From: an uncultured archaeon | GTDB lineage: Archaea; Asgardarchaeota; Lokiarchaeia; Sigyniarchaeales; SOKP01 | Length of the DNA stretch: 64,000 bases | Direction: 5' to 3' | Assembly (NCBI GenBank): GCA_964486045.1 | Contig: CAZALK010000013.1 | Coordinates: forward strand, 46,841 to 110,840 | Shown: positions 1-64,000 of the stretch, one piece after another | Numbering within the stretch: position 1 is the first letter of the stretch | Layout of the letters: the number at the start of each line of letters is the position of its first letter | Program-made: the position numbers and the translations under genes | The notes under the pieces: model-generated | Told to the model about the DNA's origin: nothing | Databases searched by the model: none | What the model saw: only the letters and a program-made list of their open reading frames with translations

Positions 1-1
1 T

Positions 2-73
2 TCTACTAAAAAAGCTTCTTCTACTAAAAAAGCTTCTTCTACTAAAAAAGCTTCTTCTACTAAAAAAGCTTCT
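2..73 (+). repeat. Perfect 18-bp coding tandem repeat TCTACTAAAAAAGCTTCT x4 (STKKAS); may extend beyond the window
   Basis: Units at 2-19, 20-37, 38-55 and 56-73. Confidence 0.95.
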
Positions 74-286
74 CCAAAAGTTGTGAAAGCATCTGAGCTA
101 AAACCAAAAAAAGTAACTACTCCAAAGGAAAAGACTAAAGAGGAAGCCTCAACTAAAAAAAAGGAAAAAGATATTGATGAAAATGAATTGTTAAGACAAT
201 TTGAGGAAGATACCGGAAAAAAGGCAATTTGGAGAGGAAAGGAAACCAAGGGTTACCTAGATTGGAAAACTGAAAAATTAGGATAA
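2..286 (+). CDS. C-terminal end of a gene entering the window, probably RNA polymerase subunit A' (Rpo1N), with a low-complexity S/T/K-rich tail (partial)
   Basis: Frame open from base 2 to TAA at 284-286: (STKKAS)x4 PKVVKASELK...KKAIWRGKETKGYLDWKTEKLG. Identity is inferred only from its position directly upstream of rpoA2. Confidence 0.55.
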   Translation, partial: STKKASSTKKASSTKKASSTKKASPKVVKASELKPKKVTTPKEKTKEEASTKKKEKDIDENELLRQFEEDTGKKAIWRGKETKGYLDWKTEKLG

Positions 287-319
287 TATAATATAATTAA
301 AAAACGTGAGAATAAGGAA

Positions 320-1516
320 ATGACAAAAATAACACCACAATATTTAGAACAGCAATTAACAAATTTGAAAGACGAGGGGATCCCTGAGGATTTAATTGAC
401 AAAATTAGAGAAAAAATTAAAAATGAGGATCTCGAAAACGAACAATTAGAATATCTTCTAAATAAAATTTATATAAATTATAATAATGCACTTGTAGAAA
501 CTTCAGAACCAGTAGGTACCGTAGCCGCACAATCAATTGGTGAACCAGGAACTCAAATGACTTTGAGAACATTTCATTACGCGGGAGTAGAAGAGTTTTC
601 AGTTACTCAAGGATTACCCCGTTTAATCGAAATTGTGGATGCACGACGATTTCCATCAACACCTGCCATGGAAGTTTATTTAACTGAGGATTATAGAGAG
701 ACTGAGGAAAAAGCTATTGAAGTTCATAACCGAATAGAACAAATTCGTGTAGAACAAATAATTTCTGATGTAGATCTAGATTTTGTAAATTGGCAGATTG
801 TAGTTAACTTAATCCCTGAGATCTGTGAAAGAAAAGGAATTGATATTGATGATATTCCTGAAATTCTAAAGCGTTATAAGAAAAAAGGGACTATAAAACG
901 TGAAGGGAATTCTATTATAATCGATCCAGGGATAGAAGATCTCCAGAGTTTACAAAAATTAAGAGAAAAAATCCTGAAGAAAGTCGTAAAGGGTATTAGA
1001 GGTGTGAAAAGAGGATTATTAACACCTTCTGATGACGGTGAGGAATGGATAATTAAAACTGAAGGTACTAACTTACAAGGAGTAATACAGATTGATGGGG
1101 TTGACGCTTCTAGGTCTGCTTCAAATCATATTCATGAAATTGAGAAATTGTTTGGTATAGAAGCAGCACGTAAAATGATCATAGTAGAAGCTCAAAAAGT
1201 TCTTGAACAACAAGGCTTAGATGTTGATTTAAGACATCTACTCATTTTATCAGACTTAATGTGTTATTCAGGTTCAATTCAATCGATCGGAAGACATGGA
1301 ATATCTGGGTCAAAATCCAGTGTATTTGCTCGAGCTGCTTTTGAAGTTACTGTAAATCAATTACTTGATGCAGGACTCTACGGAGAAGAAGAACGATTGC
1401 TTGGAATCCCTGAAAATGTTATAGTGGGACAGATATCACCGATTGGCACTGGACGTGTAAATATTATGTTTGATCTAGATGCAAATTTAAAAATATTAAA
1501 ACAAATGAAGAAATAA
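320..1516 (+). CDS. rpoA2: DNA-directed RNA polymerase subunit A'' (Rpo1C)
   Basis: [44 protein letters not shown] motifs. Confidence 0.98.
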
Positions 1517-1613
1517 AACTCTTTTTGAATCGATAAATACAAAATCCCGAAGAAAACTTAAAAATTATAATATTAGTATTCCTTAATTATATAGGACATG
1601 AATTGAAAATATC

Positions 1614-1991
1614 ATGGCAAAGAAGAAAAACAAAAGTATTCCAGAAAAACTTGATCTTTCTCGTAAGAAAAAGAAAGAATTTGATGTAGATTCTAACTTG
1701 AAGGTTGCAATGAAGACTGGAAAATTTATCTTCGGGAAGAACCAAGTGTTAAAACATTTAAGAATTAATTCATTCAAGATGATTATTCTATCAAACAACC
1801 TCCCGACTGAATTGGAAAAACGTTTAAATTATTATATTTCTCTCATGAAAGACAAAACCTACGTTCATAGATACAAAGGTTCCAGTTGGGATCTTGGTTT
1901 AGCATGTGCTAAACCTTACATGATATCTATTATTGGTGTTCTTCAAGAGGGTGATTCAGATCTTTTATCTCTAAGGACTCAACAAGTTTAA
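1614..1991 (+). CDS. rpl30e: 50S ribosomal protein L30e
   Basis: AMKTGKFIFG, YKGSSWDLGLACAKPY, GDSDLL; canonical position after rpoA2. Confidence 0.95.
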   Translation: MAKKKNKSIPEKLDLSRKKKKEFDVDSNLKVAMKTGKFIFGKNQVLKHLRINSFKMIILSNNLPTELEKRLNYYISLMKDKTYVHRYKGSSWDLGLACAKPYMISIIGVLQEGDSDLLSLRTQQV

Positions 1992-2015
1992 TTACACATT
2001 ATATTAATCATCCCA

Positions 2016-2492
2016 ATGTTAAGAAAAAATATTAAGATTGATAGGGATTCAATGGAACTTATTTCTTTATTTAATAATATCTCTGGTGCCATTATTAAAG
2101 ATTGCCTAATATTTAGGAATCAGGAGTATAATTCTGAGATAATAATCTTTTTAGTAAAAGAGGAGGATGTTGGAAAAGCCATTGGAAAAGCAGGTGAACA
2201 TGTCAAAGATTTAAAATCAAAACTCAATAAAAAGATTGATGTAATAGCTTTTTCAGAGAACCTAAATCGCTTCATTCAAAATATTTTACAAACAACTAAA
2301 AATTCTATTGTTGTTCAAAATATTGAGATAAAAGAGAGTAGAAGTTTAAAGAAAACAGTAATAATTACTGTGCGACCTCAAGATCGGGGGAAAGCAATTG
2401 GTAAAGAAGGCTCAATGATAAGAAAAATTAAAGAATTAGTTTTAAGATACTTCGACGTAGATAATGTAATTATTAATACAAAAAATGTTTAA
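2016..2492 (+). CDS. nusA: Archaeal NusA (two KH domains)
   Basis: GKAIGKAG and GKAIGKEG KH motifs; rpoA2-rpl30e-nusA synteny. Confidence 0.95.
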   Translation: MLRKNIKIDRDSMELISLFNNISGAIIKDCLIFRNQEYNSEIIIFLVKEEDVGKAIGKAGEHVKDLKSKLNKKIDVIAFSENLNRFIQNILQTTKNSIVVQNIEIKESRSLKKTVIITVRPQDRGKAIGKEGSMIRKIKELVLRYFDVDNVIINTKNV

Positions 2493-2781
2493 CAGGTTTT
2501 TGCATTTCCTTGACTTTTAGTGGTACTTATTCTTTAAATTATTGCAGAAATAACGTTGATTTTAGATTAGAATGATTACTTGCTTTTTTTAGAAATTAGT
2601 AGGCTTAAATCGTTTAAACTTTCAGAGCTTTTAAAACTATTTTACTTCATAAAAATTTAGATTTAGCCTTATCCGACCAGTTTCCAATATTGAAAAGATA
2701 TTAAATTATAGAGATGTAAAAGGGTAACCAAAATTTTAAGTTCTATTATGCATTTTTTCACATATAAATAATCAAAATTGA

Positions 2782-3219
2782 GTGGTCAAAGTGCCAAAAG
2801 GACTTTACGCAGCGAGGAAGCTTCAAGCTATTCGGAAAAAATATCGATGGTCAAAAACTAAATATAAAAGAAGAAAACTCAAATTAAAACAAAAAGTAGA
2901 CCCTTTAGAAGGAAGTTGCCAAGCTCTCGGAATTGTTCTTCAAAAAGTTGGACGAGAAAGCAAACAACCTAATTCTGCGATCCGAAAATGTGTAAGAATT
3001 CAACTTAAAAAAAATGGGAAAGGTGTGACAGCGTTCTTACCTGGTGACGGTGCTCTAAATTTTATAGAAGAGCATGATCGGGTTATCGTTGAAGGAATCG
3101 GGGGAGCAAAAGGGAGAAGTATCGGAGACCTTCCAGGAGTCCGTTATAGAGTAGTGAAAGTAAACGGTGTTTCCCTTGAAGCATTAATCTCAGGAAAGAA
3201 AGAAAAACCATTGCGATAA
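2782..3219 (+). CDS. rps12: 30S ribosomal protein S12 (uS12)
   Basis: [28 protein letters not shown]; GTG start. Confidence 0.98.
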
Positions 3220-3236
3220 GCGTGGGGTAAAGCATT

Positions 3237-3854
3237 ATGAGTAAGATAAAGAAGGATATAAAACTTTTCAATAAATTTTCTTTTAAAAACATCGAAATTA
3301 TGGATCCAACCCTAGATAATTATATTAACTTAAAACCTATTATAATCCCTCATTCTGCGGGAAGACATGAACATAAAAGGTTTTGGAAATCTACCAAGGT
3401 GTCTGTACTTGAACGATTTGCTAATAGATTACTTTCTCCTGGGTTTATTGGTAGTCGAATTAAGGGTCATAAAAGTTCCTATCATTCCGGTAAGAAAGGA
3501 AAATTATTGGGATGTATGAAAAGTGCTTTTATTTTAATGGAATTAATCACAGGAGAAAATCCGATTCAGATTATAGTAGATGCAATTGTTAATACTGCAC
3601 CTAGAGAAGAAACTACCAAAATCGCTATGGGTGGGATAAGTTATGCGTCAGCAGTGGATATCGCGCCCCAGCGACGAGTTGACTTGGCCTTGAAGTATCT
3701 GGTTCAAGCTATTGGAGCAAGGTCGCATTCTAATGAAAAATTATTTGAAGAAAATCTAGCTCAAGAACTAATCTTAGCAGCAAAAAATAGTCAAGAATCT
3801 CGCGCGGTAAAGCGAAAGGATGAAATAGAAAGAATTGCAGTATCTGCTCGTTAA
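3237..3854 (+). CDS. rps7: 30S ribosomal protein S7 (uS7)
   Basis: PHSAGRH, NTAPREE, VDIAPQRRVDLAL, KDEIERIAVSAR. Confidence 0.98.
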   Translation: MSKIKKDIKLFNKFSFKNIEIMDPTLDNYINLKPIIIPHSAGRHEHKRFWKSTKVSVLERFANRLLSPGFIGSRIKGHKSSYHSGKKGKLLGCMKSAFILMELITGENPIQIIVDAIVNTAPREETTKIAMGGISYASAVDIAPQRRVDLALKYLVQAIGARSHSNEKLFEENLAQELILAAKNSQESRAVKRKDEIERIAVSAR

Positions 3855-4120
3855 TTAATCCCTGACTCCTTAAGCATCTATCATTTCAATTGGTTCAAAC
3901 AAGCAAGGTGAAATTGTAGACAAACCCTAGACAAAAAATATAAGATAACAATGGGGGTGATCTCCTTCGAGCTTTATAGAAATTTCCCAAAAAATAGAGT
4001 TTCCAAGCGATTTTTTTTCTTAAACCTTATATATTAAAAAAATTGGGTAAATTCTGATGAAATTTACTAAAAAATCAAAGCTAAAATAACCAATTGAAAT
4101 GTTAAAATAAAAAAGCTTAA

Positions 4121-4576
4121 TTAAATACCAAACTCTTCTTTTACCCATTCACGAGTTACGGGATCGTCAAAATCTTCATGAGTCATTTCATCATAGCGAC
4201 CAATCTTAAAACAATCAGTACATACCCATGACTCCAACCAGGGCACCCATACGAGATCAAGGTCAATCGGTCGATCCCTGGGGTTAAATCCGTGCTTTTT
4301 TGCCTCCTGAAAACTAATACAACCGGCCCCACAACCACATTGTAAAGTTGATTTGTAATAAGCACGATCAAGGTCTTTCCATTTTTCACCTAATTGTATT
4401 TTTCTCTTTTGTTGAGAGGGAGTCAAAATCCTTTTATATTTGTATAAATAATAAATTTTATCTAGCTTACGGAGTTCTTTTTTCACAGCTAATTTTAAGA
4501 TTATCCTGAGATTGTCTCGTACTCGTCTTAAACTTGGTGTTTTTAATGTAACTTTACGGATTTTTTTCGATCTCAT
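4121..4576 (-). CDS. Hypothetical Cys-rich (possibly Zn-binding) protein, cargo of the rps7 insertion
   Basis: Likely ATG at 4576 (MRSKK...); CGCGAGC and WVCTDC motifs. Confidence 0.65.
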   Translation of the reverse strand: MRSKKIRKVTLKTPSLRRVRDNLRIILKLAVKKELRKLDKIYYLYKYKRILTPSQQKRKIQLGEKWKDLDRAYYKSTLQCGCGAGCISFQEAKKHGFNPRDRPIDLDLVWVPWLESWVCTDCFKIGRYDEMTHEDFDDPVTREWVKEEFGI

Positions 4577-4641
4577 TAATATTATATTGCTGCTTTTAGT
4601 CTTTATATTTTTGGACTCTAAAAAATTAATGAATAAAAAAA

Positions 4642-5008
4642 TTAAACAATTGGATAAATATTTTCCCGCAAATAAGTGCTTAAAAACCACTGCCAGAACT
4701 TATCTCTCTTTCTTTCATCGAGAAATAGTTTATCGTCCATTGGTATTTTACCATTCAAGAACAACTTAAAATCTTCTTCAATTGGTAAATATCTAAATTT
4801 ATAGAAATTACTATATCCTTCTTTTGTATCTCGGAAAAATGCTTCATATCCATCTTTCTTCACCGTAAACCATCTCTTAATCCAATTCTCAATAATCTCT
4901 TTGTCTAAATCATCCCATATTTTTACGTCATTTCCATCTATTTGTACCGTCTTGCCTTGAAATTCATTTAAGAGGGTAGAATGATAGTTTTCGATGAATG
5001 GAGATTGG
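4642..5008 (-). pseudogene. 5'-truncated hypothetical gene
   Basis: The frame of the 4642..4863 ORF stays open (QSPFIENYHSTLLNEFQGKTVQIDGNDVKIWDD...) up to the rps7 repeat boundary with no ATG; it closes at a stop inside the repeat (5017-5019). Confidence 0.6.
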
Positions 5009-5110
5009 AATCTAGCTCAAGAACTAATCTTAGCAGCAAAAAATAGTCAAGAATCTCGGGCAGTAAAACGAAAAGATGAAATAGAGAGAATAGCCGTATC
5101 AGCTAGATGA
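5009..5110 (+). pseudogene. Orphan second copy of the last 33 codons of rps7
   Basis: Translates NLAQELILAAKNSQESRAVKRKDEIERIAVSAR*, identical to the S7 C-terminus. Confidence 0.95.
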
Positions 5111-5114
5111 GATG

Positions 5115-5129
5115 TTTTTTATTTTTTTT
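5115..5129 (+). terminator. Oligo-T tract, probable native rps7 terminator
   Basis: TTTTTTATTTTTTTT immediately after the second rps7 3' end. Confidence 0.5.
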
Positions 5130-5495
5130 CAATATTGAACTTTTCAATTAAGTGGATTTTACAGTTAATAAATTAAATTTTAAACCCAATTTTTTAATAT
5201 GTTTAATTTTCTTACTCACTTATTAAGATAGGACTTAATTTTTTTACAAAAATTGTCTTTTGATGATCGTTTACTTCAAAAGTTTACCAATTTATTATAT
5301 AAAATAGCAAAGAAATCTAGTAATTAAGGTTCTTTATTGTATAAGAGTAATTACAAATTCACACTATTTTCTATAGAATATAAGAGGTCATAACTAATTA
5401 CAGCACTAAAAAATAAAAAATGGCTACCCCTAAATAATTATTTAGAAAACCTAAATCCTAAGGAGCATAATAATAATGCCTTCAAAAATATCATT

Positions 5496-5633
5496 ATGAC
5501 AATTAAAAAAAATGAAGAGAGCATTAGGGAAGGTATTTTGTGTCCTTTCTGTCTTGAGAGGAATATAGGAATTAGAATATTTTGTTATAAATGCGGTAAG
5601 AGAATTAAACAATCCATTGAACTCTTTCGTTAA
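5496..5633 (+). CDS. Small zinc-ribbon protein (45 aa; possibly starts at 5420 with a frameshift in CCCC)
   Basis: MTIKKNEESIREGILCPFCLERNIGIRIFCYKCGKRIKQSIELFR; two CxxC pairs; absent from the ORF track. Confidence 0.55.
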   Translation: MTIKKNEESIREGILCPFCLERNIGIRIFCYKCGKRIKQSIELFR

Positions 5634-5731
5634 TGAAATTTAAGAATGATCAATCAGACTAATTTCATACGACTTCCCCTGACTTTTAAATGAAAAAGCA
5701 GAAAAAAAATGGTTAATTTTAACTACGAGAT

Positions 5732-6955
5732 CTATGTCAAGGATCCTATCCAAAGGATTAAGGCTGAAATTAAAATGAAACTTGTAAACATTAAAACAGT
5801 ATATAATACTCGTTCCTTGAGAATTTTACCTCTATCTATCTTATACCACCAAATTCCAAAAGAGATGAACATTATCCATGGTATAATTAGGTTTAATATA
5901 TCAATAATAATAAAATCCGCTTCAATAGCATAATGAGTTCCAAACACAGCATAAATCATTCCGTATCCAAAGATTTGTATGAGTAAAATATGGTAGGTTG
6001 ATTTCCCGATTAAAGATATAGCTCTTGAAAATTTGTTATTAGATTTCTGAGGTAAATATCTTAGTGCCAATAAAACTAGGAATGCTGAATACGGGAATAC
6101 TAGAAAATTATAATCACCCCTAAGGAGCGGAACAACACCTATCATAAATCGAAACTCGAAGAATTGATATGAAATAATATAAGCAAGACTTATCGGAAAT
6201 AAAAACCACATAAAAAGATTTCGATGGGATTTAAGATTATGGTCAAAAGAAAACCACATTCCTAATCCAATGGCAGAAAGATAGAACAAAACACTATTCA
6301 TGAACATGGTTAAGATATACACTTCATCCCAGGATGTAATTTCTCCAATAAAGAAAAAGACCGTCATTTGCATTACTATCTCTACAAGAAAGCATATAAT
6401 TAATGTCAGAATAGATTTTTTTTTAAATCCTCTATAGATTAAAGGCATAATTAAAATAGACTGTAGAATTACTGGAATAAACCAATTTCCTGGTCCCCAG
6501 AAAGGTAAAATCCCTATAAACAGGTTTATTGAACCATGACCTGATTTACTGAATTGCTCTTGAAGCATTGCTGAAATGTCAAATCTATACCAAAGAAGGC
6601 CAACGAAAGTTGAAACTGCATAAAGAATTAAAAATGGCAGTATATAACGAAGTATTTTGCTTTTGAAATATTCTTTTGAATACAGTTGCTTTAAAGTAGC
6701 GTCTTCCTGTCGTTTAAATGACTTTCCCATATTAAATCCCATGATCACTAAAAATACTGGAATTGAGATTCTTTCCCATAAGGTGACCCCAATGTAACTT
6801 TTTACACTCCAAGAAACAACATGATCAAAAATAACCAGAAAAATCATTGCTGCTTTAAGAAAATCGACTTGAAAATAACGGTCTTCTCTTTCTTCTAGAA
6901 ACTCTTCTTCTGGGGCTATTGCTCCTGATTCGCTAATCTGTTTTCCATTAGTCAT
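5732..6955 (-). CDS. Membrane acyltransferase (acyltransferase-3/OafA-like)
   Basis: DFLKAAMIFLVIFDH, SIPVFLVIMG, IGKSTYHILL; many transmembrane segments. Confidence 0.8.
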   Translation of the reverse strand: MTNGKQISESGAIAPEEEFLEEREDRYFQVDFLKAAMIFLVIFDHVVSWSVKSYIGVTLWERISIPVFLVIMGFNMGKSFKRQEDATLKQLYSKEYFKSKILRYILPFLILYAVSTFVGLLWYRFDISAMLQEQFSKSGHGSINLFIGILPFWGPGNWFIPVILQSILIMPLIYRGFKKKSILTLIICFLVEIVMQMTVFFFIGEITSWDEVYILTMFMNSVLFYLSAIGLGMWFSFDHNLKSHRNLFMWFLFPISLAYIISYQFFEFRFMIGVVPLLRGDYNFLVFPYSAFLVLLALRYLPQKSNNKFSRAISLIGKSTYHILLIQIFGYGMIYAVFGTHYAIEADFIIIDILNLIIPWIMFISFGIWWYKIDRGKILKERVLYTVLMFTSFILISALILWIGSLT

Positions 6956-7255
6956 AATAGCTCAACATCTTTATAAAATAAATATTACATATTGTTTATC
7001 TAAAAAGTAATTTAAAACATAAGGCACTAATTTTTTATTGTCAAGATATGGCAAATAAAGAAAATCACTAAGTCAAGGATCTTTTTCCAAAAAATCTCTA
7101 CTTTCTAAGTTAAATCTCTTAATTTAAATTGGATATCACCTCTATATTATCTTAATTCAGAGTCAAGCAAAAAAAATCCTAAATTTTTAAATAATTGGTA
7201 ATCTTATTATAACATTAAGCAGATTTAAAGAATTAGTGCAAATTCAATAAGTAAA

Positions 7256-9235
7256 TTGAATTCCGACAAAAATAAAAATTTTTTAGAAAAACACTTAAAA
7301 GTATTAGGTCAAAAAATAAGGATAGATATTCTAAAAAAACTGAAAAATTCTCAAAACCAGAAATCCTTTTCAAAACTCCAGAAGGAAGTTCTAGAAAATA
7401 ACAATTCTACAGTTAATTTTTCCTTTCATTTAAGTGCATTAAAAAAATGCGATTTGATTAATTCCACTGAACATGGTTATTTTATTACGAAATTAGGTGC
7501 TCAAATTTTAGAAAATATACTATCAATAGAAAGGATCCTCATTGATAAATCAAAAACCAGAATGATAAGGACTTCAAAATATTCAAAAGAATTGTTTGAC
7601 ACAAGAAAAATTGAACAATATCTCTCAACAGAAGGTGGATTGGAAGCTTTTTTGGCTAGACAAATTGCTCGAGAGGTAGAAGAACGGCTGGCTAAGACAA
7701 ATATAGAATATTTAACAGCGCCATTAATGCGTGAGTATATTAATGTAGTACTATTGGAAAATGGTTTAGAGGAGGTAAGACACAAGCTAACCCGATTAGG
7801 AACACCCCCATATGAAGTATCTAAGTTGTTTAATTTAAAAGAAGTCTCACCAGATAAATTTATAAACCAATTAGGCTCAGATGTTTCAGAACAGTTTTTA
7901 CTGTTAAATCTTATTCCAAAGAAGTTAGCCGATTTATATTTATCTGGCGAAATTGCACTCCTTCATTTAAATTATTGGAGTTTAAGACCATTAAGCATTT
8001 ATTTAAACACTGACACGGTATTAGAGAATATCAACAATTATTCTAACATTTCAAAACAGTTAGCAGGAACTAAGGACCATGTTAATTTAATTTTAAATTT
8101 CTTTGATTTCTTATATCAAATTAGACAGTTTCACTCTGAAGATGTAGTGCTAGGTGATTTCAATAATAAATTTCTATTTAAATTCGATACACTAAAAGAA
8201 AATACTTATCTGATAGATCTGTTGTCATCACAAATAATCAGATATAATGAAAGTTTCCAAGATAATCAACAACATTTAACCATTGATTTTAGTTCTCAAA
8301 ATGATTTAGCCGAAAAAAAACTCACAAATAATCAGACTAATAAACTTTTCATAAATTTATTAAAAAGAAATTATGTGGATAATAAAGGACCATTTTTTGT
8401 ATTTGGTTTCTCAGATTTTACTCAAATATTAAAACGAAATAGTATAATCTGTGATCTTATATCAAGCCCTTGTAGAAAAAATGTTGTAATCTATAACAAT
8501 AATTATTCAAATTTACTGAATTCTACTCTGATTAAGATAGACAATTCAATTAGCAACGATATCATCTTAGATAAAATTTTAATTAATTTGCACCTGATTT
8601 CGGTGAAAGCAAATCAAAATGATGATTTATTTTTTGAATTGTTACATGATAAATTGAATTCTGTTTTTGAATTATTCAAATTCAAAGAAAATTTAGTAAC
8701 AAAGAAATTAAATACTAATAAAAAGTGGTTAACTTTAAGCTCACAGATTTTTAGTGAAAGTAAAAAGAATTTATTTCAGAAGGCTATAAAATCTATCAGT
8801 TTCTTTGGTTTAAACACGGCTATAACTAATCATTGTGGGATTGAGCTTGATAGAACAGAAAATAGCTTGAGATTTGCATTAGCAATTTTTACATTAATGC
8901 GAAGAATAATAGAAGAACAGAATGAGAAGGAAAATAATCGATATAAATTAAGTCAACCTCATAACGGTAGCTATCTAAGTGATTCATGGTATAATGGACT
9001 ATCAAGTCAAGAGCGAAATATTAGTTGTTATTCATCGAGATTTATTAGGGAGAATTCTCCACTCACATTGACAAAAAAAATTGATATATTCCGAAAAATC
9101 GAGAGTAAATTTAATGATGGAATTGTTTTCAATCACGACCTTAATAAAAATAGAATTCATTTAAAGGAACAATTAAAAATATTATTGGATTCAAAGATAA
9201 ATGCGATCTCATTTAACAATTATGAGAAAAACTGA
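7256..9235 (+). CDS. wHTH (ArsR-like) + ATP-cone + degenerate class III ribonucleotide reductase-like fusion protein
   Basis: RIDILKKL...FSFHLSALKKCDLI (wHTH); IRTSKYSKELFD...LTAPLMREYINVVLLE.GLEEVRHKLTRLG.P (NrdD-type ATP cone); IPKKLADLYLSGEIALLHLNYW; no glycyl-radical motif at the C-terminus. Confidence 0.75.
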   Translation: MNSDKNKNFLEKHLKVLGQKIRIDILKKLKNSQNQKSFSKLQKEVLENNNSTVNFSFHLSALKKCDLINSTEHGYFITKLGAQILENILSIERILIDKSKTRMIRTSKYSKELFDTRKIEQYLSTEGGLEAFLARQIAREVEERLAKTNIEYLTAPLMREYINVVLLENGLEEVRHKLTRLGTPPYEVSKLFNLKEVSPDKFINQLGSDVSEQFLLLNLIPKKLADLYLSGEIALLHLNYWSLRPLSIYLNTDTVLENINNYSNISKQLAGTKDHVNLILNFFDFLYQIRQFHSEDVVLGDFNNKFLFKFDTLKENTYLIDLLSSQIIRYNESFQDNQQHLTIDFSSQNDLAEKKLTNNQTNKLFINLLKRNYVDNKGPFFVFGFSDFTQILKRNSIICDLISSPCRKNVVIYNNNYSNLLNSTLIKIDNSISNDIILDKILINLHLISVKANQNDDLFFELLHDKLNSVFELFKFKENLVTKKLNTNKKWLTLSSQIFSESKKNLFQKAIKSISFFGLNTAITNHCGIELDRTENSLRFALAIFTLMRRIIEEQNEKENNRYKLSQPHNGSYLSDSWYNGLSSQERNISCYSSRFIRENSPLTLTKKIDIFRKIESKFNDGIVFNHDLNKNRIHLKEQLKILLDSKINAISFNNYEKN

Positions 9236-9246
9236 AATTATTTGAT

Positions 9247-10164
9247 CTAATCATGCATTAATTCTGCTAAAATGGCTTTTCGCATTGGAATGCCATAAAA
9301 AGTTTGTTTAAAATAAACAGACTTATCTGAACTGTCGACTTCTGGTGAGATTTCATTAACACGTGGTAAAGGGTGCAATAACCGGAAATCTTCTTTAGTA
9401 TCTTCAAGGTCCTTTTCTGTAAAAATATATACGCTTTTAACTTTCTCATATTCTTCTAAATCAGCAAACCTTTCTTTCTGAATCCTAGTCATATAAAGAA
9501 CATCCAAGGTGTTTAGAATATTTCTAAAGGTTGTGATTTCTTTATAGTTCATATGCCGTTGCCGTAAGAAATCTTTATCGCGATTTCTCATTTTCAATTC
9601 AACGGGGCTTATGAAATAAACGTTAACATTAAAATTCGATAAAAGAACTGAGAGCGAATGGACCGTCCTTCCATACTTAAGATCACCCATTATTCCTATA
9701 TTCAAACCATCTAATGGACCCACCTCTTCAGTTATCGTTAGTAGATCTAGCAAAGCTTGAGTAGGATGTTCTCCGCTCCCCGATCCAGCATTTATAACTG
9801 GTACTTTAGCAAATTTTGCTGCCATTCTCGCAGCACCTTCAAGGGAGTGTCTAATAACTATGCAATCACAATAATTTTCTACTGTTCGAATTGTGTCTGC
9901 AATACTTTCTCCTTTTTTAATAGAGGAAACATCTCCAGAATGAAATCCGATCACATTTCCACCTAATCTATACATAGCTGATTCAAAACTAAGGCGAGTG
10001 CGAGTAGATGGTTCAAAAAACAAGGTAGCAAGGATTTTTCCGTTTAGAAGATGTGAGTTGTTTATGTCAATCATATCTCTACCCTTAGTTAAAATATACT
10101 CAATATCATCCTTATCAAATTGCTTTGCACTTATTATTCCTTCACGAAATTGCTCATGAAACAT
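9247..10164 (-). CDS. pyrB: Aspartate carbamoyltransferase catalytic subunit
   Basis: FFEPSTRTRLSFE, HPTQALLD, GDLKYGRTVHS, HPLPR. Confidence 0.98.
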   Translation of the reverse strand: MFHEQFREGIISAKQFDKDDIEYILTKGRDMIDINNSHLLNGKILATLFFEPSTRTRLSFESAMYRLGGNVIGFHSGDVSSIKKGESIADTIRTVENYCDCIVIRHSLEGAARMAAKFAKVPVINAGSGSGEHPTQALLDLLTITEEVGPLDGLNIGIMGDLKYGRTVHSLSVLLSNFNVNVYFISPVELKMRNRDKDFLRQRHMNYKEITTFRNILNTLDVLYMTRIQKERFADLEEYEKVKSVYIFTEKDLEDTKEDFRLLHPLPRVNEISPEVDSSDKSVYFKQTFYGIPMRKAILAELMHD

Positions 10165-10324
10165 TTGAATTCTTCTTGGGAGTGTTTTTATTCACATTAT
10201 GTAAGTAAGATTTATATGGTTTATTATTAAAGGATGGGTGTTTGAATGAAATAGATAAAACTAATAAAATTTAAAATTTATAAATAATTATCCGAGATAA
10301 TTAGAAAGAAATGGTTATATTAAA

Positions 10325-10606
10325 TTGAAATATCCACGAACAACCAAACGATACTGTCCCAAGTGTCGTTCACATAAAATTCATAATGTTTCACTTTACA
10401 AAAAAGGTAAAGAACGAGCTTTAAATCAAGGAAGGAGAAGATTAGAAAGGAAAAAAAGAGGCTACGGAAGTTTTCCAAAACCGATCTTTCACAAAAATGC
10501 TAAAGTTAATAAAAGGAGCGTTCCTATACTGGAATGTTCAGAATGTGGTAAAAAACATTATGCAAAATCTTATCGTGTAAAAAAATTCGAATTACAAGAA
10601 GTTTAA
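10325..10606 (+). CDS. rpl44e: 50S ribosomal protein L44e (eL42)
   Basis: YCPKC..H, RRLERKKRGYG, LECSECGK. Confidence 0.96.
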   Translation: MKYPRTTKRYCPKCRSHKIHNVSLYKKGKERALNQGRRRLERKKRGYGSFPKPIFHKNAKVNKRSVPILECSECGKKHYAKSYRVKKFELQEV

Positions 10607-10628
10607 CAAAAAATAAGGAGATCTCAAC

Positions 10629-10835
10629 ATGGCAAGAAATAAAAAATCAAAAATTCTAATTCCACACCCAAATAGCAGGTTTCTTCGTGTGAAGTGCTTA
10701 AATTGTGGTAATCAACAAATAATTTTTGGATGTTCCGCAACCGATGTTCAATGTCTAGTCTGTGGGAAAACTTTACTTCAATCTACAGGTGGGAAAGCAA
10801 GAATTTTAACAAAAATCTTGGAAGTTCTTTCTTAA
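10629..10835 (+). CDS. rps27e: 30S ribosomal protein S27e
   Basis: [18 protein letters not shown]...CLVCG...TGGKA. Confidence 0.97.
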
Positions 10836-10839
10836 GGAT

Positions 10840-11319
10840 TTATCTCAAATCTACTCGGAGTTCAAGATCACCAACAGCTAATTTTTTTCTTGTAGGTCTG
10901 AAACCTAACTTTTTATAAGACTCTAAAGCATCTTTGTTTTGTGGTAAAGTATATATAATCAACTCTTTAGCATTATACTTGGATTTTACATATTGGAATA
11001 CCAAACCCATAGCTTTTTTGCCAAATCCTTGGTTTTGATATTTATCTGCGATCATAAATCTCCAGATGTAGAGATAATCTTTGAAATGCTTAATGAATTT
11101 ATATTTCAGCGAATTATCACCAAGCATAATAAGTCCGATAGCAATTTCTCCGCAATATATAGCGCGCATCCATGCTTCTTTATAGAAGTAGGCATCTGCC
11201 ATTGATACAGCATTTGAAGCAATCAAGTATCTTTGGTTAGGTTTTACTCTTAGACTTGTTATTTCACGGTAATTTCGTCTCGTTATTCTGCGCAATGTTA
11301 TTTCATTATTTTTAGTCAA
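10840..11319 (-). CDS. GNAT family N-acetyltransferase
   Basis: IWRFMIADKYQNQGFGK acetyl-CoA motif; YKKLGF. Confidence 0.88.
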   Translation of the reverse strand: MTKNNEITLRRITRRNYREITSLRVKPNQRYLIASNAVSMADAYFYKEAWMRAIYCGEIAIGLIMLGDNSLKYKFIKHFKDYLYIWRFMIADKYQNQGFGKKAMGLVFQYVKSKYNAKELIIYTLPQNKDALESYKKLGFRPTRKKLAVGDLELRVDLR

Positions 11320-11520
11320 AATTTCATCATCAAGAGGATTTAAATTTTCTTTTAATAATTTTGAATTTTTTTAATTATAATATGCCTGCTATTAAAATAT
11401 ATATTAAAAAGATCGTGAAACTGTTCTTTCACGTTTAAATAACTAAGTCTACATAATATAATATTTTTAATTTATTATATAAGATTTGTCTACCCTTAAC
11501 ACCATGTGCACTTATGTAGA

Positions 11521-11853
11521 TTAATATTCACGCCATGTAAATTTGCACTTTAAACATCTAAAAAAATGAGTACTTGGTTCATCAGCACTTCGCATTTGCA
11601 TTTGCCATGTTTCTGCTTCATTATTATTACATTTGGGACAAATTTCTTTTACTTTAGGAAGCACTGAAATCTTATCCTCTTGCTTTACAATGATCAAATT
11701 TCCTTCTAAAGCTTCTTTTTTTTTATTTATGTTTTTTTCATCAATATGCACTTCCGTACTCTTTTGATACCCGCATGCACATACAAGATATGCATCCCCA
11801 CCTTCTATTCTTCTACGTAAAAGATTGGAGCACTCAGGACAAAATTGTACTAT
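11521..11853 (-). CDS. tfs: Transcription factor S (TFS/RpoM family), 110 aa, apparently with an ATA start
   Basis: N-terminal ribbon FCPECSNLL...CACGY lies upstream of the called ORF in the same frame; C-terminal CPKC...QMRSADEP.T.FFRC..C...WREY; GGTGA SD-like motif before ATA; in-frame TGA three codons upstream. Confidence 0.92.
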   Translation of the reverse strand: MVQFCPECSNLLRRRIEGGDAYLVCACGYQKSTEVHIDEKNINKKKEALEGNLIIVKQEDKISVLPKVKEICPKCNNNEAETWQMQMRSADEPSTHFFRCLKCKFTWREY

Positions 11854-11883
11854 GTGATATCACCTATTTTCTTCTTTTCAAAT

Positions 11884-12216
11884 TTACCCATATTTCTTTT
11901 TGAGTTCATATAATTTCTTATAATACTCAAAGTTTAATTGATTCTTATCCTGGATAATCTCTGCTAAAATAATTCTTTTTTCACTACCTTCTTTAACAAG
12001 ATTACCAATTACGTTAATTAAATCATCTTCTTTGAGATTAAATTCAATATTTTTAATGGTAACCTTGATTTTTCCGGTTTTGTCATCTAAAACAAATTGC
12101 TCTTCTCCGACAAGATCCTTTACATAACCTGTGATTTGAACCCTCTCATCCTCGTTTTTAATGTCACCTATTATTCTTTGCTTCGCGAATTGTGTTGGCA
12201 TTTTTTTAATTAACAT
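11884..12216 (-). CDS. Single OB-fold protein (RPA small-subunit-like); likely ATG at 12201
   Basis: RVQITGYV...FVLDDKTGKIKV...DLINVIG OB-fold pattern; next to tfs/PCNA. Confidence 0.7.
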   Translation of the reverse strand: MLIKKMPTQFAKQRIIGDIKNEDERVQITGYVKDLVGEEQFVLDDKTGKIKVTIKNIEFNLKEDDLINVIGNLVKEGSEKRIILAEIIQDKNQLNFEYYKKLYELKKKYG

Positions 12217-12378
12217 TCCAATTTATTTCATTAATAAACATTGAAATTAAGGATAGGTATAAATAATTAATTTAATACACAGATTTGGTTTTATTAAAAG
12301 ACTAATATTAAATATTATTAATAATGTCAATAAAACTTTATTATCTTAATTATAATTGGATAAAAATACTGAAGGAAT

Positions 12379-13182
12379 ATGAGCTTTACGTTAAAATTAG
12401 AAAATAGTCGGATATTAAAAGGGATTGTTGAAACTCTCGCCAGTATTATTGATGAAACTGAGTTTCGAGTCACTCCTAAAGATTTTACTATTTCAGCGAT
12501 GGATCCAAGTAGAATTTGTCTTCTGAAATTATCCATCAAGAAGGATGATTTTGATGAATTTGAATGTAGTAAAGAATCTAAAATTGGCTTAAACTTGGAT
12601 GATCTGGATAAAATTTTAAAAAGGAGTACTACAAATGACACAGTTGAAATAAATTTTAATGAATCTGACCAAAAGATTAAAATTAAAATGCAGAGAGAGG
12701 GAGTATCTAGAACAAGGACATTTAGCTTGGCATTATTAGATATCGACATCGAAGAAATTCCGATGGATAATTTACTTAAAATAGATTATCCTTCAAAGTG
12801 GGTAATAGATACAGATTTTTTGGTAGAAGCTATTAAAGATGCTGAAATTTACTCTGAAATTCTTAATATAAACGCAAACGAAGGAAAAGGTCTTATCTTT
12901 AGCTCTTCAGGACAAATTGGTGAAATGGAATACGACCTCAATGATGAGGATTTAATTGAGAGCCAAATTCAAGGATCAAGCTCGGGAGCATATTCATTAA
13001 CTTTTTTAAAGGCGATATTAAAGATTGCCTCAATAACAGAAAAGTTAGAGATATCGTTAAAAACTGATCATCCATTAAAAATGAATTTTGATCTTCTTGA
13101 AGGTGGTGAACTGAGCTACTTCCTTGCTCCTAGAGTAGAAGAAGAAGAATTTGGAGACGACGATGATATGGACGAATTTTAA
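12379..13182 (+). CDS. pcn: PCNA sliding clamp
   Basis: AMDPSRICLL, YSLTFLK, YFLAPRVEE. Confidence 0.97.
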   Translation: MSFTLKLENSRILKGIVETLASIIDETEFRVTPKDFTISAMDPSRICLLKLSIKKDDFDEFECSKESKIGLNLDDLDKILKRSTTNDTVEINFNESDQKIKIKMQREGVSRTRTFSLALLDIDIEEIPMDNLLKIDYPSKWVIDTDFLVEAIKDAEIYSEILNINANEGKGLIFSSSGQIGEMEYDLNDEDLIESQIQGSSSGAYSLTFLKAILKIASITEKLEISLKTDHPLKMNFDLLEGGELSYFLAPRVEEEEFGDDDDMDEF

Positions 13183-14075
13183 TTTTTTTTTTAAATCTTT
13201 GTTACAGGGATGAAATAATCGAAAATACGAATTTTGAATTATTTGACCTCATGTTTTACTTATGAGAGATGAACCAGAAATTAGCAAAGAAATTTATGAG
13301 AAATTAGAAAAACACTTGAGAAATTTCTTTAAAAATAATAATTTGAAAAGTTACATTAGTAATCAGACTTGGTGTCAAGAAAAAAATTATCATCCGTTTC
13401 AATTGATTACCACGTAATACAGAAAAAATAATCAATAAAAGAGATTAAGACCTTCTTATTTGAATTTATATTGTCGGAATCATTATGAAACTTCCAAAAT
13501 TTTACGAAAATATATAGTATAATACAATAGAATTGATTTTTAAAGTTTATAATGTGAAAAAATAATTATATTCTACAACCAATTAAAGACTTGGAGTCAA
13601 GAAAGTCATATAGTCTCTGATTAATCCCTTAACATTTTCCCTTTTCCTTATATTGAAAGTTCTCGACTCGAAATCAAAACCCATAGCCTATTAATAATTA
13701 TCCTTTAAAAGCATATTAATATAAATTCATTATGGAGTTAAAAAACTTCAGTTTTGATTTTTCAAAAGATTCAAAAATCACAATTACATTGAATCTTGAC
13801 GAACAAAAAGAATTAATTTCTAAATATATTGTAAAAAGGAAAAAACGAATAGACGATTGGATGTAGGATTCCCGAAGTCTAAATCGTTTTTACCTATTAT
13901 TAATATATTCTTTTTTTTTTTAAAAATGTTGTTATGCTAAAAGAATTAAGCCAATAATAAAACTCCACATGACCTTATATTTTACAACCTAACAATCGAA
14001 GTGAAATAAAATGAGTGAAAAATAATTTCATTTTTATCTTATACTGAAATTGTAAAATAGAGTGTAAATCAATAA

Positions 14076-14321
14076 TTACTATTCATTTATCAAAGTGATA
14101 AAAACATCATTTCAGGAAATAAATTTATTGGAAATAAAATTTGTATCATTGAAATTAATTGCCAGGAGAATTATTTTGAAAATAACGATTGTGATGTTGA
14201 TGAGGAACAACCAGATAATGAACCAGCCATTCCTGGATATAACCTATTCATTTTACTTGGCATTCTATCCATTGTAGCAATCATTATAAGTAAATACGAA
14301 AAGCATCCACCCAAATTTTAG
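14076..14321 (+). pseudogene. C-terminal remnant of a surface protein (beta-helix repeat end + Loki-CTERM-like sorting signal)
   Basis: Startless frame LLFIYQSDKNIISGNKFIGNKICIIEINCQENYFENNDC...PAIPGYNLFILLGILSIVAIIISKYEKHPPKF*. Confidence 0.7.
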
Positions 14322-14329
14322 AAATATTG

Positions 14330-15027
14330 AACTCTTAATTCTGATTCTACAATATACATTTTTATTTGTGGTACTCTTCTCATCCTTAATATACAGAACT
14401 CCGAAACAGGATAATGCACCCCAAATAACCCCTCAAGTACACTTTCAACAGTCAATGGTCTTCTACTTCCTTAGTTTTTCCAAAAAAATCACGTGATGTG
14501 CATCAAATTTTGCATAATCAATTGATGTGAGGATGACTAGTCGTCTCCTAATAATTTGTGATATAAAGCGGATAATATTCTTTTTCAAGAGGGGGCACCA
14601 CGGGGGAGGGAGGCAATAGCATTTTCAAAGGAATTTTCATTGGAAACGGACTCTGAATTTACCTTTAGTTCCTCTAGGAATTGTAGATTCGCCTTTAGGC
14701 TTTGAAAAATGTTGGCCGTCAATAGTTTTTGGTCTAAAGATGCAAATTTAGAAGTGATTAATGGTTGGAGAGGATTAAGGAGTTTAACAGCTGGACTTGG
14801 AGGCACAGATATTGCATCAACCCCATTTTCTTGAAGTTTAGTACTTGAAATTAAAGTTTCACGAACAATCGTTACATTCCGGAAAGCACACTAAATGCAA
14901 GAAAATAATCCAGGTTAAAGTAGGGGGTCGTATCATGCTTTAAGGTAGAATATAGTTTATAACCTTTTAATAATCTTTAAGTCTTGCAGGATTAAGTATC
15001 CTAAAGTGCTCCCCAGTCTTAAGAGTT
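14330..15027 (-). mobile_element. Possible decayed IS/MITE remnant
   Basis: 12/14 inverted repeat (AACTCTTAATTCTG 14330-14343 versus revcomp of 15014-15027) around broken minus-strand ORF pieces; no clear target-site duplication. Confidence 0.3.
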
Positions 15028-15111
15028 ATTTTACTGTTCATCCAAGTGTGTTTTTCAGCAAAATTTTTTGAAAAAAATTTAATATTTAGTCAATAAAATA
15101 TATCTATTATT

Positions 15112-16092
15112 ATGCAAACAATAATAATCGTTTTACTTGTAATCGTAGTTTTCATTATTCTCTTGACAATTAGTTTTAAGAAGTGGAAAAAATCCGCAAG
15201 TAGAGTAATGGATGATGGAGAAGTAATGGAGACAGCGATGGGGAAAATACATTACAAACTAACTGGAGAGGGACCAGTGTTATTTTTTATGCATGGGGGA
15301 CCTGGTGGAATTGACCAAGCTGTCTTACTTGATGATATAGTTCAAGAAGGATATTCATTACTCGTTGTCTCAAGGCCCGGATATCTAAGAACACCTTTTG
15401 CTCCTCTATCTTATGAGGAACAAGTTGATCAGTATGTGGAATTATTAGACAAGTTAGCAATCGATAAGGTTGTTGCCATGGGATACTCAGCCGGTGGTCC
15501 GCTTGCACTCAACTTTGCTAATAAATACTCAGAGAGAACTCATGCTCTGGTGATGGAAGCTGGTGTTAGTACAGTATACGAGAGTGAGGAAGCGATGGAT
15601 TCATTTTGGGCGAAACTATTTATGAGTAATCGAATACAAGATTTCTTTAGCTGGATTTCTGTAAAAGCTATTAAAATAGCTTTCAAGATGGTATTCAAGA
15701 GTATAATCGGCATGGAAACTTTACTTGACAAGGAAGGAATTAAGAAGTTTACTGATCTGGTTTCAAATGATAAGGAGAGAAGGAGATGGTTAATAAAATT
15801 TATGGATACAACCGTTCCAATGAGTATACGAAAACTTGGTCTTAATCATGATATAGAGCTCTTAACATCGATCGAGAAGATTCCAGTTGATAATATTAAT
15901 GTAAAATCCTTATTAGTCTATAGTAAAGAAGATAATGATGTTAAATGGTTAAATGCTGAATATCTCGAAAGCAACCTCAAAGATTTTGAGCTATTGGTGA
16001 CACATGGAGGCCATTTCATGTGGATAGGAGAAGATATGGATAAAATAAAATCAAAAAGAATTGAATTTTTAAAATCAATAAATTTTGAGTAA
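15112..16092 (+). CDS. Membrane-anchored alpha/beta hydrolase
   Basis: N-terminal TM; HGGPGG, SRPGY, GYSAGG nucleophile elbow, D and GGH catalytic residues. Confidence 0.9.
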   Translation: MQTIIIVLLVIVVFIILLTISFKKWKKSASRVMDDGEVMETAMGKIHYKLTGEGPVLFFMHGGPGGIDQAVLLDDIVQEGYSLLVVSRPGYLRTPFAPLSYEEQVDQYVELLDKLAIDKVVAMGYSAGGPLALNFANKYSERTHALVMEAGVSTVYESEEAMDSFWAKLFMSNRIQDFFSWISVKAIKIAFKMVFKSIIGMETLLDKEGIKKFTDLVSNDKERRRWLIKFMDTTVPMSIRKLGLNHDIELLTSIEKIPVDNINVKSLLVYSKEDNDVKWLNAEYLESNLKDFELLVTHGGHFMWIGEDMDKIKSKRIEFLKSINFE

Positions 16093-16266
16093 AGCACTAT
16101 CCGGAAAAGTCTTATTTTTAACAAAGATAAGAACCTTCACAAATAACAGGAATCAAACCATTTATGTTCCGAACACCAATATAACTCGAAGATATTACAC
16201 TATCTTCTTTACTTTTCTATTTTCTCATTTCCAGCATTCTCTTTAAGAATTAGTAATCAGTTATAT

Positions 16267-17349
16267 TCATGAATAAATGTATTCCTTAACATTTTGTTCT
16301 TTATTAAGGATTTCTGACAATGCCCGTTCAAAATGTACATTCGTAATTTGAGTCTCTCTCTCTCTTAGGCACTTAATACCTGCTTCAGTAACCAATGCTT
16401 TAATATGTGCTCCACTTAAACCTTCTGTTTTCTTTGCTAAGTTTTTAAAATTTACATCTTTCAAATTCATTTTTCTCGAATGAATTTTTAATATCATTAA
16501 TCGAGCCTCCTCATTCGGTAGATTGAACCTAATAATCCTATCAAATCGTCCTGGACGCAAGATTGCAGGATCCAATACGTCTTCTCTATTAGTCGCTGCT
16601 AAGAACATGATTCCTTGGGTATTTGCAAAACCGTCTAATTCTGAAAGGAGTTGCATGAAAGTTCTTTGCACTTCGCGGTCACCCTTATATACTTCACTAG
16701 TCCGTTTAATGGCAATTGCGTCAATTTCATCAATAAAGATTATTGCTGGAGTGTTAACTTTAGCTAATGTAAAGACCTCTCGTACCATTCTGGATCCTTC
16801 TCCAATAAATTTTTGAACAAGGTCAGATCCTACTAAATGGATGAACCGGGCATTAGTTGAATTTGCTATTGCTTTTGCTAATAATGTCTTTCCTGTTCCA
16901 GGTGGGCCAGATAAAAGCGCACCTGAGGGTGGGTCAATCCCAATTACCTTAAATAATTCTGGTTCTAATAATGGTAGTTCAATTACTTCTCGAATTGCCT
17001 CAATCTGTGCATCTAACCCTCCAATATCCTCAAATGAAACCTGTGGGATTTCAATCAGTTCCATTGAAGTAACTCTACCTCCAATATTCTTCGAGAGGAT
17101 TTCAATTATGACAAAGCTTTTACCATGCAAAGAGACCGTATCTCCTGGCTCAGGCTTTAGGTCTGGACGTTGAGGAATTAGAAGTTGATTTCCGGGGGCA
17201 TGAGATACGATTACACGCCCATCTTTTAAAACCTTTTGAACTTGTCCAACTATTAAGGGGCTAGTCTTCATGGTTTCTAACACATACCTTAGCTGTTCGT
17301 TTTCTCTCTGTAAACTTTTAATTCTCTTTATATCTGATTCTGCTGTCAT
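16267..17349 (-). CDS. pan: Proteasome-activating nucleotidase (AAA+)
   Basis: Coiled coil + OB; DIGGL, GPPGTGKT, IFIDEIDAI, DREVQRT, RPGRFDR; C-terminal HbYX (IYS). Confidence 0.92.
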   Translation of the reverse strand: MTAESDIKRIKSLQRENEQLRYVLETMKTSPLIVGQVQKVLKDGRVIVSHAPGNQLLIPQRPDLKPEPGDTVSLHGKSFVIIEILSKNIGGRVTSMELIEIPQVSFEDIGGLDAQIEAIREVIELPLLEPELFKVIGIDPPSGALLSGPPGTGKTLLAKAIANSTNARFIHLVGSDLVQKFIGEGSRMVREVFTLAKVNTPAIIFIDEIDAIAIKRTSEVYKGDREVQRTFMQLLSELDGFANTQGIMFLAATNREDVLDPAILRPGRFDRIIRFNLPNEEARLMILKIHSRKMNLKDVNFKNLAKKTEGLSGAHIKALVTEAGIKCLRERETQITNVHFERALSEILNKEQNVKEYIYS

Positions 17350-17605
17350 TTCACTTAATAAAAATTTACTTCTAAGAAAAATTTTTTCATGGAAACTTTG
17401 CAGGAAATAAATTATATGATATAGACTAATAGTATAAAATGTGAAAAATTGTGGTTCATTTCTATTTATGTATAGTTTATTAGTTTGTTAATAGATTCAT
17501 TAAAATTATCATTAAATCCTTTTACTCTTAATCTATTAATGCTTAAACCCATCAAATCTCTATCAAGTAAAATAATAATTATTGAAATCAGAAATTTATT
17601 GAATA

Positions 17606-18772
17606 ATGAGCGTTCTTTTCGAATTAGTTAAACGTTATCCTTGGCTTCCTTCTTTAAAGAAACATTATCCTAAAAAATCCTCAATGGGTCCTATAGATTT
17701 CATTAATCAAATATTCGCGTTAGATAATAATAATATAAAAGAAAGAGTCTTGGAGTTTTTTAAAGCCGCCTTCAATAAAATTGAAGATTTCTCTTTTTAT
17801 ATGGATAACGAGGCAAATATTGACTTCTACTTAGTAATCAAGATTTTCTTAAGTATATTGAATAACAAACAAATTGCTAATAAAATTGCTGAGTTATACT
17901 CAAAGATCACCTATAGGAGCTTGAATAGGGAGATAAGTAAGGATTTTAATCTGTATTATATTTATAAAGATTTAGGCTTTGATATCCTTTATTCTGAGGA
18001 AGCTATAATCTACAAAAAAATTAAGATAAAAGAACAAGATTTTAATCTAAAAACCAAGTTTAGAATCCATTTTGTTAATTATTTGAAACTTGCATCCAGC
18101 CTGAGAGACAATTATCGTAAATTAGTCAATAATTCATTATCTAATGGTTATGTATTTATTCAACCTGATGATATCAATAGGTTAATACAAGAATATGTTA
18201 GAATTAAATTTCTGAATCAAATAAATATTGAGGATCTTAGAAAAGAGTTATTTAAAAATCAAACATTTAGAATTCTATATGAAGTAATCAGTGAAAACTG
18301 GGAAGAGAAGAAAGAAGAATTTGAATATTCCTTTGAAGTGGGATTTAAGAAAGATCAAGATGTAAGTAAGTATTTACCTCCATGTATCCAAGAAATTCTT
18401 GCTAAAATAAAAGAAGGACAGAATTTAATCCATACAGAGCGTTTGGGCATTGTGTGGTTTTTAAATGCACTGGAATACCCCGAAGAAGAAATAATAAACC
18501 TTTTTTCCTCTCTTCCTGACTTTAACAGAGATAAAACTGGATATCAGGTTAGATTTGCTATTAAAAAAGGCTATACTCCTTATTCATGTAAAACACTAAA
18601 ATCCTATAGTTTGTGTATGGCGAAAAAGTATAAGGATAAATTATGTTTAAAAGGTTATTTCTCTAAGAAATATGACGTACAGAAGAAAATCTCACACCCT
18701 CTTTTTTACGTCCAATTTACACAATTTGTGTCTGCAGTGAAAAAAAAAAAAATAATTAGCGGTCAAGAATAA
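17606..18772 (+). CDS. priL: DNA primase large subunit
   Basis: RYPWL, PPCI, PDFN...TGYQV, YTPYSC Fe-S cysteines; upstream of priS. Confidence 0.9.
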   Translation: MSVLFELVKRYPWLPSLKKHYPKKSSMGPIDFINQIFALDNNNIKERVLEFFKAAFNKIEDFSFYMDNEANIDFYLVIKIFLSILNNKQIANKIAELYSKITYRSLNREISKDFNLYYIYKDLGFDILYSEEAIIYKKIKIKEQDFNLKTKFRIHFVNYLKLASSLRDNYRKLVNNSLSNGYVFIQPDDINRLIQEYVRIKFLNQINIEDLRKELFKNQTFRILYEVISENWEEKKEEFEYSFEVGFKKDQDVSKYLPPCIQEILAKIKEGQNLIHTERLGIVWFLNALEYPEEEIINLFSSLPDFNRDKTGYQVRFAIKKGYTPYSCKTLKSYSLCMAKKYKDKLCLKGYFSKKYDVQKKISHPLFYVQFTQFVSAVKKKKIISGQE

Positions 18773-18777
18773 TTATA

Positions 18778-20064
18778 ATGGATGACATTCAATATTTAAA
18801 ACGGCGCTTTATAGATTACTATAAAGAAAATAGAGCAAATCTACCATTAGTAAATTCATTTGATGAGAGAGAATTTGGATTTATTCCATGGGATACGCAA
18901 ATAAGGATGATAAGACATATGAATTTTTCAAGTAGGGAGAATTTGGTGAAAAATTTGTTTAGTAATGGACCTCGACATGTATATTCAAGCGGGGCACTTT
19001 ATTTGCAACCAGAAAATAAAGATATGGAGGGAAAGGGTTTTAAAGGATGTGATTTAATCATTGATATTGATGCCGATCACTTTTATACTCCTTGCAAAGA
19101 AGATCATGACCTTTGGTATTGTAAGGATTGTGGAAAAAGTGGAAGGGGAATAGTGGATCATTGTCCAAATTGCAAAAAATCAAAATTTAAAACTTTGACT
19201 TGGATTTGTGAGAAGTGTCTAGATGTAGCAAAAAATGAGATAATTAAATTAATTTATGATTTTTTAGTTCCGGATTTAGGAATTGATTTAAATTATGTGA
19301 AAATCGCATTTTCAGGACACCGTGGGTATCATCTGAAAATAGAAAATGAAAAAATAAGAACTCTTTCTTCCGATGAAAGACGAGAACTTGCGGATTATTT
19401 TGCAGGAGAAAATATTTCCTTTGAAATATTAGGTTTACAAGCCAAAGGTGGAACTTTTTATCGCTTTTCAAAAGACAATATTGGTTGGGCTCAAAAAATC
19501 ATACGAAAGACTGTAGAAATACTTAATAAACCTACTACAGAAATAGAAAAATTATTATCAAATAAAGAAAAATTCAATTTTACTAAAAATTATGTTAAAA
19601 GTCTAATAAATTCCAAGCAGGATTTTCTTAATAAACTTAATGAAGATAAGAGACTGTCATTACCTTCAATTGAAGGTTTTGGAATAGCTAGTTGGAAAAG
19701 ATTCTTCACAGGGGTAGTTCATGAACTTAGAGTAGAAATTGATACACCTGTTACCATAGATATCCATAGACTTATTAGATATCCGGGTTCTTTACATGGA
19801 AAAACAGGATTTAAAGTTCAAGAAATTTTACCAAATGAAATTGACGATTTTAGCCCATTAGACGAGAAAATTGAGAAGTTAGATCCAATAGTTTTTGAAA
19901 GTAAGGTCCAAACTACTCAAAAGTTAGAAATTCTAGAAGAACAAATACCAATTACTAAAATAAAGGGAGAAAAGTTTGGTCCTTATTCTAAGGGTGAAAT
20001 AATTGAAGTTCCCCATCACCTCGCAATTTTTTTATTATGTAAAGAAGTAGCAAAAACTATATGA
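18778..20064 (+). CDS. priS: DNA primase small (catalytic) subunit
   Basis: REFGF, DLIIDIDAD, FSGHRGYH, IDTPVTIDIHRLIRYPGSLHGKTG. Confidence 0.96.
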   Translation: MDDIQYLKRRFIDYYKENRANLPLVNSFDEREFGFIPWDTQIRMIRHMNFSSRENLVKNLFSNGPRHVYSSGALYLQPENKDMEGKGFKGCDLIIDIDADHFYTPCKEDHDLWYCKDCGKSGRGIVDHCPNCKKSKFKTLTWICEKCLDVAKNEIIKLIYDFLVPDLGIDLNYVKIAFSGHRGYHLKIENEKIRTLSSDERRELADYFAGENISFEILGLQAKGGTFYRFSKDNIGWAQKIIRKTVEILNKPTTEIEKLLSNKEKFNFTKNYVKSLINSKQDFLNKLNEDKRLSLPSIEGFGIASWKRFFTGVVHELRVEIDTPVTIDIHRLIRYPGSLHGKTGFKVQEILPNEIDDFSPLDEKIEKLDPIVFESKVQTTQKLEILEEQIPITKIKGEKFGPYSKGEIIEVPHHLAIFLLCKEVAKTI

Positions 20065-20123
20065 TTTAAAACTTAATTGTATCTAGACTAGTGTTTCTAA
20101 ATTTAAAGTAAACAGATTCGGTA

Positions 20124-20795
20124 TTGATGAATTTAAAAAAAGATCATGAAAAGCTTTACCAACATTGGCTTAGCGAATTCCAACAAACAGAATTGACTCT
20201 TTTAAATAAGGAAATATTTGACAGCTACAAAAAAATTCTTAAAATTGTTAATGATCATAAAGAGGACACTAAAGATGACCTAAAGTTTAAGGTATTCGAA
20301 TCCTACAAGCAAAATTTTAACTATCTTTTTGATGATCTCTTAAAAATTCGCGAAATAAAAATTACTAACTTTGCTCTTGCTTTAAAAGATATTGAAGTAA
20401 ATAATATACTTGATGCTGAGAAATTACTTTACCAAAACTTAATTAGCTCGATAAAAGGCTATAAAAAAGTAAAAGCCGCCTCAATTTTTCAAGAAGACGA
20501 GGATTTAAAAACTGGTGAAACTGTCAATACTAACCTTAGTAGAACAAGAAAGATTGGTGAATCTGAAGTACCCATTAATGAAAAAGAACCAATCTCGCCT
20601 GAAATAAATTATGACGAACCAGAGGAGTGTATCGATTTTATGTTGCTAAGATTCCTAAAAGACACCCCCCCTTTAGTAGGAATTGATCTTCTAAATTATG
20701 GACCCTTTGAAAAAGAAGACATAGCAAATATGCCATCCCAGAATGCTAATATACTAATATTTGAAAAATTTGCAGAAAAAGTAGAATTGGCTTAA
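20124..20795 (+). CDS. GINS complex subunit (Gins15/Gins51 type)
   Basis: Helical A domain + C-terminal B domain (LRFLKDTPPLVGIDLLNYGPFEKEDIANMP); follows priS. Confidence 0.85.
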   Translation: MMNLKKDHEKLYQHWLSEFQQTELTLLNKEIFDSYKKILKIVNDHKEDTKDDLKFKVFESYKQNFNYLFDDLLKIREIKITNFALALKDIEVNNILDAEKLLYQNLISSIKGYKKVKAASIFQEDEDLKTGETVNTNLSRTRKIGESEVPINEKEPISPEINYDEPEECIDFMLLRFLKDTPPLVGIDLLNYGPFEKEDIANMPSQNANILIFEKFAEKVELA

Positions 20796-20797
20796 AT

Positions 20798-20983
20798 CTA
20801 TTTGAATTTTTCATCAAATTCTTCTCTGAAGTATTCTAATCGATATTTTCCATATTTATCCATTAAAGAAAATCTCGGTGGTCGTGGACTAACTAATTGC
20901 CCCCCACAATAATGACATTTTGATTCGGGGTTTGTTATTCCATATCTTTTACACTCTTTACACTTTTGTAAATATTTTGTCAT
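20798..20983 (-). CDS. nop10: H/ACA RNP protein Nop10
   Basis: KC..C..Y...C..CGG....PRPPRFS..DKYGKYR. Confidence 0.93.
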   Translation of the reverse strand: MTKYLQKCKECKRYGITNPESKCHYCGGQLVSPRPPRFSLMDKYGKYRLEYFREEFDEKFK

Positions 20984-21013
20984 GTGCCTAATACGCCTAG
21001 CTAATATGTTTTT

Positions 21014-21835
21014 TTAATCTCGAATAAACTCATAGGAACCGTTATATTGGTTTGCCTTTTGTTCGATAATTTCCAAGGCATCAGATAATATATTTTCAGC
21101 ATCTAAATAATCTTTAGTTGTCACTTCTAATCGGTAAAAGGGTGCAGCTATATAACTAATCTTTAGATAACGACTTTCTTTTGATTCAATAACCTTCAAC
21201 GCATCTAGTAAAGATTCTTTAATTTTATCAATTCCGTTTTCCGAATTATAGGATAATTTCACCTTACCAGATATACATACTGTTGAAATTTGTACATTTT
21301 CATCTACGATTTTTAATAAGGCTTTTTTTGCTTTATCTGAGACGTCATCTAGTTGATCTAATAATTCTTCTCCATTTTCCTTAAGATTTTCTATAGCTAC
21401 TTGATAATTTTCAAATAAATTTACAATTGGAAAGCCTATTTTGTCATATGCCTCATCGAGAGTCATATTAATTCCTTCGGTCTCTGTAAGAAATTGTAGT
21501 AAATTCTCAAATTTCACGGCATACTTCCATTCTTTTAACCTTATTTCTTTCTGTGCGGAGTTTACTCTTCTTAAGGACATATCTACATGACCTTTGCTTG
21601 GATCAATGCGCACTACTCGCAATACTACTCTTTGACCAATTCGAACAAAGTTTCGTATATTTTTAATCCATCTAGAACTGATTTCTGAAATATGAATCAT
21701 TCCCCTCGCAGCTTCCTCAGAAGGTAACCCTTCATAACCAATTAAATCAACATAAACGTATTGTTTCTCAACCTCTGTTACTTTAGCTACTACAAACTCT
21801 CCTTCTTTTGGAAACTTCGCTTGATTCTTTACCAT
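21014..21835 (-). CDS. eif2a: Translation initiation factor 2 subunit alpha
   Basis: FPKEGEFVV, HISEISSRWIKNIR, KGHVDMSLRRV, AAPFYR. Confidence 0.96.
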   Translation of the reverse strand: MVKNQAKFPKEGEFVVAKVTEVEKQYVYVDLIGYEGLPSEEAARGMIHISEISSRWIKNIRNFVRIGQRVVLRVVRIDPSKGHVDMSLRRVNSAQKEIRLKEWKYAVKFENLLQFLTETEGINMTLDEAYDKIGFPIVNLFENYQVAIENLKENGEELLDQLDDVSDKAKKALLKIVDENVQISTVCISGKVKLSYNSENGIDKIKESLLDALKVIESKESRYLKISYIAAPFYRLEVTTKDYLDAENILSDALEIIEQKANQYNGSYEFIRD

Positions 21836-22204
21836 GATAATTTAAAAATTGTTATTCTTCTTCTTTTTATACAAATTAAATATATTAACACACTATAGTT
21901 TTTTATTTTTATTATATTATCCACTAAGAACTTAAAGTATTTGTAGTCAACTTCTAAAAACTATTTATGCTCAGATGAGTGAAAATGTCATAAAACAAAA
22001 GCTAAGATATAATTTATCAAAAAAAGAAGTATAAAACTATTTATAAAGTGAGTTTAGGTATCAAAAACTCTCAGTTATCTGTAAAATATAGTAAAAAATA
22101 TAAACTCATCCGCATTAACAATTATCATCTATTAAAAATTAATTTAATTCAGAATCATAATATTAAAAATATAAATTTTATAATATAGAGGAAATTGATG
22201 AAAA

Positions 22205-23542
22205 ATGCCAACCAATAAACCTCATTTGAATCTAGTTGTTATTGGCCATATCGACCATGGTAAATCGACTTTGATGGGTGCGTTGCTCATAGAATCAGGT
22301 GCAGTAACCGATAGAGAAGCTCGCGAATTAGAATCGCTTGCAAAAGAATACGAAAGAGATTCTTGGTCTTACGCCTTCGTTTTTGACAAGCTTAAGGAAG
22401 AAAGACAACGGGGAATTACTATTGATTTAGCTTTTCGTAAGTTTGAGACTTCTAGTCGATACTTTACGATTATTGATGCACCAGGCCATGCAGACTTTGT
22501 AAAGAACATGATAACGGGAGCCTCTCAAGCAGATGCTGCTATTCTAGTCGTTTCTGGAAAGAAAGGTGAAATGGAAGTTGGAGTTGCTGCGAATGGTCAA
22601 ACACGTGAACACGCATATTTAGCACAGACCTTAGGTGTAAAACAACTCGTCGTTGCCGTAAATAAAGCTGACGTTTATGAATATAGTGAAACTAGGTTTA
22701 ATGAAGTAAAAGAATCAGTCGGAGATCTTCTCAAAAATATTGGTTTTAAGCTTAAAGATGTACCTTTTATCCCCACAAGTGGGATGGCAATGGACAACTT
22801 ATCAAAGAAAAGCGACAAACTTTCTTGGTATGATGGTCCTACTTTAATTGAAGCTCTCGACCAATTTGTGCTTCCTGAAAAGCCAACTGGCAAACCTCTA
22901 AGAGTTCCTATTCAAGATGCTTATAGCATCAAAGGACAAGGTGTAGTTCCTGTTGGTAGAATTGAAACGGGAGTGTTAAAGAAAGGAGATACTGTTATAA
23001 TCATGCCCACCGGCTTCCAAGGTGAAATAAGATCAATTGAAATGCACCATGAAGAAATAGATCAAGCTGAACCTGGTGATAACGTAGGTTTCCTTATCAG
23101 AGGGCTTTCGCTAGAAGATGCTAGCCGGGGAGATTGTATGGGTCATCCAACTGATGTTCCTACAGTAATTAACCCCAATGGAAAATGGACAGGACAAGTC
23201 ATTGTAATATGGCATCCTACTGCTATCGCACAAGGTTATACACCTGTTGTTCATGCACACACAGCTCAAGTTGCCGCCAAATTCACCGGCTTATTGAAAA
23301 AACTAGATCAGAAAACTGGTGCGGTTATTGAAGATTCCCCTAAGTTTATCAAGAGAAATGAAGCCGCAATTGTTGAGTTATCTCCAATTAAGAAAATGTG
23401 CCTCGAGAAATATGAAAGTTTTCCAGAAATGGGTAGGTTCGCCGTTCGGGATATGAGCCGTACCGTTTGTGTTGGAATCGTAAAAGACATTGATCCAGGA
23501 ACCTCGGTTGTAGACGAGAAGAAATTAGACGAGAAGAAATAA
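22205..23542 (+). CDS. tuf: Elongation factor 1-alpha
   Basis: GHIDHGKST, RGITID, DAPGH, NKAD, GRFAVRDM. Confidence 0.98.
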   Translation: MPTNKPHLNLVVIGHIDHGKSTLMGALLIESGAVTDREARELESLAKEYERDSWSYAFVFDKLKEERQRGITIDLAFRKFETSSRYFTIIDAPGHADFVKNMITGASQADAAILVVSGKKGEMEVGVAANGQTREHAYLAQTLGVKQLVVAVNKADVYEYSETRFNEVKESVGDLLKNIGFKLKDVPFIPTSGMAMDNLSKKSDKLSWYDGPTLIEALDQFVLPEKPTGKPLRVPIQDAYSIKGQGVVPVGRIETGVLKKGDTVIIMPTGFQGEIRSIEMHHEEIDQAEPGDNVGFLIRGLSLEDASRGDCMGHPTDVPTVINPNGKWTGQVIVIWHPTAIAQGYTPVVHAHTAQVAAKFTGLLKKLDQKTGAVIEDSPKFIKRNEAAIVELSPIKKMCLEKYESFPEMGRFAVRDMSRTVCVGIVKDIDPGTSVVDEKKLDEKK

Positions 23543-23738
23543 ACCCCTTTTTTTTGACTAATTTTATTTTATCCTTATTTTAAATTGACTATTTTTTGAA
23601 AATATAATCATTTCCAACTTGTTTATTTTCACTTTAAAGTAGTGAAAGCATTTAATCTAGATGGTTTTTCATTTCTTTTTGCACCCCTTTAAATCCAAAT
23701 TTGAGCTTTCTTGATGTTTTAATCGAAACTCTCATGAC

Positions 23739-24296
23739 ATGTCAATATTATTTGAATTTTTGAAGCTGAGATTACGTTTTCTACTTAATAAAGTTCTATT
23801 TAGAAAAGGTCGAACAGCAATTCTCACGACAAAATCAAAAATATGCATTTTAGGGATGAGTAGTGTGGGTAAGTCTTCATTACTATCTTTACTTCAGGGG
23901 AGAGAACTTTCGAAAGAAGCAGATCCCACTGTAGGATTAGAAATCGAAGATTCAATTCTAAATGGTAGGAAGACAAGCATCTGGGACTTTGGCGGTCAGG
24001 GGCGTTATAGGTTCATGTGGCAAGATTTCTTGAGAGGAGCAGGTTTAACTGTTTTAGTATGTGATTCAACAGAAGAAAACATAGAAAAAACTAAGGAAAT
24101 TTATAGAAAGTTTTCTCGGTATTTAAGTTCGAAAATAATAGCTATAGCAAACAAGCAAGATCTTCCCGGGGCCCTTAGCACTGATCTAGTTCAAGAAAAA
24201 TTAGGAATACCCACGTATGGAATGTCTGCGATAAGGGTGGACTTGCGTGGAAGAATTAAACGCATTATAGAATATGAAATTGATGCAAAAGAATAA
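23739..24296 (+). CDS. Arf-like small GTPase (eukaryotic-signature type)
   Basis: GMSSVGKSS, PTVG, WDFGGQ, NKQDL, SA motifs. Confidence 0.9.
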   Translation: MSILFEFLKLRLRFLLNKVLFRKGRTAILTTKSKICILGMSSVGKSSLLSLLQGRELSKEADPTVGLEIEDSILNGRKTSIWDFGGQGRYRFMWQDFLRGAGLTVLVCDSTEENIEKTKEIYRKFSRYLSSKIIAIANKQDLPGALSTDLVQEKLGIPTYGMSAIRVDLRGRIKRIIEYEIDAKE

Positions 24297-24303
24297 AGCT
24301 GAG

Positions 24304-24864
24304 CTAACCCAATCTCCCAATCAAATGGGCAATTCTAAGACATTCTGGCAATTTTGAATCTATACAAACTTTTTGTAATAATGACTCTATTTCTTTAATT
24401 TTGATCCCCTTTTTATGAAAATATATAGTTGAGAGTCCACCAGCAGTCTTTATTTTAGTTTGGTAAAGATCTCCGGCATTTAATATGTATCGAATTTTTT
24501 CGTTAGATACAGTGGGAAACTTATTTTCTAGGGTTTTTATGACATTATCTAAATTAACTTCTCTTTCATTGAGAGCAACAATGGGCTTATTTAGTTCATT
24601 ATAGATCTTTTCGATATCAACAATATTAAATCCCCCAAATGTTATTGTATGCGTAAAGATGTATTGTACATGCTTGTCATTTTGGGCTACTAAATCGATT
24701 ATTCTCTCCGTTCCATCGTGTCCATCAATATTGATATCACTTTTCACTATATTTACTACCCTAATACCTTGACAGACAACACCAATTAGTCTGGTTGTCT
24801 TAGATCCAGACTTTAAACTAAAAGAAGCATCATCAAATCCAATAACAATAGGATTTTCTTTCAT
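24304..24864 (-). CDS. DUF99 family (endonuclease V-like) protein
   Basis: IGFDD, DGHDGT, ITFGGFNIVD, LPECLRIAHLI. Confidence 0.88.
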   Translation of the reverse strand: MKENPIVIGFDDASFSLKSGSKTTRLIGVVCQGIRVVNIVKSDINIDGHDGTERIIDLVAQNDKHVQYIFTHTITFGGFNIVDIEKIYNELNKPIVALNEREVNLDNVIKTLENKFPTVSNEKIRYILNAGDLYQTKIKTAGGLSTIYFHKKGIKIKEIESLLQKVCIDSKLPECLRIAHLIGRLG

Positions 24865-24869
24865 TTTTA

Positions 24870-25322
24870 TTATGGGTATTGTAATAATGTTTTAATCTTA
24901 ATTAACAATTTAGTGAAAGCCTTTGATGCATTTTTTATTTCTTCGCTTCGAATAGTTAAATTTCCAGATAAGTTCCTTGTTAAGAAATCAATAATTTCAT
25001 TTAAAGAAATTTTATTACTAATCCATACGTAAGCGACTAAAGCTTCTACTGTATCAGCAAGATCATGAGCATCAGCTCGAGATTTCGCAAAATCTTTCAT
25101 ATTTGCATTTTTTAATGAGTTAGATAGAATCTTCTTGCTAACTTTTAACCCTGTTCTTGAAATTTTGTTATTTATATTATTTCTGGTTAAAACTATCGAT
25201 TTAGCCATAGAGTAAGCAAGATTCACAATTCCATCACCAATCTTCGCTAAACCTTTATCGGTTCCTATAGCTTTTTGAGATTTATTGCTACTTAGATCTC
25301 TAATCAAAAACTCATAGTCCAT
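24870..25322 (-). CDS. Archaeal RNase III-like domain protein
   Basis: DKGLAKIGDGIVNL, ADTVEALVAY. Confidence 0.8.
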   Translation of the reverse strand: MDYEFLIRDLSSNKSQKAIGTDKGLAKIGDGIVNLAYSMAKSIVLTRNNINNKISRTGLKVSKKILSNSLKNANMKDFAKSRADAHDLADTVEALVAYVWISNKISLNEIIDFLTRNLSGNLTIRSEEIKNASKAFTKLLIKIKTLLQYP

Positions 25323-25382
25323 TAAGATCAGTTGAATTATGCAATCTTATAAAGTTTTCATATAAAAAGTGAAATTTAAGGA

Positions 25383-25898
25383 TTACATAATTTTTTGGAA
25401 TAGTTTTTGAGCTTCAAGCGTTTCTTCTCTTAGAGATTCAATAGCTTCAAATATTATATCCTTAATTTTATGATTCCCACTATCTTCAAGACGAATAAAT
25501 ACTTGGGGTGGTACTATCCCGGTTATTTTATAAGCAGCTGCCTTTACACCTTCAGTATTTAATAAATGTTTAACAAGGATATTACAAAAACCATGAGATT
25601 GACCTTCTATACTCAATTCATAATCAATATCACCATGGGTTTTAATTAAATCTAATCTCAGATATTTATAGTCTGGATATCTAGGCTCTTCTTCTACTTC
25701 ATATGGTTCCTCTTCTTCTTCTTCCTCAGATTCAATGTCGCCCTCCCCGGTTAATGAAGAAGCCTTATCTTCATCAGAGGTTTTACTAGTCTTAGGGTAT
25801 TCGCTTAATACTTCCTCCTTCTCTAGAAGATCATCTTCTAAATCATCCAATTCTTCTTCATCTTCTCCTTCTTGTTTCGTCGTTTTTTTCTTTGCCAT
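25383..25898 (-). CDS. rpoL: RNA polymerase subunit L (Rpo11) with an acidic N-terminal extension
   Basis: IEGQSHGFCNILVKHLL...V.AAAYKI; csl4-DUF2067-rpoL synteny. Confidence 0.85.
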   Translation of the reverse strand: MAKKKTTKQEGEDEEELDDLEDDLLEKEEVLSEYPKTSKTSDEDKASSLTGEGDIESEEEEEEEPYEVEEEPRYPDYKYLRLDLIKTHGDIDYELSIEGQSHGFCNILVKHLLNTEGVKAAAYKITGIVPPQVFIRLEDSGNHKIKDIIFEAIESLREETLEAQKLFQKIM

Positions 25899-25994
25899 AT
25901 ATAAAACACCAAATTAATGGGATTTGATTACCTAAATAAAAAAAATTAACAATAAAATAAATTTTTTATGGTTTTATGCCCTAAAAGTAAAATT

Positions 25995-26213
25995 TTATAA
26001 CCACTGATTTGCCAAATCTTTTAATCTTTCAATTGCTAGATATTGAAGATCTCGAGAACCAAATAAAGTAATTTTTATGTTTTTTCCCTCAACAATCACA
26101 TTCAAATTTAGATAGGTAATCTTTTTTTGTATGTTCTCAAGAAATGCAATTGCATTATCTAAAGAACCACTATTATTGTAGAAATGAATAACTTTTTTAC
26201 CTATTTTTCTCAA
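25995..26213 (-). CDS. Small conserved protein (DUF2067-like)
   Basis: Lies between csl4 and rpoL; IKITLFGSRD motif. Confidence 0.6.
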   Translation of the reverse strand: MRKIGKKVIHFYNNSGSLDNAIAFLENIQKKITYLNLNVIVEGKNIKITLFGSRDLQYLAIERLKDLANQWL

Positions 26214-26272
26214 CAGAGGTCACACTTTATTATTAACAACCTTATTAATATTTATTTTAGGCTATATTACCA

Positions 26273-26881
26273 TTAGAACCTGAAATGTTGATCGATTTGT
26301 CTATAATCATTAGCCAATTTCCTCGTTTCTTGATTTCCACATCTCTCACAACGAAGTTTATTATAGCTAATTTTTACAAGAGGAGTTCCACAAATAACAC
26401 AATCTGCATATAATACTCCTAGATACTTTTCACTTGTACTTAGATCATACTCATTATAATTGAATTTTATCACACGAGCTCTAATTATGTCTGTAATTTG
26501 AAAAGCTTCTTGTATTTTTTCAACATATCTATCTGAGATTTGAGACACATGAATATTACCAAAATTACCTGAATTGAAATGAACTTTTCTGTTTATTGTA
26601 TAGAAATTTATCCCAACAGAATATTGGCGTAAGAATAAAATTGCACCAATTACAACATCCCCAAGTTTTATAATTTTTCGTTTTTCTTCTCGGAGCGTGT
26701 TGATTTTTATTTTTCGTTTCTCATTATCAATATCAAGTAAACCTGATTTCGTTGAGTAGATCTGCCCATCTTTCACAAAAGTCGATTGTTTATCGGGAAG
26801 AAATTCCTCAACCACTCCAAGTTTTTGGCCCGTTAAGACGATATCATTATTTTTTAAAGCTTTATTCTCCACTTTTATCAA
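26273..26881 (-). CDS. csl4: Exosome RNA-binding protein Csl4
   Basis: GQKLGVVEEF, IHVSQIS, DIIRARV, LGVLYADC..CG...C..CG..ETRKLA. Confidence 0.94.
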   Translation of the reverse strand: MIKVENKALKNNDIVLTGQKLGVVEEFLPDKQSTFVKDGQIYSTKSGLLDIDNEKRKIKINTLREEKRKIIKLGDVVIGAILFLRQYSVGINFYTINRKVHFNSGNFGNIHVSQISDRYVEKIQEAFQITDIIRARVIKFNYNEYDLSTSEKYLGVLYADCVICGTPLVKISYNKLRCERCGNQETRKLANDYRQIDQHFRF

Positions 26882-26986
26882 CGTTAATCTTATAATTTCC
26901 CAATTTCTTTCTATCTTAAGTATATAGTATTAAATAATATAAATAAATTTATTGAATTAATTGTAAAAGAGTTAACATTTTTTCGG

Positions 26987-27649
26987 ATGAAAATCAACAA
27001 GAAAGAATTAATCTCTATCATCCAAAACACTGAATCATTTATTAAACCTAAAATTGAGCTGGAACAGTATTGTATTGATGCTACAAGTACTATTGATATT
27101 ATATTTTTTGCAGGTTTTGAATACAATGATATAACAAATAGATTTGTTGTTGACCTCGGATCAGGAACCGGAAGGTTATCTATAGCAAGTGCATACTTAA
27201 ACGCGAATGCAATTTTGAGTGTAGATATTGATTTTGATGCGCTACGTTCTTTACAACGTAATATAAAAAGCTTAGGTTTGGAGAATATCATATTCCCTTT
27301 ATGTGCGGATGTAGGGCATTTTGAAATGTTTAAAAAGCTCTTAATGAGAGACGTAAGGATTACTACAATAATGAATCCTCCTTTTGGAGTACAAAAAAGG
27401 AAAGCTGATAGAAGTTTTTTAGAAAAGGCATTTTCTTTTTCAGATGTGGTATATTCAATTCATTTGGCAGGAGAAAAGGTTTTTAATTTTATTTCTAAAT
27501 TCTGTGAAAAATCTAATTGGCGTATTGATAATTATTTTCCCTATAACATGACTCTCGAAAGATCTTTTAAATTTCATACAAAAAAAACAAAATTAATTGA
27601 AGTAAATGTGTTTAGATTTGTAAAAAATAAAATAAATAATTTAAAATGA
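26987..27649 (+). CDS. METTL5-family N6-adenine RNA methyltransferase
   Basis: PKIELEQY, DLGSGTGRL, MNPPFG. Confidence 0.9.
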   Translation: MKINKKELISIIQNTESFIKPKIELEQYCIDATSTIDIIFFAGFEYNDITNRFVVDLGSGTGRLSIASAYLNANAILSVDIDFDALRSLQRNIKSLGLENIIFPLCADVGHFEMFKKLLMRDVRITTIMNPPFGVQKRKADRSFLEKAFSFSDVVYSIHLAGEKVFNFISKFCEKSNWRIDNYFPYNMTLERSFKFHTKKTKLIEVNVFRFVKNKINNLK

Positions 27650-27662
27650 AATTTAAGTTGGT

Positions 27663-28967
27663 TTATTGAAATTTATTCCATGAATCTAAATTTTTCGGGT
27701 AAATTGCTTTATTTCCTAGTTCTTCCTCGATTCTGAGCAATTGATTAAACTTGCTTGTTCGATCCGACCTCGCTGTTGCTCCTGTTTTTAGCTGTCCTGT
27801 GCATAAACCAACTGCTAGATCTGCGATGAAAGTATCTTCAGTCTCTCCAGAACGGTGAGATACCATTACATTAAACTTATTTTCAAAAGACATCTTACAT
27901 GCGTTAATAGCTTCTGTTAAAGAACCGATTTGATTCACCTTTAACAATAATGCATTTCCCGCTTTATCGTTAATAGCTCTTTGTAAAATTTTAATGTTAG
28001 TTACAGTTAAATCATCATCCACAATTTGCATTGTTTTATCGATCTTTGCTGTTAGGTTTGCAAAATTTCTAAAGTCTTTTTCATCAAACGGGTCCTCAAT
28101 TGATTTAAATGGGTAATCTTGGATTAAATCGAGATAATACTGCAGTAATTCTTCTTCCCTTAATTTCTTCCCGTCAATGCTGTAAATACCTTCCTCATAA
28201 AATTCACTTGCGGCTGCATCCATTCCTAAGACAAAATCAGTTCCCATTAAAAATCCAGCTTCTTCAATTGCGCTTATTATAATTTCAACCGCTTCAGACG
28301 TTAAAGATAAATTCGGTGCAAAACCACCTTCATCCCCAACATTAATTGCTGATCGTCCGTATTTTTTGGCTAACAATATTTTCAATGTTTGATAAACTTC
28401 AGCTACATTTTGTATAGCATTTGAAAATGATCCGGCACCAATAGGTAAAATCATAAATTCTTGGATGGCTAAATTATTACCGCCATGTTCACCACCATTT
28501 ATGATATTACAAGAGGGTAATGGGAGGAGATAGTCTTCTCTTGTTTTATTAAATGCTAATCTATGTATGTGAGTGTATAATGGTATTTCTGACAATTTAG
28601 CAGCTAACTTAGCTACTGCTAACGACACAGATAAAATGGCATTTGCACCTATATTACTTTTATTTTCGGTTCCATCAATGCTAATCATTTTTTCATCTAT
28701 TTTTTCTTGTTCCCGTACATCAAAACCTATTAACTTTTTGCTTAAAATTTCATTAACATTAGTTACAGCTTTAGTAACATGCTTACCTTTAAAAGCTTTT
28801 CCACCATCACGTAACTCAAGAGCCTCTAACACTCCTGTAGATGCTCCAGAAGGGACTGCCGCTCTCGAATAAATTTTTCCGGCATAAACATCAGATTCTA
28901 CAGTTGGATTTCCTCGTGAGTCTAGAATCCATCGGGACTTTATATTTGTTATTTTGAATTCGGTCAT
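27663..28967 (-). CDS. eno: Enolase
   Basis: DSRGNPTVE, VPSGASTG, GDEGGFAP, LLKVNQIG, SHRSGETED. Confidence 0.98.
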   Translation of the reverse strand: MTEFKITNIKSRWILDSRGNPTVESDVYAGKIYSRAAVPSGASTGVLEALELRDGGKAFKGKHVTKAVTNVNEILSKKLIGFDVREQEKIDEKMISIDGTENKSNIGANAILSVSLAVAKLAAKLSEIPLYTHIHRLAFNKTREDYLLPLPSCNIINGGEHGGNNLAIQEFMILPIGAGSFSNAIQNVAEVYQTLKILLAKKYGRSAINVGDEGGFAPNLSLTSEAVEIIISAIEEAGFLMGTDFVLGMDAAASEFYEEGIYSIDGKKLREEELLQYYLDLIQDYPFKSIEDPFDEKDFRNFANLTAKIDKTMQIVDDDLTVTNIKILQRAINDKAGNALLLKVNQIGSLTEAINACKMSFENKFNVMVSHRSGETEDTFIADLAVGLCTGQLKTGATARSDRTSKFNQLLRIEEELGNKAIYPKNLDSWNKFQ

Positions 28968-29072
28968 AAATATCTTGTATTTTTTTTTTAATCGATATGA
29001 ATATTAATAAGGAATTAAGAAAATTTAATTCTTAATATAAACTCTTAAAATTTAAATTCATCTACTGAAAAA

Positions 29073-30044
29073 ATGTCTCTTGAGAATAGACCTTTCGTAG
29101 AGAAGTACAGACCAAAGCTTTTGGATGATATCGTGAATCAAGAAGGTATCATTAAGCGTCTTAAACAATTCATTAAAGATAAGTCTATGCCTCATCTTAT
29201 CTTTGCGGGTCCCGCTGGAACAGGAAAGACAACTTCAGCACTAGCCATGGTTCGAGAATTGTATAAACGGAAGAAAACAGCTAAACAGGCATATTTAGAA
29301 TTGAATGCGAGTGATGCGCGAGGAATTGATGTCATAAGGACTTATATCAAGGATTTTGCAAAAGCACGTCCATCCTCAGAAGTACCTTTTAAAATTCTTA
29401 TCTTAGATGAAGCTGATAACATGACCTCCCCTGCTCAACAAGCTTTAAGGAGGACAATGGAAAAGTACACAAAAAATTGCAGAATGATCTTAATTTGTAA
29501 TTATTCAAATAAAATAATCCCGCCTATTCAATCTAGATGTGTCGTATTTAGATTTTCATCTTTAGGTAGTGAAGATATAAAAAAGAGAGTGAACTATGTT
29601 GCAAATAAAGAAGGAATTACACTCACTCCTGAAGGTTTACTTGCTTTAATAAACGTTTCTAAGGGAGATTGTAGAAGGGCAATAAATTATCTACAGTCCT
29701 GTGGAACAATTTCTAAAAAGATTGATAAAGATGTTGTCTTTAGAGTAGCTGGGGAAGTTCCCCCAGAAAAAATCAAAATAATTTTAAAAACGGCTTTAAA
29801 AGGGCAGTTGCAATTATCTATTGAACAATTAAATGATTTGATCAGAGAATATGGTCTGTCAGGACAGAATATAATAAAAAACATCCACAGAGAAATTTAT
29901 GAATTAAATATTGCTGAGAGAATGAAAATTGAGCTATCAAAACTTTTAGCTGAATTTGAGTACCGTTTAAGTCAAGGTGGGACGGAAGAAATACAGTTAC
30001 AAGCATTGTTAGCTAAAATTATTATGTTGAAAGAGTCTGAATAG
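29073..30044 (+). CDS. rfcS: Replication factor C small subunit
   Basis: EKYRP, GPAGTGKTT, ELNASDARG, LDEAD, QALRRTME, SRC. Confidence 0.97.
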   Translation: MSLENRPFVEKYRPKLLDDIVNQEGIIKRLKQFIKDKSMPHLIFAGPAGTGKTTSALAMVRELYKRKKTAKQAYLELNASDARGIDVIRTYIKDFAKARPSSEVPFKILILDEADNMTSPAQQALRRTMEKYTKNCRMILICNYSNKIIPPIQSRCVVFRFSSLGSEDIKKRVNYVANKEGITLTPEGLLALINVSKGDCRRAINYLQSCGTISKKIDKDVVFRVAGEVPPEKIKIILKTALKGQLQLSIEQLNDLIREYGLSGQNIIKNIHREIYELNIAERMKIELSKLLAEFEYRLSQGGTEEIQLQALLAKIIMLKESE

Positions 30045-30854
30045 TTGGTGTTTGAATCCTGACACCAATTCTTTCTTTAAAAAAAAATCCCCCATTCTAT
30101 CTCTCGATTTCCTATCTTCTTTTAATTGAATTTTTTTTCCAAATTCAACATCCCATAAAACTAATCCTCTTGGATGTGACGGTTGATAAGAAATATTTTT
30201 TGTGGGATCGAGCAAATCTAGGAAATCCTCATACTTAATTTTTCCCACTCCTAATTCCAAGATTTTTTTAACCATCCGACGAACTTGCTGCCTTAAAAAA
30301 GCCCTACTTTTAAATTGTAATATTATATAATTTTTTTTCATCGATAAATCAACAAAATTCATATCTCTCACAGTATTTTTTTCATCCTTATCTCTTTTTG
30401 AGAAATTTACGAAATCATGTTTTCCTTTCAATTGCCTACAAGCTTTTTGCATTATATTAATATCAATTTCTGTGGTTTTTTGGAAAGAAATAAGTGGGAT
30501 CGGGATTATGTATAAATAATGGCGTGAAATAGCGTTATATCGTGATAAAAAATTTATCGGTACTTTTGCATAAGCCCAAACTCCAATTTCAATGGGTAAT
30601 GCTGAGTTAATTTCCATTAAGATTGGTTTTTTTTCTAGAATGCAAGTGAAACAAGCACCTCGAGCAGATACGCGTCTATCAGTTCTACTTGCTGCTTCAA
30701 AACCCGAATCCTTAAATTTGTTTATATACTTCTTTTTCTTAAGCGCTGCTAAAATACAATCTTCGATTGTTAGAAGTTGGGGTTGTCTTTGAGAACCATA
30801 ATATTTCGATTTCCCAAAATAGTACATTTTAAAAATATATCTGTTTTTTTCCAT
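30009..30854 (-). CDS. truA: tRNA pseudouridine(38-40) synthase
   Basis: Y.GSQRQP, SRTD..VSA, GKHDFVNFS, FLRQQVRRMV. Confidence 0.92.
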   Translation of the reverse strand: MEKNRYIFKMYYFGKSKYYGSQRQPQLLTIEDCILAALKKKKYINKFKDSGFEAASRTDRRVSARGACFTCILEKKPILMEINSALPIEIGVWAYAKVPINFLSRYNAISRHYLYIIPIPLISFQKTTEIDINIMQKACRQLKGKHDFVNFSKRDKDEKNTVRDMNFVDLSMKKNYIILQFKSRAFLRQQVRRMVKKILELGVGKIKYEDFLDLLDPTKNISYQPSHPRGLVLWDVEFGKKIQLKEDRKSRDRMGDFFLKKELVSGFKHQLFRLFQHNNFS

Positions 30855-31044
30855 AGTTTTTACTCTCGTTCTAATAACTCATATTAAGATTTTAAAAACT
30901 GCAAAATATTGATTCTCATTTACACAATTATGAATTTTGCGATATGTCAAATTAAAAAAAAACATTTTAATCCGAAGGACATTTTTTATATTCAAAATTT
31001 AATTATGGATATTAAAATATCAATTTATTAAATTATTAATTGAA

Positions 31045-34000
31045 ATGGTAAATATTTTCGGTTCACTTAGAAACTTCCGTGATCGCATCAGAACATCTAT
31101 AAGCATAAAGACTCGAAATGTTTTATTCTTTGTAGCAATTTTTCTTGTTGTATTTTTAGCTATTTTATTAAGACTTAGCCCAATTTTTAGAGGAACTCGG
31201 TTAATTAAAGCTTTTGATCCTTGGATTCAATGGTATAACTCGGAGTACCTATCAACACACACATTATATGAGTATTTCAATTGGCAGGATTTAAAGAGTT
31301 GGTATCCTGGGGGCTTTTATCGTGGAAGTTTGCGTCCTGGTCTAACTTTTACAGTCGTTACTATCTTCAATGTTGTTAACTTTTTTGGGCTACAAATTTC
31401 GTTATATGATATCTGCTATTTTTTCCCAGCAATTATGGGAGGTATTACAGTACTTTTGATTTATTATTTAGGAAAAGAAATGAAAGATCGCGGTACCGGA
31501 TTGATTGCTGCGTTCTTTTTAGCTTTTAATCCCGGATATATGCAACGTACCATGGCAGGATTTTTTGATAATGAAACAATTGGAGTATTTGCATCTTTAT
31601 TGACTTTCTTTTTTCTCCTAAAGGCATTGAAAACAGGTAAATTTTTCTTCGCTATTTTAGGTGGTCTTGCCCTAGGGTATTTATCTCTAAGTTGGGGTGG
31701 TTACCAATTTGTTTACTTAATTATTCCTATACTTTGTATCATTCTGATTCTCATTGATAAATATAATCATAATGTTTTAATTACTTATGCTGTAATTGAG
31801 GGAACTGGGTTATTGATATTCTCTTTGTATAAAAGTTTTCGTGTTGGTACTTTGTTCTCGGATTTAGAAATCGGGGGAATTTTTCTATTTACCATTATTT
31901 TAGTAATATTTCATATAATTCAGTCAAAGAGAAAAGATCACCCCAATTTATATAAAAACCTTATAAATGGTGTAAAGTGGGCTATAATTCCAGCAATAGT
32001 AATCGTTGCAATGATTATTTATGTTGCTCCTGATCTTATTCCTTTTGGTTTTGGTGCACGATTTCAAACTATTCTTAATCCTTTATTTCGTGAAAACATA
32101 AGCTTGGTCGCCTCTGTTGCAGAACAAATGCCGAGTCCGTGGGCTGTTTTCTACTATAATACACTAATTCCATTGATATTAACCCCTCTAGGAATTTATT
32201 TCTGTTTTAAACTTTTAAATGCTCCGGAGATATTATTAATGGCGTTTGTGCTCTTAATGTTTTATTTTACAGGAAGTATGATCCGGATTATCTTAATATT
32301 TTCCCCTGCAGTTTCTTTAATGGGCGCTTATGGATTAGTAAGTATACTTAACATTTTTGGGAGTTTTTTAGGAGAAAGAAGAGAGGGTGTTAGTAGAAAA
32401 CGTAAAAGACAATTAAAAGGAACGGTGGGGAATTCTGAAGTACTTGCTTTATTTATGATTGTCGGTTTTTTAGGAGTTGCCCAAGTCGTTCATGCAACAA
32501 ACATTTCAATAAATCAATTTTCCTTTACTCAGATTAATCCTGCGGGAGTTGTTCATGATTGGGAGGAAGTTCTGATATGGATGAGATCTAACTTACAAGG
32601 TACTGATGTTGTAGTGTCTTGGTGGGATTATGGTTATTGGCTTACCCCAATTGGCAATGTGACGACAGTAAATGATAACGCTACAATGAATCATACCAGA
32701 ATAGGTTTAACAGGTATGGCTCTAATGCAAACCGACGAGATATACAGTGCAAAAGCATTTAAAATGTTAGGTGCAGAATATGTTTTAGTCTATTTTGGTT
32801 TAATGATTACCGGCTTAGGTGGAGATGAAGGAAAATGGCCTTGGATGGTAAGGATTTGTAACGATAATTATGCACAATACAAAAAGTTAGGTATGGAAGA
32901 AGACAATTGGGAAGAAAATTCTGTATTTAAAGAAAGTGACTATCAAGATCTAACTACTGGAAGAATGGGTGAAAAATGGTTCCAGAGCCAATTAATTAGA
33001 TTGATGTTTTTTGGTGTACCAACAGATCCAAATGCCCTCGAACAAAACGATATTCGACTAACTTATGCTAATAAGATTAATAGCGACGTTACTCAAGGGG
33101 GTCAAGTATGGAAAGATTTTATTCCTAATAACGGTGCTTATGATTTCAATATATTTATACCAACCTACTTCTCTAATATGGGATTAGTTAAATTGTATAG
33201 AATAGATTATACTGTTTTAGAATCTAATTTCTTGATCCAAGATGCAAAAATATTTGATAATGGTTATGCAGTGTTCAACCTTCGAAATACAGGGACAAAG
33301 GACTTATTAATTAAAAATGTTAAGGTCAATGGAATAGATTACGATTTTAGTATGGGAGAGAGTGAAATAACGCATTTAGTAGAAGATGGTGATTCAGATA
33401 TGGTATGGGTTGATATGAAATCACAGGGAACACCTTTTCAAGAGGACGATGTTGTAGAAATTAGTGTTACCGCTGAATCCGAGGGATTAGGAGGAAAACC
33501 GTATGAATTTTCGAACAGCACAAGCAATTTCTTCGTTAAAAAAGCAGAACAAGGAGAGTTAAAAATTAATAAGAGAAATAGTAAAGTAATTCAAAAAAAT
33601 CCTACAGAGACTGAATTGTTTCTTGAAGTAGAAAATGTAGGGAATACAACTGAAATTCTTGATAGGTTTTACCTTAATGATGACATAGAAGAAAATAGAA
33701 TTGATCCAACAGATATTGAATATCTAATCGGATCATCTATATTAAATCCCGGAGATTTAGCTAGTATTCATATATCTAATGTGACTACTAACTTTTACCC
33801 AATTAGAACATACAATAAGGTTGGAGTAGCAACCCCAAATGAAATAAGAGATGAGATGTTATTTTCATCCACTAAGGAAAATTATTCTTTATCTGTCTTA
33901 AGTGATGAGAGAATTCTATCACCTGAGGTTTTAGCATCCATTGATAGTAACTACCGAAAACACATCCCCATTAACCTCAATATGACTCATGCCTATACTT

Positions 34001-34959
34001 ATGACAACGGAAGTACGATAATTAAAATTAATGTGAATAATACTGGTGATGTTATATTTGGGATAGATTCAATATACTTGACAGAATCCTTGATCGAAGT
34101 AGATTTTGCAGATTTTTACACTGAAAGCGGAAGTTTAATATTAGATCCAAATGAGGAAGATTTTATTGTCGTTGATGTAACTGATTATGCTGATTTCAGT
34201 GTAAATAATGAAATTCTAGTGAGTGTTACAGGTAGTTTTGGGACAACAACGACTTCAGATGCATTTTACGTGCATACAATAAAAGATCAAGTAGATATCC
34301 AATTAATTGAAAATATCGAGGGGACAACAACATCATACATTTATGCCAATGAAACTGGTAAATTACTAATTAAAAACACGGGAGATGAATTAATTACTAT
34401 TGATGAAATATATGTAAATTCTACGCTCACCAGTAACTTATCATATCTCTATGGAGGTCCTATTTTAGATCTACAAGAGGTTGCAATCGTATCTTTCGAT
34501 ATTGCGGGTTTAAAGATAAATCAATCAAACAATATGATAGTAAATGTTACAACCACCTCTACTGCGGAAGTAAGCGCAACATTAGATGCTTATGTCGATC
34601 ATGGATATTATGATTTAAGAATTGATGGCGCAGGTACTTCTATATTTGATATTGCAAACATGACTTTATTATTTACTAATTACGGACAACAAAATGTGAC
34701 TATTGACTCGGTTTATGTTAACAATACTTATTTACCCCTATCAAACCTATTCGTTAATTTTAAGAGCACTTGGATACCATTAACTAGTAGTAATTTAGAA
34801 GCTTTTGAATTAGGAATAGGTAATTCGATGGAATTAACCATTATTGTCGATGACCTCGAATCAATATTAGGATTCCCTATTGGTGTGAGTGACGAATTAG
34901 TAATAATTATACGATTTGAAGAAGGCGCTGAAATAAGCCATGTAGAAAGTGTTATATAA
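31045..34959 (+). CDS. aglB: Oligosaccharyltransferase AglB/STT3 with a long C-terminal extension
   Basis: FDPW, GFFDNE, SVAEQ, WWDYG, DNAT.N, DEGK motifs; multi-TM N-terminal half. Confidence 0.95.
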   Translation: MVNIFGSLRNFRDRIRTSISIKTRNVLFFVAIFLVVFLAILLRLSPIFRGTRLIKAFDPWIQWYNSEYLSTHTLYEYFNWQDLKSWYPGGFYRGSLRPGLTFTVVTIFNVVNFFGLQISLYDICYFFPAIMGGITVLLIYYLGKEMKDRGTGLIAAFFLAFNPGYMQRTMAGFFDNETIGVFASLLTFFFLLKALKTGKFFFAILGGLALGYLSLSWGGYQFVYLIIPILCIILILIDKYNHNVLITYAVIEGTGLLIFSLYKSFRVGTLFSDLEIGGIFLFTIILVIFHIIQSKRKDHPNLYKNLINGVKWAIIPAIVIVAMIIYVAPDLIPFGFGARFQTILNPLFRENISLVASVAEQMPSPWAVFYYNTLIPLILTPLGIYFCFKLLNAPEILLMAFVLLMFYFTGSMIRIILIFSPAVSLMGAYGLVSILNIFGSFLGERREGVSRKRKRQLKGTVGNSEVLALFMIVGFLGVAQVVHATNISINQFSFTQINPAGVVHDWEEVLIWMRSNLQGTDVVVSWWDYGYWLTPIGNVTTVNDNATMNHTRIGLTGMALMQTDEIYSAKAFKMLGAEYVLVYFGLMITGLGGDEGKWPWMVRICNDNYAQYKKLGMEEDNWEENSVFKESDYQDLTTGRMGEKWFQSQLIRLMFFGVPTDPNALEQNDIRLTYANKINSDVTQGGQVWKDFIPNNGAYDFNIFIPTYFSNMGLVKLYRIDYTVLESNFLIQDAKIFDNGYAVFNLRNTGTKDLLIKNVKVNGIDYDFSMGESEITHLVEDGDSDMVWVDMKSQGTPFQEDDVVEISVTAESEGLGGKPYEFSNSTSNFFVKKAEQGELKINKRNSKVIQKNPTETELFLEVENVGNTTEILDRFYLNDDIEENRIDPTDIEYLIGSSILNPGDLASIHISNVTTNFYPIRTYNKVGVATPNEIRDEMLFSSTKENYSLSVLSDERILSPEVLASIDSNYRKHIPINLNMTHAYTYDNGSTIIKINVNNTGDVIFGIDSIYLTESLIEVDFADFYTESGSLILDPNEEDFIVVDVTDYADFSVNNEILVSVTGSFGTTTTSDAFYVHTIKDQVDIQLIENIEGTTTSYIYANETGKLLIKNTGDELITIDEIYVNSTLTSNLSYLYGGPILDLQEVAIVSFDIAGLKINQSNNMIVNVTTTSTAEVSATLDAYVDHGYYDLRIDGAGTSIFDIANMTLLFTNYGQQNVTIDSVYVNNTYLPLSNLFVNFKSTWIPLTSSNLEAFELGIGNSMELTIIVDDLESILGFPIGVSDELVIIIRFEEGAEISHVESVI

Positions 34960-35097
34960 TATTCTTAAAAAAAAATCTAATATATTTTTATTTCATTTTT
35001 TTTTCGAAAAAATCAAAATATACTATTCATTAGAATATTCATAGACTTATCTCCTATATATTGGACCTAGTCTTAAAATAAAATTAAAAAACAATAT

Positions 35098-37116
35098 TTG
35101 AAACCAATCATGAGCATAGGCTTTCAACTCCACACAAATTTTAAACCCTCAGGAGATCAACCTTTAGCAATTTCTAAACTAGCTAAGAATATCAGAGAGG
35201 GAAAATGCTTTCAAACTTTATTAGGTGCTACTGGTACTGGGAAAACTTTTACAATTGCCAATATTATTCAAGAGATCCAAAGACCCACATTAGTAATGGC
35301 ACCTAACAAAACATTGTCCGCACAGTTGTATAATGAGCTTAAGGAATTATTCCCAAACAATGCAATCCATTATTTTGTTTCTTATTATGATTATTATCAG
35401 CCAGAAGCGTACATGCCGGTTTCAGGTCTCTATATTGAAAAAGATTTCTCTGTAAATGAGGAGATAGAAAGGTTAAGGTTAGCATCTGCTCACGCAATAA
35501 GAACAAGAAAAGATGTTATAATTGTTGCTACGGTTTCATGTATTTATGGTGTTGGAGATCCAGAATACTGGGAATCTGTAACCCTTTATGTAGAAACTGG
35601 TCAGACAATTAAAAGATCAGAAATTCTTTCCAGTTTAATAAAGATAAATTATGAAAGAAAAAGCATAGAATTTAAACCAGGTTCAGTTAGAGTAAAAGGA
35701 GATATTATAGATATTTTCCCTGCGTACACTGAAATTGCGATACGAATTTCGATGTTTGGAGATGAAATAGAATCGATACAAGAAATACACCCGATATCTA
35801 ATAGAGTATTAAGAGAATTACCGAATTACAGAGTGTTTCCTGCCACACATTTTATGATCCCAGAGGAGAACAAAATTAAAGCTCTGCAATTAATTGAAAA
35901 AGAATTAGAAGAGAGAATAGAATTTTTTAAGAAACAAAAGCTATGGGCAGAGGCTCAGAGAATTGAAAGGAGGGTCAAATTTGATTTAGAGATGATACGG
36001 GAAATGGGGTGGTGTAAGGGTGTTGAAAATTATTCTAGACCGCTTTCTTTAAGGGCTCCTGGAACACCCCCAATGACATTGATTGATTATTTTCCTGAAG
36101 ATTTTTTAATTGTAGTAGATGAAAGTCATGTAACTATCCCCCAGATACATGGAATGATTGGAGGGGATCGCTCACGCAAAAAAAACCTTGTTGAATTCGG
36201 CTGGCGCTTACCAAGTGCAATTGATAATCGCCCTCTTACATTTGAAGAATGGGAAAGTAAAATCAAAAAAATCATCTTTATGAGCGCTACGCCTGGAAGT
36301 TATGAAATCAAGAAGAGTAATGGCATTTCTGCAGAACAAATTATCAGACCTACAGGATTAGTAGATCCTGAAGTAGAAATTCGACCTGCAAAAAATCAAA
36401 TCGATGATTTATTAGGTGAAATAAGAAAAGTTGTTGCAAATAATGGTAGAGTGCTCATTACGACTCTTACAAAGAGAATGTCAGAAGATATTGCAGAATA
36501 TTATACCAAATTAGGAGTAAAAATCGCCTACTTACATTCAGAAGTAGATACAGTAGAACGATTTGAAATTTTAAGGCATTTAAGAGACGGGACTCATGAT
36601 GTGATCGTAGGAATAAACCTTCTGAGAGAGGGATTAGATTTACCAGAAGTTAAATTAGTCGCGATATTAGATGCTGATAAACTTGGATTTTTACGCGATA
36701 AACGCTCTTTAATTCAAACAATAGGAAGAGCTTCAAGAAATGTAGAAGGGAGAGCAATATTATACGCTGACAAAGTATCTATTGCAATGAAAGCGGCTAT
36801 TGATGAAACAAATAGAAGAAGGGAAAAACAAACTAAATTTAATGAAACGCATGGAATAACCCCTCAAACTATAAAAAAAAATATATTACAATCTCTATCA
36901 GAGGAACATAAATATAATGAGAGAGAAGTTAAAAAATTAAAGCAAAAAGTAAAATCTAAGATTGATGAGTTAGAAAAAGAAGGAGATATGGAAGTAGTGA
37001 TCGAATATCTTGAAAATAAAATGTTTATGGCTGCTAAAGAACTTCGATTTGAAGATGCAGCTTATTTGCGTGATAGAATAAAGGATATAAAACAAACTTA
37101 TAAAATAACAACATGA
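35098..37116 (+). CDS. uvrB: Excinuclease ABC subunit B
   Basis: GATGTGKT, YYDYYQPEAY, DESH, GINLLREGLD, FEDAA.LRD. Confidence 0.98.
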   Translation: MKPIMSIGFQLHTNFKPSGDQPLAISKLAKNIREGKCFQTLLGATGTGKTFTIANIIQEIQRPTLVMAPNKTLSAQLYNELKELFPNNAIHYFVSYYDYYQPEAYMPVSGLYIEKDFSVNEEIERLRLASAHAIRTRKDVIIVATVSCIYGVGDPEYWESVTLYVETGQTIKRSEILSSLIKINYERKSIEFKPGSVRVKGDIIDIFPAYTEIAIRISMFGDEIESIQEIHPISNRVLRELPNYRVFPATHFMIPEENKIKALQLIEKELEERIEFFKKQKLWAEAQRIERRVKFDLEMIREMGWCKGVENYSRPLSLRAPGTPPMTLIDYFPEDFLIVVDESHVTIPQIHGMIGGDRSRKKNLVEFGWRLPSAIDNRPLTFEEWESKIKKIIFMSATPGSYEIKKSNGISAEQIIRPTGLVDPEVEIRPAKNQIDDLLGEIRKVVANNGRVLITTLTKRMSEDIAEYYTKLGVKIAYLHSEVDTVERFEILRHLRDGTHDVIVGINLLREGLDLPEVKLVAILDADKLGFLRDKRSLIQTIGRASRNVEGRAILYADKVSIAMKAAIDETNRRREKQTKFNETHGITPQTIKKNILQSLSEEHKYNEREVKKLKQKVKSKIDELEKEGDMEVVIEYLENKMFMAAKELRFEDAAYLRDRIKDIKQTYKITT

Positions 37117-37136
37117 AATTTATCCATCATTATTAA

Positions 37137-40031
37137 TTGACAAAGTTAGGAAAAAATATGAACGAGAACGCTATCATTATTAAGGGAGCTAGACAAAATA
37201 ACCTTAAAAACATTGACGTTATCATTCCTCGAAATAAATTAATTGTAATGACAGGAATTAGTGGGAGTGGGAAGTCTAGTTTAGCAATGGACACTTTATA
37301 TGCAGAGGGACAAAGAAGATTCTTAGAATCATTGTCAAGTTATGCAAGACAATTCTTAGGTGAGATGGATAAACCTGATGTTGATTCAATTGAAGGATTG
37401 TCTCCTGCAATAGCAATTGAGCAAAAATCACTATCTAAAAATCCAAGGAGTACTGTAGGAACAGTCACTGAGATCTATGATTATTATAGACTATTATTTG
37501 CTAATATTGGAATACCTCATTGCCCTACTTGCGGAAAAGAAATAAGACCTCAAACCCCACAACAAATTATCCAAATTGTTTTAAATTCTATTAAGGCAAA
37601 TCAAAAGTTTCTGATAAAAGCTCCAGTTATCAGGGATCGAAAGGGAGAGTACAAAGAGCTCCTTCAGGATTTGAAAAAACAAGGCTATGTAAGAGTAGAA
37701 ATTGATGGAATTCAATATACATTAGATGAACAGATATCCATGGAAAAAAATATCAAACATAATATTAATGTAATTATTGATAGGTTAGTGATGGGTGGAG
37801 AAATTAAAACTAGGCTAGCTGATTCCATCGAAACTGCCTTAGAACTAACAGATGGCTTAGTTATTATTGAAGTTATTGACAAAGGAGTGCAAATTTATTC
37901 AGAACATCTTGCCTGCATTGATTGTAAAACATCATTTCCACCATTAGACCACAAAATGTTTTCATTCAATATTCCTCATGGGAGTTGCAAATATTGCAGC
38001 GGGTTAGGTACAGTTATGGAATTTGATCATAGTTTAATAATAGGAAACGATTTAACTGTTCCACTTAAAGAAACTCCAATCAGAAATATTCCCGGATTTG
38101 GATCTTTAGATGGATATTCTTGGCAATCCATTATTCAGGTAGCTAAACATTACGGATTTAATGCTAATAAATCTCCACTTCAAGATATTAAACCTGCTAA
38201 ACTCCAAAAAATATTGTTTGGTTCCAAAGATGAAGCAATTAAATTTCATTTTGAAAGTAACGGAAATGATTTTAAAAATCAGAATGGAGAACATAAATCA
38301 TCTTGGGACGTAGCTAGACCTTTTGAAGGTGTGATTCCTTTGTTACATAGAAGGTACATGGAAACTCACTCTGATTGGGCTCGTGATACGTATGAAAATT
38401 TTATGAATCGTATCGATTGTCCACAATGCAAAGGAAAAAGGTTAAGGCCAGAAAGCTTATCCGTAACTATTAATAAATTGAATATAGCACAATTAACTGA
38501 TATGGCTGTGAAAAAATCTGTCAAATTTTTTAACTCGTTACAGCTAAGTGAGACTGAGGTATCAATAGTAAAAGATATTATGAAAGAAATTTTTGATAGA
38601 TTGTCGTTTCTAGACAATGTAGGGTTGGATTATATTTCATTAAGTCGCCGTTCGGATACACTATCGGTTGGAGAAGCAGAAAGAATTAGATTAGCAACTC
38701 AATTAGGTTCGAGCTTGGTAGGTATATTATATGTTTTAGATGAACCAAGTGTTGGTTTACATCAAAGAGATATAAATCGTCTCATAAGTATGTTGAAAAA
38801 ATTAAGAGATTTGGGCAATACCGTCATTGTGGTCGAACATGATGAAGCAATAATGCAAAATGCGGATCACATTATTGATTTAGGGCCTTTAGCTGGTGCT
38901 CACGGTGGGGAAATAGTAGCTGAAGGGACATTGGAAGATATTGCAAAATCAGATACGCTAACGGGAAAATATCTTTCAGGTAGAGAAAAAATAAAAATCC
39001 CAAAAAATCGTCGTATATCAACTAATGAAAATCTTGAGATCTTAGGAGCACGAGAGAATAACCTCAAGAACATAGATGTAAAAATTCCTTTAGGGCTATT
39101 TACTTGTGTAACTGGTGTTTCAGGGGCGGGTAAAACTAGCCTAATTATAGAATGCTTATATAAAGGATTACATAATCTGATAAATACACGTAGTTCCAAA
39201 ATAAAAAAAGGAGATTTTGACACCATCAAAGGGTATGACAAAATAGATAAAATCATAAATATTGATCAATCTCCAATAGGAAGAACTCCAAGATCTGTAC
39301 CGGCGACATATACAAAAGCTTTAGATTACATTAGAGATCTTTTTGCTGGATTGATAGAATCTAGAGAAAGAGGGTATAAAAAAGGCAGATTTAGTTTTAA
39401 TACTAAAGCGGGGCATTGCAAAAAATGTAAAGGTACTGGATATATACTCAAAGAAATGTATTTCTTACCGGATGTATATCTTAAATGTGATTTATGTAAA
39501 GAAAAAAGATATAATGCAGAAACTTTGGAAATAAAGTATAAAGAGAAAACGATTTCAGATGTTTTAAAAATGACATTCAATCAAGCATTAGAATTTTTTG
39601 AAAATATTCCAAAGTTAAAAAGAACCTTAAAGACTGTAGTAGATGTAGGGTTGGGATATTTAGAACTAGGTCAATCATCAACTACATTGAGTGGGGGAGA
39701 ATCCCAAAGATTAAAAATTGCCCGAGAACTAAGAAAAACTAGTACAGGAAACACTTTATATATTTTAGATGAACCAACAACAGGTTTACATATGTATGAT
39801 ATTCAATTTTTAATTAATGTTTTACAAAAATTAGTAGATATAGGAAATACCGTTATTATTATTGAACATAACATGGATATTATAAAATCTGTTGATTACA
39901 TTATTGATCTTGGACTTGAAGGTGGAGAGAAAGGGGGGGATATTGTTACAATGGGCACTCCTGAAGAAATAATTAAAAATAACCATTCTTATACTGCCGA
40001 ATATTTAATTAGATATCTAAATAACAATTAA
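37137..40031 (+). CDS. uvrA: Excinuclease ABC subunit A
   Basis: GARQNNLKN, GSGKSSLA, two ABC modules, Zn fingers, LSGGESQR. Confidence 0.98.
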   Translation: MTKLGKNMNENAIIIKGARQNNLKNIDVIIPRNKLIVMTGISGSGKSSLAMDTLYAEGQRRFLESLSSYARQFLGEMDKPDVDSIEGLSPAIAIEQKSLSKNPRSTVGTVTEIYDYYRLLFANIGIPHCPTCGKEIRPQTPQQIIQIVLNSIKANQKFLIKAPVIRDRKGEYKELLQDLKKQGYVRVEIDGIQYTLDEQISMEKNIKHNINVIIDRLVMGGEIKTRLADSIETALELTDGLVIIEVIDKGVQIYSEHLACIDCKTSFPPLDHKMFSFNIPHGSCKYCSGLGTVMEFDHSLIIGNDLTVPLKETPIRNIPGFGSLDGYSWQSIIQVAKHYGFNANKSPLQDIKPAKLQKILFGSKDEAIKFHFESNGNDFKNQNGEHKSSWDVARPFEGVIPLLHRRYMETHSDWARDTYENFMNRIDCPQCKGKRLRPESLSVTINKLNIAQLTDMAVKKSVKFFNSLQLSETEVSIVKDIMKEIFDRLSFLDNVGLDYISLSRRSDTLSVGEAERIRLATQLGSSLVGILYVLDEPSVGLHQRDINRLISMLKKLRDLGNTVIVVEHDEAIMQNADHIIDLGPLAGAHGGEIVAEGTLEDIAKSDTLTGKYLSGREKIKIPKNRRISTNENLEILGARENNLKNIDVKIPLGLFTCVTGVSGAGKTSLIIECLYKGLHNLINTRSSKIKKGDFDTIKGYDKIDKIINIDQSPIGRTPRSVPATYTKALDYIRDLFAGLIESRERGYKKGRFSFNTKAGHCKKCKGTGYILKEMYFLPDVYLKCDLCKEKRYNAETLEIKYKEKTISDVLKMTFNQALEFFENIPKLKRTLKTVVDVGLGYLELGQSSTTLSGGESQRLKIARELRKTSTGNTLYILDEPTTGLHMYDIQFLINVLQKLVDIGNTVIIIEHNMDIIKSVDYIIDLGLEGGEKGGDIVTMGTPEEIIKNNHSYTAEYLIRYLNNN

Positions 40032-40116
40032 TTTTTAAAACTAAACTTAAACATAATTCAACATTTATGTAAATATTCATTAATATTTATTAATTAATTT
40101 AGATTCGTGATATCGT

Positions 40117-41922
40117 ATGGCAGAAGTTGAAGGGAAGATAATTAGAGCACCTATTACCTGCATATTGGGTCATATAGATCACGGTAAAACAACTATTCTT
40201 GATTATATTAGAGGAACCGTAGTCCAGCAAAGAGAAGCCGCTGGAATTACCCAACATATAGGTGCATCTTATTTTCCAACCGAAGATATTAAAATATTTT
40301 TAAGCAAATCTAAACAAGAATTCGCAGAAAAAGATATTAAACTCCCAGGAATATTAGTAATTGATACACCTGGACACGCAGCTTTTTTAAATCTTCGACG
40401 TCGTGGTGGAGCTGTAGCAGATATAGCAATATTAGTAATTGATGTAACTGCAGGGACTATGCCAATAACCTGGGAATCTGTAAGAATTTTAAAAGAGAGA
40501 AAAACACCTTTTATAATAGCAGCAAATAAAATAGACAGAATTTTTGGATGGAAGTCAAAAAAAGATGCAGATTTTTTAGATTCATACAATACTCAAGCAC
40601 CCCATGTTAAAGACTTCCTGGATGAAAAAATTCTTCAAATAATGGGAAATTTCTTAGAAGAGGGATATAAGGGGATAGAGAGATACGATAAAATAAAAGA
40701 TTTTACAAAACAAATCGCAATTGTGCCTACAAGTGGGAAAACTGGTGAGGGGATTTCTACTCTCTTGCTGGTTTTGATGGGATTAGTTCAGCAATTTTTA
40801 ACAAAAAATTTGAAGTTTTCTGAAGGACCAGCTAAAGGTGTGGTTTTGGAAGTTAAAAAGGAGAAAGGACAAGGAAAAACTATGGATGTATTGATCTACG
40901 ATGGTATTATTAATAAGGGCGACGAATTTATCGTAGGGGGATTAGAAAAACCAATAAAATCAAAAGTAAGAGCGTTGTTAATTCCAAAACCATTAGACGA
41001 GATAAGAGATCCTAGACAAAAATTTGATTCAGTTGATTTTGTAGCAGCAGCGGCAGGAATTAAAATTCTTTCACCAAATATCGATGATGTTGTAGCAGGA
41101 TCCCCTTTTAGGGGGATTGGAGATCCTTCTGAAGAATCTGTGATATATAAAGAAGTTGAATCTGAAGTAGAAAGCATTCGTATTAAAACTGACAAAGCTG
41201 GGGTTGTTTTAAAAGCAGATACTTTAGGATCTCTTGAAGCATTAGAAAATTATTTTTCTAAGAATGATATTAAAATCAGCATTGCCGATGTAGGACCAAT
41301 TAAAAAAGAAGATATAATCAATGCTAATATTGTAAAAGAATTTGACCCATACTCTGCGACCGTACTTGGATTTAATGTTCCGATACTTCCTGAAGCAAAT
41401 GAACAAGCACTTATTGATAACATCCGGATTTTTACTAATAATGTTATTTATCGATTATTAGAAGATTATATTGAATATGCTGATACAAGAAAAGCGGAAG
41501 ATACTGCTAAAGGACTAAGCGAATTAATACAACCTGCAAAACTAAAAATGATTCCAGATTTTATCTTTAGAAATTCAAATCCAGCTGTATTCGGTGTAAA
41601 AGTTGAATCTGGAACTTTGTATCCAAAGGTACCTCTGATCACTGGAGAGGGAAAAAGAATCAAAAGAATCCATCAAATTCAAGACAAAGGACAAACTGTA
41701 GAAAAAGCTTTGGTGGGAACGGAAGTTGCAATTTCTATTCGAGGTATCGAAATAGGAAGAGAAATTGGAAATGATGAAACTCTTTTTGTAAATGTCCCAG
41801 AATCCCATGTAAGGCAATTTATGGGAAAATTCAGTGACGAACTGACCACAAATCAAAAACAAGTTCTTAGAGAATTCGTCATTTTAATGCGAAAGACGAC
41901 GCATCCTTGGTGGGGTATGTGA
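40117..41922 (+). CDS. infB: Translation initiation factor aIF5B (IF-2)
   Basis: GHIDHGKTT, GITQHIGA, DTPGH, NKID, KADTLGSLEAL. Confidence 0.97.
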   Translation: MAEVEGKIIRAPITCILGHIDHGKTTILDYIRGTVVQQREAAGITQHIGASYFPTEDIKIFLSKSKQEFAEKDIKLPGILVIDTPGHAAFLNLRRRGGAVADIAILVIDVTAGTMPITWESVRILKERKTPFIIAANKIDRIFGWKSKKDADFLDSYNTQAPHVKDFLDEKILQIMGNFLEEGYKGIERYDKIKDFTKQIAIVPTSGKTGEGISTLLLVLMGLVQQFLTKNLKFSEGPAKGVVLEVKKEKGQGKTMDVLIYDGIINKGDEFIVGGLEKPIKSKVRALLIPKPLDEIRDPRQKFDSVDFVAAAAGIKILSPNIDDVVAGSPFRGIGDPSEESVIYKEVESEVESIRIKTDKAGVVLKADTLGSLEALENYFSKNDIKISIADVGPIKKEDIINANIVKEFDPYSATVLGFNVPILPEANEQALIDNIRIFTNNVIYRLLEDYIEYADTRKAEDTAKGLSELIQPAKLKMIPDFIFRNSNPAVFGVKVESGTLYPKVPLITGEGKRIKRIHQIQDKGQTVEKALVGTEVAISIRGIEIGREIGNDETLFVNVPESHVRQFMGKFSDELTTNQKQVLREFVILMRKTTHPWWGM

Positions 41923-43367
41923 GAGAAATCTTTGCTGAAATTTTAGAGAAAATCACCCCAACTAATCAAGAAATCGCTCGAATTGAAGCTTTAACAGAAA
42001 AACTAATATATTTATTAGCTAAAAAGTCAAAAGAATTAGGTATTAGCTATACTAAGATTGAGCCACAAGGTTCAACAGGTATCAAACAAACACAACTAAA
42101 AAATGATTTTGATATTGATCTCTTTATTGGACTTGAATATCACGAGTTTAAATCAAGAAATGAAGATTTAAGTAAGAATAAATTAAAAAAAAAAACTAAA
42201 AAAGAATTTTTAGATTTATGTAATAAATGGATTATTCCAAGCTTAAGCTTGAAAGAATTTAAAAATCCTCGTCTTTTATATGCAGAACATCCCTACGTAA
42301 CTGTCGATTATCATTTTGAGGATATAGAGATAAAGATTGACATTGTTCTATATTTTGATTTGGAATTAGAATTAATAAAAGAAAATGGACCCATAACGGC
42401 TGTTGATAGATCACCCTGGCATGGTCGTTTCATAAGAGATAACTTATCTAATGATCAAAAAAATGATGTTCGTCTCCTAAAACAATTCTTTAAATCAAAC
42501 CATTGTTATGGGGATAAGAGCTCTTTAGGTAAAGTAGGTTTCATCGGATACAGCGCAGAATTACTCATTTACTATTTTAACGATATTCAAAATCTTTTTG
42601 AAAATTTTGATAAACTGACTTCTAATCCATTAGATTATTATAAGAGAAACATGAAAGATTTACAGAAAATTATTCATTTTCAAAAAGATTATTTGTTAAT
42701 TATAGATCCAGTTGATAAAAATAGAAATGTTGCCTCAGCAATATCAGAACGTGCTTACAAATACTGTAACTACCAAGTTAACAAATTTCTAAAAAAACCA
42801 AGTAAACATTTTTTTGATATAAAACCAATTCCTGAAATTGACTTAAAAAATTCAAAGGATCTAGCTATATCAAGAACTTTTATTGTTGAATTGAAAAATA
42901 TTGATAATAAAATTCATTATACCATAAATCGAGATAAACTACACTCTTTAGGAGAAAATATTAAAACAACTGGAGAAAAGGAGTTGTCTCGATCAGAAAA
43001 ATTCGGAACAATTATTTATGAAGTGTATTTTGAAGATAACCTCAATGAATATAACGTAGCTTTGTATTGTGAAAAGCCAAATATTCCAAAATCCTATACA
43101 CGTAAAGGACCTTCGGTTAAAAATGCTATTCACGCTATAAAATTTAAAAAAAAAAATCCAAATAGTTTTGCTAAAAACGGATATTTTTGGGTTGAAACCA
43201 AAAGATATTTTACCAATTTCCTTTTATTTTTACAGCAGATAATCAATACAAAAATCCCGGATAATTTCAAGGTCATCAATATCGAAAATTCCCTAAACAC
43301 TGTAACATCCTCAGGAAAGAAAGCGATAACGATTCTTACTCGAATGGTCTTACCTTTTTATCTATAG
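41907..43367 (+). CDS. cca: Class I CCA-adding enzyme
   Basis: QGSTG...DIDLF, YAEHPY, AVDRSPWH, GF.GYSAELL, DPVD.NRNVASA. Confidence 0.93.
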   Translation: MVGYVREIFAEILEKITPTNQEIARIEALTEKLIYLLAKKSKELGISYTKIEPQGSTGIKQTQLKNDFDIDLFIGLEYHEFKSRNEDLSKNKLKKKTKKEFLDLCNKWIIPSLSLKEFKNPRLLYAEHPYVTVDYHFEDIEIKIDIVLYFDLELELIKENGPITAVDRSPWHGRFIRDNLSNDQKNDVRLLKQFFKSNHCYGDKSSLGKVGFIGYSAELLIYYFNDIQNLFENFDKLTSNPLDYYKRNMKDLQKIIHFQKDYLLIIDPVDKNRNVASAISERAYKYCNYQVNKFLKKPSKHFFDIKPIPEIDLKNSKDLAISRTFIVELKNIDNKIHYTINRDKLHSLGENIKTTGEKELSRSEKFGTIIYEVYFEDNLNEYNVALYCEKPNIPKSYTRKGPSVKNAIHAIKFKKKNPNSFAKNGYFWVETKRYFTNFLLFLQQIINTKIPDNFKVINIENSLNTVTSSGKKAITILTRMVLPFYL

Positions 43368-44735
43368 AGTTCCAAAAATTTCAGGGATTAAGAGAATAAC
43401 ATTTGTGCCTTTTTCATGTTCTCCTTCAATTCGATCTTCAGCCCAGATAATTCCGTCAAAACTATTGATAACTTCTCTAACTAATAATAATCCTAAACCA
43501 ATTCTTTTATGGGTTTTAGGTTTTTCATTTATTTTATAAAAGATATTTTTTTTCATCTTGTCAGGCATCCCAATACCGTTATCTCTGAATTCCATCTTTA
43601 TATATTTTATATTTTCTTCCTGGTGTTTAGAAATTTTTATTGTTAATTCTACTTCCGGATTATCGTTATATCGAATTGAATTATTTAATAATATACGAAA
43701 AACATCGAATAATATCTTATTTGCATATACTACAGTAGGTTTTTCCCTGGAATTGATATTGACTAGAATTTTCTTTTCTAGAAATTTTGTCTTCACATAT
43801 TCTATAGCCTCCCCTAAGATCTCATCTATTTGTATTGAGGAGTTTTTGATTTTCCCTGATTCAAGATCTGAGAGTTTTCTTACATTTACTCCAAGTTCTG
43901 CACCTCGATTCACCTGAATTTTAGCTATTTTTACCAGTTTATTAATATTCTTTTCATTTTTATGTTTCACTGCTTCTTGAGCAATTATTTCTAATGAAAA
44001 TTCTAAATTTTGAAGAATATTGTTTATATCATGGACAAAAAGATCTTTATAAAATTCAGCTCTATTATAGGCTGAGCGATAATTATTTTCTGATTTTAAT
44101 ATTTTCTCTTCGATAACAGCGACAACTCCTGTAATAAGCATCATAGTAGCCATGACTATTCTAGAAAATTCTAAAAGATCCTCTGCTCCCGGAAATCCTT
44201 GATCACTAAAAATCCTCGTCGTTACTTGTAATAATCCAGAACTCATAATAAAACACATAAATGCATGGGTAGGTGTTCTTTTTCTCAAATAAATTCTTAC
44301 GATCAAGAAAAGTGTGAAGAACAACAAAATTGAAATGAAAATTAGTAACCCAAGAGATGAAATTTGTTGCTGCAAAAGTAATACAACCATAGGAACTGTA
44401 AGGGCCTTTATCTCTCTTGAAAAGGTTCGATAATACTCAAGAAACACAGCGAAAATGAATATTATAAGAGATAAAGCTGAAAATGACATAGAAATTATCT
44501 CAAAAGTATCATACAATTCTTGAGAAAATAACCTAAAAACTTCAGATATAGAAGCTGCAATATACGCATATAACCAAGGAATTAAATTCCTTCGTTTGAT
44601 GGACACACCTGCAAACAATAATGTGGCAAGGATTACAACAATGGAATTAGATAAATCCATAATAAAATAATCTGTCAATTTTCCACCCTTACTACATTTT
44701 AATTGAAGATTTAAAATAATAATAGAGGGAATCAT
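43362..44735 (-). CDS. Membrane-bound sensor histidine kinase (no adjacent response regulator)
   Basis: Multiple N-terminal TMs; HDINNILQ H-box; DNGIG and GLGL boxes. Confidence 0.9.
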   Translation of the reverse strand: MIPSIIILNLQLKCSKGGKLTDYFIMDLSNSIVVILATLLFAGVSIKRRNLIPWLYAYIAASISEVFRLFSQELYDTFEIISMSFSALSLIIFIFAVFLEYYRTFSREIKALTVPMVVLLLQQQISSLGLLIFISILLFFTLFLIVRIYLRKRTPTHAFMCFIMSSGLLQVTTRIFSDQGFPGAEDLLEFSRIVMATMMLITGVVAVIEEKILKSENNYRSAYNRAEFYKDLFVHDINNILQNLEFSLEIIAQEAVKHKNEKNINKLVKIAKIQVNRGAELGVNVRKLSDLESGKIKNSSIQIDEILGEAIEYVKTKFLEKKILVNINSREKPTVVYANKILFDVFRILLNNSIRYNDNPEVELTIKISKHQEENIKYIKMEFRDNGIGMPDKMKKNIFYKINEKPKTHKRIGLGLLLVREVINSFDGIIWAEDRIEGEHEKGTNVILLIPEIFGTL

Positions 44736-45087
44736 TTTAAATTTACACTAAATAAAACAAATTCAGCTTAAAACTCAAATTTGTTGCTTAAATTCATAAA
44801 ATACTATTGATTTTTACCGATCACATATTAAATATTTATTGTAAACTCTTTAATTATTCCGCTGTTGGCTCTCTTTATTTGGCTTACCATACCGAAACCT
44901 TGTTATATCTCTATAAAATTAGAATAAATTAGCTTATATAAAATAAATAGTCTGTTTGAAAATGTCAATCAAATCAAAAAGCAAAGATCATAAAATTTTT
45001 TACTCTTGAGATATTTAAGAATTTAGAAAATAAAAATAATGATTAAAAATATTTAAAAAATAAAATTTTATGTGATGTGACTTATTT

Positions 45088-47370
45088 ATGGTTAAAGTAA
45101 AGAACCCAGATGAGATAGTAAAGCTCGTAACTTCCGGATCTTATGAGAGAAAGAGAATTTTCAGTATAACCGCGCATTTTTAATAAGGTTTCCTTATTAT
45201 AGCGTAAATTGATCACGGGAAAACAACTGCTACTGATTATCTTCTACGTAGAGCAGGGCTCATGCGGCCAGAAGATGCTGGTCAACTTCAAATGACTGAC
45301 AGCGACGAGGAAGAACAGGCACGTGGGATTACCATTTTTACAAGTGTAGTTTTACTTGCATTCAATGACTCTAGAAAACCAGATGACACTGAACCTTATG
45401 TTATTCAATTAAATGATACTCCAGGTCATATTAGTTTTACCGGGGAGGTATCACGAGCTCTAAGAGGAAGCGATGGTGCAATAATATTGGTCGATGCTCT
45501 TGAAGGAGTAATGACCCAGACAGAAACTAATATTCGTTTATCCGTTGGTGAAGAATTCTGTAAACCAGTTCTATTCATTAATAAAGTTGACCGACTTATT
45601 AGTGAGCTTAAGTTAAGTCCTCAAGATACTTTTGCTAAAATAGATAAAATTACACGCGAAATTAATGAACTTATAAGAAAAGTGAGACCTGAGGGTTCGG
45701 GTTGGACCATTGATTTTGCTAAAAATTCAGTTGCAGTTGGTTCAGCAAAACATGGATGGGGTTTTACATATGAGATTTTAGTTGAAAAAAAAATGAAACC
45801 TCAAGATGTTTTCGCAAAATATACTGAAGGTGACATTCAGTGGTTAAGAGATAATTTACCTTTAGATGAGCCTCTGTTAAGGATGATCGTAGACCATCTT
45901 CCAGATCCTATTAGTGCTGCTAAATATAGAATACCTCATATCTGGGGAGGAGACCTAAGTTCTGAACTTGGACAATCTCTCGTGAAGAGTGATCCAAATG
46001 GGCCTCTCTACGGAATGATAACTAAGATTTTCTTAGACCCAAAAAGGAATTATCAAGCTACTCTTATCGGTCGTGTTTTTTCGGGTACGTTCAACCAAAC
46101 AGATTCAATTTATCTAATTAATAGCGATTCAAGCAACCGTGTGAAGCGGCTTGGAGTTATGGAGATTACTGATCTCTTAGATATTCCCCGGATTCCGGCA
46201 GGAAATTTATTTGCATTATTTGGTTTTGTATGCCCGGCTGGTGAAACATTTATGTTGACAAGTGAGGTTCCTAAAGATAAAGAAGAGAGGAAAAAGCTTC
46301 ACCCCTTCGAGAAAATTAATTATGCGTGCGAGGCTGTGGTTTCGCGGAGTATTAAACCTAAGGACCATCATCTCATTGATAAATTAGATGATGTAGTCGG
46401 AAAATGGCTTAAAGCGAACCCTGAAGCTGAATATCGAAGAGATGAAGAATCTGGTGAATTTGTGCTCTCTGGAATAGACCCTCTCCAAATTGAAATCCTG
46501 ACAAAGAGAATCAACATCCAAGTACCAATTGACATTGGGGAACCAATTATTATTTATAGGGAAAAAATTACGAAAAAAAGTCCGGAATATCATACAAAAT
46601 CTGCGAACACTCACAATCGTATAGTGTTATACATTGAACCTTTAGACGAAACAACAGAAAAGCTAATCGAAACCGGTAAAATTAATGATTTACAAAATGA
46701 CAAGGATAGAGCTAAAATTCTTAGGGAAGACGCAGATTGGGATGCTAAGGAAGCAAGGCGAATTGTTGATGTATATCAAGGAAGTCTCCTTGTCAATGGT
46801 ACTTCGGGATTACAGAGATTTGATCGCGTGAAGTCCTATTTGAGTGCTGCTTTTAGAGATTGGCTTGGTAATTGTATAATAGCAAAAGAACCCGCTACAG
46901 GAGTAAAAGCTGTATTTACAGATTTAGTCATCCATGAAGACCCAAGACATACGCAATATGGCCAGATTGCGGGAATGTTTTTCTCAGCTTTATCACTTGC
47001 GATGTTGGAAGCAGATTCTCATCTCTTTGAGCCAGTCCAGAAAATTGATGTTAAAACACCTCAAGGAACAGAAGGAGGGGTAACAGCCATTATCTCTAAG
47101 CGTCGAGGGAGGATAACTAATGTTATTCCTGAAGGTGAATACGTTAGGATCAAAGGTCAGATTCCTGCTGCCGAGGTAATTGGCATTGCAGACGATATCC
47201 GAGGCTCAACGCAAGGGAGGGCTTTTTTTGGATACGAATTTAAAGGCTTCGAGAAGGTTCCTGCTTCTACTGAAGAAGATCTCATCATGGAAATCCGCAA
47301 ACGCAAAGGACTGCCCCTAGAAATGCCTAATAGAAGGAGTTGGGAGCGTTTTATTTATAAACGTTCTTGA
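45088..47370 (+). CDS. fusA: Elongation factor 2; join(45088..45177,45208..47370), 750 aa after removal of the 30-nt insert
   Basis: Exon 1 MVKVKNPDEIVKLVTSGSYERKRIFSITAH + exon 2 IDHGKTTATDYLLRRAGLMRP...; EQARGITI, DTPGH, NKVD; domain IV HEDPRH; IRKRKGL. Confidence 0.93.
45178..45207 (+). other. Putative bulge-helix-bulge mRNA intron in EF-2
   Basis: 30 nt with 3 in-frame TAA. Central helix GCGC(45172-75)/GCGU(45202-05); bulges AU^U and AA^A, whose canonical cut positions equal the junctions that restore AHIDHGKTT; 8-bp hairpin UAAUAAGG/CCUUAUUA. Confidence 0.85.
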
Positions 47371-47780
47371 TGTTTCAAATTTATTGGAGTTTGGATAATT
47401 TGCTACAAGATGATTTTTCAGATATATTTTTACATCATATTCATGAAATTACTTGGAGTATGGAGGAAGAGGAACTTGGTGCAATTACGAGGGGATCTCA
47501 CTATGATTTATCCCATAGACGACGGATAGGTAGAATTGACTTATTCTCAGGGAGGAATAATTATAAACGCCACCAACGTTATTTTGAAGAGGTAAAAGCT
47601 TCACTAAATCCAGGTAGGCCTACAATACCCCCCGGTTGGACTCAAGATCAATTTGACACGTATTTAGATAGTCGTCAGTTTTATTATACCCATGGTGAGA
47701 GAAAGTGGTTTTTGGAATATTTCGGAGATTTCTACAGATTGTTTCAAAATAAAAAATTTTGGAATACTAAAAAATTATAA
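47367..47780 (+). CDS. Hypothetical protein (possibly a fragment), cargo of the EF-2 insertion
   Basis: 137-aa ORF overlapping the EF-2 stop; no recognised motif. Confidence 0.45.
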   Translation: MMFQIYWSLDNLLQDDFSDIFLHHIHEITWSMEEEELGAITRGSHYDLSHRRRIGRIDLFSGRNNYKRHQRYFEEVKASLNPGRPTIPPGWTQDQFDTYLDSRQFYYTHGERKWFLEYFGDFYRLFQNKKFWNTKKL

Positions 47781-47799
47781 TCGTTTAGGATATTTAGGT

Positions 47800-48684
47800 C
47801 TAAAATTGGTTTAATTGGGTTTGATTTTTATACCCACTAGAATAAATTTCTTTAATTTTATTTAGGACATCTACATCAAACATTTTTGGTTTATTTATTC
47901 TTAAGTTAATTTCTTTTAAGAATTGGTCTTTAATATGCTGCTCTCCCTTATGAACTTTTTTTATAAAAGGTATAACAAAATTAATTAAGATTGATTTATT
48001 TTTAAATAAAAAGTTTAGTTCATGTAGATTGTCAATAAAGCTAAAGAATCCCTCTACAGTTTCTTTACCAACTTTTTTGATTTTAATCCTATAAATTTTA
48101 GCGTAAAGTAACAATTCAATTTTTTTCAATTCACTTAACATATTAGATGCAATATATTTTTTTATACTATCAAAAGTCTGAGAATTGAGATTTGAGTTTT
48201 CTATTACTATCTTTAACTCTTCTGCATTTAAGATATCCAAGTAACCCTCATTTAACAAGAATTCCATAGTTTGAAAATGATTACTAGCAAATCTTTTGGC
48301 TATTTCTTCTTTAAGAATTCTTTTTGCTAAAGAATCTCCGATCCTCGTTAATTCATTTAATAGGGGAAAGGCTATAGTTCTATGTAATAATCGAGAGTTA
48401 TAGTTATTTTCATTCCATACTTGTAGATTTGAGCAATGCCCCCAAAATTCAATTTCTGGCGGAACATATCCCGTTTCTTCAATTCTTTGATTTTCCATTC
48501 TTTCTGATACTTCATCAACAGAATTAATTTCATTTACGCTTTTTGCTTCAATAATAGGGAAATTTAGCAATAAATATTTGCATTGTAAGAACTCCTTATT
48601 TCTAATATAGAGATTTGTTTTATTTTCTTCTAACTTGAGGGTTATATAATTATTAACCTTGAATTCTTTCGTTCTCTTCAACAA
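47800..48684 (-). CDS. Hypothetical protein of a Lokiarchaeia-type expanded family, cargo of the EF-2 insertion
   Basis: KEFKVNNYITLKLE...EFWGHCSNLQVW.EN.YNSRLLHR.IAFPLL..L...GD..AK...KEEIAKRF, recalled as a recurrent Loki N-terminal domain. Confidence 0.7.
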   Translation of the reverse strand: MLKRTKEFKVNNYITLKLEENKTNLYIRNKEFLQCKYLLLNFPIIEAKSVNEINSVDEVSERMENQRIEETGYVPPEIEFWGHCSNLQVWNENNYNSRLLHRTIAFPLLNELTRIGDSLAKRILKEEIAKRFASNHFQTMEFLLNEGYLDILNAEELKIVIENSNLNSQTFDSIKKYIASNMLSELKKIELLLYAKIYRIKIKKVGKETVEGFFSFIDNLHELNFLFKNKSILINFVIPFIKKVHKGEQHIKDQFLKEINLRINKPKMFDVDVLNKIKEIYSSGYKNQTQLNQF

Positions 48685-48855
48685 TTTTCACCCTTATATT
48701 TTAAAGATAGAAGATTTTACTATTTAAATGTCACCCGTTTTCAAGTTTTTAAGTAAAGAAGTTAATTCGCAACCTAAGGCACCAGACTCTTTATAAGAGG
48801 AATGATCCCTAAGAAATATAGACTTCGATTTAGACAAGTTTTAACAAACATAGCA

Positions 48856-48935
48856 GTTACCGCAATCATAGCAAAGCGTCGCTGGAAATGCCTAATAGAA
48901 GGAGTTGGGAGCGTTTTATTTATAAAAGATCATAA
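48856..48935 (+). pseudogene. Internally deleted orphan copy of the EF-2 3' region
   Basis: 48856-48882 encodes VTAIIAKRR (EF-2 47080-47106: VTAIISKRR), joined to LEMPNRRSWERFIYKRS*; T-tract follows at 48938-48944. Confidence 0.85.
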
Positions 48936-49041
48936 AATTTTTTTAATTATTTTTATCAAACATTACAATAATAAGTATAATACATGTAAAACTAGTTATT
49001 ACTAAGATTTAAAAAACTAAATGATCCCTAAGAGAAACTAC

Positions 49042-49596
49042 TTACTTTGCGATCATATGTAATTTTTTAACAAGAGCTTTAAACGCGTCAGTCACTTTTT
49101 GGCCTGTTAGAGCACTTGTTTTATAATAACCTATAAATCTATTCTCTTTTGCTAATGTTTCTACATTATTATCTGATGTTAAAATATTCGGATTCGAACT
49201 TAACTCACCTTCATCTATTAAATCAACTTTATTCCCAAATAGAACAATGGGAATACCTCCACAATGTTTCTTGAGATCACTAAGCCATCTGGGTACATGT
49301 TCATAAGTTTGGGTTTGATCAGGAGCATGAGAAAACACGATTATAGCTCCACTACTTCCCGTGTAGAATCTTTGGCGTAGGGCTTGAAATGAATCTTGAC
49401 CAGCAATGTCCCATAGAAATAATTCAACTTTATCTCCATCAATTATTTCTTCATATTTAGAGAATTGAGTTCCCAAAGTTGATATATACTCTTCTCGAAA
49501 AGAACCTTGAGTGTATTTTTTAATTAATGAAGTCTTACCGACAGAACCGTCACCGATAACCGTAATCTTAAATCCATATCCAGTACTGTTACTCAT
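49042..49596 (-). CDS. Rab-like small GTPase
   Basis: GDGSVGKTS, WDIAGQ, GNKVD, TSALTG. Confidence 0.93.
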   Translation of the reverse strand: MSNSTGYGFKITVIGDGSVGKTSLIKKYTQGSFREEYISTLGTQFSKYEEIIDGDKVELFLWDIAGQDSFQALRQRFYTGSSGAIIVFSHAPDQTQTYEHVPRWLSDLKKHCGGIPIVLFGNKVDLIDEGELSSNPNILTSDNNVETLAKENRFIGYYKTSALTGQKVTDAFKALVKKLHMIAK

Positions 49597-49887
49597 ATTT
49601 ACCAGCTCTATTAAGTTTCCATTACTTAAATAGTAAAAGTTAGATATTTTAAACTTTTTTTTTTCGAAGATATATTTCTAATTCTAGTAATTAAAGTAGT
49701 GTATCACCATCATAATTATTTAATTATAAACTCAATCAATATTATTTAGGCTTTGATTATAAGCCAAAAACCCTGACAATTTCATCAGTATTGTCAATTT
49801 GATAGAAAAAATCGAATAGCTAATATTAAAAGATGATCTTATCCTTGTACGTCAAAATAAGTACTAAAATTGATTAATAAAAGAAAA

Positions 49888-50436
49888 TTATATTGTAGCT
49901 CTTTGATGTAACTTAAATACTAATGCTTGAAAAGCTTCTTTTACTCCTTGACCTGTTAATGCACTTGTTTTGTAATATTCAATAATACCATGGTCTTGGG
50001 CAAATTTTTTTACGTGAACATCTGAAGTTGCATAATTTGGTGTAGCTAATGCATTTTGATCAACCTTATCAGCTTTATTTCCAAATAATATTACGGGAAT
50101 CCTTCCACATCCTTCTTTTATATTTGACAACCATTTATCAATATGTTCCCATGATTCTAGATCTTCAGGAGCGAGAGAAAAAACAACAATCGCACCACTG
50201 CTTCCCTTATAAAATCTGTCACGTAGACTACTGAAACTTTCTTGTCCAGCCAAATCCCATAATAATAATTCCACATTTTCCCCTTCAACAGGAACTACAT
50301 ATTTCGAAAATTGCATACCTAACGTAGCAATGTAATCTTTTTCAAATGAATCTGTAGTATATCTTTTGATTAGCGAAGTCTTACCTACAGCTCCATCACC
50401 GACTACAACAATCTTAAATTTGAAAGCATCACTCAT
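49888..50436 (-). CDS. Rab-like small GTPase (tandem paralog)
   Basis: GDGAVGKTS, WDLAGQ, GNKAD, TSALTG. Confidence 0.93.
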   Translation of the reverse strand: MSDAFKFKIVVVGDGAVGKTSLIKRYTTDSFEKDYIATLGMQFSKYVVPVEGENVELLLWDLAGQESFSSLRDRFYKGSSGAIVVFSLAPEDLESWEHIDKWLSNIKEGCGRIPVILFGNKADKVDQNALATPNYATSDVHVKKFAQDHGIIEYYKTSALTGQGVKEAFQALVFKLHQRATI

Positions 50437-50604
50437 CTTTAAGTTTGAAAATATTTTTTATCTGTTTTCCTAATAGTACAAATAAGATTTTTTAAGCATT
50501 TCTACTCTATAAAAATCTAATAATTTTTCAACTATTTAAAAATCATTACAACTTATTCATTATACATCGAAGCTAGCTTGATTTATAGACTGAGTTTTGA
50601 AGAA

Positions 50605-51324
50605 TCAATTTTCAATACCAAATAGTTGTATCAATTCATTAGTATTGTTTACCAATTTATCAGGATTATGTTTTCGTAAAGTTTCTTTTTGGGCAAGACC
50701 TGACGCAACGCATATCATCATTACGTCAGCAGACTTTCCCGCTTCTACATCCGTTGTCATATCTCCTATGAAAATGGCTTCAGATGGTTTCATTTTCCAT
50801 TTATCGAGTATAATTTGGATTCCTTCTGGGCTTGGTTTTACTTCAGTTACCTCATTAAATCCTATAATTATATCAAAATACTTGGTGAGGTTAAATTTAT
50901 CTAGCACTTCCTCAGCATATTGACTTTTATTATTCGTCAATATAGCCAATTTAAATTTTTTATTAAAGAGTTTCGAAATCAACTCATCTATCCCTACATA
51001 AATCGTAGATTCAGCGTCTTTATATTTGTTGAATTGGTTAAATAAAAAGACCGCGATACGAAGTTTTTTGAAAAAACTGATTCCCTTTAGAAAATTCACT
51101 TTCAATAATTCGTACGAGTTAAGTAAAATTTTGGGTACAGGGTAATTTTGGATTTCTTCAATAAGATGAGCAATTTCTTCCATGACTTCATCTCGCTGAA
51201 TAGATAATTGATACTTTTCTATTCCATCATCAACAGCCTTCTTTAAAGCATCTGATATATTAAAAATTGTACCGTCTAAATCCCAAATCAAACCCTTATA
51301 ATTTTCCAATATAATTTTTTCCAT
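50605..51324 (-). CDS. HAD-superfamily hydrolase (phosphoglycolate phosphatase-like)
   Basis: WDLDGT, LTNN, KPSPEG, IGDMTTD. Confidence 0.9.
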   Translation of the reverse strand: MEKIILENYKGLIWDLDGTIFNISDALKKAVDDGIEKYQLSIQRDEVMEEIAHLIEEIQNYPVPKILLNSYELLKVNFLKGISFFKKLRIAVFLFNQFNKYKDAESTIYVGIDELISKLFNKKFKLAILTNNKSQYAEEVLDKFNLTKYFDIIIGFNEVTEVKPSPEGIQIILDKWKMKPSEAIFIGDMTTDVEAGKSADVMMICVASGLAQKETLRKHNPDKLVNNTNELIQLFGIEN

Positions 51325-51409
51325 ACTAAAGTGAATAAATATTTAGAATAATTTTAATTATACGATATTAGAATAAAAAAAGTTTAATATAATTCATTTT
51401 AATCGGGTT

Positions 51410-52294
51410 ATGAGCGAAAAACAACAAGAAGGAAATGAAAAACTGACAAGTCAAGAAGGTGATGACTACGAAGACGATTTAAAGATTTATTTAGAAGAAA
51501 TGAAAGCTCTTGAGGCTGATTTTTCGGATTTAGAGGATTTAGATATGGAAGAACTTCAAGAAATCCAAGAGGCCATCGCGAAAGTTAAAGACGGTGAAAT
51601 ATTATCCGAAATTGAATTAGACAGTGACCGATTATCTGAAGAAGGACTTAATCTTGAATTAAGTGAAGAGAAAGAGATTAGGAAGGCAATGATTACGGAT
51701 TTTTCAGATATGGACAAAATTGATTTTGACGAATTAAAAGATATGCAAGATGCGATCTCAACTGTTAAACAAGAAGAAATGCAAGGGGTTCCCGATATAG
51801 ATAGTACGAGTAAACCGTATCAAGAAGTTTCAAAAGAATTAGAGGATAAAATTAAACAAGAGCTCTTAAAACGAAAGGAGGATAAAGAGGAGGGTATTAC
51901 ACCAGAGAAATTTCTGGATTATATAAAGAACAAGAGAGAAAAAATTTGGTATCACGCTCTCTATTATATAGCATTCAAAGTTGAAGACCATATTGCATCA
52001 AAAGCCTTATTATATGATGTTTTAAAAGAACTAACAAGCAAATCTCCAATAGATCCAATTCCAGAACACCAATTTTATTTTGGATTGGGATATATTTTGA
52101 GATTAAAATTGAATCAAAAAAAAGTTGTACGATTTTTAAAGGATGGAAAGTTCAAAATTAATGTCAATATTGATAATTTAAAAGAACTTTTAGAGGTAGC
52201 TGGTGAGCCTTTTAGTGTACGTCCAATCATAAAAGAGGCGGAACGGAGAAAAATGTTTAAAGATTTTCTTAATGAAGATTTTATGGATATTTAA
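51410..52294 (+). CDS. Hypothetical protein (acidic N-terminus, conserved-looking C-terminal domain)
   Basis: 294-aa ORF with normal codon usage; no recognised motif. Confidence 0.7.
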   Translation: MSEKQQEGNEKLTSQEGDDYEDDLKIYLEEMKALEADFSDLEDLDMEELQEIQEAIAKVKDGEILSEIELDSDRLSEEGLNLELSEEKEIRKAMITDFSDMDKIDFDELKDMQDAISTVKQEEMQGVPDIDSTSKPYQEVSKELEDKIKQELLKRKEDKEEGITPEKFLDYIKNKREKIWYHALYYIAFKVEDHIASKALLYDVLKELTSKSPIDPIPEHQFYFGLGYILRLKLNQKKVVRFLKDGKFKINVNIDNLKELLEVAGEPFSVRPIIKEAERRKMFKDFLNEDFMDI

Positions 52295-52325
52295 ATTAAA
52301 ATAATCCTTAATAATATAAGACTAA

Positions 52326-52952
52326 ATGAGCGAAAAACCCTCTCTATTAATTATCGGGAATTCTAATGTGGGGAAGAGTTCAGTTACAAGATTATTATTG
52401 CCAAACCCTAGGCAGTTTAAAGGTAAAATTGGTAAATCTCCAGGTAGTACTTTATTGGTAAAACCAATAGTTCAAAAGAATTTACATTATAATATAATAG
52501 ATCTTCCAGGTTTCGGGTATACAAGTCATTCTAGTCGGCGAAGGGGAGAACACTTAAAAAAACAAATTGTACGACATATTGAAAAACACTATAAAGATTA
52601 TTTTTTTGGCTTAGTTGTAATTAATATTTTAAGAATTGAAGATGAGCTTGAAAAGTATTTTGTAATCGATAAAAAAACTATCCCATTAAGTTTTGAATTA
52701 ATTCAATTTTTAAATGAGTTTAAAATCCCTCTCTTGGTGATCATAAACAAGATTGATAAATTCTCAATATATGATAAACAAAGGATTATTGAATTATTTA
52801 TAAAATCTGCCAAGGAATGTGGTCTTAACTTAGTAGATCTAAATAATTTTAGTTATAAGAATAAATTCGAAATTCCTTATTTAGAATTTTCAGCATTAAA
52901 AAAGAAGAATCTAAAGGAGTTAAAACAAATAATTCAATATTATCTAAAATAA
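52326..52952 (+). CDS. EngB/YihA-like GTP-binding protein
   Basis: GNSNVGKSS, PGST, DLPGFGY, NKID, FSA. Confidence 0.85.
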   Translation: MSEKPSLLIIGNSNVGKSSVTRLLLPNPRQFKGKIGKSPGSTLLVKPIVQKNLHYNIIDLPGFGYTSHSSRRRGEHLKKQIVRHIEKHYKDYFFGLVVINILRIEDELEKYFVIDKKTIPLSFELIQFLNEFKIPLLVIINKIDKFSIYDKQRIIELFIKSAKECGLNLVDLNNFSYKNKFEIPYLEFSALKKKNLKELKQIIQYYLK

Positions 52953-52960
52953 GACATTAA

Positions 52961-53569
52961 TTACTTAATTCCTAAATGATTTGATATATATTTTTTTAAT
53001 TCATCATATTTTGTACTTACTAAAAATTGTGGGAATTCTTCTTTTACATTATCAGGTGGTCTAAATAAGATTCCGTAATCGGCTTCACTAAGCATTCCAA
53101 TATCATTATATGAATCCCCAATAGCGATTACGTTGTAATTTAGATTTTTAAAATTGTTTACAGTTTTCTTTTTCATGTCTTTTAATCGTAAGTTATAATT
53201 AATAATAAAACCATCATTGTCAATTTCAAGATCATGGCAAAATATCATTGGAAAATTTAGCTTTTGAGCTAACGGTTTAATTAACTCAACAAAACTATCA
53301 GTGACGATTACTACTTGCGTATTAGATCGAAGCCAATCTAAAAATTCTGCAGCCCCTGATAGTATATCCATTGTCCCAATTGTTTTTTGAATATCAAACA
53401 ATGAAATTTTATTTTCTCTTAGAATTTTTAACCTTTGTTTCATGAGTACATCATAATCAGGAATATCTCTTGTTGTTAAGCTAAGTTTTTCAATCTTTGT
53501 ATCAATAGCTACAATCTGCCAAATTTCTGGAGTAAATATCCCTTCTAAATCCAAACAGACCACAAACAT
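52961..53569 (-). CDS. thrH: Phosphoserine phosphatase/homoserine phosphotransferase
   Basis: CLDLEG...PEIW, TTRDIPDYDVLM, GDSYND..ML. Confidence 0.93.
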   Translation of the reverse strand: MFVVCLDLEGIFTPEIWQIVAIDTKIEKLSLTTRDIPDYDVLMKQRLKILRENKISLFDIQKTIGTMDILSGAAEFLDWLRSNTQVVIVTDSFVELIKPLAQKLNFPMIFCHDLEIDNDGFIINYNLRLKDMKKKTVNNFKNLNYNVIAIGDSYNDIGMLSEADYGILFRPPDNVKEEFPQFLVSTKYDELKKYISNHLGIK

Positions 53570-53661
53570 TACACTTGGAAAAATAATGGGATCAATTTGA
53601 ATTTTGTGATTTTATGAGAGTGTATGATATTAAAATGAGTAATATTTTCCGTTTTTATTAC

Positions 53662-54954
53662 TTACAAATTAGTTAGTTTAGGATCTTTATCCTTATCCCA
53701 ATTTACCGCAAATAAAAAATCTCTACTTGCTTGATTTTTATAAATCAATGGAAAACCACTCATTTCTTGAAATTCAAGGGCGAGATCCTCTAGAAATTTG
53801 TAATCAGGAAAATAGTGTTGTAGCGGATTATCGCTTTTCAATCGTTCTTTTATTAACATGGCTTTAGCTTGTAAAGTAAAACCCTTTATCTCAAAAAAAT
53901 TAGGATTTGCTTTCTTAATTAAATTTAGATAATCATTTAGGTATTGCTCATGGATATTTATGTTTTTAATCGCTGTGAGTCTTATTAAAGTTCTACAAGA
54001 TAATGTATTAATTAGTTCTAAACTTTTATTAATTTTATTCCATCCATGCTTAATCATAGGTCGGCAAGCTTTCTTGTATATTTGTTCATTTGGAGCTGGT
54101 AAAGTAATATATAATTGACTTGGTAAAGGATTTAACTCCATAATTCTATCTGGTAGAGTCCCGTTTGTAACAATAAATGTTGACATCGACCGTTTTTTGA
54201 ACTCCTGGACAAGTTCAGACATTCTGGGGTATAGTAGTGGTTCTCCATCAAGGGAAATCGCCGCATGATTAGGAACCATAGCTTCACTGTGAGTTTGCAT
54301 AATTTCATCTGGAGTTGTTAATGCTCGATTTATTAAAACTTCTATTTCCTCCCTGGAATTAATGCAACATTGAACGTCATCATCCAATTCAAAGTCTTTA
54401 AACATATGATTTCTCAGTTTAATAAAATTTTGATTTTTTAGGAGATTAAGTGCCCTTTCAACTTTATTTTTTGAAACATGAACTCCTTTCATTATTGAAT
54501 TTATACTTTGAGGTTTATCCTTATTTAACAACATGTAGTAAAGGATGTCTATCATTATTTCATAGTTATCAAGATATCTTCTTAAGGGTAAATGATTTTT
54601 AACGATATCCTTATGGTGTCGCAGCATTTCACGCACTAAATCTTTAGGCTCATCTGGTTTCACATTAAACTCACTCCCAAGTGAACCAACTTCAATATCA
54701 CGCCAACAGAAAACGCATTGATGATTACAGAACGGTAATGAAGGAGTATTTTGTAAACACCTATGACTTTTTATTCCAAATACTCCTTTGTAACAATTAC
54801 GGTTATCCCTTCCTGTCAATAATCTCTGTTCTAACCAATGACATGGTTTGATTGAAGTGTGTTTATTTTCTCCAAAAATTCTATATGTAGTTTTTGTATA
54901 AGTTTCGACAAATTTAGCAGTGATTTTGTTATCGATTATAAACTCACTTTTCAT
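53662..54954 (-). CDS. taw1: 4-demethylwyosine synthase (radical SAM, Taw1/TYW1)
   Basis: K.CHW, CYK..FGI.SHRCLQ.TP, CNHQCVFCWR, HAAISLDGEP, VTNGT. Confidence 0.92.
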   Translation of the reverse strand: MKSEFIIDNKITAKFVETYTKTTYRIFGENKHTSIKPCHWLEQRLLTGRDNRNCYKGVFGIKSHRCLQNTPSLPFCNHQCVFCWRDIEVGSLGSEFNVKPDEPKDLVREMLRHHKDIVKNHLPLRRYLDNYEIMIDILYYMLLNKDKPQSINSIMKGVHVSKNKVERALNLLKNQNFIKLRNHMFKDFELDDDVQCCINSREEIEVLINRALTTPDEIMQTHSEAMVPNHAAISLDGEPLLYPRMSELVQEFKKRSMSTFIVTNGTLPDRIMELNPLPSQLYITLPAPNEQIYKKACRPMIKHGWNKINKSLELINTLSCRTLIRLTAIKNINIHEQYLNDYLNLIKKANPNFFEIKGFTLQAKAMLIKERLKSDNPLQHYFPDYKFLEDLALEFQEMSGFPLIYKNQASRDFLFAVNWDKDKDPKLTNL

Positions 54955-55097
54955 GAAAAGACCACGTTGAACTCTAAATTCTCAATGATTTATATAAATA
55001 AATGTATTTTATTAAGATATTAAATAATATTCTTAAAAATTATAAGTACAATCATAATTAGTAGAGAATTTTTAAAATATAATTAAAACGGTTTAAG

Positions 55098-55808
55098 ATG
55101 ATAAATAAAATCAAGAGCGAATTGTTAAATTTAGGTTTAAAATTTATTTCGGTTGATGAGAAAATAGTTAGAATGATTTTAGAAACGAGTCCTTCAAATA
55201 TAAACGAAATTGTAATACTTCCTGCAATAAAAACTGTAATGCAAAAAATACTCAAAAAATTGGAAAATAAAAGAATATACGGAAGAGTGTATAATGGAGT
55301 ATTAAATAATGTAAAGGTTAGTGTTATTCGCTCGTTAATTGGAGCCCCAAATTGTGCGATCGCGGTAGAATGTTTGAAAAGGTGTAAAGCAAGAATTGTT
55401 GTTCGTTTAGATATTTGCGGAGGAATAGAAAATGAAAATTTGAAAATAAATGTTGGAGACGTTTTAATTCCACAATTAGCTTGTTGTGATGATGGAACCA
55501 GCCCGCAATATATAAGAGAACATCCATCATTGGCAAATGATTTAGATTCTATATCAAATCCACTCTCAAAATTCCAGAATCTTTTAACTGGAAATCAAAC
55601 AATATTTATTTCAAAACCGAATATAACTTTAAAGGATCTCCTAATTGAGGAAGGAAATTCACTTTTTTCCGATAAAATAAAAGAAGTACAATTATGGAGC
55701 ACTGATGGATTGTTTTGCGAATCATTAGACTTAATTAGAGCATTACAATCTATCAATATACAAGCTATCGATATGGAATCCTCAATATTATTCTTAAAAC
55801 TTGAGTAA
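55098..55808 (+). pseudogene. Nucleoside phosphorylase (PNP/UDP family), C-terminally truncated
   Basis: IGAPNCAIAVE, DGTS, STDGLF, IDMES; ends 8 residues after MES, lacking the usual final strand/helix. Confidence 0.7.
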
Positions 55809-57090
55809 AACTGCTTCATTCTTGTCTGAATAAAATATTGAATTTTTCTCACCGTAATTCCTGAGTCTTCGCTGATTTTTTTAATATCATCAAATTCTGG
55901 TTTAACATTTACTATTTCCCTACCATTTAGCGATTCTATATACGAGATCTTAAAATTTACTTCATAGTTCTTTCCATTAATTTCAATTGTTTGCTTTTCA
56001 ATAGTGCGATCAATGCAAACACGGTCCATTGTTTTATATCTTACTCCCAAAGTCCCTAATTCACGGATTATTTTCTCTATTATTTTAAATGTATATTTCG
56101 GATAACATAAGACTTTTACTATCTGGCTTGGTCGATTTTTTTTTGTTAAACTTGGAATAATTTGAATATCTAAGATTTCTTCACTTTTTAATTCATTGAC
56201 AAAATTCCCTAATAGTTCTCCTGATACATCATCAACATCAGTTTCTAATACTGATACTTGTTCAGTATATTTTTGCAATGGATAGATAGAATTAGGGAGA
56301 TTTTGGACATTATATTCTCCATAAAATAATCGCAAAATATTCAAAAAATCTTTAAATTCCTTTTGCCCTCTACTATAAATTGACTTTTTAATTATCATGT
56401 CAGGCATATATTCTAAAAAATTAGGAGTTAAATTTGTGAGTAACGCTACTCCTGTTGGGGTTACTAATTCAGATTCAATTGGACCTCCATGAGTTATTAA
56501 TCTTGACCTTTCTAAAATCTTTAAGGTGCGGGAGCAGGTATAGCTAACTCACCGTGAGCTGTTTTTATTTTCCCTCCTCCTAAAGGAAGTCTACTACAAT
56601 AAATTTTAAAGTTCTTATTGAAACCATTTATTTTATCTAAAGCACTAGTAACTCCTAAGATATCAATTAACGTATCAATTGAGCTAAATTCATGTAAGTG
56701 AATATCTTTTGCTAATTTACCATGTACTTCTTCTTCTGCGCGAATTAGTGAATTTAATACTTGAAAAGCGTAATTTTTAGCGGAATCAGAGAATACACAG
56801 TCGTTTAAATACGATTCTAAAGCTTTAAGTAGTGTTTCTGGAGACCTATGATCCCTTGATTCTTTAATTTCTAATTTTAATTGATTGAGTTGAATTCCTG
56901 ATCGGGGTATTGATTTAAAATCAATATTTAATTTTGAAACACCAGGTAAATAATTTTTTATTTCTATTAAGTTATTTATAAGGTTATCAGGTTCTGAGAC
57001 TAAACCTAAAAGAGAAGCGAAAAACATATCTCCCGAGATTCCAGAGTTATTCAAATCAATGTATAATATTCTCATATTAACTATTATCAA
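55595..57090 (-). pseudogene. larC: Nickel-pincer cofactor protein LarC, split by a -1 frameshift at ~56527 and lacking its native stop
   Basis: SGISGDMF, HGK...IHLHE, TAHG.LAIPAPA | TLKIL...ELVTPTGVALL, LETDVDDVSGE, KKNRP, GTLGVR, KPEFDD. Confidence 0.85.
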
Positions 57091-57382
57091 ATTGTAGTAT
57101 GATACACTAACAATATTAATTTTTTTAATTATAGCTAATTTAATTTAGCTATTAAGAAGGGATTTTAATAAATTTTATTAGTTTTTTAAGGAAATAAAAA
57201 TATTTAATATTAATGCCAATTAATATTATTAATGGAAATATTGATATTAGTTGAAAAGCTGAAATATTAATACATTAAACATTAAAAAAGATTCATTTCT
57301 TCGTCATTTCAAGCTCATAAAAGAACTTGTCTATTATGATAATTATTTTTTGTAAAAAATTTTTTAAAAATCGAAATTATAA

Positions 57383-58375
57383 ATGAATAATATGAGTAAA
57401 ATAATAAAATGGGGAATTTTAGGTAGTGGAAGAATAGCACATACGTTTGCTGAGGGGTTAAAGGTACTTCCTGATGCGAAATTGGAAGCTGTTGCTTCTA
57501 AAACAGAGGGAAAAGCTGAAAGTCTTGGTAAAATGTTTGATGTGAAAAATATATATAATAATTATGAAGAATTAGTGAAAAATCCTTCTGTAAATGTTAT
57601 TTATATTGCGACCACTCATAATTTCCATTATGAAAATGTGTTACTCTGTTTAAATCACGGAAAACCAGTTCTCTGTGAAAAACCTTTTACATTGAATGCC
57701 ATACAAGCTGAAGGGTTAATTAACACTGCCCGTAACAATAATTTATTTTTAATGGAAGCAATGTGGACAAGATTTTTCCCTTGTATTGTAAAATTAAATG
57801 AATTGTTAGACCAGGGAATATTAGGAGAAATTCAACATGTTAAGGCTGACTTTGGAATTAAACAGGAATTAGATCCTAAAGGACGTTCATTTAATCTTGA
57901 TCTAGGAGGGGGTGCATTACTTGATCTAGGAGTTTATCCTATTTCATTTGCAAGAATGATTTATAAACAATCTCCTTTAAAAATAAAAAGTAGTGCATAC
58001 ATTGGAGAAACTGGAGTGGATGAAAAATCTAATTATTTATTTGAGTATGAAAATGGACAAACTGCTATGCTTTCTTCCTCAAATAGATTGATAATGCCGC
58101 ACAATGCTTCTATCTTTGGAACCAAAGGATTTCTGGAAATTCCTAATTTTTATCACCCATCAAAAATGATTTTAAAATTGGAGGGGAAAGAAAAGCAAAC
58201 AATTGAAATACCATTTAAATCAACAGGTTATAATTATGAAGCAAGGGAAGTAATGAGTTGTCTAAATGCTGGAAAAATTGAAAGTGAAATCATGCCATTA
58301 GATGAGACTTTAGAAATAATGAAAACTATGGATATTTTACGCTCTCAATGGAATTTTAAATATCCTGGAGAATAA
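57383..58375 (+). CDS. Gfo/Idh/MocA family oxidoreductase
   Basis: GILGSGRIA, LCEKP, MEAMWTRF, GGGALLDLGVY. Confidence 0.93.
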   Translation: MNNMSKIIKWGILGSGRIAHTFAEGLKVLPDAKLEAVASKTEGKAESLGKMFDVKNIYNNYEELVKNPSVNVIYIATTHNFHYENVLLCLNHGKPVLCEKPFTLNAIQAEGLINTARNNNLFLMEAMWTRFFPCIVKLNELLDQGILGEIQHVKADFGIKQELDPKGRSFNLDLGGGALLDLGVYPISFARMIYKQSPLKIKSSAYIGETGVDEKSNYLFEYENGQTAMLSSSNRLIMPHNASIFGTKGFLEIPNFYHPSKMILKLEGKEKQTIEIPFKSTGYNYEAREVMSCLNAGKIESEIMPLDETLEIMKTMDILRSQWNFKYPGE

Positions 58376-58732
58376 AAATTTATTACATTGGAATTTTAAA
58401 AATAAATAGTAAATAAAAAAAGAAAGAAGATGTAGAAACCATAAATATTGAGCCTGGTCATTAACATCTATGAATAATTTTATCATTTTAAAATTAGAAG
58501 GGTACGAAAAAAACTAATTCACCTGGATTTATTATAGGAATTTTCTCCATGGTTTGCCAAAGAGTAAAAAACTTGATATTGCTAAATTACTGCGTAAATC
58601 AATTCGCTTCATAGAATTTAAACCCGCTATTGGTTGTCCTACAGTTTTTCCCATTTTATTAGATTTCTTGGTTTGAAAGAAATCATTTTTATAAAATATG
58701 TTTGAGATATTTATTTGATTTCCAATTCTGTT

Positions 58733-59704
58733 TTATGAATATTTTTTAATTATTTCTTCAATAATCATGTTATTACTTTCATCAACTATTTGCCATGAAG
58801 GATTATTTCTATAGAATTCGATAATCTCTTTTACTCCATTTTGAAATGATTCAGTACACTCGAATTCGGGAACAAATTTTTTAATTTTGGAGTTATCAAA
58901 AATCACCGAATATGACTTATCACCTAAAAGACCTGCACCAACCTCAGAGTCAATTTTCGCTATTTTTTCAGAAGTTACGTGAACAGCTCTGAGTGGAACC
59001 CCTAATTCATCCGCAAAAGTTTGGTATATTTTATTCCATGTTAACAATTCATCAGAAGTAATATGGAATCTTTCACCAATAGATTTTTTATTTCCTAAAA
59101 TTCCTAGAAAGCCTTTAGCAAAATCTTGATGATGAGTCATCACCCAAATACTAGTACCATCTCCATGAATAATAATTTTTTTTCTTTTTTTCATTCGGTC
59201 GATGGCAGTATAGCTCCAACGCAATGGAATTGAAGTTTTATCATATGTATGAGAAGGTCGAATAATCGTAATTGGAAATTGATTTTCTTTATACATTTCT
59301 TGGAAAAATTTTTCACATGCGATTTTATCCCTTGAATATTGCCAAAAAGGGTTTTTTATTGGAGTTTCTTCTGTAATCGGCAAATTTGGAATTGGTTTTT
59401 GATATATAGATGCAGAACTAATAAAAATGAATTGATTTGTTTTATTTTTAAAGAGATAATATGAATTTTTTGCATGCTCTATATTGAAGCAAATCCAATC
59501 AACAACAACATCAAATGAATAGTCCTTCAGCTCATTTTTTGCTTCAATAATATTTCGGATGTTTCCAATTATAGTTTTTACTCCATCAATATGTCGATGA
59601 CTCTTTCCTCTATTAAAGTGATAAAGATCAATTCCTTTTTCAATAGCTAACCGTGAACAAGCTGAACTGATAAGTCCGGTACCACCAATAAAAAGAACTC
59701 TCAT
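58733..59704 (-). CDS. NAD-dependent epimerase/dehydratase (extended SDR)
   Basis: IGGTGLIS, FISSAS, YSRDK, IRPSHTY. Confidence 0.9.
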   Translation of the reverse strand: MRVLFIGGTGLISSACSRLAIEKGIDLYHFNRGKSHRHIDGVKTIIGNIRNIIEAKNELKDYSFDVVVDWICFNIEHAKNSYYLFKNKTNQFIFISSASIYQKPIPNLPITEETPIKNPFWQYSRDKIACEKFFQEMYKENQFPITIIRPSHTYDKTSIPLRWSYTAIDRMKKRKKIIIHGDGTSIWVMTHHQDFAKGFLGILGNKKSIGERFHITSDELLTWNKIYQTFADELGVPLRAVHVTSEKIAKIDSEVGAGLLGDKSYSVIFDNSKIKKFVPEFECTESFQNGVKEIIEFYRNNPSWQIVDESNNMIIEEIIKKYS

Positions 59705-59912
59705 ATTATTAATTCTCTTTCGAAATATAAAAGATTATTGTTTCAACTGTTAATCAAATTTCTATAAAAATTTATAAAATATTATAAAAATCTAAAAAAT
59801 GTAAAGTTATAAATAATTAAAAAAAGTATCAACTAGAGATTTTTTTTCAAGTCAGATTTTTGATTTCATTTGATATAAAATAAAAAAAATTATGTATGAT
59901 AATGCTATTGAA

Positions 59913-60350
59913 TTATTTCACTATAAAACCCTTGTAAAATTCATCATCCTCTGAATATTTTGCTTTAGCATCCTTTTTCTTATAGTAATACCCAATTAGT
60001 AGTCCAACTATACTCCCAATAACAAGTCCAGTTATACTTAGTATAGCTATATAAATAAAATACCAATCAATAGACAACTGATATACTATACATATATAAA
60101 TAGTAGGTGCAATAGTAGATAAGAATCCTCCAATAATACCTACCATGATACCTATTTTTAAAGGAGATTGATCAGGTTTCCTATTTTTCAAAGCAAAAAT
60201 TACACCGATAATTGATCCAAGTAAGAAATCGATATCTCTAAATAATAACAATCCCCAAAAATTAAGGAAAAGTATAGAGATAAAGGTGATTAAAATAAAA
60301 ATAAGGAGGCTATAAATTATTATCGAGACTTTTACCATCTCGACCTTCAT
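59913..60350 (-). CDS. Small four-TM membrane protein
   Basis: Hydrophobic segments with GxxxG repeats and a basic C-terminal tail. Confidence 0.7.
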   Translation of the reverse strand: MKVEMVKVSIIIYSLLIFILITFISILFLNFWGLLLFRDIDFLLGSIIGVIFALKNRKPDQSPLKIGIMVGIIGGFLSTIAPTIYICIVYQLSIDWYFIYIAILSITGLVIGSIVGLLIGYYYKKKDAKAKYSEDDEFYKGFIVK

Positions 60351-60465
60351 CTCTTCTTTTCCTATTTCATTTGAGTTAGAAATTTAAACCACTAAATTTT
60401 ATTGTTCTTTCTGCGAATTATGATGTGTTGAGATAATAAAAAAACAATAATTTATGAAAGTTATA

Positions 60466-61569
60466 TTAATAGATTTTTTTCTGTGATATCTTATCGAAAA
60501 TATGAATCCTATTAGTATCGAATGAGATCCAAACCTTTTCTCCTACATTCAGATCTCTATTAGTACTAGATACTGCAACGAGCGATTTATCTTTAACTAT
60601 CAAATGAAAAATATTTTCCCTCCCTAATGGCTCAATGACTTCAACCTCTGCCTGGATTGCATAATCTTTGCTCGCTTTTGTAATGATAATATTCTCTGGT
60701 CGAATTCCTAACATAATTTCAGGTGTTTTTGTCTTCTCCATTATTTCAATCCCATTGGAAAGTTGATATGAAGAAAATCCAAATTCGACAATAATTTTTC
60801 CATTTCTCTCTATAAGAGTACCCTCAACTATATTTATAGGAGGGTTCCCAATAAAACCAGCGACAAATAAGTTTTTTGGATTTTCATATATCTCTTTTGG
60901 CGTACCTACTTGTTCTAAAACTCCATTGTTCAAGATAGCAATTCTATCACCCATTGACATTGCCTCCATTTGATCGTGGGTAACATACACGATGGTTGTA
61001 CCAAATTCATCATGCAATTTCTTCAATTCTGCCCTAGCATAGCACCTCAATTTGGCATCGAGGTTTGAGAGGGGCTCATCCATCAAGAAGATTTTAGGAT
61101 CTCTAACCATTGCCCTCGCTAACGCCACTCTCTGCCTTTGTCCGCCACTGAGCTGTTTTGGTTTTCTGTCCAGAAGTTTAGATATTCCTAAGCGTTGGCT
61201 CACATCCCTAACTTTTGATTCAATTTTACTTTTTTCCATTCTCCTAATCTTTAATGGGAAAGCAATATTATTAAATACTGTCATATGCGGATAGATTGCG
61301 TAATCTTGAAATACCATAGCCGCATCTCTATTTTGTGGTCTTGTAAATACGTCACTTTCTGAGGAACTAAGTGTTGTTTCTCCCATTCGTATTTCTCCCT
61401 TATTTGGTTTGAGTAATCCTGCGATACACAGAAGAGTAGTAGTCTTTCCACATCCAGAGGGACCAAGTAAGATAAAAAACTCTCCATCCTTTATCTCAAG
61501 GGATACATTCATAAGAGCTACAGTTTTTCCATATTTTTTCATCAAATCTTTTATAACAACGTTTACCAT
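60466..61569 (-). CDS. Sugar ABC transporter ATP-binding protein (MalK-like)
   Basis: GPSGCGKTT, LSGGQRQR, DEPLSNLD, VTHDQ, TOBE domain. Confidence 0.95.
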   Translation of the reverse strand: MVNVVIKDLMKKYGKTVALMNVSLEIKDGEFFILLGPSGCGKTTTLLCIAGLLKPNKGEIRMGETTLSSSESDVFTRPQNRDAAMVFQDYAIYPHMTVFNNIAFPLKIRRMEKSKIESKVRDVSQRLGISKLLDRKPKQLSGGQRQRVALARAMVRDPKIFLMDEPLSNLDAKLRCYARAELKKLHDEFGTTIVYVTHDQMEAMSMGDRIAILNNGVLEQVGTPKEIYENPKNLFVAGFIGNPPINIVEGTLIERNGKIIVEFGFSSYQLSNGIEIMEKTKTPEIMLGIRPENIIITKASKDYAIQAEVEVIEPLGRENIFHLIVKDKSLVAVSSTNRDLNVGEKVWISFDTNRIHIFDKISQKKIY

Positions 61570-61581
61570 TTCACATCACTT

Positions 61582-62463
61582 TTAACCTTTAATAGCTCCT
61601 GCCATGAAGCCTTTTATTAGATATTTTCCAAGTACTAAATATACAATTAATGATGGTATTGTGTACCATAAAGTTCCTGCCATTTGAACATTCCACGCAG
61701 TAACAAAACCTCCTTGTAAATTTAACAACGCTACCGAAGCTGGCTGTGAAACACCTGCCCCTGTTAAAACTAAACCAAAGAGTAAATCATTCCAAACTTG
61801 AGTAAATTGAAAAATTGCCGCGACCACGAATGGTGTAACGGAAAGTGGTAATATCACATGAAGATATGTTTTCCCTATTCCCGCTCCATCGATTTTTGCT
61901 GCATTTATAAGGCTATCGGGGATACTATCATAGAAACTCTTGAAAAGGAGGGTACATATGGGGACTCCGTATGCAGTATGTGTTAGGATGAGACCAGATA
62001 TCTCGCCATATAAACCAAGCTCAACTATAATCTGAACTAGGGGAATAAGTACTGCTTGATAGGGAATGAATATGCCAATGATAATTAAGAGAAATATAGT
62101 ATTGGCTCCCCTGAACTTGACTTTGGTCAATGCATAACCCGTCATGGAACCTAAAATACAGGATAGAAGCGTGGCAGGTATTGTAAACATAAGACTATTT
62201 AAGATAGGTCCTCTCAATTCATTAAAGGCCGTTCCAAACGCGTCTAAGGTCGGTTTTACAGGTAGTTCTACTGGATTTGAATAAATTAAAGCCTCCTGTG
62301 TTTTTAAAGCAGTCATTATGGCACTCCAAAGAGGAAGGAGAGTCATAAATACAAAAAATATAAGCAAAAAATAAAGGAATACTCGTTTAGGATTTGGTAA
62401 TCTCTTTTTTTTTGAACCAATTTTATTGGGCTTACTTAGATACTTTATCTCTTTCGTTTTCAT
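61582..62463 (-). CDS. Carbohydrate ABC transporter permease (MalG-like)
   Basis: IPDSLINAAKIDGAG EAA loop; WNDLL. Confidence 0.92.
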   Translation of the reverse strand: MKTKEIKYLSKPNKIGSKKKRLPNPKRVFLYFLLIFFVFMTLLPLWSAIMTALKTQEALIYSNPVELPVKPTLDAFGTAFNELRGPILNSLMFTIPATLLSCILGSMTGYALTKVKFRGANTIFLLIIIGIFIPYQAVLIPLVQIIVELGLYGEISGLILTHTAYGVPICTLLFKSFYDSIPDSLINAAKIDGAGIGKTYLHVILPLSVTPFVVAAIFQFTQVWNDLLFGLVLTGAGVSQPASVALLNLQGGFVTAWNVQMAGTLWYTIPSLIVYLVLGKYLIKGFMAGAIKG

Positions 62464-63362
62464 TATTTTTCCCTCCTATAAGTCGTGTATAAATATGGTA
62501 TAACTACTACCATTATTAACAAGAATAGTATAGTGGCGATAGCGGACCCATAGGAAAAATGTTTCTTGCGAAAAACTTCCTTGTACATTGTTAGGGGTAA
62601 AATCTCTGTGGCGTATCCAGGACCTCCATTAGTTAAAATAAATATTAAATCAAATGCTTTAAGAGCAAATACAATGAGTAAAACAAATCCGGTAAAAATA
62701 GGAGCTTTTAATTGAGGGATTATAATACGATAATACATCTGAAATCCTGACGCACCATCCACTGCTGCAGCCATAGTGTGAGATTCGGGGATGGACCTTA
62801 TCCCGGCTAGAAAAATTAACATCATATACCCTGAATATTGCCAAATGAGGACCACACAAACCCAAAACATAGCCCAATCTGGATCTTGGATCCAGATATT
62901 TCTAAAAAATCCAAGCCCTATTGACTCCAACAGGGTGTTTAAAACTCCTCTGCTAACATTATACATCCACTTCCATAAAAATCCGGTAACCACGAAAGAA
63001 AGTGTAAAAGGTAGCAGGTAAATAAGTTTAAAAACATTTTCCTTCCTTACTTTTTGATCGAGCAGTATAGCTAAAAAAAGACCCATAATAAGGCTACCGG
63101 GCACAAAAATTAATATTAATACTACATTATTCCATAGGGAGGTTAAAAATATCTCGTTAGTAAATAAATCTTTATATTGGCCAAACCCTTTAAAATCATA
63201 GCTTGGCTTCAAGCCATCCCAATCAGAAAGAGATACAACCACATTCCAGATAATGGCTATATAGACAAAAATTACTACAAGCACTATAGGTATTATAAGA
63301 AATAATATTGTAGATATCTTGTCCCTCGTTATGATCTTTTTGATAGACTTCATTTTTTTCAA
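62463..63362 (-). CDS. Carbohydrate ABC transporter permease (MalF-like)
   Basis: AGIRSIP...AAAVDGAS; FDLIFILTNGGPG. Confidence 0.92.
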   Translation of the reverse strand: MKKMKSIKKIITRDKISTILFLIIPIVLVVIFVYIAIIWNVVVSLSDWDGLKPSYDFKGFGQYKDLFTNEIFLTSLWNNVVLILIFVPGSLIMGLFLAILLDQKVRKENVFKLIYLLPFTLSFVVTGFLWKWMYNVSRGVLNTLLESIGLGFFRNIWIQDPDWAMFWVCVVLIWQYSGYMMLIFLAGIRSIPESHTMAAAVDGASGFQMYYRIIIPQLKAPIFTGFVLLIVFALKAFDLIFILTNGGPGYATEILPLTMYKEVFRKKHFSYGSAIATILFLLIMVVVIPYLYTTYRREK

Positions 63363-63566
63363 TGCTTCTAATTTTTTGGCATATTTTTTTTATACGATTG
63401 GCTAATTAAAAAACTACCTTTTTTTTATCCATTTGGAAGCCTAAATGGGAGATATATCTACAAACTGAGCAGATCTCGGTAGCCCAAATGAACTTTATTG
63501 ATATTTAAAGATACTAAAAAAAAAAAAAATTTAAATTTTATTAATTTTTTTAACTGAGGTTTACAT

Positions 63567-64000
63567 TCACATTAGCGCCCAAACTGTAGTATAATCAGCT
63601 GCGTTATCGGATGCAAGGTTAGCTATTGCAGTTGCAGTTGCAGATTTAGTTGCAGGATCAGTACAGAATCCATTTATTACAGAATTTAATTCTGATGAGA
63701 AAGATTGAGGTGCGCCACTTCCATGAACTACGCTTGGGAACATATATGTTACAGAAGTGAAGTCAGCACCAGTCCAAGCATGATACGGTCCATATAAAGC
63801 AAGGTTGGAATCATTACGCGCAGATATCGAACCTTTTAAGGGATTAAAGGCGTCTTGACCTGCTTTAGAAGCAACAACCTCTAACCATCTATCTGAATTT
63901 CTTGGATGAGCAACACTTGCTGGATGTTGAAACGCATCAACAACAAGACCATACATGTCATTGGTTCCAGGCACTGCAATTGTTCCATAATCGACGTCAT
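63567..64000 (-). CDS. Sugar ABC transporter substrate-binding protein, C-terminal part (extends beyond the window)
   Basis: GQDAFNPLKGSISAR, PSVVHG; first gene of the ABC operon. Confidence 0.8.
   Translation of the reverse strand, partial: DVDYGTIAVPGTNDMYGLVVDAFQHPASVAHPRNSDRWLEVVASKAGQDAFNPLKGSISARNDSNLALYGPYHAWTGADFTSVTYMFPSVVHGSGAPQSFSSELNSVINGFCTDPATKSATATAIANLASDNAADYTTVWALM

Follow-up and report, generated by a model that had tools for sequence, protein, structure and literature searches.

The 3' end of the ribosomal protein gene rps7 was found to be duplicated around a small cassette in the window, i.e. the whole stretch of 64,000 nucleotides analysed from the genome of an uncultured archaeon of the Lokiarchaeia, and rps7 is now a hybrid gene which consists of the host gene to about position 3802 and of an incoming tail thereafter. 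The origin of this scar is explained, with somewhat more confidence than doubt, by an integrase-free, homology-anchored recombination that left an orphan toxin-tip/immunity cassette behind. The genome of the window was designated G000 and its contigs were given C numbers, and the other G and L labels denote the compared genomes and loci, respectively.

The duplication was re-verified by direct comparison. Positions 5009-5058 are an exact copy of 3753-3802 (50 nt), with flanking bases that are unlike on both sides. The 52 nt after the repeat contain 11 mismatches in 9 codons between the two copies, all of them silent, and both tails encode the peptide RAVKRKDEIERIAVSAR followed by a stop, with CGT TAA versus AGA TGA as the last codon and the stop. 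No further copy of the repeat was found in the 5.2-Mb genome, and a T-tract is present 3' of the downstream copy only. Between the repeat copies lies a cassette of 1,154 bp (the spacer, ORF A and the ORF B stump); its content was seen to be the same as that described in an earlier note on this DNA, namely a Cys-rich ORF and a gene cut at the repeat, without an integrase. The features and their coordinates are collected in Table 1. No homolog of the spacer at 3855-4120 was found in the loci retrieved.

Table 1. Features of the rps7 end and of the inserted cassette (positions in the window).
Feature	Coordinates	Strand	Remark
rps7 (uS7), 205 aa	3237..3854	+	Pfam PF00177, E 1.8e-34
50-bp core copy 1, host type	3753..3802	+	exact match to 5009-5058
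Incoming rps7 tail, apparently of related-species origin	3803..3854	+	ends CGT TAA TTAAT
Non-coding spacer, 266 bp	3855..4120	none	arrived with the cassette
ORF A, 151 aa, intact	4121..4576	-	probable immunity protein
BRE/TATA-like motif	4602..4616	-	26 nt before the ORF A start
ORF B remnant, last 121 codons	4642..5008	-	no start; cut at the repeat
50-bp core copy 2	5009..5058	+	abuts the cut in ORF B
Displaced native rps7 tail	5059..5110	+	92% alike to G013; kept in the empty-site strain
T-tract, probable native terminator	5115..5129	+	followed by DNA homologous to the G013 empty site

In the probable source run, the contig depth of the cargo (252-265) was like that of the flanks (259-276), and the same layout was present in five other independent assemblies. 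In a strain 95-99% alike, which came from another sample of the same study, 3752 was joined to 5009, i.e. the site was empty and the downstream tail was kept. The closest empty-site genome (G013) matched the downstream tail at 92% and the DNA 3' of the tail at 73%. The earlier note had taken the downstream copy as the displaced native end and rps7 as using an incoming 3' end, and both the empty-site strain and the match to G013 bear this out; besides this near-identical strain, 48 empty-site loci of the genus were found. Taken by themselves, the k=31 contigs fit either an integrated cassette or an empty site plus a circle, and integration rests on the assembly and the equal depth; no go-back (circular) joint was listed among the contigs, which were the material covered, of the runs examined. 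Runs X3 and X4 (a small share) were left out of the cassette evidence. Core-core recombination in the empty strain would leave an identical sequence, so that gain and loss are told apart by inference, and we infer that the insertion in the window is recent and a gain rather than a loss. The ORF B stump contains neither stops nor frameshifts, which fits a young cut. Within rps7, a 28-bp patch at 3599-3626 (+) showed 7 silent differences between the window and the empty-site strain; it reads as a second recombination patch and suggests that the rps7 end region recombines in patches.

For the origin of the recoded tail, the 48 empty-site loci of the genus served as a between-species control. The last 17 residues are identical in 40 of them, and the median tail distance among them is 10 differences over 52 nt, as compared with 11 between the two tails of the window. 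Judged by these sequences, the incoming tail is the rps7 end of a related species, and its 11 silent differences represent an ordinary between-species distance. Of the fully synonymous recoding claimed in the earlier note, the silence of all differences stood and the special nature of the recoding did not, a median of 10 being usual between species in this near-invariant peptide; deliberate recoding was ruled out by the same control (48 empty-site loci; 749 pairs). Among the 749 genome pairs with at least 9 tail differences, none had a core with at most 1 difference, which argues that the core and the tail differ in origin, the core being host DNA in both copies and the tail foreign. The exact core of G001 measures 135 bp and resembles host DNA (96% to G050), and the native tail is again the downstream one. 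The end signature CGT TAA TTAAT of the window tail was found only in other cassette-bearing loci; the window, G001, G053 and G044 have it in common in their incoming tails, and it occurs in 0 empty sites, as a pattern that was defined after the fact. The last Arg codon usually ends in A, and nearly all incoming tails depart from this form. No donor was found for the tail, for which the best match was 87%.

A cassette or a stub was present at rps7 in 6 of 54 genomes of the genus, and of some 25 close A/B loci about 11 are located at rps7, where the cassette occurs in either orientation. In the window, G001, G053, L097, L086 and L089/G144, ORF A, alone or together with B, is bordered by a second, long copy of the rps7 end, and relics without the long copy were seen in G044, G004 (a 21-nt tail stub), G059, L098 and probably L100. 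Across the rps7 loci, the left boundary of the repeat lies 98, 174 or 234 nt before the last codon and exact identity ends 48, 39 or 27 nt before it, and one junction is common to G001, G053 and G044. In the ORF A tree (151 columns, many open forks), the rps7-linked copies are intermixed with copies behind giant genes and elsewhere, and neither orientation group is one clade in any bootstrap tree. In other genera, the rps7 end is duplicated around unrelated cargo. No recombinase was found at or near rps7 in the 50-odd genomes and the metagenome loci read. An intact large island at rps7, for which the earlier note had suggested looking in relatives, was not found in the genomes searched; the assemblies of G004, G081 and G036 break at rps7 and may hide one. 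What the earlier note had called the attL/attR scar of an element targeting rps7 is supported as an insertion scar recurring at rps7 in relatives and not supported as an integrase att pair, in view of the variable boundaries and orientation, the other gene ends and the lack of a recombinase.

Several observations were made on the genes around rps7. In L097 (1-9081), the place of rps12 immediately before rps7 is taken by a giant gene (11,612 aa as called) and its 415-aa partner; in G041 (L130), rps12 is inverted relative to rps7; and in G050 (L147), a non-native LRR-type gene lies upstream of rps12. At the place of rps12 corresponding to 3046-3049 of the window, a 30-31-nt hairpin insert, absent in the window, is present in L103 (G056), in L136 (G043) and in runs X2 and X4. 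The insert (within FLPG-DG) breaks the frame or adds a stop, and its removal at bulge-helix-bulge-like positions restores PGDG; it varies from strain to strain and may be an mRNA intron of a ribosomal protein gene, a candidate on which no paper was found by a literature search.

ORF A is a helical hairpin with 5 Cys, of which 4 are conserved, and its dN/dS of 0.11-0.27 indicates purifying selection. It lies directly 3' of every close B with a gap of 65-110 nt, and is usually the surviving part of the cassette. A BRE/TATA-like motif precedes it in 8 of the 8 B-A intergenic regions compared, and ORF A probably has its own promoter. The gene layout suggests that ORF A is probably an immunity protein for B, and the promoter-like motif together with the tendency of ORF A to survive leads to the reading of the window cassette as a putative orphan immunity gene. 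The fold search with ORF A returned generic helical-hairpin matches only (best Z 9.0, rmsd 2.4, 66 aligned), the matches to a viral fold library had E values of 0.85 or worse, and no relatives were found in viral contigs. Searches with ORF A and ORF B against Atlas, PDB sequences and Pfam gave nothing usable; the structure model of ORF B was poor (pLDDT 45), and the prediction of a B and A complex had a median of 0.00 and was counted neither for nor against an interaction.

An HNH-like motif (RHH...H, read by eye) is conserved in B and is missing from the window stump, which has no start; across the loci, the B stumps preceding ORF A are about 41, 68, 121, 233, 294 and 324 aa in length. Elsewhere, B forms the C-terminus of proteins of 708, 934, 1,473, over 3,018 and 5,541 aa, with ORF A always next. 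This gene layout, with the HNH assignment made by eye, suggests that B would be the nuclease tip of a giant polymorphic-toxin-like protein. A constant N-part with variable C-terminal tips was found in the giant parent proteins. In G000, at least six giant frames of up to over 9,498 aa are present on C4, C7, C8, C9, C10, C23, C36 and C37, which have their N-parts in common but differ in their nuclease-like tips; each is located at a contig end, and a beta-helix gene and large multi-HTH genes lie upstream of them. The giants of C4, C7, C8 and C23 are 60-98% identical over thousands of residues and differ in the last 600-900 aa, and each of these tips is followed by a different small gene. The giant of G070 (the longest of the proteins that end in B) is 29-31% alike to those of C9/C10 over about 1,800 aa and diverges near the C-end. 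By eye, HNH-like, GIY-YIG-like or PD-(D/E)xK-like motifs were recognized in the giant tips, and a weak match of the C7 tip to PF13392 (E 0.06) is the sole Pfam support among them. The carriers are archaeal proteins of 5,000-10,000 aa which belong to no Pfam family, and no paper on Lokiarchaeal polymorphic toxins was found in the literature searched.

Distant relatives of B (25-31% identity, RHH motif kept) are free-standing ORFs of 870-880 aa without ORF A. They were seen in 6 genomes, belonging to 2 genera, where a fucose-isomerase-like gene has them at its 3' end; the 3' part of that gene is duplicated in at least 3 of these genomes. An 880-aa Zn-finger/HTH/HNH-like ORF together with a 204-aa gene was located in L213 (4473-9909, G043), L211, L212, L214, L215 and L218, and this pair at the end of the fucose-isomerase-like gene is a candidate homing element.

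Scars of the same kind were found at other genes. The 3' end of a small GTPase gene is duplicated with a 51-bp exact core and then a diverged tail (L037, 5523-6514; G000 C1, about 31520-32510), and its cargo consists of a distant ORF A and a short B-like stump, oriented as in the window. An A/B-family cargo lies between duplicated gene ends with a 29-bp core in G051, and the family is also bracketed by the duplicated ends of an MFS gene, an RHH gene and others. The 3' end of the EF-2 gene is duplicated in the window (47320-48945), with a 42-bp core, a silent tail and a cargo unrelated to A/B, i.e. a 137-aa frame and a 294-aa gene of a family found behind several giant genes and, in G019, likewise at the EF-2 end. 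Cargo unrelated to A/B is bracketed in this manner at many further genes as well. Dozens of unrelated gene ends carry such duplications with no common core, and many of the scars in G000 are without a nuclease.

Five tyrosine recombinases were found in the genome. One of them, in answer to the search suggested in the earlier note, lies inside an old gene-end islet on C23, and none was seen at rps7. This islet of 8.4 kb (C23 51571-60122), which holds the recombinase, is bounded by a 195-bp, 82% alike gene end, and C25 carries a similar-looking recombinase without such a repeat. Elsewhere in G000, C29, which is 26 kb long, has repeats at its two ends, carries virus-like genes as well as a tyrosine recombinase, and is probably a circular element; C41 contains, by eye, a group II intron-like reverse transcriptase and C32 a type I-E-like CRISPR locus; and among C41, C32, C40 and C45, two contigs at 58% GC may be foreign.

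The rps7 scar could have arisen by homology-anchored recombination as follows. The donor would be a related species that already had ORF B and ORF A as a pair immediately behind rps7; its rps7 end would pair with that of the host, and copying or crossover would run on through the donor tail and the cargo. At the far end, a joint not based on homology would then form 50 bp before the switch point, and the doubled core would result from a template switch, gap repair or conversion; alternatively, the core might have been made identical later by gene conversion. Homology to the host is found on one side only, and the abrupt joint on the other side cuts ORF B at 5008; the microhomology at the 5008/5009 joint is at most 1 nt, as judged from homologous B genes rather than from the true donor. 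Since the peptide is near-invariant, the essential rps7 would stay intact, and conserved gene ends would therefore be safe anchors. Homology-anchored illegitimate recombination without an integrase was proposed for Vibrio orphan immunity arrays (PMC5361080). Against this explanation, the standard form of such recombination deletes host DNA, so that a perfect doubled core needs an extra step; the accumulation of close A/B loci at rps7 is not explained by the mechanism itself; and a donor matching the tail was not among the sequences found.

The preference for rps7 would have a cause under a homing-type drive, which shares the repair step with homology-anchored recombination and is a possible, if doubtful, alternative: B would be a site-preferring endonuclease cutting the native rps7 end, donor repair would bring in the cassette and a cut-resistant tail, and the window copy would be a decayed stage with the nuclease lost and the partner kept. 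The strong recurrence of the close A/B family at rps7 and the changed last Arg codon in nearly all incoming tails agree with such a drive, as do the intact, free-standing distant relatives of B at the fucose-isomerase-like gene end, some with a duplicated 3' part, and a layout like that of the mobile endonuclease ORFs of mitochondria (PMC3630166). However, B at rps7 is at most 324 aa and always without the upstream helix-turn-helix region, and the nuclease motif is gone in most rps7 loci while ORF A stays; moreover, close B/A pairs are also found at the tips of giant proteins and at further gene ends, a nuclease is lacking from many similar scars in G000, and rps7 ends elsewhere are duplicated around unrelated cargo. 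A broader and unlikely proposal is that one nuclease family would supply both the tips of giant Asgard toxins and free-standing homing endonucleases, with this sub-family cutting the rps7 end in neighbouring cells and the survivors repairing from a donor with a cut-resistant tail and the immunity gene, i.e. a toxin-coupled gene drive.

It is quite unlikely that the repeats are the attL/attR scar of an integrase element that targeted rps7 with a replacement 3' end and of which the cargo is the rest after an internal deletion. The layout does match that of e14 in icd (PMC13626634) and of elements at rplL, rpsI and rpmG (PMC4701971), the replacement end restores rps7 and displaces the native one, four genomes have incoming tails with a common end signature that no empty site shows, G001, G053 and G044 have one common junction, and a tyrosine recombinase is present in the old islet on C23. 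Nevertheless, neither the cargo nor the vicinity of any rps7 locus read contains a recombinase, which could have been lost by deletion; a fixed core is contradicted by three left boundaries, three end points of identity and two orientations; dozens of unrelated gene ends are duplicated without a common core; and both copies of the core are of host DNA, where the product of an integrase would carry element DNA upstream from the crossover on. A Campbell-type integration of a small circle that looped out of a donor with the rps7 end and the cargo, followed by gene conversion of the core, is very improbable. Exactly such a circle would be yielded by core-core recombination, and G001 and G053, which share the 174-nt boundary yet each have a host-like core, would need a refreshing of this kind; but after a single crossover the downstream core keeps the letters of the donor, conversion would in several separate cases need to extend precisely to the left edge while leaving the tail untouched, and the runs examined, at contig level, gave no go-back joint. 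Finally, an assembly chimera of two strains, the counter-case of the earlier note, or a local duplication that diverged in place is scarcely credible. In its favour, the 50-bp core is spanned by no source-run contig; the flat depth, the five other assemblies with the same layout and the empty-site strain argue against a low-depth chimera, and a drifting non-coding copy would not gain 11 silent changes with none in the core.

In comparison with known systems, the scar is a variant of gene-tail replacement as already known, and the giant family with a constant N-part and variable nuclease tips is undescribed. Polymorphic toxin loci (Rhs, CDI and Vibrio T6SS arrays; PMC5361080) are alike in the constant N-part, the variable C-terminal tips, the small gene after each tip and the cut-off tips with a kept partner gene; their anchor is the toxin or adaptor gene, behind which the orphans pile up, whereas here an essential housekeeping gene offers its end as the anchor and the orphans are scattered over the chromosome. 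In fungal mitochondria, mobile endonuclease ORFs make hybrid genes (Allomyces atp6; Glomus atp6, atp9, cox2 and nad3; PMC3630166), with a foreign C-terminus in frame, the native one downstream, silent differences, a nuclease-related cargo and no integrase, as in the window; the window differs in a stump without the motif, an HNH-like rather than a GIY-YIG/LAGLIDADG type, a kept partner and a remnant that begins with a perfect host core. In e14 in E. coli icd (icdC remnant; PMC13626634) and in streptococcal ICEs at rplL, rpsI and rpmG (PMC4701971), the 3' end is likewise duplicated around the insert and, when the insert is lost, the gene receives a tail that differs by silent changes, but an integrase is encoded and one fixed att site is used (ICE repeats of 12-54 bp), whereas in the window none is encoded and the boundaries vary. 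The Aloposons of Heimdallarchaeia (PMC8813620) are also Asgard islands with giant genes, and are described with tandem 3,000-6,000-aa genes, a MinD/ParA gene and tRNA sites (PMC8813620); these features were unseen around the G000 giants, all of which run off contig ends.

With homology-anchored recombination as the preferred explanation, and in view of the empty-site strain and several independent recurrences of the scar, Lokiarchaeia would acquire small cassettes for which the ends of essential genes serve as anchors; searches centred on integrases or tRNA genes miss this route. The rps7 and EF-2 ends, both of phylogenetic marker genes, are mosaics at the DNA level. The giant family and the scattered orphan partner genes point to probable cell-to-cell warfare in Asgard archaea.

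What the first reader, a model, noticed from the sequence alone, without database searches (positions are those of the whole stretch)
45088..45261. Candidate bulge-helix-bulge (tRNA-type) intron inside the GTP-binding P-loop of the EF-2 mRNA
Seen: the called EF-2 ORF (45262) lacks the G1 motif. ATG 45088 gives 30 codons ending ...RIFSITAH, then 30 nt (TTTTAATAAGGTTTCCTTATTATAGCGTAA, three in-frame TAA), then IDHGKTT in the same frame. Only excision of 45178-45207 restores AHIDHGKTT; shifting the junction by 1 nt gives Q or F instead. Independently, the RNA folds as a BHB: a 4-bp central helix GCGC(45172-75):GCGU(45202-05), 3-nt bulges AUU (45176-78) and AAA (45206-08), and an intron hairpin UAAUAAGG-UUU-CCUUAUUA. 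Known: archaeal EndA cuts after the second nucleotide of each bulge, here exactly 45177^45178 and 45207^45208, and RtcB ligates. mRNA introns of this type are rare and are best known from crenarchaeal cbf5. The exon-exon outer helix is weak, so the motif is a relaxed BHB. The EF-1alpha and aIF5B HIDHGK motifs in this window are uninterrupted. Inference: synthesis of an essential translation factor depends on the tRNA-splicing machinery, possibly as a regulatory switch resembling eukaryotic non-spliceosomal HAC1/XBP1 splicing. I am not aware of a description in Asgard EF-2 but could not search.
Basis: partly seen in the sequence, partly recalled or inferred. Interest (0 to 1): 0.95.

Follow-up and report, generated by a model that had tools for sequence, protein, structure and literature searches.

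The report
tRNA-type mini-intron splitting Asgard EF-2
A 30-base insert shaped like the introns that archaea cut out of tRNAs splits the GTP-binding motif of an elongation factor 2 gene in a Loki-type Asgard archaeon, so its mRNA almost certainly has to be spliced, which published work documents for only one other archaeal protein gene (cbf5).

Summary
Window 45178-45207 is a 30-nt insert with three in-frame TAA codons between ...SITAH and IDHGKTT of an aEF-2 gene. Most sister genomes lack it and read AH|IDHGKTT without a break, which fixes the junction to the base. The insert forms a 4-bp central helix, two 3-nt bulges and a hairpin. It has no outer exon helix, so it is a relaxed HBh'-type BHB motif.

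- **Spread in EF-2:** 26 of 150 related Promethearchaeota genomes carry the same 30-31-nt architecture at five positions in the first 65 codons of EF-2.
- **Structure support:** 96% of helix cells pair, against 33-46% in slid controls, with compensatory changes.
- **Exon 1:** it is under purifying selection (dN/dS 0.04-0.14).
- **Same genome:** like inserts split RNA polymerase A', a thiolase, an AIR-synthase-like gene and a nucleoside phosphorylase.
- **Machinery:** EndA alpha and beta subunits and RtcB are present.

No RNA data could be obtained, so splicing is inferred. The HAC1-like regulatory idea has no support. This scan has noted such introns before in other Asgard genomes and elsewhere in this genome. 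I found no published description.

The parts
45088..45177 (+). Exon 1 of aEF-2: 30 codons, MVKVKNPDEIVKLVTSGSYERKRIFSITAH
   Evidence: It is conserved as the N-terminus of uninterrupted orthologs. dN/dS is 0.04-0.14 among the four genomes with an intron at this site.
45172..45175 (+). 5' strand of the 4-bp central helix H (GCGC, exon 1)
   Evidence: It pairs with 45202-45205 in the MFE fold. The helix is 100% paired in 25 aligned instances with three sequence versions. All 4 alleles with this intron use the Ala codon GCG here; none of about 20 intronless alleles listed does.
45176..45178 (+). 5' splice-site bulge AUU; predicted cut 45177^45178
   Evidence: The cut after the second bulge nucleotide equals the junction defined by intronless orthologs.
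45178..45207 (+). 30-nt intron with three in-frame TAA codons
   Evidence: It is absent from most sister genomes and present at the same site in G018, G076 and G077. It is present in DNA of two samples.
45179..45201 (+). Inner intron hairpin h': 45179-45188 pairs with 45192-45201, with a U.U mismatch at 45180/45200 and loop 45189-45191
   Evidence: The stem is kept through changes on both sides in other genomes (A-U to G-C at two pairs).
45202..45205 (+). 3' strand of central helix H (GCGU, intron)
45206..45208 (+). 3' splice-site 'bulge' AAA; predicted cut 45207^45208. No exon helix closes it (HBh' type).
   Evidence: The columns flanking the motif show no pairing (read from alignment A2).
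45208..47370 (+). Exon 2 of aEF-2: IDHGKTT... for 720 codons plus the stop
   Evidence: Pfam GTP_EFTU, EF-G domains II-V. TIGR00490 aEF-2 at 594 bits.

Best explanation
Window 45178-45207 is a tRNA-type (bulge-helix-bulge) mini-intron in the pre-mRNA of an aEF-2 gene of a marine-sediment Promethearchaeota (Lokiarchaeia) archaeon. In the transcript, the last exon-1 bases GCGC pair with intron bases GCGU. Each strand carries a 3-nt bulge 3' of this 4-bp helix, and the rest of the intron is a hairpin stacked on it. The heteromeric (alpha-beta)2 splicing endonuclease EndA is expected to cut after the second nucleotide of each bulge. RtcB is expected to join the exons, giving ...SITAH-IDHGKTT..., an intact P-loop. 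Unspliced mRNA can only yield a 31-residue peptide. What is shown: the DNA insert, its exact boundaries, the conserved and covarying structure, selection on both exons, and the presence of the enzymes. What is inferred: cleavage and ligation in vivo. The intron belongs to a population of near-uniform 30-nt introns (4-bp helix, 3-nt bulge, 9-bp stem, 5-nt loop, 4 bp, 3 nt). These sit in many protein genes of this genome and are gained or lost quickly between species.
For: (1) Boundaries. About 40 orthologs read AH|IDHGKTT without an insert. The insert is exactly the 30 nt predicted by cutting after bulge nucleotide 2.
(2) Recurrence. 26 of 150 genomes of the order, all in one family and spread over six genera, carry 28 inserts of 30-31 nt at five EF-2 positions: H30|I31, D32|H33, inside K35, D61|S62 and D63|D64. 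All have the same architecture.
(3) Covariation. On 25 aligned instances, 96.2% of cells pair against 33-46% when partners are slid. Seven of 13 pairs change on both sides. No shuffle of 500 reaches the score. The central helix is 100% paired with three different sequences.
(4) Exon-intron co-variation. GCG is used only in alleles with the intron. In RNA polymerase A', GGAC/GUCU becomes GGGC/GCCU.
(5) Exon 1 has dN/dS 0.04-0.14 with saturated dS among intron-bearing genomes.
(6) Same genome. 30-nt inserts of the same shape lie inside single Pfam domains of RNA polymerase A' (GHFGH|IELA), a thiolase and an AIR-synthase-like protein, and at the start of the a/b domain of a nucleoside phosphorylase (DKHS-T-GG). 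The genome scan shows a spike at length 30: 12 against about 4.
(7) Machinery. EndA alpha (Y/H/K present), EndA beta (no His) and RtcB are encoded. Asgard EndA is reported as the (alpha-beta)2 type with the broad-specificity loop (PMC5829648).
(8) The insert is in DNA of independent samples and assemblies.
Against: There is no RNA evidence. No RNA run holds the stretch, so neither spliced mRNA nor circular intron has been seen. The outer exon-exon helix of the canonical motif is absent, so cleavage depends on a broad-specificity EndA that has not been assayed for this lineage. Thermodynamic support for the single sequence is modest (z -0.84 for 86 nt, -2.53 for 49 nt). A second aEF-2 paralog exists, so the cell might tolerate inefficient splicing.
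Confidence: 0.88

Rival explanations
1. Conditional splicing as a regulatory switch: the intron is removed only under some conditions, tying EF-2 supply to the state of the tRNA-splicing machinery.
For: The insert sits in a translation factor, and unspliced mRNA yields only a 31-aa peptide. RtcB is also the ligase of XBP1 splicing (own knowledge; cited in PMC5829648).
Against: Sister species differ in having or lacking the intron. On the EF-2 tree the D63|D64 intron needs 6 changes among 27 rows, as scattered as shuffled labels. Like introns sit in unrelated metabolic genes. No Ire1-type RNase domain was found, though the control for that search was uninformative. The motif is a BHB, not the paired 7-nt loops of HAC1 (own knowledge).
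Confidence: 0.07
2. Translational bypassing: the ribosome hops over the 30 nt, as in T4 gene 60 or the yeast mitochondrial byp elements, and the RNA is never cut.
For: The gap is short, starts close to a stop codon and holds a hairpin. Many genes of the genome carry such inserts.
Against: Bypassing needs matching take-off and landing codons. Here CAT stands against TAA. The other sites show GAT against AAA, AAT or TAG, and CAT against TAA. The conserved feature is the pairing of exon bases -6 to -3 with intron bases 25-28, plus two 3-nt bulges. That is what EndA needs, not what hopping needs. One instance is 31 nt long and one lies inside a codon.
Confidence: 0.03
3. Dead or dying gene: a small insertion has disrupted this aEF-2 copy, and the paralog on contig C10 does the work.
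For: A second aEF-2-like gene exists (34% identity). Public gene calls treat the locus as a truncated ORF.
Against: 720 codons downstream remain open in every intron-bearing genome. Exon 1 has dN/dS 0.04-0.14. The inserts keep their structure through compensatory changes. The single-copy RNA polymerase A' gene carries the same kind of insert.
Confidence: 0.02
4. Assembly or sequencing artefact.
For: None found.
Against: The same insert stands in contigs from two samples at depth 272 and 83. A diverged version occurs in another study. The insert is in four independently assembled genomes at this site and 19 at the D63|D64 site.
Confidence: 0.005

Closest known systems
cbf5 pre-mRNA intron of Crenarchaeota (Desulfurococcales, Sulfolobales; Watanabe 2002, Yoshinari 2006, Yokobori 2009 = PMC2738675, read)
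   Same: It is a short intron (16-44 bp) in a protein-coding gene. It has an unconventional BHB motif, is cut between the 2nd and 3rd bulge nucleotides, depends on a hetero-oligomeric EndA, sits in a catalytic-motif codon, and shows lineage-specific loss.
   Different: The phylum differs (Asgard/Promethearchaeota) and so does the host gene (aEF-2). There are five alternative positions within 65 codons of one gene rather than one site. The architecture is nearly fixed at 30 nt. Many other genes in the same genome are hit, and turnover between sister species is much faster. cbf5 splicing is shown by cDNA and in-vitro cleavage; here it is inferred.
Non-canonical (HBh') tRNA introns of Thermoproteales and of Asgard archaea (Marck and Grosjean 2003; PMC5829648; bioRxiv 10.64898/2026.10.13.758758)
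   Same: The same motif geometry and the same expected enzymes. The host lineage has heavily interrupted tRNA genes: ARAGORN finds only 29 tRNAs in a 99% complete genome, 18 of them called with introns.
   Different: The host RNA is an mRNA, so there is no tRNA body to help recognition. The exon part of the motif must also encode conserved amino acids.
HAC1/XBP1 unconventional mRNA splicing (Ire1 plus RtcB or Trl1)
   Same: It is non-spliceosomal: protein endonuclease plus ligase, acting on an mRNA, with RtcB as ligase in metazoa (own knowledge).
   Different: The cleavage motif (twin 7-nt loops) and the nuclease (Ire1) differ, and that splicing is regulated by stress. No Ire1 RNase domain was found here (control uninformative), and there is no sign of regulation.
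Translational bypass elements (T4 gene 60; byps of Magnusiomyces mitochondria)
   Same: Short inserts bearing stop codons and hairpins, in many protein genes.
   Different: Matching take-off and landing codons are absent here. The conserved pairing is of the BHB type.

Membership tests
Archaeal BHB intron (EndA substrate) | 4-bp central helix flanked by two 3-nt bulges on opposite strands | tested here: met
   GCGC 45172-75 pairs with GCGU 45202-05; the bulges are AUU and AAA. The helix is 100% paired in 25 instances with three sequence versions.
Archaeal BHB intron (EndA substrate) | Cuts after the 2nd nucleotide of each bulge give the functional junction | tested here: met
   The predicted junction equals the uninterrupted sequence of about 40 orthologs. 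Shifts of +/-1 nt change H or I.
Archaeal BHB intron (EndA substrate) | Inner helix h' stacked on the central helix | tested here: met
   A 9-10 bp hairpin starts right after the bulge. It is 94% paired across instances, and 4 pairs change on both sides.
Archaeal BHB intron (EndA substrate) | Outer exon-exon helix h (canonical hBHBh') | tested here: not met
   The bases 5' of H and 3' of the second bulge do not pair at any of the sites (alignment A2). This makes it the relaxed HBh' form, as in cbf5 and non-canonical tRNA introns.
Archaeal BHB intron (EndA substrate) | Genome encodes a broad-specificity EndA ((alpha-beta)2 or epsilon2) and the ligase RtcB | tested here: met
   Two PF01974 genes of 201 and 200 aa. 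One has the catalytic Tyr/His/Lys context and one lacks the His. RtcB scores 557 bits. The specificity loop L1 was not examined.
Archaeal BHB intron (EndA substrate) | Intron removed from the RNA in vivo or in vitro | not testable with these tools
   No RNA run holds the stretch. A junction-pattern scan of metagenome contigs found only unrelated genes.
Pre-mRNA BHB intron (cbf5 type) | Lies inside a coding sequence whose two parts are one conserved protein | tested here: met
   Exon 1 plus exon 2 equals full-length aEF-2 as in intronless orthologs. Both exons are under purifying selection.
Translational bypass element | Identical or near-cognate take-off and landing codons at the edges of the gap | tested here: not met
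   CAT against TAA here; GAT against AAA, AAT or TAG at the other sites.
HAC1/XBP1-type splicing | Ire1 kinase/RNase and twin stem-loops with 7-nt loops | tested here: inconclusive
   PF06479 was not found in the genome, but the control genomes gave no signal either. The RNA motif is a BHB.
Known RNA families (group I/II introns, riboswitches and others) | Match to an Rfam covariance model | tested here: not met
   No Rfam match at E <= 1 in 44700-45700. 30 nt is far too short for a ribozyme intron.

The most novel reading that the evidence does not exclude
The EF-2 insert is one copy of a mobile, fast-turning-over population of minimal 30-nt BHB introns. These colonise mRNAs of Lokiarchaeia, preferentially at conserved motifs in the 5' part of genes. 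They may spread by reverse splicing, gene conversion or sliding: the D61|S62 and D63|D64 introns are near-identical and sit 6 nt apart on the exon repeat ACAGAT-TCAGAT. Routine protein-enzyme splicing of many mRNAs, including core information-processing genes, would then be normal in close prokaryotic relatives of eukaryotes.
Probability: 0.35. Interest if true: 0.92.

Novelty: new member of a known kind. Interest (0 to 1): 0.8.

Why it matters
Published work documents endonuclease-type mRNA splicing in archaea essentially only for cbf5 in Crenarchaeota. Here the same mechanism is strongly implied for a translation elongation factor. In the same genome it is also implied for RNA polymerase A' and several enzymes. 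The organism belongs to the archaeal lineage closest to eukaryotes.

If confirmed, three things follow:

- **Expression of core genes:** it would depend on the tRNA-splicing machinery.
- **Coupled transcription and translation:** these cells would have to cope with introns that carry stop codons.
- **Intron evolution:** gain, loss and sliding of introns could be studied in a prokaryote with dozens of natural alleles.

There is also a practical point. Gene callers truncate these genes: the public product of this locus lacks the P-loop. Asgard proteomes and phylogenomic marker sets are therefore systematically damaged at such loci.

Tried and rejected
**RNA evidence**
- No listed holder of the stretch is on record as RNA.
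- Read laying could therefore use only DNA contigs.
- A scan of metagenome contigs for the spliced junction (ACYGCGCATATTGAYCAYGG) gave 13 hits. All are unrelated sequences, one of them a bacterial LepA-like gene.

**Genome scan controls**
I used the length distribution as an internal control instead.
- A relaxed scan with small ORFs has a high background, about 35-50 hits per length, and shows only a modest excess at 30 nt. I do not give a genome-wide count.

**False positives of the scan**
- HdrA and an FlpD/MvhD-like gene were flagged. Their interruptions are in-frame TGA codons at conserved Cys positions, that is selenocysteine, not introns.
- Candidates in L037-L040 found no support in Pfam.

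**Other checks**
- Rfam found nothing.
- The Ire1 RNase domain was not found, with an uninformative control.
- A full-length comparison of 64 named orthologs showed no further stop-bearing 30-nt inserts outside the first 65 codons.
- The literature searches found no report of BHB introns in Asgard protein genes. The library does not hold most subscription journals.

Full report
**1. What is in the sequence**

- On the + strand, ATG 45088 opens 30 codons, MVKVKNPDEIVKLVTSGSYERKRIFSITAH, ending at 45177.
- The next 30 nt (45178-45207) read F**GFLIIA* in the same frame, with three TAA codons.
- From 45208 the frame reads IDHGKTTATDYLL... and stays open for 720 codons.
- Pfam finds GTP_EFTU and EF-G domains II to V. 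The part from 45208 starts at position 12 of the GTPase model, so the first beta-strand and the first half of the P-loop are missing from it and lie in the upstream 30 codons.
- The ORF an ordinary gene caller takes starts at Met 45262 and lacks G1. Exactly this 702-aa product is what public collections hold.
- The two other translational GTPases of the window, at 22253 and 40177, have intact HIDHGK.

**2. The organism and the DNA**

- The window is C13:46841-110840 of a 5.18-Mb, 45-contig genome that is 99% complete.
- Its closest relatives are marine-sediment MAGs labelled Promethearchaeota (Lokiarchaeia).
- The insert is present in contigs of two samples of one study (depth 272 and 83, two differences in 501 nt).
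- A contig of a different study spans the site with no gap and with changed letters. The insert is therefore not an assembly artefact.

**3. Orthologs fix the boundaries**

- Among 24 sister species, most read ...ITAH IDHGKTT... without interruption. The extra DNA in this genome is therefore exactly 45178-45207.
- Moving both cuts by one base changes His to Gln or Ile to Phe.

**4. The structure**

- GCGC (45172-75) pairs with GCGU (45202-05).
- AUU (45176-78) and AAA (45206-08) are 3-nt bulges, one 3' of the helix on each strand.
- 45179-45201 is a hairpin stacked on the helix.
- RNAfold recovers the helix and the hairpin. The z-score is -0.84 for 86 nt and -2.53 for the 49-nt core.
- Cutting after the second nucleotide of each bulge is the rule reported for EndA and for the cbf5 intron (PMC2738675). 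It gives precisely the ortholog-defined junction.
- No exon-exon helix closes the motif. It is therefore the relaxed HBh' form, which only (alpha-beta)2 and epsilon2 endonucleases are reported to cut (PMC5829648).

**5. Recurrence and covariation**

I searched the first 200 codons of an intronless ortholog against 154 genomes of the order. There were 150 matches, and 26 of them had stops or extra length. Cutting these out showed 28 inserts at five positions:

| Position | Genomes |
|---|---|
| H30\|I31 | G000, G018, G076, G077 |
| D32\|H33 | G065; G142 (31 nt) |
| inside the K35 codon | G058 (a less clean motif) |
| D61\|S62 | G064, G069 |
| D63\|D64 | 19 genomes |

- G018 and G142 carry two inserts each.
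- All 26 genomes lie in one family, across six genera. None of the 18 matched genomes of the three other families has an insert.
- Every instance has the same plan: exon bases -6 to -3 pair with intron bases 25-28, then a 3-nt bulge, a 9-bp stem, a 5-nt loop and a 3-nt bulge.

On the gap-free alignment of 25 instances (A2) the structure test gave the following:
- 96.2% of cells form standard pairs, against 33-46% with partners slid by 1-3 columns.
- 7 of 13 pairs show changes on both sides.
- No shuffle of 500 reaches the observed covariation score.
- The central helix is 100% paired with UCAG/CUGA, GCGC/GCGU and ACRG/CUGU.

Caveat: many rows are related, so the shuffle counts overstate the support. 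The slid controls and the three independent helix versions are the firmer evidence.

The exon part also co-varies with intron presence. All four alleles with the H30|I31 intron use the rare Ala codon GCG, and none of about 20 intronless alleles does.

**6. Selection**

- Among the four genomes with the H30|I31 intron, exon 1 differs at 19-27 of 90 bases but at only 3-7 of 30 residues.
- dN/dS is 0.04-0.14 where it is computable, with dS saturated.
- The downstream 720 codons are open in all intron-bearing genomes.
- A 30-codon ORF that ends in a stop has no reason to be conserved unless it is joined to the rest.

**7. The same thing elsewhere in the genome**

I scanned the genome for the motif combined with a requirement that excision joins two open frames. 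The result spikes at length 30:
- With at least 8 stem pairs there are 12 hits, against about 4 for neighbouring lengths.
- With at least 9 stem pairs there are 7 hits, against about 1.5.

Read-through translations place the inserts as follows:

| Gene | Motif at the insert | Pfam result |
|---|---|---|
| RNA polymerase A' | GHFGH\|IELARPV | Rpb1 domain 1 matched 2-312/312 across the insert |
| Thiolase | NYCASGM\| | Thiolase_N matched 1-258/260 across the insert |
| AIR-synthase-like protein | not recorded | inside the AIRS N-terminal domain |
| Nucleoside phosphorylase | DKHS-T-GG | at the start of the Glycos_transf_3 domain |

- A Ras-family GTPase, a second AIR-synthase-like gene and a mevalonate kinase (31 nt, ILFGE|HFVVYG) look the same but are less firmly validated.
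- For RNA polymerase A', about 40 of 54 genomes of the genus lack the insert. G000, G017 and G080 carry it, and several more break at the same place.
- In that gene the central helix changes from GGAC/GUCU to GGGC/GCCU.
- First readers of other windows of this genome listed further cases. I verified only the ones named here.

**8. Machinery**

- The genome encodes two EndA-family proteins of about 200 aa. One has the catalytic Tyr, His and Lys context. The other lacks the His, as expected for alpha and beta subunits.
- It encodes one RtcB.
- ARAGORN finds only 29 tRNA genes, 18 of them called with introns. This fits the heavily interrupted Asgard tRNA genes described in bioRxiv 10.64898/2026.10.13.758758.

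**9. Evolution**

- On an EF-2 tree built from the exon sequence downstream of all the inserts, the D63|D64 intron needs six changes among 27 rows. That is as many as shuffled labels need.
- Well-supported sister pairs differ in state.
- G000 (H30|I31 only) is sister to G013 (D63|D64 only), with G018 (both) just outside them.
- The D63|D64 introns of different genera are clearly homologous, so precise loss, or gain by recombination, must be frequent.
- The D61|S62 and D63|D64 introns are near-identical. They lie 6 nt apart on the exon repeat ACAGAT-TCAGAT and differ in the one base that re-pairs the helix, which suggests sliding. This is an inference.

**10. Rivals**

- **Ribosomal bypass.** It predicts matching take-off and landing codons, and none of the sites has them. 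It also does not predict the conserved BHB pairing.
- **Pseudogene.** The selection data and the insert in single-copy RNA polymerase A' contradict it.
- **Artefact.** Excluded by the evidence in section 2.
- **HAC1-like regulatory switch.** It cannot be excluded but has nothing in its favour. The intron is dispensable between sister species, and like introns sit in unrelated genes.

**11. Caveats**

- No RNA data exist for this organism in the runs served.
- The gene is one of two paralogs that score alike against the aEF-2 model, 594 and 597 bits, both under the equivalog cut-off.
- The interrupted copy keeps an HxDxxH motif in domain IV that the other copy lacks. Which of the two is the translocase is not shown.

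**12. Novelty**

- Five full-text searches found BHB introns in protein genes only for crenarchaeal cbf5, and none for Asgard archaea.
- This scan has noted the same kind of intron many times in other Asgard genomes, once with an RNA-derived contig lacking the intron, and elsewhere in this genome. I did not check those notes, apart from the cases named above.
- Mechanistically this is a new member of the cbf5 kind. The multiplicity, the uniform 30-nt form, the several sites in one gene and the fast turnover go beyond what is described for cbf5.

Noticed in passing
L031:241-270 (G000 C13:44101-44130, 2.7 kb before the window start): A 30-nt BHB-type insert with TAA splits GHFGH|IELARPV of RNA polymerase A'. 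It is also present in G017 and G080 and absent in about 40 genomes of the genus. The central helix shows exon-intron covariation, GGAC/GUCU against GGGC/GCCU.
   Followed up: yes
L032:314-343; L033:500-529; L034:1010-1039 (minus strand): 30-nt inserts of the same architecture lie in a thiolase (at the active-site CASG motif), an AIR-synthase-like gene and a thymidine/AMP-phosphorylase-like gene (DKHS-T-GG). Pfam domains run across or abut them.
   Followed up: yes
L146:46-76; L144 (minus strand); L143: Probable further introns: 31 nt in mevalonate kinase (ILFGE|HFVVYG), 30 nt just before the P-loop of a Ras-family GTPase, and 30 nt in a second AIR-synthase-like gene.
   Followed up: partly
L036 (G000 C7:190688-192493, minus strand) and L145 (G000 C17:6117-6524): In-frame TGA codons sit at conserved Cys positions of HdrA (TDDCSI*ILGP) and of an FlpD/MvhD-like protein (GADGVIING*YFGEC). 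They are probably selenocysteine. ARAGORN also finds a tRNA-SeC. My scan flagged them as false 'introns'.
   Followed up: partly
whole genome G000: ARAGORN detects only 29 tRNA genes in a 99% complete genome, 18 of them called with introns. Most tRNA genes are probably too interrupted to be found.
   Followed up: no
L047, L058 (D61|S62) compared with L003 and others (D63|D64): Two near-identical introns sit 6 nt apart on the exon tandem repeat ACAGAT-TCAGAT. Their 3' helix strands differ by one base (CUGU against CUGA). This is a candidate case of intron sliding.
   Followed up: partly
window 45178-45207 and the loci above: All validated inserts lie in the first 40% of their genes and inside very conserved motifs (P-loop, zinc clamp, HSTGG, CASG). 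This recalls the cbf5 intron in the catalytic Asp codon and the siting of inteins. The bias was not tested statistically.
   Followed up: no
L041 (G000 C10:60407-62506): A second aEF-2 paralog (34% identity, 738-aa open frame) is present in most genomes of the genus. It lacks the HxDxxH motif of domain IV that the interrupted copy keeps.
   Followed up: partly
window 45262-47370: Public collections hold the truncated 702-aa product that starts at Met 45262 and lacks the P-loop. Gene callers mis-annotate these loci.
   Followed up: yes
window 45316 (loose end in run X4): A contig of an unrelated 2025 data set carries the 3' end of the D63|D64 intron joined to GAAGAGGAG. Relatives with that intron therefore occur in other habitats or studies.
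   Followed up: no

Follow-up and report, generated by a model that had tools for sequence, protein, structure and literature searches.

A strain-variable two-gene insert behind the EF-2 gene of a Lokiarchaeia archaeon, with cargo probably related to giant variable-tip proteins

The window analysed here is a stretch of 64,000 nucleotides from an uncultured archaeon of the Lokiarchaeia (Table 1), in which no tRNA gene was found. The EF-2 gene discussed below is the canonical aEF-2. In domain IV it has the motif HEDPRH-T-Q, which is how the canonical copy reads in Lokiarchaeota: the His is kept, while R is changed to T and G to S/Q (PMC6143161). Given this pattern, the possibility that the gene in the window is aEF-2p was dropped. 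A second EF-2-like copy on contig C10, which is 33% identical, is taken to be aEF-2p.

Table 1. Features of the EF-2 locus and of the rps7 locus in the window.
Feature	Position	Strand	Remarks
Rps7 sister scar	3753..5110	+	50 perfect bp, then 11 differences in 52 bp
Cys-rich partner protein	4121..4690	-	Second candidate immunity family
Truncated giant-protein tip fragment	4642..5011	-	Cut at rps7 remnant junction
Canonical aEF-2 gene	45088..47370	+	~750 aa without 30-nt insert 45178-45207
Recombination tract adjoining insert	46257..47319	+	Right limit inferred
Duplicated core, upstream copy	47320..47361	+	42 bp, EMPNRRSWERFIYK
Segment absent from X2 strain	47320..48884		1,565 bp; equivalent to 47362-48926
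Incoming replacement tail	47362..47370	+	CGT TCT TGA
136-aa HNH-like ORF	47370..47780	+	H22, H23, H44, H49; ATG overlaps EF-2 stop
294-aa ORF, Loki "FWGHCSN" family	47800..48684	-	Start codon uncertain
14-bp copy of native EF-2/Rab spacer	48801..48814	+	Also at 49020-49033
Diverged EF-2 fragment	48852..48884	+	Joined across ~210-nt internal gap to CTG before core
Duplicated core, downstream copy	48885..48926	+	Crossover segment of empty allele
Native tail and T-tract	48927..48944	+	AGA TCA TAA; kept by insert-free X2 strain
Rab-like GTPase, convergent	49042..49596	-	

The 42-bp core at the end of the EF-2 gene recurs without a mismatch at a spacing of 1,565 bp and occurs nowhere else in the 5.18-Mb genome. 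Both copies are followed by tails that code for R-S-stop (47362-47370 and 48927-48935) and differ at 4 of 9 bases, so that the perfect repeat with synonymous ends reported by the initial annotation is borne out in coordinates and letters. The incoming stop codon TGA overlaps the start of the next ORF as TGATG; the stop codons of 118 related EF-2 genes are TAA in 98, TAG in 20 and TGA in none. A T7 tract (48938-48944) follows the downstream copy only. The earlier statement that the T-tract is confined to the downstream copy thus holds at this EF-2 locus, but fails as a general rule, as T-tracts stand behind both copies in genome G019; among 30 single-copy scars, the stronger T-tract lies downstream in 15 and upstream in 10. 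As first described, two ORFs and no recombinase gene are found between the copies.

Near-identical strains differ in whether they carry the insert. In sequencing run X2, from another sample, the empty allele lies within one contig, where position 47319 is joined to 48885 at a depth of 67; 42 letters at this joint fit both sides, and the skip is exactly 1,565 bp. In run X1, the probable source sample, the depth of the insert is 246, compared to 238 and 271 for its flanks. Both flanks are ~99.7% identical to the X2 strain. Because the insert-free X2 strain retains the downstream EF-2 end, this end is the native one; a foreign synonymous end has come in, and the native end and its T-tract have been displaced. 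The small shares seen in run X3 were excluded from the evidence. The 7.8% contamination of the genome might raise the suspicion that assembly merged two strains into a chimera or built a free circle into the contig at the 42-bp repeat, and the assembly graph alone cannot tell an integrated from a circular form because the X1 unitigs break at the repeat. The equal depths of insert and flanks, the ~99.7% likeness of the flanks to X2 and the recovery of the same structure in independent assemblies, however, make such an artefact highly improbable. The strain-chimeric join against which the initial annotation had cautioned is accordingly not seen at EF-2, where the X1 depth is even and the X2 empty allele is contained in a single contig.

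Directly upstream of the insert, the EF-2 gene has 43 differences from the X2 strain in 45802-47319, compared to 3 in 1,316 bp downstream and 3 in 1,044 bp upstream. The 26 differences that are listed of these 43 all fall within 46257-46662, and 25 of them are in synonymous codons. Polarising the X2/G000 tract by the nearest outgroup yielded 11 vs 11 sites, which favours neither direction of exchange. The downstream EF-2 remnant begins before the core, with a synonymous CTG in place of CTA, and is preceded by a diverged fragment of which 48852-48882 encodes VTAIIAKRR, compared to VTAIISKRR at 47080-47106 of the gene. Outside the gene itself, only ~20 of 10.4 million windows contain an 8/9-residue match to EF-2. 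The bases of the fragment match metagenome locus L117 at 25 of 29 positions and the genome's own EF-2 at 20 of 29; judged by its bases, the fragment is from a foreign EF-2 allele. The 14-bp spacer copy is probably left over from an earlier filled allele, and at least three EF-2 alleles are layered at this locus. In 53 of the 69 loci where both genes were found, the Rab-like gene lies <200 bp from the EF-2 stop; the ancestral state is an EF-2 gene that directly faces the Rab gene.

The 136-aa ORF contains the motif HH-x20-H-x4-H, with strands at residues 19-23 and 36-40 followed by a helix. Its nearest Atlas models belong to HNH families in 6 of 7 cases, at weak TM values of 0.25-0.41. Pfam and PDB sequence searches of the 136-aa tip family returned no match and no Pfam HNH, Pfam assigned no family to either the 136-aa or the 294-aa ORF, and Foldseek and VIA searches of the PDB with the 136-aa ORF gave nothing significant (best Z 3.3, with only weak HNH-containing rows). 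The 136-aa domain stands alone here. Elsewhere its homologs stand at the C-termini of much larger proteins, with lengths of at least 469, at least 657 and 1,711 aa, on two unrelated carriers; genomes G026, G102 and G065 hold tip-domain carriers of the EF-2 cargo type. These longer relatives came from an exhaustive search, while another homolog search gave none longer or near. The 136-aa ORF is a candidate orphan toxin tip and putatively a nuclease of the HNH type, an assignment that is weak. Strong matches to the domain are present in 7 of 135 genomes, and the closest homolog, 57% identical, is followed by a gene of the 294-aa family. Both the 136-aa and the 294-aa ORFs differ from their homologs most at third codon positions.

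Intronless homing is known from T-even phages. A free-standing HNH protein of 136 aa might likewise cut empty alleles in or near EF-2, with repair copying the insert and co-converting the adjoining tract. The apparently intact His motif, the TGATG overlap with the highly expressed EF-2 gene and the one-sided difference tract directly upstream of the insert would all be consistent with homing, as would the link of long-target-duplication insertions to DNA breakage by inserted nucleases (PMC2853133). Against it, large proteins carry the domain as an exchangeable C-terminus, and a partner gene accompanies it; the domain is rare among the genomes and has decayed at this site in G019, and most scars contain no recognisable nuclease. 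We therefore consider homing improbable.

The 294-aa ORF belongs to a family with 47 members among the 4,368 ORFs of the genome, and a gene of this family lies directly behind 4 of the 7 giant variable-tip genes. Its gene is convergent to the 136-aa ORF in the window, and hence not co-transcribed with it, but stands in tandem in G019 and L212; the same pair recurs at EF-2 in G019 and elsewhere in L211/L212. Most of the 47 members have no recognisable tip upstream, and an LRR-fused member occupies the same EF-2 site in L114, without tip and without remnant. By its gene neighbourhoods, the 294-aa ORF is a candidate immunity partner, and the odds that it is a true immunity protein are put at slightly below even. 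A predicted complex of the two proteins scored 0.00, which was counted neither way.

The second scar in the window, at rps7, encloses a tip fragment and a Zn-finger-like partner. In agreement with the initial annotation, its core has nothing in common with the EF-2 core. The tip fragment shares 60% identity with the tip of a G075 giant whose length is at least 4,668 aa, and the Cys-rich partner is 64% identical to the gene behind that giant. The remnant junction has a microhomology of 3 bp, a length that chance could give. The rps7 module is also found in G001, G118 and G131, with the partner only in G081, and behind other genes in G023 and on C1 of G000. As at the EF-2 locus of G019, tips at the rps7 loci are often decayed while the partners are intact. 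The genome encodes 7 giant variable-tip proteins; among the giant paralogs, the body is conserved at 72-88% identity and the last 550-600 residues are variable. Neither the carriers, the tips nor the two partner families have a Pfam match above the cut-off, and a limited literature search found no paper on these families in Asgard archaea. The cargos at EF-2 and rps7 are not unrelated hypothetical genes; both are best described as putative tip-plus-partner modules of giant polymorphic proteins.

Genome-wide, 36 orphan 3' ends downstream and 20 mirror-image orphan 5' ends upstream were counted, compared to 6 and 11 in the other orientations. The ORFs were called mechanically, with no gene finder, and host genes were identified by eye. 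Tandem paralogs may account for several of the 36 strict cases, so that ~25-36 is a fairer count. A control with Rab 3' ends was swamped by paralogs. The pattern therefore recurs well beyond the two loci first noticed, but the special link to essential translation genes proposed for it finds no support: EF-2 and rps7 are the only such genes recognisable by eye among the 36, and other hosts include acetyl-CoA synthetase, a ferredoxin-like gene, Rab GTPases and radical-SAM-like genes. EF-2 remnants are found in 4 of 128 family genomes and one metagenome contig, with arms of ~33-42, 42, 54, 125 and 670 bp, and rps7 remnants in 4 of 128, with arms of 102, ~178, 202 and 234 bp. The left ends differ among G000, G112, G084 and L121 for EF-2, and among the rps7 cases. 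Arms are perfect on the 5' side and diverged on the 3' side (P ~5e-4, 3e-4 and 9e-7 under uniform scatter); the G084 arm at EF-2 is perfect in the middle and mismatched at its ends.

Integrative elements typically replace the 3' ends of genes. A site-specific recombinase acting in trans might have mobilised the insert as a non-autonomous mini-island, using the 42-bp core as att site, and the 3'-end replacement, five tyrosine recombinase matches in the genome and remnant left ends of G000 and G019 that lie within a few bases of each other would fit this view. Arm lengths at one gene, however, vary ~20-fold, the scar cores share no sequence, no flanking inverted repeats stand out, and a 29-kb insert at EF-2 in G084 matches none of three of the genome's tyrosine recombinases. 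In the relatives' loci examined, no integrase-bearing element was seen at the same site (G084 having been compared with those three recombinases only). As the duplications vary in length, from 33 to 670 bp at EF-2 and from 102 to 234 bp at rps7, there is no fixed att site, and a trans-mobilised mini-island is improbable as well. Of the mechanisms offered in the initial annotation, trans-mobilisation therefore loses ground, with no sign of a trans-acting integrase, whereas its exclusion of one integrase with one att site and its homology-anchored recombination agree with the variable duplications and unrelated cores.

It is also conceivable that an ordinary recombination scar lies in a variable slot between convergent genes and that its cargo is incidental, drawn from common mobile accessory genes. 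Unrelated fillers without remnants occupy the EF-2/Rab slot in 16 of 69 loci (gaps >200 bp), cargo is diverse across scars and unrelated in most of the 36, and a repeat of at least 28 bp brackets 7% of random ORFs compared to 10.5% of the 294-aa-family genes. By a hand count, the partner families account for 5 of 73 scar cargo ORFs, compared to ~1 expected, and for only 3 after removal of the two loci that prompted the idea. Incidental cargo is nevertheless unlikely, given that the same two-gene pair is found at EF-2 in G019 and in L211/L212, that the rps7 module recurs, and that both partner families are linked to the giant genes with variable tips.

We thus favor, with a probability of roughly 0.6, a recombinase-free scar of host recombination whose cargo is a tip/partner module orphaned from a giant polymorphic toxin-like system. 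That host recombination formed the scar is very probable, and derivation of the cargo from a tip/partner system, as suggested by its homologs, is quite likely. In a first step, foreign DNA in which an EF-2 3' end is linked to the cargo would pair with the host gene, and rejoining upstream of the pairing point, with little or no homology, would duplicate host sequence. In a second step, the filled allele would spread among relatives via homologous exchange, with the stranded end as a short second arm; the differences in the remnant would be synonymous because exchange refreshes it from working genes. The module might be kept since the partner guards against toxins of neighbours, the pair is addictive, or both. 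The one-sided divergence of the arms is not what a plain circle from a distant donor predicts. Linear exchange and circle integration with gene conversion yield nearly the same product, and the G084 arm fits the latter; the junction at EF-2 has been overwritten by later events.

Elements that restore the 3' ends of protein-coding genes are known, such as e14 in icd and islands in guaA. The EF-2 insert resembles them in its incoming 3' end and displaced native end; these elements, however, encode or borrow an integrase and have a fixed core, neither of which is seen here. Insertion with long target duplication has been described for bacterial restriction-modification genes (Nobusato et al., 2000; Furuta, Abe & Kobayashi, 2010; PMC2853133). 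Like that class, the insert is <20 kb (1,565 bp) with no other mobile-element gene, its duplication is >30 bp (42 bp), variable in length and single-copy in the empty allele of a relative, and its cargo is nuclease-like. In contrast, the insert lies in an Asgard archaeon, its repeat is the coding 3' end of a gene and bears a foreign synonymous tail, and the cargo is a putative tip/partner pair of HNH-like and FWGHCSN-family ORFs with no methyltransferase. The insert therefore works like this class, yet is no restriction-modification member of it. Homology-facilitated illegitimate recombination builds orphan arrays at T6SS, Rhs and CDI loci (Kirchberger et al., 2017; PMC5361080). There, too, a conserved anchor admits a foreign toxin/immunity module, the resident end is displaced downstream, spread is by homologous recombination, and immunity genes outlast toxin tips; the foreign synonymous tail and adjacent tract point to donor alleles of a homologous anchor here as well. 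The anchor in that system is the toxin locus itself, with orphans behind it, whereas here the ends of housekeeping genes (EF-2, rps7, Rab and a ribbon-helix-helix gene), distant from the giant genes, serve as anchors. Polymorphic toxin systems with orphan CT/immunity modules, as Zhang et al. (2012) are cited in PMC6393860 and PMC5361080, are likewise comparable: the giant paralogs appear to combine a conserved body, variable nuclease-like tips as the C-termini of large carriers, a partner gene immediately downstream and scattered orphan modules. The type of scar is thus known already, without specificity for translation genes; the cargo is the new part of the finding.

Filled and empty alleles in near-identical Asgard strains, with a recombination tract alongside, are direct evidence of DNA exchange in these uncultured archaea and of gene gain at the ends of conserved genes. 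Three families so far called "hypothetical" also acquire an identity open to testing: the HNH-like tip and the two partner families linked to giant proteins with variable tips. Should the partner neutralise the tip, one of the larger unexplained expansions of Loki genes (47 copies here) would be an immunity repertoire, and antagonism among the closest prokaryotic relatives of eukaryotes could be tested with two small proteins in a laboratory host. More speculatively, and with considerable doubt, Lokiarchaeia may wage contact warfare through giant nuclease-tipped proteins and become resistant when orphan tip/immunity modules are captured, with no integrase, behind genes that are conserved and highly expressed; the stranded end would be a reusable handle with which the module toggles in the population, and the FWGHCSN/LRR family a dispersed immunity archive.

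Crenarchaeal cbf5 mRNA contains a BHB intron. The 30-nt insert of the aEF-2 gene may be similar, as it is predicted to form a hairpin with bulge-helix-bulge geometry and its excision would restore the frame; unlike the cbf5 intron, the putative inserts sit in Lokiarchaeia aEF-2, at two positions.

The 42-bp repeat, the synonymous R-S-stop tails, the T-tract and the two ORFs that the initial annotation described at EF-2 were all found again, as was the lack of shared sequence between the EF-2 and rps7 cores, which are unrelated; in a genome-wide check the EF-2 core occurred at this one locus only. The core and tail of the remnant (i.e., the stranded downstream copy of the gene end) were also as annotated, but the remnant is longer than had been noted, as it includes a diverged EF-2 piece that is fused, across a gap of ~210 nt, to a synonymous CTG followed by the core. 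This piece matches another lineage's allele at 25/29 vs. 20/29 for the genome's own; such a match would very rarely arise by chance. A 14-bp copy of the native spacer is located shortly upstream of it. The EF-2 of the window is the canonical aEF-2, because its domain IV (HEDPRH-T-Q) matches the Lokiarchaeota aEF-2 pattern, in which the His is retained and R is changed to T and G to S/Q (PMC6143161). The gene content of the window's genome (G000) includes Rab GTPases and two EF-2 paralogs, which suggests a Loki-type Asgard archaeon of marine sediment origin. The P-loop codons of aEF-2 are split between AH and IDHGKT by a 30-nt in-frame insert with stops, a hairpin of bulge-helix-bulge geometry that is shared with G018 and is likely an mRNA intron. 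Seven relatives have a second 30-nt insert, between DSD and DEEQ.

The EF-2 insert is a real, strain-variable, integrase-free insertion of an already known scar type. In sequencing run X2, from a different sample of the same study as X1 (probably the source sample), a strain ~99.7% identical on both flanks has a contig that omits exactly 47320-48884, and its EF-2 terminates with the downstream tail. In X1, insert depth equals flank depth, and the unitigs end at the 42-bp repeat, so that the graph alone fits integrated and circular forms alike. Among relatives the empty EF-2/Rab state is ancestral, as no more than 200 bp separate EF-2 from the Rab gene at 53 of 69 loci. The two strains differ at 43 positions in 45802-47319, a recombination tract adjoining the insert; the 26 differences printed all fall in 46257-46662, 25 of them in synonymous codons. 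Either the window strain imported the filled allele or the X2 strain imported an empty one; the tract is compatible with both, and outgroups favor neither. A minor variant in X1 has several alleles in common with the X2 strain and represents a co-occurring relative.

The start codon of the 136-aa ORF overlaps the EF-2 stop (TGATG), and TGA is the stop in none of 118 related EF-2 genes, which suggests that the two may be translationally coupled. Its stand-alone relatives are 130-135 aa long (57 and 32% identity), and others form the C-terminal domain of larger proteins: one of at least 469 aa that weakly matches an S24-like peptidase, one of at least 657 aa in which hydrophobic helices come before the domain, and one of 1,711 aa, an unrelated acidic carrier in G065. 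G000 encodes a second family, of long acidic proteins kin to the last. An HH...H...H pattern is retained across the family, and the predicted model (pLDDT 71) places two strands and a helix there. HNH families account for 6 of the 7 nearest Atlas rows (TM 0.25-0.41), while PDB and Pfam searches with the family gave no match.

In tandem after the closest 136-aa homolog comes a gene 51-54% identical to the 294-aa ORF, and the EF-2 locus of G019 has the same pair, with the tip decayed and the partner intact; in that locus (L038) a 17-bp unit occurs three times at the partner gene start, about 390-440 bp past the EF-2 stop. G000 contains seven giant or contig-truncated giant genes. Between paralogs, body identity is 72-88% and the variable part comprises the final 550-600 residues, with longer tails for C9/C10. 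A gene of the 294-aa (FWGHCSN) family, which makes up 1.1% of ORFs, lies within 130 bp after 4 of the 7. In the window the partner is convergent to the tip, and the majority of family members have no tip. Two giant-protein tails without a head, one with a weak ubiquitin-like match, precede intact partner genes of the FWGHCSN and a Cys-rich family.

Positions of features (window unless a contig, C, or locus, L, is named)
Feature	Location	Remark
Diverged EF-2 piece	48852-48882	
aEF-2 P-loop insert	45178-45207	
X1 minor variant	46434-46719	depth 6.5; 30 differences in 286 bp
Tandem Rab-like genes	49042-50436	72% alike over 180 bp
Tandem repeat	1-79	18-bp unit
Giant	G000 C7:85-28497	tip HNH-like
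Giant	G000 C8:142-28344	
Giant	G000 C4:281939-297592	tip PD-(D/E)xK-like by eye
Giant	G000 C23:719-6325	tip HNH-like
Giant	G000 C9:108-10280	
Giant	G000 C10:187929-197972	
Giant	G000 C8:79139-84958	
Headless tail	G000 C3:72964-77733	
Headless tail	L244 (C13:8102-10689)	ubiquitin-like match
Second acidic family	G000 C1:291709, C14:38871, C20:114, C31:226, C1:700558	
rps7 locus	L113 (G081 C2:28105-28977)	
Rab 3'-end scar	L206:1568-3014 (G000 C1:31067-32513)	
Tandem modules	L203:4104-5926 (G106)	
29-kb insert	L106/L107 (G084 C10, about 652-682 kb)	

At rps7, a cargo fragment shares 60% identity with the tip of a G075 giant (at least 4,668 aa), and the Cys-rich cargo gene is 64% identical to the gene adjoining that giant. 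These homologies and those at EF-2 indicate that both events in the window carry tip/partner modules. Judged from sequence, the EF-2 insert probably carries an orphan module, a nuclease tip with its partner, that derives from a giant toxin-like system; a literature search found no paper on such a system. The rps7-type module is also found at rps7 in G001, G118 and G131 (partner alone in G081). In G023 it lies behind a ribbon-helix-helix gene, and in G000 an rps7-like tip fragment with a Cys-rich partner lies between the copies of a duplicated Rab 3' end (68 bp, 96%). In G106, two tandem modules of a decayed tip and a 78/81-aa partner, a third partner family, lie between 87-bp repeats. Partner genes are weakly enriched among scar cargo (3 vs. 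about 1 expected by hand count, the two index loci excluded). A link between such modules and gene-end scars is proposed here.

Of 128 family genomes, 4 have EF-2 remnants, as does one metagenome contig (arms, i.e., duplicated stretches, of about 33-42, 42, 54, 125 and 670 bp), and 4 of the 128 have rps7 remnants (102, about 178, 202 and 234 bp). The 670-bp EF-2 3'-end copies (97.5% identical) flank a 29-kb insert in G084 with small GTPase and PAS/response-regulator (sensor) genes; no recombinase was recognized in it, and it did not match three of the tyrosine recombinases of G000. Genome-wide, the strict scan bore out the expectation of further cases, with 36 orphan 3' ends downstream vs. 6 upstream and 20 orphan 5' ends upstream vs. 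11 downstream; a looser single-copy scan gave 30, 7, 13 and 4, respectively, with mid-gene controls of 4 and 3. The proposed recurrence of cargo capture at gene ends is upheld, but not a particular tie to essential translation genes: only two scar hosts were recognizable as such, and the anchor is any gene end. The cargo is diverse. In L113, the full rps7 ends in a 70%-type allele and the stranded end is 83%-type, which suggests replacement by a distant lineage's allele.

Two published schemes match the window scar: insertion with long target duplication (PMC2853133) and, for T6SS arrays, the displacement model (PMC5361080). In the three youngest arms the 5' side is perfect and the 3' side synonymously diverged (P about 5e-4, 3e-4, and 9e-7 against evenly scattered mismatches); the pooled scars had no such bias (469 vs. 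443). Because a single crossover of a circle from a distant donor would leave divergence on both sides, the one-sided arms imply copying or conversion of host sequence. A possible alternative, which the G084 arm fits, is integration of a circle together with gene conversion. In the simplest account, foreign DNA would be anchored by homology to the gene end and would rejoin the chromosome upstream of that point with little homology, after which the insert would spread through allelic exchange, with the remnant serving as the short arm. The rps7 junction cuts a cargo gene and has 3 bp of microhomology, which is weak.

The EF-2/Rab slot is itself a hotspot. Its variable fillers without a remnant (G003, G008, G011, G021, G034, L132 and L134) include a 92-aa YbjQ-like protein and a 120-aa glyoxalase-like protein, both by eye, and an extra Rab. 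The window has a tandem pair of Rab-like genes.
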